NCBI GenBank assembly: GCA_022361295.1 | Contig: JAKSBD010000732.1 | Location: 1-52,480, forward strand | Source of the DNA: Bacteroidales bacterium | GTDB taxonomy: Bacteria; Bacteroidota; Bacteroidia; Bacteroidales; Marinilabiliaceae | Reading direction: 5' to 3' | Length of the DNA stretch: 52,480 bases | Shown: in pieces, positions 1-52,480 of the stretch | Numbering within the stretch: position 1 is the stretch's first letter | Layout of the letters: each line of letters opens with the position of its first letter | Notes under the pieces: model-generated | Database searches by the model: none | What the model was told of the DNA's origin: nothing | What the model saw: only the letters and a program-made list of their open reading frames with translations | Position numbers and translations under genes: made by a program

Positions 1-66
1 AAAAGTATATTGTTTCTATGATTAGAGTCATGCATTGTGAAAAATCGCTGACACTTCTTTTTTTCT

Positions 67-74
67 TACTTTTG
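67..74 (+). promoter_or_regulatory. Bacteroidota housekeeping promoter -7 element
   Basis: TACTTTTG matches TAnnTTTG; lies 4 nt before the pabB ATG. Confidence 0.6.
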
Positions 75-78
75 CAGA

Positions 79-1380
79 ATGCGCAAATACCTCGAAATAC
101 ATCCGGGTGATGAGACTCTTTTTAAGCAGCAGATATGTCAGGCTTCACGAAATGAGGGGGCTGCTGTTATATTAGATGCCAATGGTTTTGAAGCACAGGC
201 ATGTATTCAAAGCAAAAGGAACTATGATTTTATAGCAGGACTGCAAAGTGTGGGAGAATGTACGAATGATATTCATCAGCTCAAGTTATTTCACGATCAG
301 CATAAAGACTGGATACTTGGCTTTCTGTCTTATGATCTTAAAAATCAGTTGGAGCAGTTGAAATCTGATAATCCCGATAGAATTGAAATGCCGGAGATGT
401 ATTTTTTTCGTCCTCGTTACCTGTTTTTGAACGATGGTGAAAGCTGGCAGCTGGGTTATCTGGGCGACTATGATACTGAGGAGTCTGCTCGTGAATTTCT
501 AAATGATTTAAACAGCGTATGCTTCACGGAAGATGCACTAGAGAATATTAAGCTAAATCACCAGGTATCACACAAAGAGTATCTTGAAGCTATTGAAAAG
601 GTATTGTGGCACATTCAGCGCGGTGATATATACGAATTAAACTACTGCATGGAGTTTTTTATCCAGGATATTGATTTAACTCCACAGTGTGTATTTCAAC
701 GACTCAAAGAAGTTTCGCCAACCCCCTTTGCATCTTTTATCAAATACCACGATAAATTTTTGATGGGAGCTTCGCCCGAGCGATACCTTAAGAAGGAGGG
801 GAGTCGCCTGATTTCACAACCTATTAAAGGAACATCGCCTCGCGACCCAAACTGGTTTATCGATAACTCCAATAAGCAGTATCTCAAAAAATCGGAAAAA
901 GAGCAGGCCGAGAACATAATGATAACAGATCTGGTGCGCAATGACTTATCGAGAGTGGCCAAACGTGGAAGTGTTAACGTGGATGAGTTATGTGGTATTT
1001 ATTCATTTAAACAAGTGCATCAGATGATTTCGTCCATATCGGCTGAGCTGTCGGCTGACAAAACATGGATTGATGCCATCACAACATCATTTCCAATGGG
1101 CTCAATGACCGGTGCACCTAAATACAGTGCCATGCAGCTTATAGAGCAATATGAAAGCAGCAAACGGGGAGTGTATAGCGGTGCCGTTGGTTATGTTACG
1201 CCTGAAGCTGATTTTGATTTTAATGTAGTTATCAGAAGTATATTATATAATCGTAAGAAACAGTGCGCATCCTTTATGGTTGGAGGTGCTATTACAAATC
1301 AATCGGACCCTCAAAAGGAATATGAAGAGTGTTTGTTAAAAGCATCGGCCATAATGAAAGTATTTAATATCAAAGAATAA
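79..1380 (+). CDS. pabB: Aminodeoxychorismate synthase component I (anthranilate synthase component I family)
   Basis: 433 aa; SPERY, PIKGT, KEQAENIMITDLVRNDL, FPMGSMTGAPK, RGVYSGAVG motifs. Confidence 0.88.
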   Translation: MRKYLEIHPGDETLFKQQICQASRNEGAAVILDANGFEAQACIQSKRNYDFIAGLQSVGECTNDIHQLKLFHDQHKDWILGFLSYDLKNQLEQLKSDNPDRIEMPEMYFFRPRYLFLNDGESWQLGYLGDYDTEESAREFLNDLNSVCFTEDALENIKLNHQVSHKEYLEAIEKVLWHIQRGDIYELNYCMEFFIQDIDLTPQCVFQRLKEVSPTPFASFIKYHDKFLMGASPERYLKKEGSRLISQPIKGTSPRDPNWFIDNSNKQYLKKSEKEQAENIMITDLVRNDLSRVAKRGSVNVDELCGIYSFKQVHQMISSISAELSADKTWIDAITTSFPMGSMTGAPKYSAMQLIEQYESSKRGVYSGAVGYVTPEADFDFNVVIRSILYNRKKQCASFMVGGAITNQSDPQKEYEECLLKASAIMKVFNIKE

Positions 1381-1387
1381 AGGATAT

Positions 1388-2716
1388 ATGGATAAGCTAA
1401 ATGCTCACGTTGTACTCAGGATATTGGAAGAGAAATGTAGCACATCCGTTTCAGATAAATTGCTGGTGGCCGTGAGTGGAGGAGCTGATTCCATGGCGCT
1501 CCTGCATTTATTAACGAAGAATGGTTATGAACTGGCTGCGGCACATTGTAACTTTCAGTTAAGGGGTGATGAATCAGATGCTGATGAGCAGTTGGTGAAA
1601 GCTTTCTGCGAAGCGAACAATATTCTGCTGTACACAACCTCTTTTGAAACGACTGTCTATGCTAAAGAGAATAAGGTTTCAGTTGAAATGGCTGCCCGTG
1701 AGTTAAGGTATGATTGGTTTGCTAAGTTAATTAAAGAGCATCACTTTCAGGCGGTTGTTACCGGGCACCATGGTAACGACTCCATTGAAACATTCTTTTT
1801 GAATCTTGTGCGAGGTACCGGGATTCGTGGATTAAGTGGTATTAATTTCCGCAATGGAGAAGTTGTTCGTCCCTTGCTTGATTTTACGAGAGGGCAGATT
1901 GAAGACTATTGTGCTGATAATGAAATAGACTATTGTCATGATGTATCGAATGATGACACACGTTACATCCGTAATAAAATAAGACATGAAATAGTACCTG
2001 TTTTAGAGTCGATTAATCCCTCTTTTTTCGAAACGATGCAGTCCAATCTAGGGCATATAAGAGATGCTGAACTGATGCTTGAGAGTGAGGTCAAACGCTT
2101 TATTGAAACTGATGTAGTAAATGAAGATGATAAGGTGATAATACCGATATCCAAACTGGAGGATTATCCACATTATGCATCTTTATTGTTTGAAGTATTG
2201 CGTCCTTATGGCTTTAATTCTTCAGTGGTAAACGAGGTGATTAGTCATTTGCACGGACTTTCGGGCAAACAGTTTTTTAGCGACACGCATCGCTTAATCA
2301 AAGATCGGCATAATTTACTGGTTCTGCCTGTTGAAGAAGTTGGGGTACAACACTTCTGGCTTGAGGATGGAGAAAATAATGATGTTATATCAATAAATGT
2401 ATGTGTATACACTAAGCCTGATAATTTTAAGTTCTCTCGTAGTCCTCAATTAATACATCTGGATGCCGACCTGGTTGAACTACCCTTACTGGTTCGCAAG
2501 TGGAAACAAGGTGATGCTTTTATGCCCTTGGGGATGAAAGGTTTTAAAAAGGTCAGTGATTTTTTTATTGATGAGAAGTACAGCCTGAAAGATAAGGAAG
2601 ACGCGTGGCTGATGGTGAGTGGTGAAGCTATTGTGTGGGTGTTAGGCAAGCGTATTGATGATCGGTATAAGGTAAGCAACAGAACCAAAAGAATATTAGA
2701 AATTGAATTGAAATAA
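1388..2716 (+). CDS. tilS: tRNA(Ile)-lysidine synthetase
   Basis: PP-loop AVSGGADS, EMAARELRY, GHHGND, RNKIRH and C-terminal TilS domain (KKVSDFFID). Confidence 0.95.
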   Translation: MDKLNAHVVLRILEEKCSTSVSDKLLVAVSGGADSMALLHLLTKNGYELAAAHCNFQLRGDESDADEQLVKAFCEANNILLYTTSFETTVYAKENKVSVEMAARELRYDWFAKLIKEHHFQAVVTGHHGNDSIETFFLNLVRGTGIRGLSGINFRNGEVVRPLLDFTRGQIEDYCADNEIDYCHDVSNDDTRYIRNKIRHEIVPVLESINPSFFETMQSNLGHIRDAELMLESEVKRFIETDVVNEDDKVIIPISKLEDYPHYASLLFEVLRPYGFNSSVVNEVISHLHGLSGKQFFSDTHRLIKDRHNLLVLPVEEVGVQHFWLEDGENNDVISINVCVYTKPDNFKFSRSPQLIHLDADLVELPLLVRKWKQGDAFMPLGMKGFKKVSDFFIDEKYSLKDKEDAWLMVSGEAIVWVLGKRIDDRYKVSNRTKRILEIELK

Positions 2717-2719
2717 AAA

Positions 2720-2745
2720 TGCCACACGATTTAACCCGTGTGGCA
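2720..2745. terminator. Probable bidirectional terminator hairpin
   Basis: TGCCACACG-N8-CGTGTGGCA between convergent genes. Confidence 0.65.
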
Positions 2746-2753
2746 ATTGAATA

Positions 2754-4526
2754 TTATAATTCGTTCTTTAACATTGGGTACTTACTTATTAATTGCTCAA
2801 TTTCAGCAACTACTTCATTCTTCTTTTCCTTAAATAAGTCAAAGTAATAGTTAACCCCATCTGTAATGTTCTTCTGGAAGGCAGTTAATTGCTTCTTTTC
2901 TTTCGCATCATCGGGCTTTGTTAAAAAGCTCTCAACACGTTTTTTAAAGATATCAAGGTACATGCTTAATTCCTTTGTAAACATATGTGGTCGATGGCGC
3001 TTATCAAGCAGATTTGTACGACCATAGATATGATCAACCATCTCTTTCAGGCTTGCTTCTTTTGAAAAGTAAGCTAAGTTAGGACCAGGACACACTGTTA
3101 CCTTGTCGCTTGGACCAACTTCAATATTTTTCGATTCAAGCAAAGAAACACCTAAGCCAACACATAAACACTCTTTTTCGGTTATGGTGTCATAAGCAGT
3201 CTGATATTGCTCCGCCGAAAGGTTTTGTTCGCTTAGTTCAGCCAGTTTTTTATTTTTGTATTGCGTTGAAGCGGTACAAATTGGCTTTTCGGTAAATTCA
3301 GTGTTATACTTTAAAAACTGCTTGGTACAAGGCATGCCGTGTTTTCCCTTACTGGCATTAGCAAGACGAAGTTCGCTCATGCTGGCCCATTTAACACTGT
3401 TGAAAGGAACACCCAAAGGAGAAAGTCCGCTGAAATAGAGGTCTTTTTCTTTGGCATTCTTAAGCAGGTCAAGTGTTTTTGTATCTATGCTTACTGCTTC
3501 AGGAACCAGCATAAAAGGAGTTCCCCAGCCTACGCCATCCATCTGGTAGTGGTCCATCAAAAAGTTATGCTCTTCGTTGGTTCCAACACCACCCTGTGCA
3601 GTTACTTTAATACTTGGCACTTCAGTAGGAGCAGCTATCTCTTTTTTAGCTAGTGCGGTTTCATATACACCTTTACAGGTGTCTAGTAGTTTATCCCTGT
3701 TCTTTCTGAATTCATCAAGGATAGGGCCAAATAAAACACCGTTTGTTGGAAAAGCATGACCGCCACAGTTAACGCCGCTTTCAATGCGGTATTCTGAAAC
3801 CCAAAGGCCTTTGGCTGCCAGCATTTTTCCTTGCACCAATGCCGAGCGGAAGTCACTTACTTTAAGAATAATCTTCTTTTTAAGCTCACCATTAATATCA
3901 GGGAAAAAATCCTTGAACTTTTCGAGATAACTATACAAACGGGGACTCATACCGGCCGACAGTACCAATGACGAGTTAAGCTGACTATTGGCAAAGCCGC
4001 GCAATGCTGCATGTGCATCATTATACTCTATTGGCAGCTCCTCACCATTTTTAGTATTGACCTTGTCCAACTTTGTCATGATGTTAACATCAATGTCTCC
4101 AACCGGCAGGTGGTCCTGAATCCAGTTGCCAAGATCTTCTTTTAACTGGCGACTCTTTTCAGACAGCTTAAACTTCTCTTTAATAGAAGATAAGTCAGGC
4201 AGCATGTCGAAGTATTTTTCCAACTCTTCGCTTTTGTCGTGTGCAGCCTTTTTTAGCTCTGTAACTTTTTCGCTAACAATATCATCCACCATATTAAGGT
4301 AGGATGTGATGCGTTTAGCTCTAAAGTCTTCAACTTTTTCAGTAATAGCCTTAAAAGGCATGTCAAACTTATCGCAGTAGAACTCGCGCATTTGCTCCAT
4401 CAGTTTATCGTCAACCAACGATATAACAGATGAAATACCCAGCGGTGCCACATTAATAGGTGTATCCAGTGTGTAACCTAATCCCAATACCGGAATGTGG
4501 AATGTGTGTCTGTTCAAAATGTCCAT
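2754..4526 (-). CDS. Conserved hypothetical protein, FMN TIM-barrel (nitronate monooxygenase/FabK-like) motifs with Cys-containing C-terminus
   Basis: 590 aa ORF; ESGVNCGGHAF, AQGGVGT and GVGWGTPF motifs; PC..C..CLC..CPGP. Function is inference. Confidence 0.6.
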   Translation of the reverse strand: MDILNRHTFHIPVLGLGYTLDTPINVAPLGISSVISLVDDKLMEQMREFYCDKFDMPFKAITEKVEDFRAKRITSYLNMVDDIVSEKVTELKKAAHDKSEELEKYFDMLPDLSSIKEKFKLSEKSRQLKEDLGNWIQDHLPVGDIDVNIMTKLDKVNTKNGEELPIEYNDAHAALRGFANSQLNSSLVLSAGMSPRLYSYLEKFKDFFPDINGELKKKIILKVSDFRSALVQGKMLAAKGLWVSEYRIESGVNCGGHAFPTNGVLFGPILDEFRKNRDKLLDTCKGVYETALAKKEIAAPTEVPSIKVTAQGGVGTNEEHNFLMDHYQMDGVGWGTPFMLVPEAVSIDTKTLDLLKNAKEKDLYFSGLSPLGVPFNSVKWASMSELRLANASKGKHGMPCTKQFLKYNTEFTEKPICTASTQYKNKKLAELSEQNLSAEQYQTAYDTITEKECLCVGLGVSLLESKNIEVGPSDKVTVCPGPNLAYFSKEASLKEMVDHIYGRTNLLDKRHRPHMFTKELSMYLDIFKKRVESFLTKPDDAKEKKQLTAFQKNITDGVNYYFDLFKEKKNEVVAEIEQLISKYPMLKNEL

Positions 4527-4580
4527 CTATAATTATGGTTAATTAAGTTACCGAAGATACGTTATTAATAGCTACAAAAA

Positions 4581-4600
4581 AAACGACCCGAAGGTCGTTT
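4581..4600 (-). terminator. Intrinsic terminator after the acyltransferase gene
   Basis: Minus strand AAACGACC-TTCG-GGTCGTTT followed by a U tract; UUCG tetraloop. Confidence 0.8.
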
Positions 4601-4647
4601 CTTATTAAGATTCAGTATATTAGAACATTTATGTCATTTATTCTATT

Positions 4648-5382
4648 CTACTGCTTTAATTCTTTTTTAATTAATGACTGAATATCAGCCACCAACTGTT
4701 CCACGTCCTGACCTTTTGGCTCTATTGGCTTCAGTGCAGTGTACGAAATTTTTTCTCCAAATTTTAAGGGAAACATGCCTTTATACATCATGCGACTGTG
4801 TCCGTCAATCACAAATGGAACAATAACCGCATCAGGAGCCGCTCTTAAAAGGGTATTAATGCCGGGCGATTTAAACTTTTTAACGCGTCCGGTTTTACTT
4901 CTAGTACCTTCAGGGAAAATACAGGCAGCATAATTGTTAGCCTGAATCAAGCGGCCCAGTTTAAAAATTTCTTTAATTGATTGAGATCCATTGGAACGGT
5001 CAATTAAGGCCGATTTACCATGCACCAGGTTATATGAGATACTCGGTAAATTTTTTCCCAACTCAATTTTTGAGATGAATTTAGGATAGTGTTTTCTGAA
5101 GCCATGAACAATAGCCGGGATATCGTAAAGGCTTTGGTGGTTTGAGACAATTATAATTGGTCGGTTCTCAGGAAGGTTGTCAAAGCCTGAGAACTTAACG
5201 CTGCAGCCCATCAGGTAAAGCCCTTTAACAAGGAAAAAGTTAAGGGTATCAACCACTTTTCTTCTGGCATTATCGCCAAATAATTTATGGGCAATAACCT
5301 GGGGAAGGTGAAAGATTACCAGCACCAGACCAAAGTAAAGGTGAAAAACAGGCGTTAGGAGGTAGCCAAGGACAATTTTCAT
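4648..5382 (-). CDS. 1-acyl-sn-glycerol-3-phosphate (lysophospholipid) acyltransferase family
   Basis: NHQSLYD (HX4D) and FPEGTRS motifs; ATG at 5382 (MKIVLGY) preferred over the longer ORF start. Confidence 0.88.
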   Translation of the reverse strand: MKIVLGYLLTPVFHLYFGLVLVIFHLPQVIAHKLFGDNARRKVVDTLNFFLVKGLYLMGCSVKFSGFDNLPENRPIIIVSNHQSLYDIPAIVHGFRKHYPKFISKIELGKNLPSISYNLVHGKSALIDRSNGSQSIKEIFKLGRLIQANNYAACIFPEGTRSKTGRVKKFKSPGINTLLRAAPDAVIVPFVIDGHSRMMYKGMFPLKFGEKISYTALKPIEPKGQDVEQLVADIQSLIKKELKQ

Positions 5383-5653
5383 TTCTGTGTGTTTATTATT
5401 TATTTGTGGCAAAAAAACGAAAAAAAACAGATACATCAACCACAATTTAATGTGATTAGATTAAATAGTTCTCATTCTCTTGCGGATAAAGCTTATAACC
5501 ATTGTTATTCTTCAGTGTATTTCAATACCAACCGATATAAATCCTAAATAAAAACCTAACAGACTGAAGTAAAAAGACAATCGTACCGTTTATGTAAGAG
5601 CATACTTGAGTTAAATCGAAGTTTATTATATTGTCGTTTCTTAACCTGTTATT

Positions 5654-6193
5654 ATGATATTGGAAGTTACTCCTGAAATTATGCTGCGTGAAATTGATTT
5701 AAAAGATGCAGCTGTCATTTTTAATACCATTGACAAACAACGTAACTATCTGGGACAGTGGCTCCCTTTTGTTGAGCATACAAAAAGTAAGGCAGATACA
5801 GAAAGTTTTATTAAGGCTGTTGGAAATGTGCCACACGAACAAAAAGAGTTAATTTTTACTGTTTGGTTTAAGGGCAAATTTGCAGGACTTGTTGGTTTTA
5901 AAGCAACTGACCGAATCAATAGCAAAACCGAAATAGGCTATTGGTTGTCACAGCCGTTTCAAAAGAAGGGGATTGTTATCACGAGTGTAAAATATTTGTG
6001 TAATTATGCTTTTACAAGGCTCGGAATTAACCGTATACAGATTAAATGTGCGGTGGGAAATGATTCCAGTAAGCGAATTCCGGAACAGCTTGGCTTTATT
6101 TTTGAAGGAATTGAACGTTCAGGAGAGCGGATAGATGAACATACCTACTTTGATTTGGAAGTATATAGTTTGCTACGCTCCGATAATGTTTAA
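5654..6193 (+). CDS. GNAT family N-acetyltransferase, RimL/RimJ-like
   Basis: YLGQWLPFV, EIGYWL..FQKKG, N..S..IPEQLGF.FEG. Confidence 0.88.
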   Translation: MILEVTPEIMLREIDLKDAAVIFNTIDKQRNYLGQWLPFVEHTKSKADTESFIKAVGNVPHEQKELIFTVWFKGKFAGLVGFKATDRINSKTEIGYWLSQPFQKKGIVITSVKYLCNYAFTRLGINRIQIKCAVGNDSSKRIPEQLGFIFEGIERSGERIDEHTYFDLEVYSLLRSDNV

Positions 6194-6210
6194 CCCTTTA
6201 ACTGTTTGTT

Positions 6211-6471
6211 ATGAAGAAATTATACTACTCTATTGGACTGGCATTTACAGCAGGACTGTTGTATTCATGCACTATACAGCAGCCAATTAGCCATGCCCCT
6301 GCAAAAAATAATGATGATTACCAGATTTCCTACTTATTTGAGCATGAAGGTTGTAAGGTGTACCGTTTTTGCGACGAAGGGCGGTATGTTTATTTCACCA
6401 CCACACAGAGTGATGTTACCATCATACCAAATGATTCGACAGTTATAACTAATACTGTTAGAAATCACTAG
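6211..6471 (+). CDS. Small lipoprotein, DUF4884-like
   Basis: Lipobox LYSC; YLFEHEGCKVYRF.D.GRYVYFT. Confidence 0.75.
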   Translation: MKKLYYSIGLAFTAGLLYSCTIQQPISHAPAKNNDDYQISYLFEHEGCKVYRFCDEGRYVYFTTTQSDVTIIPNDSTVITNTVRNH

Positions 6472-6673
6472 GATTGCCCCATCGTCAATTGAATTATTTA
6501 GTTCATTTACACATTTAACTAAATTTAACAAATAACTGAATCGCTTGTGTTTTCGGCTGGTTCAGATTGGGAAAGGATTACAAATCACCTAAATGTTCAA
6601 TAAAAGAATGAAATGATTAAACAAAAATAAAAACGCCCGGTTTATCTCTTGTAAACATTTAAAACTTAGAGAT

Positions 6674-7714
6674 ATGAAAAGAGCGATTAATTTAAGGAAC
6701 AGAAGGTTAGGTAGTTTTTTTCTCATGGCGGCCATAACCTTTACTTTTGTTTTTACTGGATGTGAGAGTGAAGATACATTATCTCCTGAGCAAAATGAGC
6801 AACAAGAGTTGTATGACATTGAAACAACACTTGAGATGATTACTGAAAATCCGAACTTTTTTGATGAGAATAGCGATGGTGAGTTGAAAAGACGATGGAG
6901 AAAATACCCAACTTTCAGAAACCTGACTTACGCATTGTTTAAAACCCGTTTGTTTGGAACTGTATTTTTTAATCAACTTACTGTTTTTGCGCCTACCGAC
7001 GAGGCTTTTGAGAAGCTATTTGATGAAATAGGTGTTAAAAACATTCGAGAAGTACCAACAGATCAGTTAAAAACTATTTTGTTGTATCATGTTGTGCAGG
7101 GAAAGGTTAAATCTTCTATGCTCAGCAATGGATTTGTACCAACTCTAAACGAAGCAGCAGTTGAAGTTGACCTTAGCGACGGAGTAATGATAAATAATGC
7201 CAATGTGCAATATGCCGACATATGGGCCTTAAATGGAATCATTCATATTATTGATGAGGTGTTGTTGCCACCAACGCAAAACATAGTTGAAATTGCTCAG
7301 GGTAATGAGGCCTTTTCAATATTGGTTGAAGCTGTAATAAAAGCCGATTTGGCAACAACCTTGTCAACCAGCGGGCCATACACCGTTTTTGCACCAACCA
7401 ACGATGCATTTGTTGCTTTATTAGAAGAATTAGGGCCTGACTTTAATTCATTGGACGATATTCCGGTTGATTTATTGACACAAGTGCTATTATACCATGT
7501 TATTGAAGGAAGAGTTTATTCAAGTGATTTGCCAACAGATCCACTCAGCGTACCAACTCTTCAGGGTGAATCGTTCACCATTGATGTAACCGTTCCTGCT
7601 ATTACAGATGCCAATAGCCGCGAATCAGGATTGATAGCATCCTTACTAAATATTCAGGGAACCAACGGAGTCATTCATGTTATCGACAGAGTTATTCTTC
7701 CACCACTTGAATAA
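6674..7714 (+). CDS. Fasciclin (FAS1) domain lipoprotein with two FAS1 domains
   Basis: Lipobox FTGC; two copies of TVFAPT.xAF / LLYHV / NG.IH.ID.V. Confidence 0.92.
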   Translation: MKRAINLRNRRLGSFFLMAAITFTFVFTGCESEDTLSPEQNEQQELYDIETTLEMITENPNFFDENSDGELKRRWRKYPTFRNLTYALFKTRLFGTVFFNQLTVFAPTDEAFEKLFDEIGVKNIREVPTDQLKTILLYHVVQGKVKSSMLSNGFVPTLNEAAVEVDLSDGVMINNANVQYADIWALNGIIHIIDEVLLPPTQNIVEIAQGNEAFSILVEAVIKADLATTLSTSGPYTVFAPTNDAFVALLEELGPDFNSLDDIPVDLLTQVLLYHVIEGRVYSSDLPTDPLSVPTLQGESFTIDVTVPAITDANSRESGLIASLLNIQGTNGVIHVIDRVILPPLE

Positions 7715-7739
7715 TAATTCTGATATTTCAGGATAAAAC

Positions 7740-7770
7740 AAAGGGGTAAATAGCTACATTTTACCCCTTT
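7740..7770. terminator. Bidirectional intrinsic terminator
   Basis: AAAGGGGTAAA-N9-TTTACCCCTTT flanked by A and T tracts, between convergent genes. Confidence 0.75.
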
Positions 7771-7805
7771 CCCTTTTTTTGTAAATATATTGGTTTGTTG
7801 TGTGT

Positions 7806-9518
<1,713 letters not shown>

Positions 9519-9726
9519 TTAAGGGTTGATAGGTGGGTTAGGAAGATTTTTACGTATATATAGGTTTTGTCATTGGAGAGTAAAAAAAAGATGCGATTGA
9601 TAGTGGTTGTAAATGAGTGGTATAGGTGTGTTTTGTGAAAAATAATTAAAAAAAAATATTTTTTCTATGGGGGGTGTCAATTAGTTGCGTGTTATACCTG
9701 TGAACAAGCGAAGAAAAAACAGAAAC

Positions 9727-10737
9727 GTGAATCAGGAATACATCATAAAATATCTGTCTAAGCGCATGAGTGAAGAAGAAAAGCAACGCTTTTACGAGAC
9801 TCTGCAAAAAGATGGGGAACTAAAAAGAGAGTTTATAAAGCAAAAGAACCTTTGGGCCGTATCAACTTCATTGGGTAATAAGGATGAAAGTCCGAATACA
9901 GATAGCGATCTTTTTTTATACCGCCTGCGTAAAAGTAAAGTAGATACACAGACGAGCAGGCGCTTAACACTACAAGTAAATATATATAAGATAGCCGCTG
10001 TTGTTATGTTTGCCCTGATGATAGGAAGTGTAGCAATGTTAATTAATCAGGAAAAGCAGAAAGGGGATACCGGGGTGTTTTATACCGAAACATATGTGCC
10101 AAGAGGTGAAAAGTCGGAACTGACTTTACCTGATGGAACACACATAGCACTGAATGCTGATACGAGGCTAAGGGTTCCATCCGATTTTTCAGGCACAAAC
10201 CGTCAGCTCCAATTGGAAGGTGAAGCCTATTTTAAGGTGAAACACGATCCTGAAAATCCGTTTATTGTAAAAACCGAAAGTATCAATATTGAAGTATTGG
10301 GTACCAGTTTTGATTTATCATGTTATCCGGATGAAGATATGGTCACAACGGTTTTGGATGAAGGTAAAATTCGATTTGCAGGAGCCAATAACAATAAAGT
10401 CAACGGAACCTACCTAAAACCTGGCGAAACGGCCTACTATCATAAGTCGAGTGGTGTTTTCAAGGTGAAGGAAACGGCAAAGACAGATAGAGCTTCATCA
10501 TGGAAACAAGGAGTGATTACTTTTAAGGACATGCCATTTTACTTGTTGGTTAAGAAGATTGAGCGTCAGTATGATGTGGAAATAGATGTTGATGAGAGTT
10601 TAAGGTTTGAAAAATACACAGGTGAAATTAACGAAGAAACCGTGTGGGCCGTCATGAATAATTTCGCGATTGCCACACCTTTTAATGTTGAGTCATCAGG
10701 ACGAAAAATTAAAATAACCCCTAAGAAAAACTATTAA
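9727..10737 (+). CDS. FecR family anti-sigma factor
   Basis: One TM helix, then LPDGT..LNA, LEGEAYFKV, VLGTSF motifs; GTG at 9727 likely start (ORF open from 9685). Confidence 0.92.
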   Translation: MNQEYIIKYLSKRMSEEEKQRFYETLQKDGELKREFIKQKNLWAVSTSLGNKDESPNTDSDLFLYRLRKSKVDTQTSRRLTLQVNIYKIAAVVMFALMIGSVAMLINQEKQKGDTGVFYTETYVPRGEKSELTLPDGTHIALNADTRLRVPSDFSGTNRQLQLEGEAYFKVKHDPENPFIVKTESINIEVLGTSFDLSCYPDEDMVTTVLDEGKIRFAGANNNKVNGTYLKPGETAYYHKSSGVFKVKETAKTDRASSWKQGVITFKDMPFYLLVKKIERQYDVEIDVDESLRFEKYTGEINEETVWAVMNNFAIATPFNVESSGRKIKITPKKNY

Positions 10738-10809
10738 AAAAATGAGCACCCAAATCCCTGGCCGGAGAAAAAGATGCTCACTTTAATTCTTAATACTAAT
10801 AACAAATTT

Positions 10810-13800
10810 ATGAAAAAAAACAGATTAAAAAGGGCTTTAACGTCTGTTAACAGGTGGAAAGTCACAGCTTTGCTGATTGCAGGCATTCTGTTGTCAGGTA
10901 CAAATCTATTTGCCCGACAGCAAGAAAGACTCAATGTGGTGCTTAAAAACGCATCATTGGAAGAGGTATTTAATACGATTGAAAAACAAAGCTCATATCG
11001 CTTTTTATATAAATCAGACCTTGTTGATGTTAATAAGAAAATCAACATCTCAAAGCGTAATGCAGAGCTGGAATCTATATTAAAGGAAGCTTTTGCAGGA
11101 ACCGACATCTACTACACGGTAAAGGAAGGTGATTTGGTAATTATTACACCATCAGCACCCAATGCCAGGTTTGATATACAGCAGGAGGAAAAGATCCTTA
11201 AAGGTAAGGTAGTAGATGCTTCTGGAGAACCGCTTCCGGGAGCGGCCGTTTATCTTAAGTCTGACAATACAATCGGTACGATCACCGATGTGGAAGGGCG
11301 ATATGAATTAAAAGTTCCGAATGATGCACAAACCATTGTATACTCATTTATCGGAATGGAAAACCAGGAGGTAGCTTTTGCAGGGCAAACGAATATTGAT
11401 ATCACATTAATGTCGGCATACGAAGAAGTTGATGAGGTAGTGGTAGTTGGTTATGGTATTCAAAAGAAGTCAAACCTGACAGGCTCTGTAACTAACCTTG
11501 ATACAGAAGATATGAAGGGAATAACTTCTCCTAATGTGGGTAACCTTCTTCAGGGTAAGGCTGCAGGTGTATTTGTCTCTCAGGGCTCAGGGCGTCCGGG
11601 TGATGCGCCAACTATCCGTATTCGTGGTAAATCAACTTTAAGTGGTAGTGTTGATCCATTGTGGGTTGTTGATGGTGTTATACAGGCCGAAGCACCACAA
11701 TTAAATCCGGAAGATATTGAATCAACATCTATTCTGAAAGATGCCTCGGCAACAGCTTTGTATGGTTCCCGCGCTGCTAACGGTGTAATTCTTGTTACTA
11801 CGCGTTCGGCTAAAGAAGGAAGCGATCAGATCAATGTAGCTGTAAAAACTGGTGTTACTAAATTATCATTGGGTAACTTCAAGATGATGAACAACACCGA
11901 GATGACAAACTATATTAAATCGTTTGCAAATGGTTATGCTGACCTGGATTGGTTTACAGAGGAGGCACAGGCTCGTAATACTGATTGGTTTGATGAAGGA
12001 ACCAAGCTAGGTGTTGTGCAGGATTATGGTATATCATTCTCAGGTGGTAATGAGAAACTAAGAACTTATATTTCAGGTAATATTTATGATGAAAGTGGTG
12101 CAGTAAAGGGCTATGACTATACGCGCTACTCCGGCAGAATGAATATTGATTACGATATTAAACCCTGGTTGACATTGCACCCAAAACTTGGTTTTACTTA
12201 TCGTGATATTATGGATAAGCAGCAAAGTGTTGGTGAAATGTTCCTTAATATGCCATACGATCGTCCACGTGATGATGATGGTAATATCATTGACCCAACA
12301 GACCCTGAATCAGGATGGATTGGTCGCGACAAGAGTAATTCAATTTATAATCTACAGTGGAATTATTCAGAAACATCAGAATTAAGACTATCGCCGTACA
12401 TGGGATTTGATATTAAACTGGCTGAAGGCTTAACTTTTGTTTCTTCAAATAGTTTTGATTATCAACACCACAACAGAACTGATTATGTTGATCCTCAGTC
12501 AACCATAGGACGTAATGATGTTGGTAATATTGCCAATTACCATTACAAAAGCCTGAATCGTTTTACCAACCAGCTATTGCGTTACCAAAAAGGTTTTGGC
12601 GATCATTACCTGACTGGTTTGGTAGCATATGAATTTAACGACTACGAGTACTCAACTACCTTTGCTCAGCAGAAAGGAATTGTTTCTGGTACCGAAATAT
12701 TAAACGGAGGTTCTGAAATGAAGCGTATAACTGGAACAAAAGCAGGCTATGCTTTTAAGTCCTACTTATTCAATGCCAATTATACATATGGCTCACGCTA
12801 TATGGCTCAGTTTTCTTTCAGACGTGATGGCTCATCTAAATTTGGTAAAGATACCCAGTTTGGTAACTTCTATTCTTTTAGTGCTGGTTGGAACATTCAC
12901 AATGAGGATTTCTTTAACTGGGATAATGTTAATGTGTTAAAATTCAGAGCTAGTTATGGAGTGCTTGGTAATACACCATATGATGATAATAGTTTGAACG
13001 GAACTTATTATCCGAGTAAGGAGTTGTATTCTATAACTAACCAATATAATAAGGTGCCAGTCATTTCAGCAGATCAACTTGGGAATGATGATTTGACCTG
13101 GGAAAAGACACATAGTACTAATTTCGCTTTAGATGCACGTTTATATAATCGTTTTGACTTAAGCCTGGAGTACTATATTAAGGACACAAAAGATCTTCTT
13201 TACTATGTAACATTGCCTGCAACGTCTGGTTTTTCAGGTTATTGGGAGAATGTTGGAGCTGTTAAAAACAAAGGATTTGAGATGGTTCTTGGTGCTGATA
13301 TCTTCCGCTCTGCATCTGATGGTTTCGCATGGCGCATTGATGCTAATATTGGTGTTAACCGCAATGAAATTACAGAGTTATATGAAGGTAATGACATAAT
13401 TGATGGTAACAAAATCAGAAGTGTTGGCGAAGATGTTGATACCTGGTACATGCGTAAGTGGATGGGCGTCAATCCTGATGATGGTATGCCACAATGGGAA
13501 ACTATTGATGAAGATGGTAACAAAAGCCTGACTACAGATTACAACAAGGCTGCTTTGCAAAAAGTTGGTACTTCAACTCCTGATTTGTTTGGAGGTATCA
13601 ATTCTACAATGAGTTATAAGAACTTCTCATTACTGATGAACCTGGATTACGTTTCAGGAATCGATATTTACCATTATGCCCGTGAGCTTTATGACAATGA
13701 TGGAGCTTACTCAACATTTAATGCTATGTCTCTGGCTGATGGTTGGAGCCGTTGGGAAAAACCAGGTGATAAAGCAACACACCCTCAGCCTTATAACGGA

Positions 13801-14073
13801 GGTAATAGCTTATCTAACAAAACATCATCACGTTACATCGAAGATGGCAGTTACCTGCGCTTAAGAAATGTGACCTTAAACTACAGGGTTGGAAGCATTA
13901 AGAATGTTGATTTTATTAAGAACATGAGCGTTTATATATCGGCAGAGAACTTAGTGACATTTACCGATTATTCAGGTATTGACCCTGAAGTTGGAGAAGA
14001 GGGAACTGGTGATGCCTATGATGATTATGCCATTCCACAGCGTTTTATGTTTGGATTAAGCGTAACATTTTAA
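10810..14073 (+). CDS. SusC/RagA TonB-dependent transporter with N-terminal STN signalling domain
   Basis: STN-like region, EVVVVGYG, LKDASATALYGSRAANGVI, RRDGSSKFG, C-terminal F; ATG 10810 preferred (ORF from 10774). Confidence 0.96.
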   Translation: MKKNRLKRALTSVNRWKVTALLIAGILLSGTNLFARQQERLNVVLKNASLEEVFNTIEKQSSYRFLYKSDLVDVNKKINISKRNAELESILKEAFAGTDIYYTVKEGDLVIITPSAPNARFDIQQEEKILKGKVVDASGEPLPGAAVYLKSDNTIGTITDVEGRYELKVPNDAQTIVYSFIGMENQEVAFAGQTNIDITLMSAYEEVDEVVVVGYGIQKKSNLTGSVTNLDTEDMKGITSPNVGNLLQGKAAGVFVSQGSGRPGDAPTIRIRGKSTLSGSVDPLWVVDGVIQAEAPQLNPEDIESTSILKDASATALYGSRAANGVILVTTRSAKEGSDQINVAVKTGVTKLSLGNFKMMNNTEMTNYIKSFANGYADLDWFTEEAQARNTDWFDEGTKLGVVQDYGISFSGGNEKLRTYISGNIYDESGAVKGYDYTRYSGRMNIDYDIKPWLTLHPKLGFTYRDIMDKQQSVGEMFLNMPYDRPRDDDGNIIDPTDPESGWIGRDKSNSIYNLQWNYSETSELRLSPYMGFDIKLAEGLTFVSSNSFDYQHHNRTDYVDPQSTIGRNDVGNIANYHYKSLNRFTNQLLRYQKGFGDHYLTGLVAYEFNDYEYSTTFAQQKGIVSGTEILNGGSEMKRITGTKAGYAFKSYLFNANYTYGSRYMAQFSFRRDGSSKFGKDTQFGNFYSFSAGWNIHNEDFFNWDNVNVLKFRASYGVLGNTPYDDNSLNGTYYPSKELYSITNQYNKVPVISADQLGNDDLTWEKTHSTNFALDARLYNRFDLSLEYYIKDTKDLLYYVTLPATSGFSGYWENVGAVKNKGFEMVLGADIFRSASDGFAWRIDANIGVNRNEITELYEGNDIIDGNKIRSVGEDVDTWYMRKWMGVNPDDGMPQWETIDEDGNKSLTTDYNKAALQKVGTSTPDLFGGINSTMSYKNFSLLMNLDYVSGIDIYHYARELYDNDGAYSTFNAMSLADGWSRWEKPGDKATHPQPYNGGNSLSNKTSSRYIEDGSYLRLRNVTLNYRVGSIKNVDFIKNMSVYISAENLVTFTDYSGIDPEVGEEGTGDAYDDYAIPQRFMFGLSVTF

Positions 14074-14121
14074 GAAGCTGAATAAGCATTAATCAAGATG
14101 GTAACAAAAAAGATTAAACAA

Positions 14122-15942
14122 ATGAATAAGAAAATATATACATGGTTGCTGATTCCTTCCATTATTTTGGGGCTGTTTAGCTGTGAATTGGATAGAAAGC
14201 CATTTGAATCAATCGAAAAGGACGATGTTTATTCATCGGGTAATGCATTGGAAGCATTAACATTAGGAAATTATGCCATATTAAAGGGTAAAGGTATTGC
14301 CGATGGATATTCGTGGGTAAATAACTTCTATCGCTTTGCCGAGTATCCGGGTGATAATGTGGCATTGAGTGGAAGTACGACAGATCCGCTAATGTTTATT
14401 TATAATTACAAGCGCCAAACAACAGGTTATCGCAAGCAATCATTATGGACAGCTTCGTACAAAACAATTGTAGGTTGTAATACAGTGATTGAACGAGCAG
14501 AAGAAGGTGTGTCGGAAGAAATTGATCACATGATCGGGCAGAATTACTTTCTGCGTGGTATGGTATATTTTTATTTAACCAATGTGTTTGGTCGTCCTTA
14601 TAATCAGGACCCGGTTTCCAACCTTGGTGTACCGCTTAAACTAACAACTGACGTTAATGATCAGCCGGTACGTTCATCTGTAAAAGATTGTTATGATCAA
14701 ATCGTGAAGGATTTAGAGAAGGCCGAGGACTTGATGACACTTGAAAAAACAGCTAGCTATGCTACTAAAGAAGCTGCACAGGCTTTGTTATCGCGTGTTT
14801 ATCTATACATGGAAGAAAATGATTTGGCAATCGAATATGCCGATAAAGTGATTACTTCTGGTCGTTATCATTTACTGTCTAAAGATGATTTTAAAAAGTA
14901 TCCAAAGTTTACTCCGGATGAAAATGGAGAAACAATCTTTGCCCTTCGTTATGTTGATGGTGCTGATAACACAGGACAGTGGGATGATTGGTATACTTTC
15001 CCTGGAATGTATGCAGCAGTAGACGCACAAGGTAATGCCTCATTGACAGGTGCAGGTTGGGGTGAATTATATGCCTCAGTAACTTATAGGGATATTGTTG
15101 AAGAATGGCCTGATGATGCTCGTGGTGCTTTTGTAACGGCTATGGTACAGGATGAAAGCAGTGAGGAACTGTATGGCGTTTGGTACGGTTTAAATGCTTA
15201 TTCTGACGATGATTCTGATGATATTAAAAAGTACAATAGTTTCTTGTTTCACCAGGATGAGGTAAACGCGGAAATGACAGAGTTAACGCAGAAATGGAAC
15301 GTTGATGTTAATGGTGATGGAGCTGATGAGCTTATAACAGAATCATCACCTATCACAGCAGAGGTGGACCCTAAGACTGGCGTTACTAATTATAGCGTAA
15401 CTCCTTTTATGCTTAACACCTCCACTGGTTCAACAACCCAACTGGATGCACCTGTTAAGCTACGAATCAATAAATATTTAGCGACTCGTCAGACTTATCC
15501 AAAGTACTTTATTACTAAGTGTTCAGGACAGGAAAATAAAGGACACCTTTGGTCGCCTGTCGTTGTACGATTAGCCGAAATGTACCTTAATAGGGCAGAG
15601 GCTTATGCAAAAAAAGGAAATGTAGAAAGTGCATTGAATAATGTCAATGAGATTCGTCGTCGAGCAATAGGCTCAGAGGCAGAGTATACTTCATCAGATG
15701 TAACACCTGAGATGCCACTATTGGATATTGTGCTTAAAGAGCGACGTTTAGAGTTGGCTTACGAAGGTCATCGTAAATTCGATGTGTTCCGCAATGGCTT
15801 AAAAATGGATCGTAATTATCCGGGAACGCATTTGAGAGGAAATGATCCTTATTATGAGATACTTCCATCATCATACGATATTGTGGAGTATTTACCTGAA
15901 AAAGAAATTCAGGCACAACCAGATTTAATCCAAAATCCATAA
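14122..15942 (+). CDS. SusD/RagB lipoprotein
   Basis: Lipobox LFSC; A.ALLSRVYLY, RLAEMYLNRAEA, ERRLELAYEGHR; ATG 14122 preferred (ORF from 14098). Confidence 0.95.
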   Translation: MNKKIYTWLLIPSIILGLFSCELDRKPFESIEKDDVYSSGNALEALTLGNYAILKGKGIADGYSWVNNFYRFAEYPGDNVALSGSTTDPLMFIYNYKRQTTGYRKQSLWTASYKTIVGCNTVIERAEEGVSEEIDHMIGQNYFLRGMVYFYLTNVFGRPYNQDPVSNLGVPLKLTTDVNDQPVRSSVKDCYDQIVKDLEKAEDLMTLEKTASYATKEAAQALLSRVYLYMEENDLAIEYADKVITSGRYHLLSKDDFKKYPKFTPDENGETIFALRYVDGADNTGQWDDWYTFPGMYAAVDAQGNASLTGAGWGELYASVTYRDIVEEWPDDARGAFVTAMVQDESSEELYGVWYGLNAYSDDDSDDIKKYNSFLFHQDEVNAEMTELTQKWNVDVNGDGADELITESSPITAEVDPKTGVTNYSVTPFMLNTSTGSTTQLDAPVKLRINKYLATRQTYPKYFITKCSGQENKGHLWSPVVVRLAEMYLNRAEAYAKKGNVESALNNVNEIRRRAIGSEAEYTSSDVTPEMPLLDIVLKERRLELAYEGHRKFDVFRNGLKMDRNYPGTHLRGNDPYYEILPSSYDIVEYLPEKEIQAQPDLIQNP

Positions 15943-15952
15943 TATACTTAAT

Positions 15953-15995
15953 TGACGGGTGTTCAATAGAAACACTTTCTGTTGAACACCCGTCA
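15953..15995 (+). promoter_or_regulatory. 20-bp stem-loop between susD and sulfatase (mRNA stabiliser or attenuator)
   Basis: TGACGGGTGTTCAATAGAAA-CAC-TTTCTGTTGAACACCCGTCA, one U-G pair, no U tail. Confidence 0.6.
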
Positions 15996-16019
15996 TTAGA
16001 CGATTTCGCTCAAAAACAT

Positions 16020-17444
16020 ATGAATATGAATAGATTCTTCACAACCGGGTTGGTATTAATTATCGCAACTGTTTTAAATGCAGGGTATTGTAATGCGCAA
16101 ACAAACAAGCAACCAAATATTATTCATATTCTTGCTGATGATGTCGGGTTTGATGATTTAAGTTGCTTTGGCTCAAAAGATATTTCAACTCCTAACCTGG
16201 ACGCCCTGGCTCAAGGGGGAATGAAATTTACCAGTTTTTATGCTCCACACGGAACCTGCACACCTTCAAGAGCCGCGTTGCTTACCGGACGTTACGCTCC
16301 GAGGATTAATGGAGGTGAAGGCTTATATGTTCTTTTTCCGCATTCGGAATTGGGTTTAGAGGATGAAGAAGAAGTGACTATAACTGAGTTGTTGAAGGAA
16401 AAAGGGTATAAAACCGGATTATATGGAAAGTGGCATTTGGGACATTTACCACAATACCTGCCGTGTGTGCATGGTTTTGATGATTATTTAGGAATACCAT
16501 ACCCTAATGATCATGGTCCTGAACGTATCGGAAACAGTGGTTGGAGACCCAATGGGATCAGTGATCCTGCCATTCCTTTAATTGAGCAGGCTCAAATAAT
16601 CAAACGGTGTGATAATAATGACTTAGCTGAGCTGCCAGCATTATTTACCCGTGAAGCATGTAAGTTTATTTACCGGTCGGTTAAAGAGGAAAAACCGTTC
16701 TATCTGCAATATGCCAATATGGAAACACATACTCCCTGGTTTATTCCCAAGGGGTTTGAAGGACAAAGTAAGGCTGCTGCTTACGGAGATGCCGTTGAAT
16801 ACCTGGATCGTTCAGCAGGTATTATTATTAATACCCTTAAGCGCTTAAACATTGAGGATAATACAATTATTGTATTTTCATCGGATAATGGCCCATTAAT
16901 TCATCGTGATCTGGAATTAGAGAACTGCTATGGAAAATTTGGATATACAGATCCGGAACGTACACATATATTAAGAGAGGGTAAATACCAGGAACGCTAT
17001 GATGGAGGTATCAGGGTTTCATGCATAATGGCCTGGCCTAATAATATTCCGGCAGGTACAACCTGTGATGAACCGGTTACTGCCATGGACTTATTCACCA
17101 CTTTTGCAGAAGTAGCTGGTGCTGAAATTCCATCAGATCGTCCTATTGATGGAAAGAATATATTAAATTTAATGAAGCAGGAAGCAGGTGCTGTTTCTCC
17201 TCATAAAGCAATTTTTGGATATAAAGCCAGAGGAGGATTAATGAGTGTGCGTTATCAAAACTGGAAATTGGTTTTCAAGAGGCCTTACGATCCGGAGACT
17301 GTAAATGAATTGTATTTATATGATTTAAATTCCGATTTGAGTGAAACAATTGATGTGGCTTCAAATAAACCAAAAGTCGTTAAGAAAATATTAGGGCTTT
17401 GTAAAGAAGCTGAAAAGGCGATTAAAGAAGGTAAAGAAATATAG
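16020..17444 (+). CDS. Formylglycine-dependent (S1) sulfatase, Cys type, secreted
   Basis: PNIIHILADD, CTPSRAALLTGR, GKWHLG, SSDNG; signal peptide. Confidence 0.95.
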   Translation: MNMNRFFTTGLVLIIATVLNAGYCNAQTNKQPNIIHILADDVGFDDLSCFGSKDISTPNLDALAQGGMKFTSFYAPHGTCTPSRAALLTGRYAPRINGGEGLYVLFPHSELGLEDEEEVTITELLKEKGYKTGLYGKWHLGHLPQYLPCVHGFDDYLGIPYPNDHGPERIGNSGWRPNGISDPAIPLIEQAQIIKRCDNNDLAELPALFTREACKFIYRSVKEEKPFYLQYANMETHTPWFIPKGFEGQSKAAAYGDAVEYLDRSAGIIINTLKRLNIEDNTIIVFSSDNGPLIHRDLELENCYGKFGYTDPERTHILREGKYQERYDGGIRVSCIMAWPNNIPAGTTCDEPVTAMDLFTTFAEVAGAEIPSDRPIDGKNILNLMKQEAGAVSPHKAIFGYKARGGLMSVRYQNWKLVFKRPYDPETVNELYLYDLNSDLSETIDVASNKPKVVKKILGLCKEAEKAIKEGKEI

Positions 17445-17464
17445 AAAACATAAACATTATTGGG

Positions 17465-18955
17465 ATGTCAACAAACAGACGATCATTTTTAAAGAATATG
17501 GCGCTTGGGGCAGGTGTTGCTGCAGCCGCTCCACTGGCAGGATGTAATGCACGTCCAAAAGAGCAGGAAGCAGTTGCTTATATACGTGAAAACGCTGAGC
17601 GTTTGCCTAAAATGGAATTTAATATGTGTGGGTATGCTGCACCTAAGCTTGATAAAGTCCGTGTGGGATTTGTAGGTATTGGTGACAGGGGTATTGGTGC
17701 CGTAGATCGAATGGGATTTATTGAAGGTGTTGAAGTAACAGCTCTTTGTGATACTCGACAAGCTGCTATTGATGGCGCACAGGCTTCATTGGCTAAAGCT
17801 GGTTTGCCAAAAGCCAAGGAATTTACAGGTAGCGATACCGCTTTTAAGACTTTATGTGATAGTGGCTTGGTTGATCTTGTATATATTGCAACACCATGGG
17901 AATGGCACGTTCCGGTAGCACTTGCAGCTATGCGTGGAGGCAGTCATGCGGCCGTTGAGGTATCAACCGCCAAAACCATGGATGAATGTTGGGAGATGGT
18001 TGAAGTATCGGAGCAAACAAAGAAACACTGTGTGATTCTGGAGAACTGTTGCTATGATTTCTTTGAGCTGCTAACTTTAAATATGGCCCGTCAGGGTGCT
18101 TTTGGTGACTTGGTTCATGGAGAAGGGGCCTACATTCATGATTTGGATTACTGGCATTTTAACAAGCCACAGGATGATAAGCCACGTGGTGATGGTGCTT
18201 ATGACAAATTATGGCGCCTGCACGAAAATACGCGTAAGGCCAACGTGTATCCTACACATGGTTTAGGACCAATTTGCCAGGCTATGGACATTAACCGCGG
18301 CGACCGTATGGATTACCTTACGGCGATGATGTCAGACGATTTTACACTTGCTAACCGCATTAAAGAGCTGGCGCCTGACAGGCCTGATTTGCAGCAGTTC
18401 ATTGGCAAGGAAATGCGTGGTAACATGGATATGCAAATGATTCGAACGGTGAAGGGCCGTACCATGATGATACAGCATGATATCAGTTCACCTCGTCCAT
18501 ATTCGCGAATTCATATGTTGAGCGGAACGAAGTGCTTTGCGCAAAAATGGCCTTTACAACACATAGCTTTTGGGCACCATGTTGCTGACGATGCTAAGAT
18601 GAAAGAACTGTGGGAGAAATATACACCTGAAATAGTAAAACGAATAGGTGAGATGGCCAAGCAGGTTGGCGGTCATGGCGGTATGGACTTTATGATGGAT
18701 TGGCGCTTGATTGACTGTTTGCGTAATGGCTTGCCTATGGATATGGATGTATACGATGCCGCTGCCTGGAGTTGTATTACTCCATTGAGTGAATGGTCAA
18801 TTGCCAATGGTTCAAAGCCAATTGCTATTCCTGATTTTACACGCGGTAAATGGAAAACAAATAAGCCGGTTGAATTAACACTAAAAGGAGGAGGAACAAC
18901 AGGGGTTCGTAACCTTAAAAAAGCTGATTCTGATAAGCAATTGTCAGTAGGTTAA
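17465..18955 (+). CDS. GH109-like NAD+-dependent glycoside hydrolase (Gfo/Idh/MocA), Tat-exported
   Basis: NRRSFLK Tat motif and LAGC lipobox; YIATPWEWH, LENCCY, YPTHGLGP, GGHGGMDF, PDFTRG. Confidence 0.9.
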   Translation: MSTNRRSFLKNMALGAGVAAAAPLAGCNARPKEQEAVAYIRENAERLPKMEFNMCGYAAPKLDKVRVGFVGIGDRGIGAVDRMGFIEGVEVTALCDTRQAAIDGAQASLAKAGLPKAKEFTGSDTAFKTLCDSGLVDLVYIATPWEWHVPVALAAMRGGSHAAVEVSTAKTMDECWEMVEVSEQTKKHCVILENCCYDFFELLTLNMARQGAFGDLVHGEGAYIHDLDYWHFNKPQDDKPRGDGAYDKLWRLHENTRKANVYPTHGLGPICQAMDINRGDRMDYLTAMMSDDFTLANRIKELAPDRPDLQQFIGKEMRGNMDMQMIRTVKGRTMMIQHDISSPRPYSRIHMLSGTKCFAQKWPLQHIAFGHHVADDAKMKELWEKYTPEIVKRIGEMAKQVGGHGGMDFMMDWRLIDCLRNGLPMDMDVYDAAAWSCITPLSEWSIANGSKPIAIPDFTRGKWKTNKPVELTLKGGGTTGVRNLKKADSDKQLSVG

Positions 18956-19065
18956 TTAATGTCTGGCATAGCATAGGCTATGTTGTAATTTTTCACCTTT
19001 TAGAAATTCTAAATATTCAATAAAAATTAAGGCTCATTCTAAAATTCATTTGGTATAACTTATTT

Positions 19066-19100
19066 ACAACGGCTCTATTCATTATTGATAGGGCCGTTGT
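19066..19100 (+). terminator. Stem-loop downstream of GH109, possible terminator
   Basis: ACAACGGCTCTATT...GATAGGGCCGTTGT, weak U tail. Confidence 0.45.
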
Positions 19101-19122
19101 TGAAATTTAAAATAAAAAAAAC

Positions 19123-20442
19123 ATGAAAATAGTACCATATATACTTTTTTCTGCAATTTGTTTGCTCTTAATAGGATGTACAAGTTGCAGTAAAGATGAC
19201 AGTGAAACAGAAAAGGTAGAAATTCCTTCCATGGAAATTCGTGTGCCGGCAGGTGGTAACACCTGGGTGGTTGATAATCCTTTTAAAGGCGGTCAGATAG
19301 TTTCAGATGAAGGCATCAGGAGTTGGAGTGACAAAACAGATAAACTTCGAATTTATTTTAAGTTGCCTAAAGCCGGAGTGCTTCATGTTGGGGTTAATGC
19401 AAAGGTAAATACCGGTACTTCTGTGCTTAGGTTTACAGTAGATGATGATGCCAAAGAATTAAAGATGACCGGAAAGGAATTAAGTAATCATTTTGCAGGT
19501 AGTTTTGAGGTGTCAGAGCCAGGGTATCATTATGTTGAAGTGGAAGGTGTATCTAAAGAAGGTAGCACATTTGCCGAAATTAATGATGTAACACTTGGGG
19601 GAGAGGCAACATCTGGCAAAATGTACTTTGTGAATGAAGAATATTACTGGGGACGCAGGGGACCATCTGTTCACCTGAGTTATAAAGTCCCTGAACAGGC
19701 ATCGGATATTGAATACTTCTACAATGAAATTACCGTGCCTGAGGGAGAAGATGTTATAGGTTCATATTATATGGCCAACGGCTTCGGTGAGGGGTATTTC
19801 GGTTTCCAGGTGAATTCAGAAGAGGAACGTCGCGTATTGTTCTCTGTTTGGAGTCCGTATCATACCGACGACCCTGGTTCAATACCTGAGGAAGATAAGA
19901 TTAAATTAGTTCGTAAAGGCGAGGGTGTTACTACCGGTGAATTTGGTAACGAAGGCTCAGGAGGTCAAAGTTATTGGAAATACAACTGGATTACAGGTAA
20001 TACCTATCAGTTTTTATTGAAAGGTAAACCATTAAATGATGGTTATACCCAATACACTGCATGGTTTAAAGGGCCTGAGTTACAAGAATGGAAACTTATA
20101 GCCAGTTTCAAACGCCCCAAGATTCAAACATGGTTAACAAGTCAGTATTCATTCCTTGAGAATTTTCATACAGAAACGGGTGCCATAAGTAGAAAGGCAT
20201 ATTACAACAACCAGTGGGTACGCGATACCAAAGGTCACTGGTACGAGATGACTGAGGCGAAGTTTACAGCTGACGCTACTGCCCGAAAAGAATCGCGTAT
20301 GGATTATGCAGGTGGTGTTGACAATGGCGTATTCTTTATGCATAACTGTGGGTTTTTTAATGAAACGACGCAGATAGACAGCTACCATAAGCGGACAGCT
20401 CTGGGGGTTCAACCTGTAATAGATTTCAATAGCTTACCATAA
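19123..20442 (+). CDS. DUF5077/DUF3472 domain lipoprotein
   Basis: Signal with Cys lipobox; YWGRRGPSVHL, GFGEGYFG.QVNS..ERRVLFSVWSP, FGNEGSGGQS, SFLENF. Confidence 0.85.
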   Translation: MKIVPYILFSAICLLLIGCTSCSKDDSETEKVEIPSMEIRVPAGGNTWVVDNPFKGGQIVSDEGIRSWSDKTDKLRIYFKLPKAGVLHVGVNAKVNTGTSVLRFTVDDDAKELKMTGKELSNHFAGSFEVSEPGYHYVEVEGVSKEGSTFAEINDVTLGGEATSGKMYFVNEEYYWGRRGPSVHLSYKVPEQASDIEYFYNEITVPEGEDVIGSYYMANGFGEGYFGFQVNSEEERRVLFSVWSPYHTDDPGSIPEEDKIKLVRKGEGVTTGEFGNEGSGGQSYWKYNWITGNTYQFLLKGKPLNDGYTQYTAWFKGPELQEWKLIASFKRPKIQTWLTSQYSFLENFHTETGAISRKAYYNNQWVRDTKGHWYEMTEAKFTADATARKESRMDYAGGVDNGVFFMHNCGFFNETTQIDSYHKRTALGVQPVIDFNSLP

Positions 20443-20474
20443 AAGCCACATCCTTTATTTTGAAAATAGAGTAT

Positions 20475-20510
20475 TCCCCGGTAGTTGTTTCTAAAACTGC
20501 CGGGGATTTT
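20475..20510 (+). terminator. Intrinsic terminator
   Basis: TCCCCGGTAGTT-N8-AACTGCCGGGGA followed by TTTT. Confidence 0.7.
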
Positions 20511-20603
20511 ACTTTAATAGTGGTATAATTCTATCATCTAACCATAATAAACTATTTTTACATGCGTTTGTAAAACGTAAATAACAATTTAGGGATTTAA
20601 GGA

Positions 20604-22514
20604 ATGATTCGATTATTAAGTTTTATACTATTAGCTCTTTTTGCTGGCAATGTTGAAGCTCAGGAAAATACTGTTTTAACCATTGGTGATAAGAAGTTTT
20701 CACTTGAGGAATTTGACTACATCTACAATAAGAATAACTCTTTAACGCAAGAACCGGTTAGCAAGACAGAATACGTTGACCTGTTTGTAAATTATAAACT
20801 AAAGGTTGAAGAGGCCATTGCACAGGGCTACGATACCGTTTCTTCGTTTAAAAGGGAGTTGGAATACTACCGAAATGAACTGGCTAAACCATACCTGACC
20901 GACAAAAAAGCGACCGATGAGGTGGTGAAAGAGGCATATGAACATATGCTTTACGAAGTGGATGCTTCTCATATTTTAGTTGAACTGGATAAATCGCCAA
21001 CACCTGAAGATACACTAAAGGCCTGGGAAAAAATAGCAGCTATTAAAGCACGACTTGATAAAGGTGAAGATTTTGGAGAATTGGCTGTTAAGCTATCTGA
21101 AGGGCCTTCGGCTCCCAATAAAGGACATCTGGGGTATTTTGGCGCATTTATGATGGTTTATCCATTTGAAGAAGCGGCCTACAATACCACGGTAGGACAG
21201 GTGTCTGAAATTACCCGCACAGCTTTTGGTTATCACCTTATAAAAGTACACGACAAACGTAAAAATAAAGGTGAGATATTAGTGGCGCATATTATGAAAG
21301 CCTTTCCATATCAGGCTAGTCCAATCATTCAAAACCAATCAAAAATTGCCATCGACTCAATCTACCAAAAGCTTCTGAATGGTGAATCATTCAATGCCAT
21401 GGTAGCCCAATTTTCAGATGATAAACAAACAGTGGCCAATAATGGTAAATTGCCGTGGTTTGGAACAGGACGAATGGTGCCTGAATTTAGTGATGCTGCC
21501 TTTGCCTTGGAGAATGATGGAGATATATCAGAGCCGGTAAAAACAAAGTTTGGCTGGCATATTATTAAGCGGATTGACGTGAGACCAGTAAAATCACTTG
21601 ATGAATGTCGTGATGAGGTGTTGCAGAAAATAAAGCGCGATGAAAGAGCTTTTGCAGGTAAAAAAGCGACCATTGAACGCCTAAAAAAGGAATATAACTA
21701 TGCCATTAATGAACAGGATTATAAACAACTAAAGTCCCTGGTTATTAATGGAAGCAAGAAGGAGAAAGCAGTATTTATAGAACAGCTGCAAAATGCCGGA
21801 TTACAACCCGCCTCGTTTGATACTATAAAAATTAGCTCTGCAGATTTTGCTAATGAGGCATTTCCTTTTAATATTCCATCTGCAGGATTAACAGATGCTC
21901 ATTTTATACAAATATGGAACGATTATATAGATAATCAATTGATTGAGCATGAAAAAGCGAATCTTGAAAATAAGTACCCTGAGTTTAGGTTCCTGATGAA
22001 TGAATATCACGATGGATTGTTAATCTTCGAAATCAGTCAAAAAGAAGTATGGAACAAAGCATCAAATGATAGCATTGGTCTGGCCCGTTACTATGAACAG
22101 AACAAAAACAGTTACGTGCTGGATGAGCACTTTAGTGGACGATTGTTTTATTGTAAAGATAAACAGACATATAAACATCTAAAGAAAGAACTCAAGAAAA
22201 CCACTGAATTGATAGTTGATTCACTGGCACCTTCTTTAGCAAAAGAAATAAAGGAAAAGGAAGGCCGCTTTTTTAAAGGTGATGAACCAATGTTGGACGC
22301 ACAGGTATGGAAAAAGAAGGGTGTTGCTATTGATACTACTTACCCTTATTTATTAACTTTAGGAGAGAAAAAAGAAAAAAGTATTCAACCTTTAAGTGAA
22401 GTTCGTGGTCGGGTAATTTCAGATTATCAGGAAGAACTGGAACATAATTGGATACAGGAATTAAAGCAAAAATTCAATCCAGAGCTTAACACTTTTGTTT
22501 TTAATAAACAATAA
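20604..22514 (+). CDS. Periplasmic parvulin-type peptidyl-prolyl isomerase with two rotamase domains
   Basis: Signal peptide; ASHIL...MVYPFEEAAY...FGYHLIK and AHIM...MVPEF...FGWHIIK. Confidence 0.92.
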   Translation: MIRLLSFILLALFAGNVEAQENTVLTIGDKKFSLEEFDYIYNKNNSLTQEPVSKTEYVDLFVNYKLKVEEAIAQGYDTVSSFKRELEYYRNELAKPYLTDKKATDEVVKEAYEHMLYEVDASHILVELDKSPTPEDTLKAWEKIAAIKARLDKGEDFGELAVKLSEGPSAPNKGHLGYFGAFMMVYPFEEAAYNTTVGQVSEITRTAFGYHLIKVHDKRKNKGEILVAHIMKAFPYQASPIIQNQSKIAIDSIYQKLLNGESFNAMVAQFSDDKQTVANNGKLPWFGTGRMVPEFSDAAFALENDGDISEPVKTKFGWHIIKRIDVRPVKSLDECRDEVLQKIKRDERAFAGKKATIERLKKEYNYAINEQDYKQLKSLVINGSKKEKAVFIEQLQNAGLQPASFDTIKISSADFANEAFPFNIPSAGLTDAHFIQIWNDYIDNQLIEHEKANLENKYPEFRFLMNEYHDGLLIFEISQKEVWNKASNDSIGLARYYEQNKNSYVLDEHFSGRLFYCKDKQTYKHLKKELKKTTELIVDSLAPSLAKEIKEKEGRFFKGDEPMLDAQVWKKKGVAIDTTYPYLLTLGEKKEKSIQPLSEVRGRVISDYQEELEHNWIQELKQKFNPELNTFVFNKQ

Positions 22515-22551
22515 TATATTTTAGCCAAAATAAGATCAATTAATTTAAGGA

Positions 22552-23409
22552 ATGAAAAGGTATTCTAAGGGCATATCGGTAATTGTTATTTTGGCAATAT
22601 TAACTTTTGTTGGTTGCAATGGCAATGGCGAAAAAGTAGATGAACCATTGGTTAAAATCAACGAAAAAGTGTTGACAAAAGGAAAGTTGTCGGATGCTGT
22701 ACCCAATAGCTTATCAAAAGATGATAGTGTCATTTTTGCGCAGGATTATATTAACCGCTGGATACGTTCAGAACTTTTACTGGGAAAAGCAGAATTAAAC
22801 CTGACTCCTGAAGAAAAGGATGTGGCTGCATTAATGGAGGAATACCGTCGTTCACTACTTATTCATCAGTATCAGCAGAAAATGCTGGAACAAAAATACA
22901 GCCCCCTGATTACAGGTTCTGAAATAAGGAAGTATTACACCGAGATGGAAGATAACTTTATGTTATCAGAGCCTATTATTAAAGGTATATTTGTAATAGT
23001 ACCTAAATCAGCACCAAATATCGGGGATATAAAGAACTGGTATCGTTCTGATAATTCAGAAGATATTGTAAAACTTGAAGCTTACTGTTTTCAGAATGCA
23101 AAGAAATATGAGGTGTTTCTTGACCATTGGCTAACGTTTGATGAAATAAACAAGCGTTTGCCCGAAAGTATTAACAGAACAGAGCGATTCATTAAAAACA
23201 ATACATATCATCATACAACAGATTCTTTGTATCAGTATTTTCTTTCAATTAAGGAATTTAAGCTAAGTAATGAAGTGGCTCCACTTGAATTTGTTGAGTC
23301 AAAGATTAAAGCCATTTTACTCAATAAAAAACGTCTTGAGTTTATAAAACAGTTGGAAAGTGATTTGTACGAAGAAGCACTAAAAAATAAGAACATTACT
23401 TTTTATTAG
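22552..23409 (+). CDS. PPIase-cluster lipoprotein (SurA-associated)
   Basis: Lipobox FVGC; usual middle gene of the Bacteroidota PPIase-surA cluster. Confidence 0.75.
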   Translation: MKRYSKGISVIVILAILTFVGCNGNGEKVDEPLVKINEKVLTKGKLSDAVPNSLSKDDSVIFAQDYINRWIRSELLLGKAELNLTPEEKDVAALMEEYRRSLLIHQYQQKMLEQKYSPLITGSEIRKYYTEMEDNFMLSEPIIKGIFVIVPKSAPNIGDIKNWYRSDNSEDIVKLEAYCFQNAKKYEVFLDHWLTFDEINKRLPESINRTERFIKNNTYHHTTDSLYQYFLSIKEFKLSNEVAPLEFVESKIKAILLNKKRLEFIKQLESDLYEEALKNKNITFY

Positions 23410-23668
23410 CCTTAATCGGGACGTTGGACTGGCTCAAATTTTACATACGCGATTGACAAGAGGTATATTCTCTCCGGTCATCAAACAATGTATTGAGGGG
23501 ATTAGTGTTATTGATATAAAGCTCACAATTTATTAAAAGTGCAGAGTATTAAGTTTTTTTTGATGCCTTATCCAATATAAGTATGAAAAAGTGATGAATC
23601 ATTTAAAACATAAGCTTGTTAGGCACTAAAAATTGATTAACTCTTTACAATAGGAGGAAAAAATTATG

Positions 23669-23676
23669 TAGGTTTG
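23669..23676 (+). promoter_or_regulatory. -7 promoter element upstream of surA
   Basis: TAGGTTTG matches TAnnTTTG. Confidence 0.45.
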
Positions 23677-23769
23677 CATTTGCCTTAAATGATGCATTAT
23701 TATTGGAGAGATAATAAACAGGCAATGCATCTGAACGATTAGATGATAAAGAATAAGAAATTACTGAAT

Positions 23770-25128
23770 ATGAAGCAATTCTTTAAAATAAGTATACTAC
23801 TATTTTCAATATTTTTCTCTTTAAGTACACTACAGGCCCAAAACAATGTGATTGATGAGGTAATTGCTGTAGTTGGTGATAACGCAATTCTGAAATCGGA
23901 TATTGAACACCAGTATGAGCAGGCCCTGGTTGAAGGTGCCAACTATCAGGGAGACTTAAAGTGTCACTTGTTTGAGCAGGCACTGATCAGTAAATTGTTG
24001 TTGAATCAGGCTAAGTTGGACAGTGTTGAGGTTGGTGAAAACGAGGTTGTTAACCAGGTTGACCAACGTATCAATTATTTTATTCAGCAAATTGGTGATA
24101 AAGAAAAACTGGAAGAGTACTTTAATAAGTCATTGTTGCAAATAAAACGCGACCAGATGGAGATGGTGCGCACTCAAATGTTAACCCAGCGTATGCAGCA
24201 GGAAATTACAAAAGACATTAATGTAACCACTGCTGATATCAGAGGATATTACCGTAATCTTCCAAAAGATAGTTTACCAATGGTGCCAACTCAGTATGAG
24301 TTGCAGCAAATCGTTCTACACCCGCGTGTTGAGCAAAAAGAAATTGACAGGGTGAAAGCACAGCTTCGCGATTTTCAAAAGCAGGTTAATGAAGGAAGAG
24401 ACTTTGCGACCCTGGCAGTATTATACTCAGAAGATAAGGGGTCAGCGACACGTGGTGGCGAGCTGGGCTGGATGCCTCGTTCTGGATTAGTACCTGAATT
24501 TGCCAGTGTTGCTTTTAATATGCAGGATAAAAAGAAGGTCTCTAAAATTGTTGAAACTGAATTTGGTTTCCATATCATACAGTTAATTGACCGTAAAGGT
24601 GAGCGTATCAATTGTCGCCATATCCTTATTAAACCAAAGGTAAACGAGGAAGCTAAAAAAGAAGCTCAGGCAAGCCTGGATACTATCAGAGGCTTAATCA
24701 CCGATGGTACGATGTCATTTGAAGAAGCGGCTTTACGTTTTTCAATGGATAAAGATTCACGAACCAGTGGTGGTCAAATGGTAAATCCACAAACAGGAAC
24801 TGCTAAGTTTGAGATGGCTCAAATACCTGTTGCGATTAATAAAGAATTACAAGCAATGAACGAGGGCGACATCTCACCAACGTTTTTTATGCTGGATGAG
24901 CGCAAAGGAAAAGAAACGTTTAGATTGGTTAAGCTAAAGCGTAAATCAGATCCGCATAAGGCTAGCCTTAAAGAAGATTATGAGTTGCTTCGCTCAATGC
25001 TCGAAAATAGTATGCGACAAGAAACATTAGATACCTGGATCAAGGATAAGCAAGCAGAGACTTATATAACGATTGATAAAAGTTGGGTTAACTGTGACTT
25101 TGAATACGACAACTGGGTTAAAAAGTAA
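23770..25128 (+). CDS. surA: SurA-like chaperone / peptidyl-prolyl isomerase
   Basis: IDEVIAVVGD..IL.SD N-domain, rotamase YSED.GSA..GGELG and FGFHIIQ; start 23770 or 23743. Confidence 0.85.
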   Translation: MKQFFKISILLFSIFFSLSTLQAQNNVIDEVIAVVGDNAILKSDIEHQYEQALVEGANYQGDLKCHLFEQALISKLLLNQAKLDSVEVGENEVVNQVDQRINYFIQQIGDKEKLEEYFNKSLLQIKRDQMEMVRTQMLTQRMQQEITKDINVTTADIRGYYRNLPKDSLPMVPTQYELQQIVLHPRVEQKEIDRVKAQLRDFQKQVNEGRDFATLAVLYSEDKGSATRGGELGWMPRSGLVPEFASVAFNMQDKKKVSKIVETEFGFHIIQLIDRKGERINCRHILIKPKVNEEAKKEAQASLDTIRGLITDGTMSFEEAALRFSMDKDSRTSGGQMVNPQTGTAKFEMAQIPVAINKELQAMNEGDISPTFFMLDERKGKETFRLVKLKRKSDPHKASLKEDYELLRSMLENSMRQETLDTWIKDKQAETYITIDKSWVNCDFEYDNWVKK

Positions 25129-25153
25129 GTAACTCACTACACGATATTGAAAA

Positions 25154-25188
25154 GGCTCCGAAACAACTTCTGTTTTGGAGTTTTTTTT
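25154..25188 (+). terminator. Intrinsic terminator after surA
   Basis: GGCTCCGAAACA-N5-TGTTTTGGAGTT with a T8 run. Confidence 0.8.
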
Positions 25189-25299
25189 ATTGACAAAGTT
25201 TTAATAATAAATTAGCCGCAAAATATTTGTTTTTAGTGGTTTCGAGCTTAGAATCATTAAAAACTGGCCGTTATATTATTATCAACGCAGAAAATTCAC

Positions 25300-25307
25300 T
25301 ACTTTTG
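25300..25307 (+). promoter_or_regulatory. -7 promoter element
   Basis: TACTTTTG, 22 nt before the GTG at 25330. Confidence 0.5.
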
Positions 25308-25329
25308 AGTTATTGCAATCAAGTGAAGT

Positions 25330-25629
25330 GTGAAACGAGTAACCTATAAGTATAGAAACTCCCATTTAGAAGCTTATTTTTGGTTTATCGCCCTTGTTTC
25401 ACTAGCATTATCTTCACCTGATAAAGCGACGCATTACACTCTTTGTATTTTTAAAAACCTTGGGTTTGACTTTTGTCCAGGATGTGGTTTAGGCCGTGGT
25501 ATTACCTTCCTGTTTCATGGGCAATTTGTTGAGTCGTGGCAATCTCATCCGCTGGCTTTGCTGGCTGTGATTGTTTTGTTATACAGAGTTTTTAAATTAT
25601 TAAAGAAAGACATAAACTTTACAACATAA
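25330..25629 (+). CDS. DUF2752 domain membrane protein
   Basis: LC.F..LG...CPGCGLGR motif. Confidence 0.85.
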   Translation: MKRVTYKYRNSHLEAYFWFIALVSLALSSPDKATHYTLCIFKNLGFDFCPGCGLGRGITFLFHGQFVESWQSHPLALLAVIVLLYRVFKLLKKDINFTT

Positions 25630-25630
25630 A

Positions 25631-25984
25631 ATGGATGCTATGAACAAAATTTACACCTTATTACCTGAAGTTGAAGGAGAAGAAGCTATTTTTCTTGATT
25701 CTCTTTTAAAAGATATGAATGAAGAACAAGCGCAAAATTTTATTCTTATCTATCGCGGTCGTCGTAAAGATCCACAAACGATTTTATTAACAGCCTTATT
25801 GGGATTTTTTGGTTTTGCAGGTATTCACCGTTTCTTTATTAACCATATCGGAATGGGAATATTATATTTCTTTACTGCCGGATTGTGTTTTATTGGAACC
25901 ATTGTTGATCTGGTAAACCATAAAAATCTTGCTTTTGAGCATAATCAGCAGGTAGCTCGTGAAATTAAAGTATTGATAAATTAA
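25631..25984 (+). CDS. TM2 domain membrane protein
   Basis: G.AGIHRFF....GMGILYFFT.G...IG..VD. Confidence 0.88.
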   Translation: MDAMNKIYTLLPEVEGEEAIFLDSLLKDMNEEQAQNFILIYRGRRKDPQTILLTALLGFFGFAGIHRFFINHIGMGILYFFTAGLCFIGTIVDLVNHKNLAFEHNQQVAREIKVLIN

Positions 25985-26706
25985 TCATCATCAAAGATAA
26001 AAGGTAAAGCTCCATTTTGTGGAGCTTTTGTTTTTTCCTTGTATTTGATGGCTTTTATCTTTTCTTCAGGATAAGGACTTATCAGACTTTTTATATTCTC
26101 TTTATTTGTAGATTGAAGCCAGTCTTCCTGCTTCTCTTCACCTAGTATTAGTGGCATTCGTGCCTCTTTCAGCCTTGGGTTATTATGGATTTTAGCCATT
26201 AACTCATTGGCAGTTGTAGTGACAATACTACAAGTGTTAAGCTTCTCTTCAGTATCAGGATTTAACCATTCGCTCCATAAACCCGCAAGCATCAGCGGCT
26301 CATCATCATGTGATGAAATGTAAAAGGGTATGGTTGTTTGGTTAAGATGATGAAACTCGTAAAAACCGGCAACTGGTATTAAGCAACGTTTATGTGTGGC
26401 CGAATCTCTGAACGAAGGCTTTTCAAATAAGCTTTCAGCTCTGGCATTTAAGGTTTTATTCCAGATATTGTGGGCTTGTTTGATATCTTTTGCCCAGTGC
26501 GGTATTAATCCCCAATGAGAAAGAATAGGATGATACGGTTCTTCATTGGTGTAAATAATTATTTCAGGATGAGTAAAGCCAGATACTTTTTCAAAGTCTT
26601 TGAAGTTTTTTAGCTCCTGTTCATAGCGGATAATATCTTCTTTAACACCATAATGCCTTGCTCTTTTAAGGGCTTTCTCAATCAGGTATTTGGCCGTATA
26701 GCACAT
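25981..26706 (-). CDS. SOS response-associated peptidase (SRAP/HMCES/YedK family)
   Basis: N-terminal Cys2 (MCY), WGLIPHW, NARAE, RCLIP..GFYE, IHN...RMPLIL. Confidence 0.92.
   Translation of the reverse strand: MCYTAKYLIEKALKRARHYGVKEDIIRYEQELKNFKDFEKVSGFTHPEIIIYTNEEPYHPILSHWGLIPHWAKDIKQAHNIWNKTLNARAESLFEKPSFRDSATHKRCLIPVAGFYEFHHLNQTTIPFYISSHDDEPLMLAGLWSEWLNPDTEEKLNTCSIVTTTANELMAKIHNNPRLKEARMPLILGEEKQEDWLQSTNKENIKSLISPYPEEKIKAIKYKEKTKAPQNGALPFIFDDD
26006..26036 (+). terminator. Plus-strand terminator embedded in the 3' end of the antisense SRAP gene
   Basis: AAAGCTCCA-N5-TGGAGCTTT followed by TGTTTTTT. Confidence 0.6.
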
Positions 26707-26800
26707 CTGTTTAGTTTAAATTACTAACAGACAAGTATTCAGAATTGTTGATTCAGCAGCTAATAACCTGAGGTCGAAATTTAATGTCGAACTCAGGCCA

Positions 26801-26827
26801 ATAAAAAATCCGCCTGTAGAGCGGATT
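26801..26827 (-). terminator. Intrinsic terminator after the small Cys/His protein
   Basis: AATCCGC-N7-GCGGATT with a minus-strand U tract. Confidence 0.65.
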
Positions 26828-26839
26828 CTTTACGATCAA

Positions 26840-27034
26840 TTATTTACAACACTGGCACTTTTCGATACGCCATTGCGGAAATTGGTCGATGGTATAATTA
26901 TAAAGACCATCTGACGAATAGAACTCTCCCAAAAGCAGACAGGTGTCAATTCTCGGCATAGTCTGACATCCAGCCTTATGGATCGTTCGTATCCCGCTTT
27001 TTGATAATTTATAATCCAGATAATATGTCTTCAT
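26840..27034 (-). CDS. Small hypothetical protein, putative metal-binding (HxxxC...CxxC)
   Basis: 64 aa, A-rich upstream region, own terminator; IHKAGC..MP...LGEF...CQCC. Confidence 0.6.
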   Translation of the reverse strand: MKTYYLDYKLSKSGIRTIHKAGCQTMPRIDTCLLLGEFYSSDGLYNYTIDQFPQWRIEKCQCCK

Positions 27035-27081
27035 TTTTTGCCTTTTACAAGTAATACCAAATGGATGTAATATTGGTATAA

Positions 27082-27726
27082 CTAACTGATGATACTTACA
27101 CGTTTTAACCCTCTCAGATTAAGTATTTTTATGGTCTCCTTATTCATGTCAATCAGGTTCTCACGTAAGAAATCATTCAGAGACCGGCTTACCGACTCTT
27201 TAGATGTACCAATCCAGTTGGCCATATCAGTGCGTGAAATACGGATAGGAAAGTCATGACCTTCTTCAACATCAAATAGCTCCATTTGTTTAACCAAAAT
27301 GTTCGCAGCTCTGCCTCTCACTGTTTTCTGACTCATGTCTATAATTGAGGTACAAGCTTCTTTAATTTCTGTGCAGGCTTTCTGAAGCATCATAAATGCC
27401 AGGTTGCTGTCGGCTTTAAAAGCATTTTGCAGGCTATCATCAGATAGTTCGCAAAGAATTGAATTAACCATACACTCACAACCTGTAATCTCAGGTTCAT
27501 TTGTAAATTGAGAATAATAGCCAACAATTTCTCCCTCACGTACCATCCGTACTATTTGTTTATTTCCTTTGGCACCAACGCTATAAAGCTTAACCATACC
27601 TTTTTTTACAAGGTATGCCGTTTTGGCTTTGCTGTTGGCATTGTAAACAACGTCACCAGTTTGGAACATCGAACATTTGTCAAACGAAGTGAATGCCTGA
27701 CTGCTGTTATTCATCACACTTTCCAT
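27082..27726 (-). CDS. Crp/Fnr family transcriptional regulator
   Basis: cNMP-binding beta-roll (KGMVK..GEIVG) and HTH SRTDMANWIGTSKESVSR. Confidence 0.92.
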   Translation of the reverse strand: MESVMNNSSQAFTSFDKCSMFQTGDVVYNANSKAKTAYLVKKGMVKLYSVGAKGNKQIVRMVREGEIVGYYSQFTNEPEITGCECMVNSILCELSDDSLQNAFKADSNLAFMMLQKACTEIKEACTSIIDMSQKTVRGRAANILVKQMELFDVEEGHDFPIRISRTDMANWIGTSKESVSRSLNDFLRENLIDMNKETIKILNLRGLKRVSIIS

Positions 27727-27887
27727 TTTACTCCATTTTTCAGATTTGTTTTTATAAGGGTAGAGTTTAAAGAAAGAGGCACTTGATATCGCCAGATGAG
27801 CACCTCTTAACTTAAACCTTTTGTATTGATATAGACACCTTATTGGATGAAATGGGTGACAATGACATGTGATTTTTAAAATAAAAA

Positions 27888-27912
27888 AAGGAAACCATGA
27901 TTGGTTTCCTTT
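27888..27912 (-). terminator. Intrinsic terminator after tex
   Basis: AAAGGAAACCA-TGAT-TGGTTTCCTTT with a minus-strand U tract. Confidence 0.8.
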
Positions 27913-27934
27913 ACTAATGCGAGCTTTATATTCT

Positions 27935-30055
27935 TTATAAGTCTTTCATGCTTAGTTGTATGCGTTTTCTGATTCGGTCAACTTCAACCACTTTAACTTT
28001 AACCTGTTGTTGTAGTTTTACAATTTCATTTGGATCGCTAACATACTTGTTGGCTAACTGAGAAATATGAACCAGACCGTCCTGCTTAACCCCAATGTCA
28101 ACAAAAGCACCAAAATTGGTAATGTTAGTTACCAGACCGGGTAAAACCATTCCTTCGTACAAATCTTCAATGGAATAGATGCCTTCAGCAAATTCAAAGG
28201 TCTTGATTTCACTGCGGGGGTCACGTCCTGGCTTGTCTAGTTCTTTCAATATATCGTTAAGAGTTGGTAAGCCAAACTTGTCGGATACATAACTGTTTAG
28301 GTTGATCTTATCCCGAAGCAATTTATTGTCAATCAAATCTTTGATGTTACATCCTAAGTCTGCAGCCATTTGTTTAACAACTTTATAAGCTTCGGGGTGC
28401 ACTGCTGTATTATCCAGAGGATTTTTAGCATCGTTTATACGTAAAAAACCTGCTGCTTGTTCAAAGGCTTTGGCGCCCAGGCGTGGTACTTTCTTCAGTT
28501 TATCGCGCGAATCAAATGCCCCGTTTTCAGCTCTGTAATCAACGATATTTTGTGCCAGCTGTGGTCCTAAACCCGAAACGTAAGTTAGCAAATGCTTACT
28601 TGCTGTATTTAAGTTAACACCTACTGAGTTAACGCATGATTCAACAACTGTATCTAAAGATTTTTTCAATTGAGTTTGGTCCACATCATGCTGGTATTGT
28701 CCCACACCAATAGATTTAGGGTCAATCTTAACCAGTTCAGCCAATGGATCCATTAAGCGGCGCCCAATGGAGACGGCACCACGAACTGTCACATCATAAT
28801 CAGGAAACTCATCACGAGCAGCTTTGCCCGCCGAATAGACAGATGCACCATCCTCACTCACAACGTAAATATCTACCTTATTTTTAAAGCGAAGACCTTT
28901 GGCAAAAGCCTCTGTTTCGCGTGATGCTGTTCCGTTACCGATGGCAATGGCTTCAATTTGGTGCTTATCAACTAAAGATGTAATTATATTAGCAGATTTT
29001 TGGTATTCGTTCTGCGGGGCATGAGGGTAAATCGTACTGTTTTCTTTTAGGTTGCCCTGAGCATCAAGACAAACAACTTTACATCCTGTTCTGTAACCCG
29101 GATCAAGTGCTAATACGCGCTTTTGCCCAAGGGGAGAGGCCAGAAGCAATTGGCGAAGATTCTCAGCGAAGACTTTAATGGCTTCAGTGTCTGACTTTTC
29201 GGCGAACAGATTGTTGAACTCAGTTTCAATCGAAGGAGATAAAAGACGTTTGTATGCATCAGCAACAGCCTCGGCCACCTGTTCAGATGCACTGGTATTG
29301 CCTTTTACAAAAAAGCGATCTAAACGGCTGATGCAGTTCTCTGCATCCGGTGAAAGTGAGAGTTTTAAAAATCCTTCTTTTTCACCTCGTCTCATTGCCA
29401 TAAAACGATGGGAAGGGCAGCGCTTAAGTGGTTCACTCCACTCATAATAGTCCTTGTATTTAATGGCTTCTTCTTCCTTGCCTTTTACCACTTTAGAAGT
29501 TATAATTGCCTCTTTGTCAAAGATAGAACGTACAATTTCACGTCCAACCTTATGCTCGTTAACCCATTCAGCAATAATGTCGCGTGCACCTTGTAAGGCT
29601 TCATCAGTATCAGCTACCTTATCATTGATAAAGGATGCTGCACGACCTTCAATATCACGCTCATATTGTTTCATTATTATTTTAGCAAGGGGTTCCAGAC
29701 CTTTTTCTCTTGCTTTAACCGCCCGTGTTTTACGTTTGGGTTTAAAGGGCAGATATATATCTTCTAACTCAGTTAAATTGAATGTTTCTTCAATTTTCTT
29801 TTTTAATTCGGCGCTTAAAACATTCTGCTCGTCCATGGATTTCAGAATAGTTTCTTTACGCTTTTCAATTTCCTGTAGCTTTTCGTAACGCTCTTTTATA
29901 TTTCCAACCTGTAATTCATCCAGGCTTCCTGTCATTTCCTTTCTGTATCGGCTGATAAAAGGAATGGTTGCTCCTTCATCGAGCAGGGCAATGGTGTTTT
30001 GGACACTTTTTAAAGAAATATTAAGTTCGGACGCAATGATCTGGCTTAACTGCAT
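27935..30055 (-). CDS. tex: Tex family RNA-binding transcription accessory protein
   Basis: GATIPFISRYRKE, LDPGYRTGCK, IGVGQYQHDV, HhH and C-terminal S1 domain. Confidence 0.95.
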   Translation of the reverse strand: MQLSQIIASELNISLKSVQNTIALLDEGATIPFISRYRKEMTGSLDELQVGNIKERYEKLQEIEKRKETILKSMDEQNVLSAELKKKIEETFNLTELEDIYLPFKPKRKTRAVKAREKGLEPLAKIIMKQYERDIEGRAASFINDKVADTDEALQGARDIIAEWVNEHKVGREIVRSIFDKEAIITSKVVKGKEEEAIKYKDYYEWSEPLKRCPSHRFMAMRRGEKEGFLKLSLSPDAENCISRLDRFFVKGNTSASEQVAEAVADAYKRLLSPSIETEFNNLFAEKSDTEAIKVFAENLRQLLLASPLGQKRVLALDPGYRTGCKVVCLDAQGNLKENSTIYPHAPQNEYQKSANIITSLVDKHQIEAIAIGNGTASRETEAFAKGLRFKNKVDIYVVSEDGASVYSAGKAARDEFPDYDVTVRGAVSIGRRLMDPLAELVKIDPKSIGVGQYQHDVDQTQLKKSLDTVVESCVNSVGVNLNTASKHLLTYVSGLGPQLAQNIVDYRAENGAFDSRDKLKKVPRLGAKAFEQAAGFLRINDAKNPLDNTAVHPEAYKVVKQMAADLGCNIKDLIDNKLLRDKINLNSYVSDKFGLPTLNDILKELDKPGRDPRSEIKTFEFAEGIYSIEDLYEGMVLPGLVTNITNFGAFVDIGVKQDGLVHISQLANKYVSDPNEIVKLQQQVKVKVVEVDRIRKRIQLSMKDL

Positions 30056-30124
30056 AATAACGTGACTAATTAGTTTGCTGTTAGTTAGGTGTCGAAGAAA
30101 GTAATTCGGATCAATCGAATGTGA

Positions 30125-31384
30125 TTAATTATCAGATTTCTTCTGCTTTCGTTCGGGCTTTTTCTTGAATGTTTTACGTTTGTTGCCTGCAGGTTTTCTT
30201 TTTTGCCCGCCTCTTTTTCTTTTATTCAGGATTTCTTCAGGATTATATGCCGGTGCTTCTCCCAATTCTGGATTAAGTGGTATTTTGAAAATATCCGTTT
30301 CAATCAAACGTTCAATCTTATGGAACTCAAGTATCTCCTTATCGTTGATCAATGTGATTGCAACACCCTGAGTCTGGGCCCTGGCCGTTCGACCAACACG
30401 ATGAACGTAGTCTTCCGCATCACGCGGTACGTCAAAATTGATAACCAGGTCAATTTTTTCAATGTCAATGCCCCTTGCGATGATATCGGTAGCTACCAAA
30501 ATTTGAACGTTGCGGTTTTTAAAATCACGTAACACATCTTCACGTTCAGCCTGCTCCAAATCAGAGCTGATAGCCTTTGAGTTAAAGCCGTTGCTCTGAA
30601 GAGAGCGTGCTATTTCTTTCACCTTTTGCTTGGTAGATGAGAAAATAATGATACTTGGTAAGTCTTTATCTTTTAGCAGTGTGTTAAGAAGAGGAATCTT
30701 CTGAGTGTCGTATACCATATAGGCTGCCTGCAAAATACCTTCAGCAGGTTTACTGATAGAAATATTGACCTCTTCCTGATCGATTAATATGTTTTTCGCT
30801 AACTCTCTTATTTTTGGTGGCATTGTAGCAGAAAACATCAATGTCTGACGTTCTTTGGGCAGGTATTTAACGACTTGCATAATGTCATCAAAGAAACCCA
30901 TGTCAAGCATACGATCAGCTTCATCAAGTATTAGGTGCTGGAGCGTATCCATATTCACATAGCCCATTGTCAGGTGTTGTATTAGCCTGCCAGGTGTTGC
31001 AATTACAATGTCCGCTCCTGTTGTCAGCGCATTCTTCTGCCGGTTCCACTCCCCAGAATCATTACCGCCATATATTGCTGTAGAAGAAATATCAAGAAAA
31101 TATCCAAAGCCTTCCATTTGCTGATCTATTTGGATGGCTAACTCTCTTGTTGGAACAAGAATTAAAGCATTAATTTTATTGTGGCCATCTCTGATTAATT
31201 TGTCAAGCACTGGCAACAAGTAAGCAGCTGTTTTTCCTGTTCCTGTTTGAGCACAGGCAATCAGATCTTTACCATCCTTAATTACCGGAATGGTTTTTTC
31301 CTGAACAGGCGTTGCTTTTTCAAAACGCATGGCATCAAGGCCGCTTAGCAACTCATCTGAAAATCCAAATTCTTTAAATTCCAA
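30125..31384 (-). CDS. DEAD-box RNA helicase
   Basis: AQTGTGKT, PTRELA, DEAD, SAT, HRVGRTAR; basic C-terminal tail. Confidence 0.95.
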   Translation of the reverse strand: MEFKEFGFSDELLSGLDAMRFEKATPVQEKTIPVIKDGKDLIACAQTGTGKTAAYLLPVLDKLIRDGHNKINALILVPTRELAIQIDQQMEGFGYFLDISSTAIYGGNDSGEWNRQKNALTTGADIVIATPGRLIQHLTMGYVNMDTLQHLILDEADRMLDMGFFDDIMQVVKYLPKERQTLMFSATMPPKIRELAKNILIDQEEVNISISKPAEGILQAAYMVYDTQKIPLLNTLLKDKDLPSIIIFSSTKQKVKEIARSLQSNGFNSKAISSDLEQAEREDVLRDFKNRNVQILVATDIIARGIDIEKIDLVINFDVPRDAEDYVHRVGRTARAQTQGVAITLINDKEILEFHKIERLIETDIFKIPLNPELGEAPAYNPEEILNKRKRGGQKRKPAGNKRKTFKKKPERKQKKSDN

Positions 31385-31405
31385 TATTCTCTCTTTACAG
31401 TTTGA

Positions 31406-32596
31406 TTATTCTACATAAACGACCAGTCCTTTAAGATATTCTCCTTCGGGATGATAAATGTCAACCGGATGATCGGCAGGTTGTGTCAGTTGCTGTAAAA
31501 TCCTGACTTTACGTCCGGCCCTGGCAGCTGCTGAAAATACCATCGTCCTGAATTGTTCTTTAGTGATCACCTGTGAGCATGAGAAGGTAAATAAAATGCC
31601 GCCCGAACGAATTTGTTCAAGGGCCTTGGCATTAAGGCGTCGGTAGCCTTGTAATGCATTTTTTACCACGTTAATATGCTTAGCAAAGGCTGGAGGATCT
31701 AATATGATCAGATCGTATTTGTTTTTTATTTTATTCAAGTATTTAAAGGCATCAACAGCAAAGGCCTCATGACGCTTGTCGCCCGGAAAGTTCAGTTCAA
31801 CATTGTCGTTGGTAATCTGAATCGCTCTTTCTGAGCTGTCAACGGAGTGAACTAATTTGGCTCCACCACGCATTGCGTAAAATGAGAATCCTCCGGTGTA
31901 GCAAAACATATTGAGAACCTCCCTGTTTTTACTGTAATGCTCAATAAGTGAGCGATTTTCTCGCTGGTCAACAAAAAAACCTGTCTTTTGACCTCTTTCC
32001 CAATCTACTTTAAATTTAAGGCCATTCTCAAGAGCTACTTTCTCAGAGCTTTTACCAAAGATGTATCCATTAACAGGTTCCACATCGGCTTTATATGGCA
32101 TTGTTCCTTCCGACTTGTTAAAAATTGATTTTAGCGAGTCGCCCAAAACCTCTTGCAGTGCTTTTGAAATAGTGTCTTTCTCCAGGTACATGCCAACGGT
32201 ATGCATTTGCACTACCGCAGTACCATTGTAATAATCAATGATTAAGCCAGGCAGGTAATCTCCTTCACCATGAACCAGGCGGAAGGCATTGGTTTGTTCG
32301 TCAGCTACTAACCCATTAGCCTGTCTTAATTCATAGGCTTTTAGTATTCTGCTTTTCCAAAAGTCATAATTTATTTCTTCCTGCTCAAAACTAAGAACAC
32401 GAACAGCTATAGAACCAATGATATAATGGCCCAGTGCCAGAAAATTATCCTGACTGTCGAGCACTTCAACAATATCACCTTCTATTAATTCGGGGCCTTT
32501 AACTCCTTTAACTGCTCCGGAAAATACCCAGGGATGAAAACGATTTAAACTTTGCTCTTTCCCTTGTTTTAAAACTAATTGTGGTCTTTCTGACAT
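31406..32596 (-). CDS. rlmI: RlmI-like 23S rRNA m5C methyltransferase
   Basis: HPWVFSG PUA domain, GQKTGFFVDQRENR, LDPPAF, TFSCS. Confidence 0.85.
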   Translation of the reverse strand: MSERPQLVLKQGKEQSLNRFHPWVFSGAVKGVKGPELIEGDIVEVLDSQDNFLALGHYIIGSIAVRVLSFEQEEINYDFWKSRILKAYELRQANGLVADEQTNAFRLVHGEGDYLPGLIIDYYNGTAVVQMHTVGMYLEKDTISKALQEVLGDSLKSIFNKSEGTMPYKADVEPVNGYIFGKSSEKVALENGLKFKVDWERGQKTGFFVDQRENRSLIEHYSKNREVLNMFCYTGGFSFYAMRGGAKLVHSVDSSERAIQITNDNVELNFPGDKRHEAFAVDAFKYLNKIKNKYDLIILDPPAFAKHINVVKNALQGYRRLNAKALEQIRSGGILFTFSCSQVITKEQFRTMVFSAAARAGRKVRILQQLTQPADHPVDIYHPEGEYLKGLVVYVE

Positions 32597-32609
32597 TAAT
32601 GTTTGCTTC

Positions 32610-33206
32610 TTATATTGTTTGAGCCTTAACAGACGGAAATTCTTTTAATAAACTATAATATAATTCGAGTGCTACCCATGCATCAGTCGCTGCATATAAT
32701 ACCTGACCTTCTGAGAGGTGAGGTGCTTCCCAGTTCGAAAGGCGCTGTCGTTTACTGACTCTGAAATTCAGCACGAGGCCGGCCAGTTTTTTAAGACTGG
32801 TATCTTCTATTCCTACTCGTTTAACATGGTCTTGTATTTCAATAAAGCCGGCAGATTCAAACTGAGCTAAACGATTGAGGCCTTTAATATCATCCCGAAT
32901 ACCAACTCCTATTTTTTTAATTTCAGGATTAGACAATATGTCTGCCAGTGCCGGGTGAAAACCAGTTTTATTCAGACGAAACAGATAAACTTTGTCAGGA
33001 GTAGCTAATTGTAGCAATGAAACCTGATTAATTTTACCTTTTCTGAATGAGGGTTTTGTTTCAGTATCAAAACCAATCGCTTTATGTTGTTCCAGTTCTT
33101 TAACAAGGTTGTAAACTGCATTCTCATCTTCAACAACATCAACCGGTCCTTCAAAGTGCTTTAGGGGTAATTGACTTAATTCTTCTTTGCTTATGGTTTT
33201 CTCCAT
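32610..33206 (-). CDS. 3'-5' exonuclease (DEDDy, RNase D/WRN-like)
   Basis: GFDTE, LLQL, SNWE...L...Q..YAATD. Confidence 0.9.
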   Translation of the reverse strand: MEKTISKEELSQLPLKHFEGPVDVVEDENAVYNLVKELEQHKAIGFDTETKPSFRKGKINQVSLLQLATPDKVYLFRLNKTGFHPALADILSNPEIKKIGVGIRDDIKGLNRLAQFESAGFIEIQDHVKRVGIEDTSLKKLAGLVLNFRVSKRQRLSNWEAPHLSEGQVLYAATDAWVALELYYSLLKEFPSVKAQTI

Positions 33207-33230
33207 CTATACTATTGGGGATTTATGATA

Positions 33231-33869
33231 TTAGAGTAATGGGGTTTGTTCAGGGTTTTCATCTTGCCAGTCTTGTTGCATGCGATTATACCAGTTTTCT
33301 TGCTGCTGGCTTTTTTGAAACTCTTCTTCGCCTTCTTCTTCGGTTAAGTCATCCTCGCCATATAATACAGCATGTAAGGCCCTGAGAGTATTAACCATTC
33401 TTTGGCCCCAGTAAAGTTCAAAATTTGTTATGACTTCGGCTAGTGCATCATTCATAATCTCGGTAACACCCAATCTGTATGCTGATACAAAATCTTTTAA
33501 ATCCTGATAGATATCCGCCATGTCTTCACCAATAAAGGCAATAACCGGAGTGTCGCTTCTTTGCATTTCGGCGTTGAAAACTTCGAGATAATCATTAAAA
33601 CGACCAAGTTTAGCAGTGATTCCTTCCTGAATTTGCGCATAAGTCATTTCATCAACTGTCTTCTCAATGCTTTCCTCTAATTCTTGTTCTACCTTAGGTA
33701 AAACAGACGCTTTAAGGTATAGCAGAGGAATGATTCGGGTTGCCACAGTGACAAACTCTTTGCGTTTCATTTCATCAGCTGTTTCCAGAAATGTGCAGTA
33801 TTCTTTTGCTACAGTAACAAATTCAATAACATTCTTGGAGTAAACTACGTGCTCAAAAGACTCTTCCAT
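33231..33869 (-). CDS. DUF5063 domain protein
   Basis: KNVIEFVTVA.EYC, ED.ADIYQDLKDF, WGQ; usual neighbour of the exonuclease in Bacteroidota. Confidence 0.85.
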   Translation of the reverse strand: MEESFEHVVYSKNVIEFVTVAKEYCTFLETADEMKRKEFVTVATRIIPLLYLKASVLPKVEQELEESIEKTVDEMTYAQIQEGITAKLGRFNDYLEVFNAEMQRSDTPVIAFIGEDMADIYQDLKDFVSAYRLGVTEIMNDALAEVITNFELYWGQRMVNTLRALHAVLYGEDDLTEEEGEEEFQKSQQQENWYNRMQQDWQDENPEQTPLL

Positions 33870-33923
33870 ACAATTAATCTAATCACCCTTTTCTGAGACA
33901 ATGCAGATTGGATATTTAATGGG

Positions 33924-33931
33924 CAAAAGTA
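33924..33931 (-). promoter_or_regulatory. -7 promoter element for the DUF5063 gene run
   Basis: Minus strand TACTTTTG. Confidence 0.55.
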
Positions 33932-34077
33932 ACAAAATTTAGCGAGTAATACTTTTGTATGATGATATTATCCAGAGATGCTGACCATGACTTGCTGTAT
34001 AAGACCAACATATACTAAAATCGCAATTGATTGTGGCTTGCTTTGTAAAGGAAAACATCGCAGTCGGATAAAATTGT

Positions 34078-34085
34078 TATTTTTG
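34078..34085 (+). promoter_or_regulatory. -7 promoter element for YIP1-smpB
   Basis: TATTTTTG. Confidence 0.55.
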
Positions 34086-34146
34086 CAGTGAAAAATCAGT
34101 TGATGCCTCGTGCTAAAATTGGTTTTGTTGAATTAAATAAAAGCGA

Positions 34147-34740
34147 ATGAGTAAAGAAACGATTAGTTTAAGTGTGTTGTACAAAAATTTAATTGGACGT
34201 TTGAAAGAGTTGATGGTCAACCCGCGCAAAGAGTGGGAGATCATTTTCAACGAAAGAAAACAAATTAATGAGGTGTTGGCACAGTTTAGTTTTCCACTAA
34301 TTGGTTTATATACAAGTGTAGTATTTTTAGGTTATTTGCTTAGCCATCAGGAGTTAGATTTCGAATCGGCTTTAAAAGAAGCTGTCTTTACATTCTCATC
34401 TTACTTTTTTGGTTTATACCTTTGCTATTATTTGTTTGGCAAATTATTATCGGTTTTTAATATTGTAATTGATAAAGTTACTATATTTAGTATAGTTGCT
34501 TATTCATCGGGCGTATTGTATTTGTCGGGCAGTATTTCTGCTCTGGTTCCTGAAACAATCATTATTGCAAGCATTATCAACCTTTACGTTGTTTATCTGA
34601 TTTGGATGGCTTTATCAGCAATAGCAGATTATGCCAAAGAGCAACGTGTTTGGATGACTTTTGTAGGAAGTGTTGCCGTTTTGTTAATGCCAACACTTAT
34701 TCATCGCTTATTTGTGTATATAAGTAATCTGACCTTATGA
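34147..34740 (+). CDS. YIP1 family membrane protein
   Basis: P.KEW.I N-terminus, about five TM helices, VAYSS motif; overlaps smpB start (ATGA). Confidence 0.75.
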
Positions 34741-35198
34741 GTTTACCTTCGTCTAGAATAAATATAAGAAATAAGAGAGCAACGTTTGATTATGAGTTAA
34801 TTGAGCGGTTTAATGCCGGAATTCAACTGGCAGGTACTGAGATTAAATCCATTCGTTTGGGTAAGGCCAGTTTAGTTGACTCGTACTGTTATTTTGTAAA
34901 AGGTGAATTGTGGTTGAAAGGGATGCGTGTTTCTGAATATTTTTACGGAACATTTAACAATCACCAGCCTGAGCGTGAAAGAAAGCTTTTATTAAAGAAA
35001 AAGGAACTTCAGAAACTTGAGCGGAAAACCAAAGAATCTGGTTTGACGATTGTTCCTGTTCGCCTGTTTTTTAACGAACGTGGTTTTGTTAAAATTGAAA
35101 TAGCACTTGCCAAAGGAAAAAAACAACACGATAAGCGTGAAACACTGAAAATGAAAGACGCCGGACGGGAAATGGACAGAGCCCGTAAAAAATTCTGA
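34737..35198 (+). CDS. smpB: SsrA-binding protein
   Basis: [39 protein letters not shown]. Confidence 0.97.
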
Positions 35199-35354
35199 TA
35201 AAAACAGAACAGGACGCAACCACTTCTTTTTAATTCCATCTACTTTATCGAATACTTAATCTATGGGATGGAATTACTATTGGTAAACCGGCAATATTTC
35301 ATTGGTTACAAGAGTTTAATAAATAGGCCTCTTAATTAATGTGAATTAATTGCT

Positions 35355-35906
35355 GTGAATAATCTTAACGACATAATAAAAGGTTGTCAGAAAGGGAAAT
35401 CTTCTGCGCAAAGGCAATTGTATCAATTGTTTGCGGCGAAGATGTTTGCGGTATGCCTGCGTTATAGCAAGGACAAGACGGAAGCAGAAGATTGTTTGCA
35501 GGAAGGATTTATCAAAGTATTCAGTAATATAAATAAGTATGGGTTTAAAGGCTCGTTTGAAGGTTGGGTGAGACGAATAATGGTTAATACTGTCATTGAA
35601 GTTTACCGCAAAAAGCAACCTGAATTATTGGTTGATGACTTTCCATTGTTGGCTGATGACGATATGGATGACGATTATGATGTGCCTTTTACACAGGAAG
35701 AACTAATGTCAATGATTCAGGAGTTACCGCCTAAATATAAACTAGTGTTTAACTTGTATGTGATGGAAGGTTTTTCACATGCCGAAATAGCTGAAACATC
35801 GGGTATTTCTATTGGTACATCAAAATCAAACCTGGCGAGGGCCCGGCAATGGCTTAAGAAGAATATTGAGGAAAGAATTATAGAGAAAAAGCAGGCTGTA
35901 TGTTAG
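35355..35906 (+). CDS. ECF RNA polymerase sigma factor
   Basis: AEDCLQEGFIK, FEGWVRRI, EGFSHAEIA...ISIGTSKSNL. Confidence 0.95.
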   Translation: MNNLNDIIKGCQKGKSSAQRQLYQLFAAKMFAVCLRYSKDKTEAEDCLQEGFIKVFSNINKYGFKGSFEGWVRRIMVNTVIEVYRKKQPELLVDDFPLLADDDMDDDYDVPFTQEELMSMIQELPPKYKLVFNLYVMEGFSHAEIAETSGISIGTSKSNLARARQWLKKNIEERIIEKKQAVC

Positions 35907-37234
35907 ATGGAGGGAAAAATATAGATACAGTTTTTAAAGACGGATTAAGCGATCATGAAGTTGCTCCTGACACATATGTTTGGGAGTCGATTGAGAAATC
36001 TATGAATAAGCATAAGCGTCAGGCGGCCGCAATTATAATGTGGCGAAGCGTGGCGGCAGCTTGTGTTATAGCTTTAATGACTGTAACAATAGTATTGCTC
36101 AATTCAGTGAGTGAACCATTGGTTAAGCAAACGGCAGAAGTAACGCCAGTCTTGGATCTGAAAATAACCGAAGACAAAAGTATTGTTGAGGAAGAAATCC
36201 CAATGGAAACAGAAAATAGTTCAAGGGAATTATTTCCGCCAAAAGCAAATAAGAATACTGTTCCAGGCGAGAAAGATAAACCAATAAAAGAATCAGTCGG
36301 CTCTTCATTTTCTACCTTGCATCAAGAGGCGAATAACATGAAGTATTTAGCTTCAATATCTGCAGTTGATTTAGGGGGCGATAATGAGTTGAATACTAAT
36401 TTGCATTCTCAAAATAAAAGGGTGTATTATTCAATTTATAATCCTTTAAATGCACCTTCATTTGAGAAAGTTAAAAAGAAAACCTCGATCAGTATTGGCG
36501 GAATTGTGTCGCCATCTTATAATTCAAAAATGTCATCAGGAGGTAATGAAGCTGTGATGGCTGCATCGGGTGTTGATGTAAACGAAAGTGGAATCAATTC
36601 ACTGGGGGGTGGTTTGCAGGTTAGGCTTAACACCGGTTCGCGCTGGAGTTTTGAAACTGGAGTTTTATATGCGCAGGTAGGTCAGGAAGTTAATAATGAA
36701 TATGGCTACAAGCATTCCAGGCAGGCTTTTCTGAGTCCTCAGATGAGTAATAGTGCAGGTGTATCTAATTCAATGGGGCCTATTAGAGTTAGTAAGGCAG
36801 TGCCGAATAATTATGCGGAGCCACTTGTCGACAACCTGGTTGAAGCTGCATTTAGTACTGTTAGTTCTGTTAATTCAGTTAAGCAAACGCTTGATTATAT
36901 TGAAATTCCGATGATGGCACGTTATTCTTTATTTAAAAGTTTCCCGTACTTGTCGGTGGCAGGTGGTATAAGCTCCAACTTTTTGATTGATAACTCTGCT
37001 TATGCTATTGATGGTGGTTCTGAACAAAAAATTGGTGAAACAGATGATATTAAGTCATTTGTATTAAGTAGTTCGCTAGGTTTAGGCGTTGAGTTACCAA
37101 TCTATAAATCCATTCACCTTAATGTGGAGCCACGTTTGAAGTACTTCCTGAATTCGGTGAGTTCTAATGCTGATTATAACTTCCAGCCATATTCATTTGG
37201 AGTGTATGGAGGGCTTACATTTGTGATTAAATAG
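35900..37234 (+). CDS. Putative anti-sigma factor with C-terminal outer-membrane beta-barrel
   Basis: Overlaps the sigma gene; N-terminal ID..F...L...EV.P...VW..I, one TM helix, C-terminal amphipathic strands (FETG, YIEIP). Confidence 0.75.
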   Translation: MLDGGKNIDTVFKDGLSDHEVAPDTYVWESIEKSMNKHKRQAAAIIMWRSVAAACVIALMTVTIVLLNSVSEPLVKQTAEVTPVLDLKITEDKSIVEEEIPMETENSSRELFPPKANKNTVPGEKDKPIKESVGSSFSTLHQEANNMKYLASISAVDLGGDNELNTNLHSQNKRVYYSIYNPLNAPSFEKVKKKTSISIGGIVSPSYNSKMSSGGNEAVMAASGVDVNESGINSLGGGLQVRLNTGSRWSFETGVLYAQVGQEVNNEYGYKHSRQAFLSPQMSNSAGVSNSMGPIRVSKAVPNNYAEPLVDNLVEAAFSTVSSVNSVKQTLDYIEIPMMARYSLFKSFPYLSVAGGISSNFLIDNSAYAIDGGSEQKIGETDDIKSFVLSSSLGLGVELPIYKSIHLNVEPRLKYFLNSVSSNADYNFQPYSFGVYGGLTFVIK

Positions 37235-39016
37235 CTATTTAAGAGATTCAATCATCTGATAAAATACGCCTTTTTGTAAGAGTAGTTCTTCAGGCTTGCC
37301 GGCTTCGGCTATTGTGCCATTTTTCATCACTACAATCATGTCGGCCAATTTAATGGTTGAAAGACGGTGACTGACAATAATGGCTGTTTTGTCCTCTGAA
37401 ATGTCCTTAAAATGCTCAATCAGGCTTGCTTCAGTAAATGCATCCAAAGAGCTTGTTGGTTCATCAAGAATGATAAGCTGAGCATCCGTATTATAAAATG
37501 AGCGAGCCAGGGCGGTTCGTTGCCATTCGCCGCGACTTAGCATTTGACTATCTTTGAATAAGGTCCCTAAAGTGGTGTCGTAGCCATCAGGAAGGTTGGA
37601 GAATATGTCGTGAAGTCCGGCACTTTTAGCTGCCGTTTGAATGGACGCTTTGGTGGAGTTTTTTTGTGTATTTCCGAAGTGAATATTGTCTTTAGCACTG
37701 ACATTGTAAAGCATAAAATCCTGAAAAATAACCGAGATATTCTGTGCTAGTTGCTCATTACTTATATCATTCCAATTACAATTGTCAACTAAAATTCTTC
37801 CGCTATTGGGCTTGTGTAAGCCACATAGCAGCTTTACCAAGGTGGTTTTTCCACTTCCGTTCTCACCAACCAGTGCAATGGTTTGGCCTTTGGGGATGCG
37901 CAGGTTAATGTTGTTTAATACCGGTTTACTGGAATTGGGATATTTGAAACAAAGATCTTTTATCTGAATATCATTGATGATTGGTTTTGGGAATGTTTCA
38001 GAAGCAGTTGCTTGTTTAATCTTAATATTTCTGAACTCAAAGAAATTTTTAAGGAACAGGTTGTCTTCATATAAGGATGACAAGTTACCAAGTAAACTTT
38101 GAAGGACTGAATAAGCCCTTTGAAGTGCCAGGAAATACATTGCCATTGTACCACTGGTAATGCCACCTTCAATGGTTTGTTTAATAACAAAGCCAATAAT
38201 TAAAAGCAGGATGATGGTAGCAAATAACTGTACTGTTACTTCATTAAGTGTTTTTGACTTAGAAAGGGACCATTGTTTATCGCGCAGGTCGTATTTAAAT
38301 CGTTCATACTCCAATTTAAACGTTTTACCAAGATTGAAAATGCGGAGCTCTTTAGCAAAATCTTTTGCGGTCAGCAGGCGGTTGTAATAATGAACACGCC
38401 GTTCATCTTCAGTGTGTTTTTTACGATACTGATATAGCCTGCGTGTATACAGAATTCTCAGGTAGAAAACAGGTGTGCTCGAAACAATTAATATGGGGAC
38501 CAGACTCCAATGTATATTTCCTAAAACAGCCAGTATTAAAATGATTGTCAGACTGTTTTGCATTAGCTGCAAAAGGCTGTAAAAAATACGTGCAGGACGA
38601 TAAGTGGAGTCACTTAAAGCCCTGTAAAAAATATTCTGGTAATTGGAATCTTCAAAATAACGATAGTCAATATTAATCGTTTTTTGGTGAATGATATTCT
38701 GTACAAAATCATTCACAAAATGACTCTGACGTTCTCGTACCAGGCTACTGACAGATCCGCTAACTGAATTAATAAGAAAAAATGCCGCTGTTAGGCCAAG
38801 TGTCGAATAAAGAAGTTGTAAATTTGATTCCGGATTAGTTATCTGTTGGCCTACAACATCAATTAATTGTTTTACTACATAAAGAAGCAGTAACGGCATG
38901 CAGCCTCTGACTACTGTTACCGCTGCATTGATATAGGTCCATTTGGGCGAACTTTTATATACAATTCGAATTGATTCAAGCAGGTGGTTTAGTGTGAGCT
39001 TATTGCCAGGTTTCAT
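37235..39016 (-). CDS. ABC exporter, fused permease and ATPase, no C39 peptidase domain
   Basis: TM domain, GENGSGKTT, IFQDF, LSRGEWQR, LDEPTSSLD, SHRLS. Confidence 0.92.
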   Translation of the reverse strand: MKPGNKLTLNHLLESIRIVYKSSPKWTYINAAVTVVRGCMPLLLLYVVKQLIDVVGQQITNPESNLQLLYSTLGLTAAFFLINSVSGSVSSLVRERQSHFVNDFVQNIIHQKTINIDYRYFEDSNYQNIFYRALSDSTYRPARIFYSLLQLMQNSLTIILILAVLGNIHWSLVPILIVSSTPVFYLRILYTRRLYQYRKKHTEDERRVHYYNRLLTAKDFAKELRIFNLGKTFKLEYERFKYDLRDKQWSLSKSKTLNEVTVQLFATIILLLIIGFVIKQTIEGGITSGTMAMYFLALQRAYSVLQSLLGNLSSLYEDNLFLKNFFEFRNIKIKQATASETFPKPIINDIQIKDLCFKYPNSSKPVLNNINLRIPKGQTIALVGENGSGKTTLVKLLCGLHKPNSGRILVDNCNWNDISNEQLAQNISVIFQDFMLYNVSAKDNIHFGNTQKNSTKASIQTAAKSAGLHDIFSNLPDGYDTTLGTLFKDSQMLSRGEWQRTALARSFYNTDAQLIILDEPTSSLDAFTEASLIEHFKDISEDKTAIIVSHRLSTIKLADMIVVMKNGTIAEAGKPEELLLQKGVFYQMIESLK

Positions 39017-39154
39017 TCAGGAATGATGTGATGATTAAATTACTAAAATAGCATAAAATTAAGAGGGACTGAGTACAATGTTGCAATTATTGATGTCTCC
39101 ATCGTTTTTTTTTCTTACTATTATGCCTGATCACTTCTAATCCGTCGTACTTAT

Positions 39155-39589
39155 TTAACGGAGTTTAGTTTTAATTCGCCCTGAATAAAAAAACAGGCGA
39201 CCGGTATAGAATGTCAGCTGTGGCATTAGTCTTTTAAATACCCGAAACCAACCTTTCTTGCAATTTTTAGTTTCATTATTGCGTCTTCGGCTGATAACAG
39301 TACCTAATACCTTCTCGTAAGGTACAGGATGATCCGGGTAGATAAGACCATCTCCTTTAAAATGGTATGCGGTATTACTGATCTTATAAACTCTGTGGGC
39401 GATCAGCTTTCTCTGACCAATAAATACACCAATATCGCCTTTTTGAGGCTTTACAGGATTAACCAATAAAACGTCGCCTGGTAGAAGGAGTGGAAACATA
39501 CTCATTCCAAAGGCTGGTACCTCAACCTGCTTTCCTTCCTGAAGAAAATGAATTAAGGTTGTTTGTATGTTTTTATTTTCCAAACTCAT
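39155..39589 (-). CDS. S24/S26 family peptidase (Ser/His type)
   Basis: G.SMFPLL.PGD, IAHRV, KGD...D motifs. Confidence 0.8.
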   Translation of the reverse strand: MSLENKNIQTTLIHFLQEGKQVEVPAFGMSMFPLLLPGDVLLVNPVKPQKGDIGVFIGQRKLIAHRVYKISNTAYHFKGDGLIYPDHPVPYEKVLGTVISRRRNNETKNCKKGWFRVFKRLMPQLTFYTGRLFFYSGRIKTKLR

Positions 39590-40478
39590 GTAAAATCATC
39601 TCAACAATATCTGTGTCTGGTTTAAATCCACATTCGTAAATGCCGCATGTTTCTGACAGGCTGATGACGGCATTAAGTCTGTTATGTACCTGATTGTTAT
39701 CGTATTGAAACTGCATGCAATTACTTAATAAGCCAAGTGCTCCTTTTAGAACAGGAAGTTTTTTAAAATAGTTATCAGGTGACTGCTTGATTAAGAATAG
39801 CTTGTGTAAAGCAACGCCTTTACTGCTATCCTGGTAATAAGGCATTGGAGTATTATAAGCTTTAAAGGAATCGCCATCAGGAAGAATGATTAAACGATCA
39901 TCGTTAATAATTGTAGCACCACATTTTTTCCATAAACCGGCCATAGTTGATTTACCGATTCCCGAAATAGCCGAGAAAAGATAGCCTTTGCCTTTATAAT
40001 CTATGGTTGAAGCATGGATAACAAAACCACCATAAAAGTGAACGATATATTGCAGTAATAAGATGCCAAGAGGATGGAAGAACGGATCTATAATAATTTC
40101 CGAAGTGCTGTTGGTAGTGATTTGTATATCAACTAAATTCTGATTGGAATCAACAAAGGCAATGGCCTCATTTACAATGGCGCTATCGTCAAAAACAACA
40201 TAAACACCTTCCAAAGCATCTTTTTTTATAATGCTCCATTTATAAGGTAAGTCCTCTTCAAACTTTTCAGAGCCCTTAAATATTTCTTTCCAGTCGCCTG
40301 GCAGTTTTTTATTGTTGGTGTGGATATTAAAAGTCCAGGTGGTCTTTGGGGTAGTTGGATTTTCCTGAAAAAGATGACTTCCTCCTTTACTGTCAAAAAC
40401 AAAATTGGGGGATAAGGAATTGACTTTAAACCTTATACCCCCAATTGAATAGTTTCTTGTATTTTCTGATTTGATCAT
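39573..40478 (-). CDS. HprK-related / ScmC-like P-loop protein (putative peptide kinase)
   Basis: IHAS, Walker A AISGIGKST, INDD, as in the HprK/PEPCK-type P-loop fold. Confidence 0.72.
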   Translation of the reverse strand: MIKSENTRNYSIGGIRFKVNSLSPNFVFDSKGGSHLFQENPTTPKTTWTFNIHTNNKKLPGDWKEIFKGSEKFEEDLPYKWSIIKKDALEGVYVVFDDSAIVNEAIAFVDSNQNLVDIQITTNSTSEIIIDPFFHPLGILLLQYIVHFYGGFVIHASTIDYKGKGYLFSAISGIGKSTMAGLWKKCGATIINDDRLIILPDGDSFKAYNTPMPYYQDSSKGVALHKLFLIKQSPDNYFKKLPVLKGALGLLSNCMQFQYDNNQVHNRLNAVISLSETCGIYECGFKPDTDIVEMILHEFGK

Positions 40479-40480
40479 TC

Positions 40481-40696
40481 TTACATATTCGAAAAATCTG
40501 GACTATCTCCACCAAAAGGATATTCGGCAGAAGATGGATTTTCAAACTTAGGAGCAGCTTCCGCTGGTGCTTCTGCTGCGCTAGGAGCAGGAAAAGGCGG
40601 TTCAATAGGTCCATCGCTAACCATAAACAGGCATGTGTCTAGGTCGTTAAAATGCTCCTCAATGTCAGGTTTGATATATTTTCGTTTAATCGTCAT
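40481..40696 (-). CDS. Putative RiPP precursor peptide
   Basis: 71 aa from ATG 40696 (73 from TTG 40702); KRKYIKPDI leader motif; fills the gap between RRE and kinase genes. Confidence 0.7.
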   Translation of the reverse strand: MTIKRKYIKPDIEEHFNDLDTCLFMVSDGPIEPPFPAPSAAEAPAEAAPKFENPSSAEYPFGGDSPDFSNM

Positions 40697-40714
40697 TCCC
40701 AAAATAGCTTCTCT

Positions 40715-41008
40715 TTATAGCTCTTTAATTATACCATTAGCAACAGCTTTCTTTAAGAATTGTTCCAAATCCTTTTCAGCTGTTTGTTTATCTACTTCGA
40801 ATTCATTCAAAATCAACTCAATAATTTCCCCTGTTGATTTCTCCGAATTCATGTTATTATATATAAAAGAACCAATTTCATTAAGCGAGAATACCTTCTC
40901 CATTTGCGCAACTGTTCCAACAAGAGGTACAACTACCGTTTCGTTTCCCACAGTTTTTTCAACAAAGCCAGTTTGCTTTATATACAGCTTACTTCTCACT
41001 AATTTCAT
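40715..41008 (-). CDS. PqqD family protein (stand-alone RiPP recognition element)
   Basis: 97 aa; VG.E.VVVP, FSLNEIGSFIY, EFEVD...AEKDL.QFL. Confidence 0.92.
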   Translation of the reverse strand: MKLVRSKLYIKQTGFVEKTVGNETVVVPLVGTVAQMEKVFSLNEIGSFIYNNMNSEKSTGEIIELILNEFEVDKQTAEKDLEQFLKKAVANGIIKEL

Positions 41009-41020
41009 TTAAAACTTTGG

Positions 41021-41028
41021 CAAAAATA
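41021..41028 (-). promoter_or_regulatory. -7 promoter element for the PqqD cassette
   Basis: Minus strand TATTTTTG, 12 nt before the ATG. Confidence 0.55.
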
Positions 41029-41133
41029 TAAAAAAACATATTTCAAGCACTTAATTGGGCTAAAAGAAATGATTAATTTGACTAATGACTGAATTCTTTG
41101 TTTAAAAATTCAATTTCTTTTATCCTTTTTATC

Positions 41134-42153
41134 TTAGAACTCTGTACGGGCAAACGGTGCTGCATCCTGCCCAATGAATTCTTTTTTTAAGTACTTATGA
41201 TAGCCATTGATAGCTATCATTGCCGCATTATCTGTGGTGTACGAAAATTTTGGTATAAAGGTTTTCCAATTTTTCTCTTCAGCCAGCTCCGTTAATCGGT
41301 TTCTTAATCCGGAGTTAGCAGAAACACCACCGGCAAGTGCAACCTGAGTAATACCCGTATCCTTAGCTGCCTTAATCACTTTGTCCATCAATATATCGAT
41401 AATGGTCTTTTGTAACGAAGCACAGATATCTGCCTTGTTTTCTTCTATAAAATCCGGATTTTTCTTTAACTCATCTCTTAAGAAGTATAACACAGATGTT
41501 TTCAAACCGCTAAAACTATAGTCGTAATCTTTAATCTTCGGTTTACTAAACTTAAATGCATCAGGATTACCTTCTTTGGCCAGTTTATCAATGAGTGGTC
41601 CGCCAGGATAAGGTAAGCCCATTATTTTAGCACATTTGTCAAATGCTTCACCTGCAGCATCGTCAATGGTTTGACCAATAATCTCCATGTCAAGGTGATC
41701 ACGAACAACGATTATCTGACTATTACCACCCGAAACAAGTAAGCACAGGAATGGAAACGCAGGTTGATCTGTATCATTTTCATCCTCCTTTATAAAATGT
41801 GCCAGTACATGGGCATGCAGGTGGTTAATCTCTATTAAAGGTAAGTTGTTAGCCAGTGCAAAACCTTTTGCAAATGAAGTGCCAACAAGCAGTGAGCCCA
41901 TTAAACCCGGGCCACGGGTGAAAGCCACGGCGTCAATTTCGTTGCGATCAACTCCTGCATCTTTAATGGCCTTTTCAACTACAGGGATAATATTTTGCTG
42001 ATGTGCACGTGAAGCCAATTCAGGCACAACACCTCCGTAGGCTTTGTGAACGTCTTGATTAGCAACTATATTTGATAAAATAACATCATCTTTAAAAACC
42101 GCCGCTGAAGTATCATCACACGATGACTCTATTCCCAAAATAATCACACTCAT
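41134..42153 (-). CDS. tsaD: tRNA N6-adenosine threonylcarbamoyltransferase
   Basis: LGIESSCDDT, GGVVPELASRAH, HLHAH, GEAFDK, DNAAMI. Confidence 0.97.
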   Translation of the reverse strand: MSVIILGIESSCDDTSAAVFKDDVILSNIVANQDVHKAYGGVVPELASRAHQQNIIPVVEKAIKDAGVDRNEIDAVAFTRGPGLMGSLLVGTSFAKGFALANNLPLIEINHLHAHVLAHFIKEDENDTDQPAFPFLCLLVSGGNSQIIVVRDHLDMEIIGQTIDDAAGEAFDKCAKIMGLPYPGGPLIDKLAKEGNPDAFKFSKPKIKDYDYSFSGLKTSVLYFLRDELKKNPDFIEENKADICASLQKTIIDILMDKVIKAAKDTGITQVALAGGVSANSGLRNRLTELAEEKNWKTFIPKFSYTTDNAAMIAINGYHKYLKKEFIGQDAAPFARTEF

Positions 42154-42262
42154 AAAATTGTCAGATAGAATTATTCATATTCAAATCAAAATTCCCACCT
42201 TTTTCTTAATTTTGGTGAGTTAAAAACGGGGTAAAAGTATAAAAAAAAATATCAAAATAGGA

Positions 42263-45200
42263 TTGTATGTTTTGGGGGCACTAATTATAGTACCCCTAAT
42301 GTTATATTCTATATTATTGCTTCCTTCTGTTCAAACCTCTGTTGTTAGCTATATTACCAAAGAGCTCAGCGAAGATTTAGATACCGAAATTTCCATCAAA
42401 CGTGTTCATTTACGGCCATTTAAGACCTTGGTTTTGGATGAAGTAATAGTGTTTGATCAGCATGCTGATACGCTGTTAGCGATAAATCGAATTTCTGCTA
42501 ATATTGATTCTATCTATTTCAGAAGAAAAAGCTTGTATCTGAAGGATCTCCAAATTTCAGTTCCACAGATTAATGTGTCAAAAAAAGATTCGTTGTATAA
42601 CTTCTCGTTTCTTTTAGACGCGTTGCAACCGGGACAGAGAAAGAAAGATGATGACAATGCATGGAATATAAGTTTGAATAACCTTGGAATTGATGATGGA
42701 AAACTGAGTTACGATATCGATTCAGTGGGTACACATATGGAAGTCTCCAACCTCTTAATGCAAATCAATAATATTCATCAGGATAGTTTATGGCATTTTG
42801 GTTTGAGTGAGTTGTCATTTAAAAGTACAAATGGATTTAATGTTATAAAAGCAGAAGGGCAATTGAGTTTCAATAAGTCACATTTGACTTTTAGTCAGGG
42901 ACTGTTTGAAACACAAAATTCATCGTTGCAAATTGATTCCATCGATGTAGAGATGTTTCCTGATAAAGAAGGGATAGATAGGTTTGGGCAATTTTATTTA
43001 AATGTAGATCGCTCAATTGTTAATGATGATGACATCTCCTTTCTTACGGGAAAAACAATTAGGTTTCCTGAAATACGATTGTCGGGACTGGTAACCGGAA
43101 CAATCGACAATATAAGAGGTAGAGGTGTAAAGCTTCAGTTTGGGCCGCACTCCCAAATAAGCTCAAGTTTCGATATTGACGGACTACCTGATATAGATCA
43201 AACTTTTTTATACCTGAACGTGCGACATCTTAAAACGACGCCCGGTGATCTGGAGCGTCTCTTTTCAAGGGTGAAAGGACAAGCACTTCATTTGCCAAAT
43301 GCAATTCGAAACCTCGATCAAATTACCTATTCAGGTAGTTTTACCGGCTTCGTTACCGATATAGTGGCATATGGAGAGTTTAATACAGCTCTGGGTAAAA
43401 TTAATACAGATATCGGCTTGAAGATAGATGCCTCTGATAAACTGGTTTTTTCAGGTAACCTATCAACACAGCAATTTAACGTTGGCAAACTGGCAGGGGC
43501 TGAAGATCATATTGGTAACGTGTCAATGTCTGTCGCCATTAATGGTCACAGGCAATCGGCAGATAACTACAGTGCTTTTTTAAGTGGAGTGGTTGATACG
43601 ATTACAGTAAATAATTATGCATACAAAAACATCAGGCTTAACGGCTTGTTTGCCAATAATAAGTTTGATGGCGACTTTTTAATCGATGACCCAAACGGAC
43701 AGCTCGGCTTTAACGGGAAAATAGATTTATCAGGTGAAGTACCCAACTTTAGTTTTATAGCCCACCTGACCGAAATTAATCTTGATCAGCTGAATCTGTA
43801 TAAAAAACATACTAACGCTGTTTTAACTGCTGATATAGAAACTGAAATTTCAGGGAGTGAAATTAATGATATTGTCGGTTTTCTGAATGTTAGTAATCTA
43901 AACTATCAGTATGAAAAGGGTGAAGTCTCAATTGATTCGCTTTTGCTTATTTCTGTCAGGGAAGGAGAACGTAAACGAATTGTTCTTCAGTCAGATATTG
44001 CAGAAGGTGATTTGGTTGGAGTTTATAATTTCACCCACATTGGCAATATGCTGAAACAAAACCTTACCGACTTTCTCCCTGCATTAAAAACACAGGTCAA
44101 TATTAAGGAGAAGGATATAAAGGAAAATGATTTCACTTTTTCTTGTACGTTTAAAAGGATTTCAGACCTTGTTACCTTGCTTAATCCTGAAATTGAGGTT
44201 TCAGATAATGGGCTGTTGTTGGGAAATTATAATACAACAACCGGAGAAATTGATTTGGAGGCTGAGATTCAGTATCTGAATTATAAGGGAATCAGAGCAG
44301 TGCATCCCGAAATACATATATCTACAGATAATGATGATAAACTATCTGTAGTTTCGCGCTTAAAGGATTTAAATATCAATAACCTGGGTTCTTTTCAAAA
44401 TCTTAGTTTTCATCAAACAGCCTATAATGATACACTTAAGTTTAATGTATTCTGGAACAACTGGGATGAATATACCAATAGCGGATCTATTTTAACGACT
44501 ACTTCATTGAGATCGCGTGAAAATGGTTTATTTGCAACCACGCAACTATTACCTTCATATGTGATGGTTCATGATAGTCTTTGGGAAGTTCAGTCAACCA
44601 CCTTACATTATCACCCCGACGGCTTTTCAGTTAAAAACTTTCGGGTACATCGTGGAAATCAGGAGATTGGAATTAATGGTTTTGTGCACCGTCATGTAAA
44701 AGACGGTATGCGCGTTCATTTCCAGAATATTAATCTGTCCGATGTGATTGGTTACCAGGATATGAAGCAGGTTGAAGTGAAAGGCTTTCTTAATGGAACA
44801 CTTGATGTTCAACAGTTGTATACTTCGCCGGTGATAAGTGGAAATTTAAGTATAAACGATTTCAACTTTAACAATGATGCATTAGGTGATTTTGAAATTA
44901 TTGCCGATTATCTTCCTCAAGAGCACCAGATAGAGATTGAGTCCAATGTGACTAAAGGAAATAGTAAGCCTCTCGCGGGCGGCGGTCTAATTGACCTGGA
45001 GCAGCAACAGGTTAACTTAAATTATGACATTGACAGTCTTGAAATAGGCTTTCTGAATTTATACCTCAGTAAGGTTATGCAAAACCTGTCGGGTAATGCC
45101 AGTGGGAGATTATCTGTTGTTGGACCTTTGTCGGCGCCCGAGCTACTTGGGGCCCTAAATATTAATAAGGCCTTTTTTGATGTTAATCTTCTGCAAACCA

Positions 45201-46680
45201 CTTATTCAATAACAGACTCGGTTTTGTTTAAGCCAAACCTGATTGAATTTAAGGGAATACACCTTTCTGACCGAAATGGTAAGCAGGGTACTTTTGATGG
45301 TACAATCCAGCATCAGTCTTTCAGAAATATGCGGTATGATTTGCGATTAATCACTAATAATATGCTGGTTATGGATACTAAGTATACTGATAATCCGCTG
45401 TATTATGGTGAGGTTTATGCCGATGGAAATATGTCAGTAACCGGTACAACCAAGGATCTGGTGATAGACATTGGAGGTCGTACAATGGAGAATACGCAAT
45501 TTTTTATTCCTCTTACTGATGAAGAAAGTGCCGAAGAAAGCAGTTTTATTCGTTTTATTAATACCTCTAAAGAAGAAGGTGAAGACGGTGAGGATGTTAT
45601 GCAATCGGACGAGTATGAGATTGACTTAACCGGTATGACTGTGAGTATGGATCTGGATATAACGCCCGATGCCCGATGCCAGGTTATTTTTGATTCGAAA
45701 GTGGGTGACATTTTAAAGGGACAGGGAAATGGTAATCTGCAAATACAGATGGATAAAGAAGGTGGTATCGTGTTCTTCGGAGATTTTGATTTTGAAGATG
45801 GAGACTATATGTTTACCCTTCAAAATGTATTGAATAAGAAATTTGTGATTAACAGAGGTTCGTCCATACATTGGGATGGAAACCCATATGATGCCATTAT
45901 TGACCTGAATGCAACTTATAACCTGAAAACGAGCTTGCTTGATCTGACAGGTGATTTTTCAGAAGAAGCACAGAGAGAATACGGGCGAAGAATACCGGTG
46001 CATTGTAATATGTTATTAACAGATCGCCTGACACGACCTAATGTGAAGTTTGAAATAAAGACGCCGTCAACCCAGGATAATAACCAAAACATATTGATTC
46101 GTACATCAATACCGAAGAGGAGACCAATCGCCAGGTATTGTCACTGTTGGTGCTTAATAAATTCTATACTCAGGAAACAAGTACTGCCAATAGCGGTGTA
46201 ACATCAGGTAACAATGCCGCACTGGTTACCACTACCGAGATGTTATCCAATCAATTGAGTCATTGGTTGTCGCAAATCAGTCGCGATGTTGATATTGGTG
46301 TGAGTTACCGACCGGCCAGTGAGTTGAGTGATGATGAGGTTGAAGTGGCACTCTCGACACAAATGTTTAATAATCGCGTGGTTGTCAACGGCAACGTAGG
46401 ATACGGAAGGGATCAAACACGTCCGAGTAACCTTATTGGTGATTTTGACGTTGAGGTTAAACTGAATAACTCAGGAAGTATCAGGGCCAAAGCATATACA
46501 CGCACCAACAATGACCTTGTGTATTCAACCAATACATCGCCTACCACACAGGGTGTAGGTGTTTCGTTTAAAGAGGAATTTGATACTTTAGAAGAATTAA
46601 TGCACAAGTATTGGTTAAAGATTTCAGGCAAAAACAAAGACAAAGAAAAGAAGAGTACTTCCAAAGAGACTAAAGAATAA
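42263..46680 (+). pseudogene. tamB: TamB (translocation/assembly module) gene split by a -1 frameshift near 46090; may be a sequencing error
   Basis: 42263..46201 and 46138..46680 join into one ~1470-aa TamB-like protein; the second frame reads IDSYINTEEETNRQVLSLLVLNKF from 46093. Confidence 0.8.
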
Positions 46681-46793
46681 CTATTTTCGTTCTTATATAA
46701 TAAAGTGATTTGTCTATTTTAGTGCAGATTTTAAAGACAGGAATAAATTCTTGCTTAATTATTACGTAATACGATTGACTAAAAAATATTAAT

Positions 46794-47489
46794 ATGAATT
46801 TGTTTTTATTCATTCAGGCAAATGCCGAAGATCTTATTGCTGAAGAAATGGTAGAAGGTGCTGAAAAAAGCATGAATCTATTTGAAATGGCCAAAGCCGG
46901 AGGTATTATAATGCTTCCTTTGGTATTGTTATCTGTCATTGCTGTTTACATTTTCTTTGAGCGCTACATGGCTATTCGTCGGGCATCAAAAGAAGATGCC
47001 GGGTTTATGAATAAAATTAAAGATTACATTCACGAAGGAAAGATTGAATCGGCAATGGCACTTTGTCAGTCGCACGATTTTCCAATATCACGAATGATTG
47101 AAAAAGGAGTGACACGTATTGGTCGCCCTTTGAGTGATGTAAATACAGCTATTGAAAATGTTGGTAACCTCGAAATTTCGCGTCTCGAGAAAAGTTTACC
47201 TACCCTTGCAACTGTTGCAGGTGGCGCACCAATGATTGGTTTCCTTGGAACAGTAATTGGTATGGTAAAGGCCTTTTTTGATATGGCTAACGCAGGTAAT
47301 AATATTGATGTACAGTTATTGTCATCGGGTATTTATACAGCCATGGTAACAACCGTTACTGGTTTGGTGGTTGGTATCATCGCCTATTTCGCCTATAATA
47401 TTCTTGTTGCAAAGGTTGAAAAGGTCGTGTTTAAAATGGAAGCACGCACCATGGAATTTATGGATTTATTAAATGAACCAGCGCACTAA
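46794..47489 (+). CDS. exbB: MotA/TolQ/ExbB proton channel protein
   Basis: APMIGFLGTVIGM, AMVTTVTGL. Confidence 0.9.
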   Translation: MNLFLFIQANAEDLIAEEMVEGAEKSMNLFEMAKAGGIIMLPLVLLSVIAVYIFFERYMAIRRASKEDAGFMNKIKDYIHEGKIESAMALCQSHDFPISRMIEKGVTRIGRPLSDVNTAIENVGNLEISRLEKSLPTLATVAGGAPMIGFLGTVIGMVKAFFDMANAGNNIDVQLLSSGIYTAMVTTVTGLVVGIIAYFAYNILVAKVEKVVFKMEARTMEFMDLLNEPAH

Positions 47490-47491
47490 GC

Positions 47492-47881
47492 ATGGCTTTA
47501 AAGCGAAGAACAAAAATAAGCGCTGCCTTTAGTATGTCGTCTATGACCGACATTGTGTTTCTGTTGTTGATATTTTTTATGATTACATCAACAATGGTGC
47601 ATCCCAATGCCATTAAGTTACTGATACCTAAAAAGGCGACAAAAAAGGTAGTAGTCGAAAAATACCTGAATGTACGCGTTACATCATCAGGACGGTTTTA
47701 TGTTGAAGGTAAAAGAGTTGGTGACGAAGCCATTGAGTCAGGTTTGATTGCCGCTTTTAACCGAAATGATAAAACCATTGTAAAGCTTCGGACCGATAAA
47801 AACGCTTCAACAGGAAATGTGGCGCGGGTTTTGGATATAGCAGAGTCAAATGGTATTAAAGTAATATTAGACATTCGGTAA
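47492..47881 (+). CDS. exbD: ExbD/TolR family protein, copy 1
   Basis: MTDIVFLLLIFFM TM helix with the conserved Asp. Confidence 0.92.
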   Translation: MALKRRTKISAAFSMSSMTDIVFLLLIFFMITSTMVHPNAIKLLIPKKATKKVVVEKYLNVRVTSSGRFYVEGKRVGDEAIESGLIAAFNRNDKTIVKLRTDKNASTGNVARVLDIAESNGIKVILDIR

Positions 47882-48276
47882 TGGCACTAAAAAAGCGAAG
47901 TAAAATAGAAGCCGGTTTTAGTATGTCGTCCATGACTGACATTGTATTCTTATTGCTTATTTTCTTTATGATTACCTCTACATTGGTGACGCCGCAGGCT
48001 ATAAAAGACATGGTGTTGCCAAAGAGTGATCACCAGGTGTCGGCCAAACCCAATACAACGGTGTCTGTTACAGCAGATTTGCGCTATTTTGTAGAAGGTG
48101 AGCAGTTGCCTTTCTGGAAAATAGAACGACGCTTAAAGGAGATTATTGAAGTCAGTCCGGATACATACATTGCTTTACATGTGGATGAATCAGTGCCATT
48201 TTCAGTAGTGGGACGCATCCGCGATATTGCAATTCGAAATAAATATAAACTGATATTGGCCACTCAGGGAAAATAA
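47881..48276 (+). CDS. exbD: ExbD/TolR family protein, copy 2
   Basis: MTDIVFLLLIFFM; TAATG coupling with copy 1. Confidence 0.92.
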   Translation: MALKKRSKIEAGFSMSSMTDIVFLLLIFFMITSTLVTPQAIKDMVLPKSDHQVSAKPNTTVSVTADLRYFVEGEQLPFWKIERRLKEIIEVSPDTYIALHVDESVPFSVVGRIRDIAIRNKYKLILATQGK

Positions 48277-48279
48277 ACG

Positions 48280-49254
48280 ATGGAAGATAAGGATAAAAAA
48301 TACGGCATTATTGGGTCTGCAGTTTTTCATGTAGCTGTACTGTTATTGTTGATATTCTTTGGCTTATCAACTTTGCCACAGGAAGAAGAGGGTATACTGG
48401 TTAATTTTGGTGATACGGTATTGGGACAAGGAGAGGTTGAACCCAAGCAATCGCAGGCTAAACCCGTTGAGCAGCAAAATACACCACCGCCTCCTAAAGT
48501 AGAAAAACTACCTGAGCCTAAAACAGCAGAACCCGAACCTGAGGACGAGGTTAAAACTCAGGATTTTGATGAAGCGCCTGTTGTTAAATCGGCCGAACAA
48601 AAGAAAAAAGAACAGGAAGAGAAAGATCGTTTGGAAAAGGAGCGTCAGCAGCGCGAAGAACAAGAGCGTATTGAACGCGAAAAAGAAATAGAGCGACAAA
48701 AAGAACTGGAGCGCCAGCGCCAGATAGAAACAGAAAAAGAAGCACAACGTCAGAAAGAGCTGGCCGAACAACGAGCCCGTGAGGAAGCCGAGCGCAAGAA
48801 GAGAGAAGAGCAGGAGCGTCAGGCAGCAGAGGCCCGTAATCGTGTATCAGGCGCTTTTAGTGGAAAAGGTAGTGGAGAAAGCTCATCTGAAGGTGAAACC
48901 GGTGGTAGTGGTAACCAGGGTTATGTAACAGGCGATCCTAATTCGAAAAACAGAAGTGGCAGTGGATTGGGTGATTCCGGAAGTGGTTTTGATTTGCATG
49001 GCCGTTCATTAATAGGTAGTTTACCCAAGCCGCAGCATACATCCAATAAAGAAGGCATTGTTGTTATTAAAATTATAGTGGATAGGAATGGTAATGTGAC
49101 TTCTGCAGAGTTCCAGATGAAGGGATCCAATACACAGGATCGGGAGTTGGTGGCCAATGCCAAGGCAGCAGCCAAGCGTGCAAAATTTAACGCTGATAAA
49201 AACGCTAATGCCTATGCGCAAGGAACCATCACCTATCACTTCCAGCTGGATTAG
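48280..49254 (+). CDS. TonB/TolA family energy transducer
   Basis: TM with SxxxH, Pro-rich and E/K/R/Q helical linker, Gly/Ser segment, TonB C-domain (G.V.I.I.VDRNG.V). Confidence 0.85.
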   Translation: MEDKDKKYGIIGSAVFHVAVLLLLIFFGLSTLPQEEEGILVNFGDTVLGQGEVEPKQSQAKPVEQQNTPPPPKVEKLPEPKTAEPEPEDEVKTQDFDEAPVVKSAEQKKKEQEEKDRLEKERQQREEQERIEREKEIERQKELERQRQIETEKEAQRQKELAEQRAREEAERKKREEQERQAAEARNRVSGAFSGKGSGESSSEGETGGSGNQGYVTGDPNSKNRSGSGLGDSGSGFDLHGRSLIGSLPKPQHTSNKEGIVVIKIIVDRNGNVTSAEFQMKGSNTQDRELVANAKAAAKRAKFNADKNANAYAQGTITYHFQLD

Positions 49255-49360
49255 CACTCAGTTATTGAATTATATTTGACTGGTCATTTCCTTATTAGTT
49301 AAAGGAGTTATAGTCCTGATAGAGGGGAGGTTCATCACATTGCCGCGGATGAAGATAACT

Positions 49361-49600
49361 GCGTTACAATGCATGTCGCAGGCATTACAAAGCATTTTTA
49401 CACAGAATCATTGGCAGTCGCATGCCTTACAAAATATATTTGCAGTGCCTCATTGGCATGTGAAGGGCATGCATTGTATTTTTACATTAAAACATTTCGT
49501 TATACAGGAGTTACAATACGTTTCTGCACTGCATCATTGTCAGTTGTCTGTATTGCAATGCATAGTGACACTGCATCATTGTCAGTTGCAAGATTTACAA
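49361..49600. repeat. Degenerate 42-bp (2 x 21) tandem repeat, five full units plus partials
   Basis: Units start at 49382, 49424, 49466, 49508, 49550 and 49592; consensus about GnnTTACAA...CATTGnCAG. Confidence 0.75.
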
Positions 49601-49778
49601 CACACAAGGGCAACGCTCGAAAGAATTTCCTCTTAAAAAGAAACATCCATGATAAAAAGATAAGTGCTAAAAAGCACCTTAAAAGGCGTTATTATAAAAT
49701 ATATGTAAGCAGTTGGTTCCACTCCAATAGACACACTATTCAACAAGCACCCTGCCGGGTACCAAAAAGGGACCTTAT

Positions 49779-49813
49779 TCGGATCAACCTCGCTGCCAGC
49801 GAGGTTGATCCGA
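49779..49813. repeat. Perfect 17-bp inverted repeat with 1-nt centre
   Basis: TCGGATCAACCTCGCTG-C-CAGCGAGGTTGATCCGA. Confidence 0.92.
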
Positions 49814-49909
49814 GGCGGTACCGAAGAAATATCGAAGGAGTCCCAATGAATTACCGAAGGAGTCTCAATGAATTACCGAAGCAATATCTAAGAAAGTTCA
49901 AAGCAAAAG
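49811..49909 (+). repeat. 11-bp periodic CGAAG-type repeat, including a near-perfect 22-bp duplication
   Basis: CGAAGGAGTC(C/T)CAATGAATTAC twice at 49833-49876; nine 11-nt units in phase. Confidence 0.8.
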
Positions 49910-50267
49910 TATTTGTTACGAAGAATATTAAACCCGGATTATGTATTAGAATGTCGTCATGAACATTAAAAGTGCAATAAAACAAGGTTTCATCGAAGCG
50001 AGGCATAGCACCGTTCTGGTGAGTTGAGATGAAGCAACAAAGTGACTTGTTTTGACGTAATTTCAATGTGTAATAGATTTTCTAATGCATATTTCGGGTT
50101 AAAGTCAAATCAGGTGAAAATACTGAAAGATGGTCATTGAATACATGTTTAGAGAGGAAGAATAGATTTAATAGTTGGATAAACATGTTCTCTTCCAGCA
50201 ATGACCAATCGCCCGTTCAAGCATTTTTCACTTATCTATTTATTAGCATGTTTTGTGAGCAATTGTA

Positions 50268-51023
50268 CTACAAAAACAAAACCTTTATGCCAGCCACAAA
50301 CACAGTCAATAAGAGAATGTAGCGTATATACCTGACACCAATTTGGCGGGCATATTTTGAGGCAATAAAAGCACCGCTGGCATTACCAATAGCCAGTATA
50401 ATGCCGTAAAGGAAATTAACCTGACCAGACCAGATAAAGATGCCTAAGGCCACGGCGGTATATGTCAGTACAATAAATACCTTAATGGCATTGGCTTTTA
50501 TCAGGTCGTAGCCAACGCCCAGTACTAAACCCGCCAGTAAAAAGAAGCCCACTCCCGCCTGGATAAAGCCACCGTATAAGCCGATGAAGAAGAAAATAAC
50601 AACCTGCCAGAAGGCAGGTTTCTCATTTACCTGCCCCGCTTGCTCTTTGACCCATTTATCGGGTTTGAATAAGATAACGAAGAACATGACGAACAATAAT
50701 GAGCCAATAAAAAGATTAAGTATTTGCTCATTAATATTGACAGCAATGGAAGCGCCCACAACAGAACCAGCCAGAGCCGGTATAACCAGGAACATACTGC
50801 TTTTATAATTGATCAGACCCTGTTGTTTGAAGTTGCGTACCGCCACCACATTCTGAAAAAAGATAGCCACCCGGTTGGTGGCGTTCGCCTGGTGGGGTGA
50901 TAAACCTAAAAACATGAGAAGGGGTAAGGTGATTAACGAACCACTGCCGGCCAGTGTGTTGATAAATCCGGCAAAGAGGCCGGCCAGGATAAGTAAACTT
51001 GTGTCTAAAAGTGAGATGTCCAT
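50268..51023 (-). CDS. Sulfite exporter TauE/SafE family membrane protein
   Basis: AGFINTLAGSGSLITLP, ANATN, IGLYGGFIQAGVG. Confidence 0.92.
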   Translation of the reverse strand: MDISLLDTSLLILAGLFAGFINTLAGSGSLITLPLLMFLGLSPHQANATNRVAIFFQNVVAVRNFKQQGLINYKSSMFLVIPALAGSVVGASIAVNINEQILNLFIGSLLFVMFFVILFKPDKWVKEQAGQVNEKPAFWQVVIFFFIGLYGGFIQAGVGFFLLAGLVLGVGYDLIKANAIKVFIVLTYTAVALGIFIWSGQVNFLYGIILAIGNASGAFIASKYARQIGVRYIRYILLLTVFVAGIKVLFL

Positions 51024-51027
51024 AGTG

Positions 51028-51035
51028 CAAATGTA
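51028..51035 (-). promoter_or_regulatory. -7 promoter element for the TauE/SafE gene
   Basis: Minus strand TACATTTG, 4 nt before the ATG. Confidence 0.55.
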
Positions 51036-51123
51036 TGGTTTTCATTTAAAAACCTTAATGATTATGCGAAGCGACAGATGGAAATAGTTCTAAAAAGAAT
51101 CATTGATAATTCTTTTTTTTTCA

Positions 51124-51200
51124 ATCACAAATTACTCTAATTGCTCAAATTCAGATTTAGTTTGGTGGAACTATTTGTGTTAATTCGTGAGATTTGTGGT
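51124..51200. repeat. Imperfect inverted repeat with ~9-nt internal periodicity (REP/MITE-like)
   Basis: ATCACAAATTACTCTAATTGCTCAAAT ... ATTTGTGTTAATTCGTGAGATTTGTGGT. Confidence 0.5.
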
Positions 51201-51290
51201 TCTGAATTTTTAACAGTGTTAATATTGAAACCTCTGGTTAGTAAAATATGTAATGTAAGATTCGCTAAGTTAAGAAGGTGTCTTCTGGTA

Positions 51291-51322
51291 AAAACAAAAG
51301 CCGCTCTCAAAAGAAAGCGGCT
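51291..51322 (-). terminator. Intrinsic terminator after glyA
   Basis: AGCCGCT-N10-AGCGGCT with U-rich flanks. Confidence 0.65.
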
Positions 51323-51383
51323 CCGTTTTTTTTATTTTTTAAACTTCATTCAAATAGCATCAGCTATAAGATGAGTTTATACT

Positions 51384-52480
51384 CTACCATGCAAACATTG
51401 GCTTATCAGCCATCAATGCATTCACTTTTTTGCGTGTTTCAGCAATTGATTCTTCGTTGTCGATGTTAGAAATAACTTCGTCAATGTAACCAACGATAAT
51501 ACGCATGTCGTCTTCTTTTAAACCACGTGATGTGATAGCAGAAGTACCTACACGGAAACCAGATGTAGCAAATGGTGAACGTGTATCGAATGGAACCATG
51601 TTTTTGTTGATGGTAATGTCAGCTTTTACTAATGTGTTCTCTACTTTTTTACCTGAAATATCAGGGAATTTAGTACGAAGGTCGATTAGCATTAAGTGGT
51701 TGTCAGTTCCTCCTGAGATGATTTTGTAACCCAACTTAATGAACTCATCAGCCATAGCCTGAGCATTAGAACGTACCTGGTCAACGTAAGTAGCAAAGTC
51801 ATCAGATAAAGCCTCACCAAATGCAACAGCTTTGGCTGCAATAACGTGCTCTAGCGGACCGCCTTGCTGACCCGGGAATACAGCAAAGTCTAATACTGCA
51901 CTCATCATCTTAGTTTCTCCTTTTGGAGTCTTGTAACCAAATGGGTTTTCGTAATCTTTACCCATTAAAATCATACCACCGCGAGGTCCGCGTAATGTTT
52001 TGTGAGTAGTAGTAGTTACAATATGACAGTGCTCAACAGGATTGTTTAAGCGACCTTTTGCGATTAAACCGGCAGGGTGCGCCATATCACAAAGCAATAA
52101 AGCACCAATCTCATCAGCTAAGCGACGCATACGTGCGTAATCCCACTCACGTGAGTAAGCCGAAGCACCTGCAATAATCATTTTAGGTTTGTGCTCGCGG
52201 GCAATAGCTTCCATCTCATCGTAATCAACCAATCCGGTATCTTCTTTAACGTGATAGCAAACCGGGTTGTAAGTTACACCTGAGAAGTTTACCGGTGAAC
52301 CATGTGTTAAGTGACCACCGTGTGCCAAGTCAAGACCCATAAAGGTATCACCTGGCTTTAATACTGCAAAAAATACAGCGGCATTAGCCTGAGCACCCGA
52401 GTGAGGCTGTACGTTAGCATATTCAGCACCAAACAACTCACAGGCACGATCAATGGCCAATTGCTCAGTTTGATCTACCA
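51384..52480 (-). CDS. glyA: Serine hydroxymethyltransferase, 5' end outside the window
   Basis: [33 protein letters not shown] (PLP lysine), GGTDNHL. Confidence 0.97.

Follow-up and report, generated by a model that had tools for sequence, protein, structure and literature searches.

Recently, the linear polyphosphorylated peptide (LPP) pathway was described and tested in Bacillota, with a core set consisting of an RRE, a signal-peptidase-like protease, an HprK kinase, an MsbA-like exporter and an NTP transferase, of which kinase, peptidase and RRE were tested experimentally (PMC13381572). Its cluster lppA-K-B-S-D-N was reported from Paenibacillus alginolyticus (Popov et al., 2026; PMC13381572). 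In these clusters the kinase places several phosphates on a single Ser, and leader cleavage by the signal-peptidase-I-like protease depends on the RRE (PMC13381572). What the pathway finally produces, what its NTP transferase does and which biological role it plays were left open, and deletion of lppN caused no detectable change (PMC13381572). LPPs follow a patchy pattern tied to conflict systems and were termed restricted to Bacillota; five Bacteroidota peptidases fell outside SSN cluster 1, in clusters 8, 10 and 26, and were given without a precursor (PMC13381572). Our literature search returned no description of the pathway in Bacteroidota. Paeninodin-type lasso clusters also resemble the locus studied here in their discrete RRE, [Y/W]xxP leader, HprK-like kinase, NTP transferase and ABC exporter (PMC13381572), but no macrolactam cyclase lies at the locus, no B2 cysteine protease scored over cut-off in 96 family genomes, and the leader is probably cut off by a serine peptidase. 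SynChlorMet cassettes likewise combine a PqqD-like protein with an HprK-related P-loop protein; however, the cassette scores far below cut-off for ScmC and ScmD (TIGR04249, TIGR04248; 22.1 of 125 and 21.2 of 100 bits) and no radical SAM gene lies at the locus.

The window, a stretch of 52,480 nucleotides from a Bacteroidales bacterium, carries five of the six LPP core genes (Table 1), while the sixth, a nucleotidyltransferase, is found elsewhere in the genome. According to the window sequence and its list of open reading frames, all five lie on the minus strand, with a gap of 2 nt between precursor and kinase and an overlap of 17 nt between kinase and peptidase. They are bordered by tsaD upstream and by a convergent gene ending at 37234, and the exporter consists of membrane and ATPase domain only, so that the gene layout given by the sequence-only reading holds throughout. 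That reading had taken the cassette for an undescribed class, which no longer applies, since the gene set matches the LPP set described in 2026 in Bacillota (PMC13381572).

Table 1. Features of the five-gene locus and the basis of their assignment.
Feature	Position	Strand	Basis
Probable promoter, -7 box TAnnTTTG	41021..41028	-	Sequence; recurrence upstream of RRE; activity predicted
Stand-alone PqqD/RRE, 97 aa, LppB-like	40715..41008	-	PF05402 above cut-off
Precursor peptide, 71 aa	40481..40696	-	YxxP leader (Y7, P10, D18, L23); predicted phospho-acceptor S27; Pro-rich acidic spacer; conserved PFGG-type tail
HprK-like P-loop kinase, 301 aa, LppK-like	39573..40478	-	Invariant active-site residues, fold matches
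Signal-peptidase-I-like (S24/S26) leader peptidase, 144 aa, LppS-like	39155..39589	-	Conserved catalytic residues
MsbA-like ABC exporter, 593 aa, LppD-like	37235..39016	-	Membrane and ATPase domain, without peptidase domain

All 17/17 further genomes examined from the genus have the identical five-gene order behind tsaD, as do 6/19 genomes from other genera of the family. This wide co-occurrence, for which a synteny check had been proposed, shows that the arrangement is not due to chance. A promoter of its own had also been suggested for the cassette. The scan for sigma-70 promoters and terminators stayed at chance level (sigma-70: 14 found, 14.8 expected) and does not bear this out in that form. 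A candidate box matching TAnnTTTG, the Bacteroidota -7 consensus, is present in 16/25 loci at a distance of 16-30 nt from the start of the RRE gene, on its upstream side, compared to 13% of shuffles.

The likeness to the LPP pathway extends to a discrete RRE with an Asn/Asp/Phe pocket, a YxxP leader, an HprK-like kinase, a signal-peptidase-I-like protease with Ser/His/Asp, an MsbA-like exporter in the cluster, an NTP transferase within the genome, the lack of a cyclase at the locus and a Ser conserved shortly past the predicted cut. The RRE reaches PF05402 at 57.7 bits (cut-off 23.4), is the sole PqqD match in the genome and matches the LppB chain 9x8z_B at E 2e-5. Its N43 is invariant and D80 and F84 are present in at least 90% (n=24); these residues align to LppB N33, D70 and F74. 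A complex model of peptidase, RRE and precursor residues 1-36 scored 0.76 against 0.47 for the best control, a mark reached by 116/157 solved and 2/215 mismatched pairs, counts which apply only roughly here. The runs share at least 90% of contacts, with partner pLDDT of at least 69. In the model, RRE residues 43, 80 and 84 touch precursor residues 9-11, and the interface includes the peptidase stretches carrying S30, H65 and D86. The modelling supports binding of the precursor leader by the RRE, but the pass of the complex may reflect similarity to solved RRE-leader structures.

In profile searches, the P-loop protein reaches HprK-related families only below cut-off. Its model (pLDDT 91) has HPr kinase as top match and PEP carboxykinase as the other nearest fold, and the His, Walker A and Asp-Asp residues (H155, G173, G175, K176, T178, D193, D194) are invariant (n=29). 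The peptidase, the single S26-profile match of the genome, scores 39.6 bits against TIGR02228, below the cut-off of 51.85. Its residues S30, H65, D80 and D86 are invariant (27/27), and comparison by eye equates S30, H65 and D86 with LppS S29, H68 and D93.

That a further enzyme might be encoded elsewhere had been anticipated, and a single NTP_transf_5 gene was indeed found on another contig than the cassette (G000:C250:11313-12404; G000 denotes this genome). No conserved neighbours of this gene were found, and it shares only 18-21% identity with the cassette-adjacent nucleotidyltransferases, which lie directly beside the peptidase in four loci of genus g64. Across the class, the gene is present in 24/24 genomes with an HprK-like match and in 2/227 of the rest. 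In G024, which has the other pathway genes, it was not found. Within the family, the kinase is present in 93/96 genomes, almost always as a single copy, the nucleotidyltransferase in 92/96 and the exporter (E<=1e-95) in 89/96, counts in which related genomes are not independent. Kinase and nucleotidyltransferase both follow the species tree within the family. The system is core in the family, mostly in one copy and not patchy. In this it differs from the LPP pathway, as it does in belonging to another phylum (Bacteroidota instead of Bacillota), in lying beside tsaD and not in capsule loci and in keeping its NTP transferase outside the cassette, whereas that of LPP is in the cluster.

Among the cassette precursors, Y, P and D are invariant (30/30), Ser/Thr occupies Y+20 in all 30 (30/30) and the tail motif is present in 27/30. 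The precursor profile matched 678 clusters at E<=0.001 in a representative library, while a single-sequence search reached only 5 proteins. In the top 150 matches, one of which was set aside, Ser/Thr stands at Y+20 in 148/149 with YxxP, all of them selected with the same precursor profile. The uncorrected pN/pS of the precursor was 0.47 for the leader and 0.28 for the tail (18 genus sequences). The LPP consensus YxxPxVLxHQxIxFETxxS is not fitted: the leader retains YxxPx[IL] and a late Ser/Thr but lacks HQ and FET. The Ser/Thr is found at Y+20 instead of Y+18, an invariant Asp at +11 is present, and the aromatic C-terminal tail is conserved. A further difference is that several precursors are scattered in the genome, many of them behind type IX secretion cargo genes; this genome has five, four besides that of the cassette.

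In a class-wide sample, 17/24 non-cassette precursors immediately follow the 3' end of a cargo gene; these cargos, large and likely secreted surface proteins, share one pre-CTD domain. The same holds for 19/20 hand-picked second precursors, which are largely one inherited locus. G272 has four cargo-peptide pairs on one contig, ahead of the cassette. Cargos with differing bodies (Big_5, FG-GAP, choice-of-anchor Q) keep an identical domain-plus-peptide tail, and the 8 best-scoring genomes for the domain coincide fully with the 8 that have the precursor family. This ranking is partly circular, as the same lineages supplied the sequences for the profile. A strict dependence of the domain on the pathway is ruled out by its occurrence in 155/251 genomes, most of them without the pathway; the peptides go together with its best-scoring subfamily only. 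The domain was modelled confidently as all-beta (pLDDT 92). It had no Foldseek match at E<=0.001 and no NCBIfam family was found for it; the best fold comparison, with Z 5.1 and an rmsd of 3.6 over 91 residues, gives no assignment and speaks for neither a known fold nor a new one.

From the genes, their conservation, active-site residues, co-occurrence and linkage, all of which were observed directly, we infer each chemical step, where the leader is cut, what the nucleotidyltransferase does and which biological role the products have. The five genes probably make small phosphorylated peptides through a Bacteroidota lineage that is sister to the LPP pathway, with products that most likely act as envelope partners of the cargos. 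Binding of the YxxP leader would fall to the RRE, phosphorylation of Ser27 to the HprK-like kinase, removal of the leader to the S26 peptidase, attachment of a further group to the unlinked nucleotidyltransferase and export of the linear product to the ABC protein. A cut after Met25 would follow from the register, in which LPP Ile, Phe and Thr at -5, -3 and -1 correspond to Ile, Leu and Met of the family. This would result in an acidic core of 46 aa (~4.7 kDa) with phospho-Ser at position 2. A single enzyme set likely serves the scattered precursors, and would do so for all five of this genome. A linear, likely phosphorylated and exported peptide was already foreseen in the sequence-only reading, which missed the core status, the scattered precursors and the cargo link.

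The single-copy, core nature of the system and the duplication of its scattered precursors together with the C-terminal module of certain cargos make an envelope-partner role the most likely one and suggest surface-protein partners rather than antibiotics. It is tempting to speculate further that a housekeeping envelope machine, outside secondary metabolism, makes phosphorylated, further nucleotidylated or glycosylated peptides as dedicated anchor, tether or folding-aid partners of a subfamily of type IX cargos, recognised via the 165-aa pre-CTD domain, a version that is possible but doubtful. If true, RiPP chemistry would serve surface-protein assembly in Bacteroidota, many unannotated small ORFs behind cargo genes would gain a function, LPP-type peptides would receive their first function, and one class of type IX cargo would acquire a new accessory step. 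The family has named cultured members in which the same enzyme set is fixed and single-copy, so one knock-out should remove all products, and the link to a cargo subfamily gives a concrete testable phenotype.

With the same chemistry, the products might be free diffusible signals or weapons, their placement behind cargos resulting from co-expression or duplication hitch-hiking. No cargo lies directly upstream of the window's precursor or of three of its four paralogues, the cargo-trailing one being at G000:C587:753-941, a detected precursor follows only 1/81 CTD matches in this genome, the cores vary in length and sequence, the family has a dedicated exporter, and the pre-CTD domain occurs mostly apart from the pathway. 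We nevertheless consider this unlikely: core, single-copy inheritance contrasts with the patchy pattern tied to conflict systems (PMC13381572), no immunity or receptor gene was found in the five-gene loci, and the tail shared by varied cargo bodies and the coincidence of the eight top-domain genomes with those of the precursor family speak against it.

Less probable still is an action of the modified and cleaved peptides within the cell or at the inner membrane, for instance on cargos that await secretion, with the ABC protein carrying something else, such as a lipid- or sugar-linked derivative. The nearest families of the exporter are indeed lipid and glycan flippases (MsbA, HepA, PglK), and in 5/5 genomes of g64, whose precursor cores end in a basic, Trp-rich tail, no exporter orthologue was found at E<=1e-60. 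However, the five-gene loci have the peptidase gene next to that of the exporter, and G045 and G281 encode the two as a fusion, as expected for coupled cutting and export.

A decayed lasso or radical-SAM (SynChlorMet-like) cluster, or one with its ring-forming enzymes elsewhere, is very improbable and already largely refuted, even though paeninodin-type clusters share its YxxP leader, RRE and HprK kinase, and AsnB-like genes and one SPASM protein exist elsewhere in G000. The sequence-only reading rightly listed lasso cyclase, B2 protease and radical SAM as absent from the locus. The B2 family is absent from G000 and over cut-off in 0/96 family genomes (8 weak matches below), and no macrolactam cyclase was found at the five-gene locus, the Asn_synthase matches lying elsewhere in other contexts. 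Since no lasso enzymes were found, the cassette is not a remnant, for which invariant active sites and family-wide retention would also be atypical. The suggested search for orphan enzymes led, besides the NTP_transf_5 gene, to the sole SPASM gene and the AsnB-like genes. The SPASM gene, rejected as a radical-SAM partner because it has no link to the locus, has housekeeping-type neighbours and no PqqD domain. Those AsnB-like genes whose start is intact have the beginning of a glutamine amidotransferase, and two lie among polysaccharide genes.

The window's cassette works like the pathway for linear polyphosphorylated peptides (LPPs) of Bacillota, in which LppK polyphosphorylates Ser and LppS cleavage requires the RRE (PMC13381572). 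The sequence-only reading had proposed an undescribed class, which is contradicted by the likeness of the gene set to this described pathway. Its five open reading frames were recovered with the same gaps and overlap, its first gene scored above the PqqD family cut-off, and the exporter, an MsbA-like protein, indeed lacks a peptidase domain. For the proposed HprK-like kinase and S26-type peptidase, weak matches to HprK-related, S24/S26 and signal peptidase I families were obtained. The window corresponds to contig C125 of genome G000, and the GC content of the locus is like that of its flanks. The nearest named relatives of the genome are Carboxylicivirga species, and its family is presumably Marinilabiliaceae.

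The precursors from 30 cassettes share an invariant Tyr, Pro (+3) and Asp (+11). Leu (+16) is present in 28 of them, Ser/Thr (+20) in every one, and 27 carry a PFG-type tail. Of the 150 top library matches, which were selected with the same precursor profile, 149 have a YxxP on which to align them, and Ser/Thr stands at +20 in 148 of the 149. RRE residues N43, D80 and F84 are kept and align to the residues with which LppB holds the leader; peptidase S30, H65 and D86 (27/27) correspond to LppS S29, H68 and D93. Kinase His155, the Walker A loop and Asp193-Asp194 are kept in 29/29, and the folds closest to its predicted structure are HPr kinase and PEP carboxykinase. A complex model of peptidase, RRE and precursor residues 1-36 scored 0.76 against 0.47 for the best control, with at least 90% contact agreement between runs and a partner pLDDT of at least 69; that mark separates 116 of 157 solved pairs, which attain it, from mismatched pairs, of which 2 of 215 do, a calibration roughly applicable here. 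Because like complexes have already been solved, the model speaks for likeness and not for binding.

By analogy to LPPs, the most likely route has five steps. The RRE would bind the precursor leader, the kinase would phosphorylate Ser27 and the peptidase would cut; the LPP -5, -3 and -1 residues, taken as register, put the probable cleavage site after Met25. Further modification of the phospho-Ser would fall to a nucleotidyltransferase and export of the product to the ABC protein. The predicted core after this cut has 46 aa (4694 Da unmodified, computed). No exporter was found in five of five genomes of genus g64; therefore, export via the ABC protein is not universal.

We do not file the cassette as an LPP member, because the precursor family does not match the LPP leader consensus and the NTP transferase, encoded within the LPP cluster, lies outside the locus here. 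The LPP paper calls LPPs Bacillota-restricted and patchy and leaves their function open, whereas here, in Bacteroidota, the system belongs to the core genome of the family and has scattered substrates. The paper's main text does not name Bacteroidota, and the accompanying dataset holds five Bacteroidota peptidases, outside cluster 1 and without precursors (PMC13381572). A literature search covering few subscription papers returned no report of this pathway in Bacteroidota and none connecting it with type IX secretion. Relative to the described LPPs, what is new is the other phylum, the core-genome setting, the dispersed substrates and a link to type IX surface proteins that can be tested.

Of 61 relatives, 44 have a kinase match, among them all 36 other family members, and gene order was read at all 36 of these family loci. 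The predicted co-occurrence was borne out, with five genes behind tsaD in 17/17 of the genus. In 19 loci from other genera, all five genes (6), RRE-precursor-kinase (6), RRE-kinase (3), RRE-kinase-peptidase with or without exporter (2), and a kinase alone or a locus cut by a contig end (2) were found; a peptidase missing from the locus was encoded elsewhere in 5/5 such genomes checked. Among 96 family genomes (at least 90% complete for the kinase count), 93 have the kinase, in single copy except in G071, 89 an exporter match at E<=1e-95 and 81 a precursor profile match. Thus, the system consists of inherited core genes and tolerates scattering. Only 4 of 18 genomes of genus g13 match the precursor profile; its substrates have probably diverged or are located elsewhere. 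Kinase and nucleotidyltransferase are present in 18/18 g13 genomes (e.g. L065, L228, L229). The second G071 kinase is flanked by ORFs that we take to be transposase-like, followed by two convergent type IX cargo genes with the domain preceding the C-terminal sorting domain (pre-CTD domain).

Locations of individual features in the window, its genome (G000) and other loci (L)
Feature	Location	Strand	Remark
Precursor-like ORF	G000:C544:280-537		no cargo upstream
Precursor-like ORF	G000:C343:13584-13781		no cargo upstream
Precursor-like ORF	G000:C414:3587-3700		no cargo upstream; follows leucine-rich-repeat gene at contig end
Pre-CTD domain, example	L125:6-488 (G000:C587)		165 aa, all-beta; alignment A6
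Second kinase copy of G071	L221 (G071:C1:2207000-2226900)
Protein of ~355 aa, g64	L211:7216-8277
Protein of ~355 aa, g64	L210:6841-7911
Methyltransferase-like gene, ~250 aa	L190:9867-10622		similar-sized genes in most of L190-L209
Split gene, presumably TamB-like, ORF 1	window 42263-46201	+	1312 aa
Split gene, presumably TamB-like, ORF 2	window 46138-46680	+	180 aa
GTCAAA	window 41077-41082	-	~50 nt ahead of the -7 box

With only one RRE, one kinase and one peptidase, G000 encodes four additional precursor-like ORFs with the same leader. The one on contig C587 immediately follows a gene that encodes a type IX sorting domain; no cargo adjoins the precursor in the window. At second-copy precursor loci, cargo stands directly upstream in 19/20, the 20 being hand-picked across genera and the 19 largely one inherited locus, and giant cargos of ~3000 aa stand beside other precursors and cassettes. 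Of the 31 precursor-family matches in the class sample, which come from 8 of 251 genomes, 7 belong to cassettes; 17 immediately follow a cargo with the pre-CTD domain (16 called by script, one by coordinates), 5 do not, and 2 are unclear. In genome G272, a single contig carries four cargo-peptide pairs ahead of the cassette, and the two cargos scanned have different bodies. From this gene linkage we infer that the peptides are probably partners of the cargo proteins. The g64 cores (L236-L259) are short, with a basic, Trp-rich C-terminal tail that looks amphipathic.

The 165-aa pre-CTD domain is common to the second-copy-locus cargos, the giants and cargos in other families; neither an NCBIfam family nor a clear fold match was found for it. 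It occurs in 155 of 251 Bacteroidia genomes, a tally that counts the unpublished genome G206 among the 155, with no other statement depending on it, and therefore does not require the pathway. The eight genomes with the best domain scores are exactly the eight with precursors, and the scores are far lower in G132 and G245, g64 members with no kinase or precursor detected. G323 (95% complete) has a cargo-peptide pair, yet no RRE, kinase or nucleotidyltransferase was detected.

The suggestion that further enzymes are encoded elsewhere was supported by a single NTP_transf_5 gene in G000 (contig C250), a family present in 92/96 family genomes. In the class sample the kinase profile matched in 38 of 251 genomes; 14 with weak scores (E no better than 3e-5), whose coverage barely extends beyond the P-loop, were set aside. 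Their frames (13 of 529-568 aa, one of 201 aa) are probably PEP carboxykinases. The nucleotidyltransferase exceeded the cut-off in 24/24 remaining kinase genomes versus 2/227 others (24/38 versus 2/213 with the weak matches retained), related genomes not being independent in either tally. In four g64 genomes it directly adjoins the peptidase. Against a shared role, the G000 protein is only 18-21% identical to these copies; the absence of shared neighbours among nucleotidyltransferase neighbourhoods also speaks against a link to the pathway, as does the failure to find the gene in G024. In the LPP study, no effect of deleting lppN was found (PMC13381572). The suggested search for orphan cyclase or radical SAM genes did return AsnB-like and SPASM genes, in unrelated contexts, and no lasso B2 protease exceeded the cut-off in 96 family genomes.

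Two g64 cassettes encode a ~355-aa protein without Pfam or NCBIfam match, located amid the precursors and immediately ahead of the RRE; it is possibly an extra enzyme. In most family genomes a ~250-aa gene precedes the cargo-peptide pair; its best match, a daptide RiPP methyltransferase, is below the cut-off (32 of 175 bits). The split TamB-like gene is a frameshift or an assembly error; its family homologues are one ORF each, of about 1460-1510 aa. The GTCAAA element, possibly a regulator site, recurs in most family RRE upstream regions, as judged by eye.

What the first reader, a model, noticed from the sequence alone, without database searches (positions are those of the whole stretch)
40481..40702. 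Precursor has a lasso-like leader but a long acidic Pro/Ala/Ser-rich core
Seen: MTIKRKYIKPDIEEHFNDLDTCLFMV followed by SDGPIEPPFPAPSAAEAPAEAAPKFENPSSAEYPFGGDSPDFSNM (45 aa, 10 Pro, 6 Ser, internal AAEAP/AEAAP repeat). Known: YxxPxL is the RRE-binding motif of lasso leaders, and lasso cores are about 15-25 aa. Inference: cleavage near LFMV/S, with serines in PSS, DSP and FSNM as modification sites; the YPFGG..P.F tail may be the functional part.
Basis: partly seen in the sequence, partly recalled or inferred. Interest (0 to 1): 0.7.

Follow-up and report, generated by a model that had tools for sequence, protein, structure and literature searches.

The report
Bacteroidota phosphopeptide precursor, not a lasso
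This small gene, kept across a family of marine and sediment bacteria, encodes a peptide that is likely phosphorylated at one fixed serine, likely trimmed and exported by its neighbouring genes in a pathway so far reported only from Bacillus-like bacteria, and many of its sister peptides are encoded directly behind large secreted surface proteins, which hints at a job on the cell surface.

Summary
The ORF is real: 71 aa (minus strand, ATG 40696), under purifying selection, and sitting between RRE and kinase genes in 23 of 25 Marinilabiliaceae-level loci. It is not a lasso precursor: no B2 protease was found and no cyclase is linked. The operon (RRE, precursor, HprK-like kinase, Ser-His-Asp SipW-type peptidase, ABC exporter) matches the LPP pathway (Popov 2026, PMC13381572), which that paper calls restricted to Bacillota. 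The leader differs: YxxPxIExxxxDxxIxLxxx[S/T]. The PFGG..P.Y tail is conserved; the AAEAP repeat is not (1 of 23). This genome has four more peptides with this leader. Of 44 stand-alone copies in relatives, 26 (18 of them one orthologous locus) lie just behind type IX-secreted proteins sharing an unnamed tail domain, a pairing that recurs in about ten families. Nothing here is shown biochemically, and binding could not be modelled. The scan reported similar systems before on other DNA. Verdict: new variant of a known kind.

The parts
40481..40696 (-). Precursor peptide gene, 71 aa from ATG (73 aa from the TTG at 40702); no Pfam or NCBIfam match
   Evidence: conserved in place in 23 of 27 kinase loci
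40616..40678 (-). Leader motif Y7-x-x-P10-x-I12...D18...L23...S27; inferred RRE-binding and peptidase-presentation segment
   Evidence: Y7, P10, D18 in 23 of 23, L23 in 22 of 23; D at +11 in 178 of 178 and S/T at +20 in 177 of 178 homologues
40616..40618 (-). Ser27 codon, predicted (poly)phosphorylation site
   Evidence: S 19, T 4 of 23 position-found orthologues; S/T in 44 of 44 stand-alone copies and 25 of 25 copies from 20 families; analogy to Ser3 of LppA and BsfA
40550..40579 (-). AAEAP/AEAAP repeat inside the variable Pro/Ala/acidic middle; not conserved
   Evidence: 1 of 23 orthologues; pN/pS 0.33-0.88 for this middle part
40493..40519 (-). Conserved tail P60-F-G-G-D-S-P-D-F68, typical of the operon-linked subtype
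   Evidence: (P/A)(F/M)G..P.(Y/F/W) in 23 of 23 operon copies, in 1 of 26 cargo-linked copies; tail pN/pS 0.03-0.32
40715..41008 (-). Discrete RRE (PqqD family), the only one found in the genome; invariant N43, D80, F84
   Evidence: PF05402 E 1.5e-15; one match in G000; aligns to LppB 9x8z
39573..40478 (-). HprK/PEPCK-fold kinase, 301 aa; H155, G173-x-G175-K176-S177, D193-D194; starts 2 nt after the precursor stop
   Evidence: TIGR04355 E 1e-6, below cut-off; model pLDDT 88.8, Foldseek hits are PEPCK and HPr kinases
39155..39589 (-). S24/S26 SipW-type peptidase, 144 aa; invariant S30, H65, D80, D86; overlaps the kinase by 17 nt
   Evidence: TIGR02228 E 4.7e-10, below cut-off; single copy in 24 of 24 family genomes
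37235..39016 (-). MsbA-like ABC exporter, 593 aa, 138 nt behind the peptidase; fused to the peptidase in G033
   Evidence: fusion

Best explanation
The gene encodes a conserved 71-residue peptide that is likely the precursor of a linear phosphorylated product: the neighbouring RRE likely binds its YxxP leader, the kinase likely phosphorylates Ser27, the SipW-type peptidase likely cuts the leader just before that serine, and the ABC transporter likely exports the acidic 45-47-residue core. This is the LPP logic of Bacillota with a leader two residues longer. The cut is most likely F24|M25 (Ser at +3 as in LppA and BsfA) or M25|V26 (L23 in the place of LppA F-3); V26|S27 is not excluded. One RRE, kinase and peptidase per genome would serve one to seven scattered precursors that share the leader. 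An unlinked NTP_transf_5 enzyme may then add a sugar or sugar-phosphate to the phosphate. The product probably works at the cell envelope rather than as an antibiotic. Shown: ORF, selection, operon, catalytic residues, leader conservation, co-occurrence, gene pairing. Inferred: binding, phosphorylation, cleavage site, export, further decoration, function.
For: Gene set equals the LPP core except for the linked nucleotidyltransferase (against PMC13381572 results). Peptidase keeps S30/H65/D86, matching LppS S29/H68/D93 (paper, compared by eye). RRE keeps N43/D80/F84, matching LppB N33/D70/F74. Kinase keeps the BsfK motif with the same spacing, His to Lys 21 and Lys to Asp 17, with Ala170 for the first Gly (PMC10368454 passage). 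S/T exactly 20 residues after the Tyr in 23 of 23 position-found orthologues and 177 of 178 profile hits, against 19% S+T in the cores; the distance is 18 in LppA and 19 in BsfA, both phosphorylated at Ser3. Peptide and this RRE subfamily co-occur: order sample, 21 genomes with both, 4 peptide only, 3 RRE only, 223 neither of 251; class sample, 8 of 9 peptide genomes have the RRE and all 8 RRE genomes have the peptide, of 301. Peptidase fused to the exporter, with a nucleotidyltransferase next to it, in G033. The nucleotidyltransferase is found in 22 of 24 family genomes, and 7 of 24 fetched loci place it beside glycosyltransferases.
Against: No biochemistry and no expression data. The LPP consensus (HQ..FET) is not present, and LppK did not accept S3T while Thr is common here (75 of 178), so the kinase must differ. 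Family hits for kinase and peptidase are below curated cut-offs. In five family genomes the peptidase and exporter were not within 1.5 kb of the kinase, though the peptidase is elsewhere. In this genome the nucleotidyltransferase is unlinked, between cstA and a mevalonate operon. The RRE E-value cut-offs (1e-15, 1e-18) were set after seeing the lists, and related genomes are not independent, so the Fisher p of 1e-23 overstates. Profile-found hits are partly selected for the S/T column. No outer-membrane channel is encoded in the operon.
Confidence: 0.8

Rival explanations
1. Surface-tag model (an extension of the best explanation): the matured phosphopeptide is a dedicated partner of type IX-secreted proteins with an unnamed 370-residue GWNLxGNPY tail domain. 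It would bind or be joined to that domain and tie the protein to a surface glycan through its phospho-Ser.
For: 26 of 44 stand-alone copies lie 13-55 nt behind such a gene on the same strand; 33 of 36 aligned upstream proteins hit TIGR04183 and the last 75 residues of the model match solved T9SS CTDs (8gl8_D, TMt 0.79). With a profile built only from family f1 and G033, the pairing recurs in 8 of 25 loci from 22 genomes, 7 families, and in f35 and f19, including four tandem cargo-peptide pairs ahead of the operon on G200:C25. T9SS CTD matches number 81 among about 4,300 long ORFs in this genome.
Against: 18 of the 26 are one orthologous locus beside queF/rlmD. The domain occurs in 173 of 301 class genomes, 9 of which have the peptide, and 5 of 5 other domain genes of this genome with readable downstream DNA have no peptide. 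The window's own copy sits in the operon, not behind a cargo gene. The tail differs by family (NPFE, LNPLRWWR, SPW).
Confidence: 0.25
2. Secreted signal or antimicrobial: the processed peptides diffuse away as signals or toxins, and their place behind secreted-protein genes only gives shared expression.
For: Hypervariable cores and multiple copies are typical of RiPPs (own knowledge); PMC13381572 reads the patchy spread of LPPs as conflict-like. One subfamily lies near a TonB-dependent receptor gene.
Against: Acidic, Pro-rich core (pI about 4); the operon is single-copy and fixed beside tsaD in 22 of the 23 loci that carry the peptide, with kinase and peptidase in 24 of 24 family genomes, which looks like a housekeeping trait; no immunity or regulator gene is in the operon.
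Confidence: 0.15
3. Lasso peptide with a cyclase supplied from elsewhere in the genome.
For: YxxP motif and PqqD-type RRE; weak hits of 3 of 45 family peptides to NF033524 paeninodin precursors (best E 0.055); PF00733 matches exist in the genome.
Against: No PF13471 match (genome 96% complete). Of seven PF00733 matches, five lie in four ORFs that begin MCG like glutamine amidotransferases, one looks like QueC and one is a contig-edge fragment; none is in the window. No Thr before the likely cut, no invariant Asp/Glu at ring distance, core 27-51 aa from the S/T.
Confidence: 0.03
4. Spurious or decaying ORF with a chance motif.
For: No family match; low-complexity middle; no expression data.
Against: Conserved position, low pN/pS, 585 clusters at 50% identity with E up to 0.001.
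Confidence: 0.01

Closest known systems
LPP (linear polyphosphorylated peptide) clusters of Bacillota, LppA/K/B/S/D/N of Paenibacillus alginolyticus (PMC13381572)
   Same: Discrete RRE, HprK-like kinase, SipW-type Ser-His-Asp leader peptidase, MsbA-like exporter, no cyclase, YxxP leader followed at fixed distance by a Ser, low-complexity variable core.
   Different: Phylum Bacteroidota; leader YxxPxIExxxxDxxIxLxxx[S/T] (Tyr to Ser 20, not 18; no HQ or FET); Thr allowed; conserved aromatic tail; nucleotidyltransferase unlinked here; precursors scattered, many behind T9SS cargo genes. The paper's Supplementary Data lists five Bacteroidota peptidase-RRE rows outside its main cluster, each with the precursor not determined.
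Phosphorylated lasso peptides: paeninodin, pseudomycoidin, Bsf (PMC8498205 passages, PMC10368454 passages)
   Same: YxxP-type leader, RRE, HprK-like kinase with the same catalytic motif; BsfK phosphorylates Ser3; pseudomycoidin's nucleotidyltransferase adds hexose to the phosphate.
   Different: They need the B2 cysteine protease and the macrolactam cyclase, neither linked here; paeninodin and pseudomycoidin are modified at a C-terminal Ser, which this family lacks.
HprK-related cassettes in NCBIfam (TIGR04355, TIGR04352, SynChlorMet ScmC TIGR04249)
   Same: Weak matches of the kinase, and of the RRE to ScmD.
   Different: All far below cut-off; no radical SAM enzyme in this operon.

Membership tests
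Lasso peptides | Macrolactam cyclase (asparagine synthetase-like) with the cluster | tested here: not met
   None in the window; the seven genome PF00733 matches look like AsnB, QueC or a fragment
Lasso peptides | Transglutaminase-like B2 leader protease | tested here: not met
   No PF13471 match in G000, 96% complete
Lasso peptides | Thr(-2) and Asp/Glu at core position 7-9, short core | tested here: not met
   No conserved Thr near the cut, no invariant acid at ring distance; 27-51 aa from the S/T to the end
Lasso peptides | [Y/W]xxPx[L/V/I/A/F/Y] leader and discrete RRE | tested here: met
   YIKPDI
LPP (Bacillota) | SipW-type peptidase with Ser-His-Asp triad | tested here: met
   S30, H65, D86 invariant in 12 of 12; TIGR02228 E 4.7e-10, below cut-off
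LPP (Bacillota) | Discrete RRE with the Asn and Asp that grip YxxP | tested here: met
   N43, D80 invariant in 17 of 17, aligned to LppB N33, D70
LPP (Bacillota) | HprK-like kinase and MsbA-like exporter in the cluster, no cyclase | tested here: met
LPP (Bacillota) | NTP transferase in the cluster | tested here: inconclusive
   One PF14907 gene, on another contig; linked in G033
LPP (Bacillota) | Leader consensus YxxPxVLxHQxIxFETxxS | tested here: not met
   Only YxxP, a following hydrophobic residue and the final S/T are shared; spacing 20 against 18
LPP (Bacillota) | Polyphosphorylation of core Ser3 and RRE-dependent cleavage | not testable with these tools
   Needs expression and mass spectrometry
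LPP (Bacillota) | RRE falls in the monophyletic LPP clade | not tested
   No tree with the Bacillota RRE set was built; the paper lists Bacteroidota RREs under 'RRE others'

The most novel reading that the evidence does not exclude
Bacteroidota use an LPP-like line to make phosphopeptide tags that partner a class of type IX-secreted surface proteins: the tag binds or is joined to their unnamed tail domain and, through a phospho-sugar on its first Ser/Thr, ties them to surface polysaccharide. That would be a RiPP acting as a structural adaptor of a protein secretion system, and would give the first function for LPP-type peptides.
Probability: 0.2. Interest if true: 0.85.

Novelty: new variant of a known kind. 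Interest (0 to 1): 0.52.

Why it matters
The one paper on LPPs calls them restricted to Bacillota and leaves the final product and function open. This locus gives a Gram-negative branch with an exact, testable leader rule, a predicted single modification site and expected masses, in a genus with cultured strains. The recurring pairing with type IX-secreted proteins, and the nucleotidyltransferase's frequent place among glycosyltransferases, point to a cell-surface role that knockouts could test. It also names several hundred small 'hypothetical' proteins.

Tried and rejected
Pfam and NCBIfam: no match for the precursor; PDB sequence search gave only chance hits for precursor and peptidase. Expression: no RNA holder listed, which is no evidence either way. 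Promoter and terminator scan: counts equal to shuffles (17 vs 17.7; 3 vs 3.6), and it does not cover Bacteroidota promoters. ESM Atlas: not answered. Fold search of the tail domain: only its last 75 residues matched (T9SS CTDs); the rest had no clear PDB match. Cluster look-up of 10 distant homologues gave no names. A plain regex for K.Y..P.I gave 18 ORFs, mostly noise, and missed the copies without ATG; the leader profile gave five hits at E up to 0.004 and then a gap to 0.9. Rejected: lasso cyclisation, tail serines as sites, the AAEAP repeat as functional, the tail domain as peptide-dependent (173 of 301 genomes; this tally includes the unpublished genome G128 as one count, and no other claim rests on it). 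Literature: seven full-text searches found the LPP paper but, in the listings shown, no description of this Bacteroidota precursor family or its T9SS pairing; keyword look-ups in PMC10352776 and PMC12710340 found nothing relevant. The library lacks most subscription journals.

Full report
Observation. The stretch 40481-40702 is a minus-strand ORF. The quoted sequence is exact from the ATG at 40696 (71 aa). The 45 residues after LFMV hold 10 Pro and 6 Ser. Close relatives of the neighbouring kinase are titled Carboxylicivirga, so the window is from that genus or very near it, family Marinilabiliaceae.

Anatomy. On the minus strand, behind tsaD: a PqqD-family RRE (40715-41008, PF05402 E 1.5e-15), the small ORF 18 nt later, a 301-aa kinase 2 nt after its stop, a 144-aa S24/S26 peptidase overlapping the kinase by 17 nt, and a 593-aa MsbA-like ABC exporter 138 nt further. 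The genome (96% complete) gave one PqqD match, one PF14907 nucleotidyltransferase on another contig, no PF13471 lasso protease, and seven PF00733 matches, none in the window; five lie in four ORFs beginning MCG, one looks like QueC and one is a contig-edge fragment.

Conservation. The kinase and the peptidase were each found in 24 of 24 family genomes. In 23 of 27 kinase loci examined (23 of the 25 from this family) an orthologous ORF lies between RRE and kinase; three of the four misses have profile hits elsewhere in the genome and G029 has none. Y7, P10, D18, P33, P49 and P66 are invariant. Against six orthologues, uncorrected pN/pS is 0.11-0.37 in the leader, 0.03-0.32 in the tail, 0.33-0.88 in the middle. 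A profile search of 1.84 billion representatives gave 585 clusters at E up to 0.001. Among 179 retrieved proteins, 178 carry the YxxP motif; of these, Asp stands 11 residues after the Tyr in 178 and Ser or Thr 20 residues after it in 177, against 19% S+T in the cores. Those hits are profile-selected, but the 23 orthologues found by position give the same result, 19 Ser and 4 Thr.

Closest known system. Popov et al. 2026 (PMC13381572; I read the abstract, introduction, results sections 6-8, the start of 9, sections 10-12, and searched the supplements by keyword) describe LPPs: SipW-type peptidase, discrete RRE, HprK-like kinase, NTP transferase and MsbA-like transporter, leader YxxPxVLxHQxIxFETxxS, cleavage after T-1, polyphosphorylation of Ser3, final product and function unknown, 'restricted to the Bacillota'. 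Their dataset has five Bacteroidota peptidase-RRE rows in side clusters with no precursor determined. Here the catalytic and binding residues line up: peptidase S30/H65/D86 with LppS S29/H68/D93 (by eye); RRE N43/D80/F84 with LppB N33/D70/F74; kinase H155, G173, G175, K176, S177, D193, D194 with the BsfK motif at identical spacing (PMC10368454, passages only). The kinase model (pLDDT 88.8) finds PEPCK and HPr kinases. Tyr-to-phosphoSer distance is 18 in LppA and 19 in BsfA; the fixed S/T here is at 20. I infer that Ser27 is the kinase target and that the cut lies at F24|M25 or M25|V26. It works like an LPP; I file it as a variant.

Scattered precursors. The leader profile finds four more ORFs in this genome (C587, C544, C343, C414, the last cut by a contig end) and then nothing until E 0.9. 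All 24 family genomes have one to five copies. Peptide and RRE subfamily travel together: in 251 order-level genomes 21 have both, 4 only the peptide, 3 only the RRE at E below 1e-15; in 301 class-level genomes 9 have the peptide and 8 of them the RRE at E below 1e-18, with no RRE at that level elsewhere. The cut-offs were chosen after seeing the lists and kin are not independent. Weaker RRE hits include clusters with the same enzymes and no peptide of this family (G146, G263).

The T9SS pairing. I fetched 44 of the 46 stand-alone places. In 26 the peptide lies 13-55 nt (to seven codons before the Tyr) behind a same-strand gene whose product ends in a shared region of about 370 aa (GWNLxGNPY...LKS...DE..IAF) plus a T9SS C-terminal domain. 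Eighteen of these are one orthologous locus beside queF/rlmD. Of 36 aligned upstream proteins 33 hit TIGR04183; the model is all-beta (pLDDT 88) and only its last 75 residues match solved structures, T9SS CTDs. An independent look at 25 loci from 22 genomes in 20 families, scored with a domain profile built from family f1 and G033 only: 9 behind the RRE, 1 more ahead of the kinase, 8 behind a domain gene (7 families), 1 behind a CTD-only stretch, 6 elsewhere; in 2 of the RRE loci the domain gene stands just ahead of the RRE. G200:C25 has four cargo-peptide pairs in a row and then peptide, RRE, kinase, peptidase. Against a required partnership: the domain is in 173 of 301 class genomes, and five other domain genes of this genome with readable downstream DNA have no peptide. 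The window's copy is the operon subtype, with a (P/A)(F/M)G..P.(Y/F/W) tail in 23 of 23, while 25 of 26 cargo-linked copies end in an NPF-like motif. Physical binding was not tested.

Nucleotidyltransferase. It is found in 22 of 24 family genomes. Of 24 loci fetched, 7 place it beside glycosyltransferases and 2 beside a NusG-family gene (neighbours of six loci confirmed by Pfam, three by likeness to those), and 1 (G033) next to the exporter. This fits phosphoglycosylation as in pseudomycoidin (PMC8498205, passages) and the capsule link of LPPs, but its tie to this peptide is inferred.

Mechanism and odds. RRE binds the leader, kinase phosphorylates Ser27, peptidase cuts, ABC transporter moves the core to the periplasm, perhaps after sugar is added to the phosphate: 0.8 for the LPP-like maturation. 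For the function, a surface tag that partners T9SS cargo 0.25, diffusible signal or toxin 0.15, the rest some other envelope role. Lasso 0.03, artefact 0.01.

Novelty. New variant of a known kind. Seven literature searches showed no description of this precursor family. Earlier notes of this scan describe similar systems on other DNA; I reached the LPP paper and the T9SS pairing before reading them, and they are not independent evidence. Interest 0.52.

Noticed in passing
window 42263-46680 (+): The TamB-like gene is split into overlapping frames near 46138-46201; three relatives read through this point in one frame. Probably an assembly error.
   Followed up: partly
L074:1716-3956 (+), G033:C641: S26 peptidase fused to the ABC exporter (746 aa), with NTP_transf_5 facing it: a peptidase-containing exporter that uses a signal-peptidase domain. 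A similar fusion is in G562 and in the LPP paper's Paludibacter row.
   Followed up: partly
L146, L147, L150, L151 (family f35): Peptides with the same leader end in a basic, Trp-rich tail (LNPLRWWR-like), which could sit in a membrane surface.
   Followed up: no
L203 (G146), L204 (G263): Kinase, S26 peptidase, PqqD and a likely nucleotidyltransferase cluster without a peptide of this family nearby; probably another leader family.
   Followed up: partly
L205:686-874 (-), G373:C84: A 62-aa YxxP peptide with three Cys and a final Ser lies among RRE, S26 peptidase and exporter genes, behind genes that look like polysaccharide export by their N-termini.
   Followed up: no
L022, L023, L079: In three family genomes the operon or the operon-type peptide faces a GWNLxGNPY-domain T9SS gene tail to tail.
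   Followed up: partly
L088, L090, L103, L105, L108: A Gly/Asn-rich subfamily of the peptide (GNGNGQGGGWG) lies between divergent and convergent genes, in four of five cases facing a TonB-dependent receptor gene.
   Followed up: no
L070:3-710 and G000:C686 end: The end of contig C686 and the start of C587 encode 90% identical copies of the tail domain, suggesting tandem paralogues broken by the assembly.
   Followed up: partly
alignment A6: The roughly 370-aa GWNLxGNPY region has no Pfam model and no clear PDB match, yet occurs in 173 of 301 Bacteroidia genomes.
   Followed up: partly
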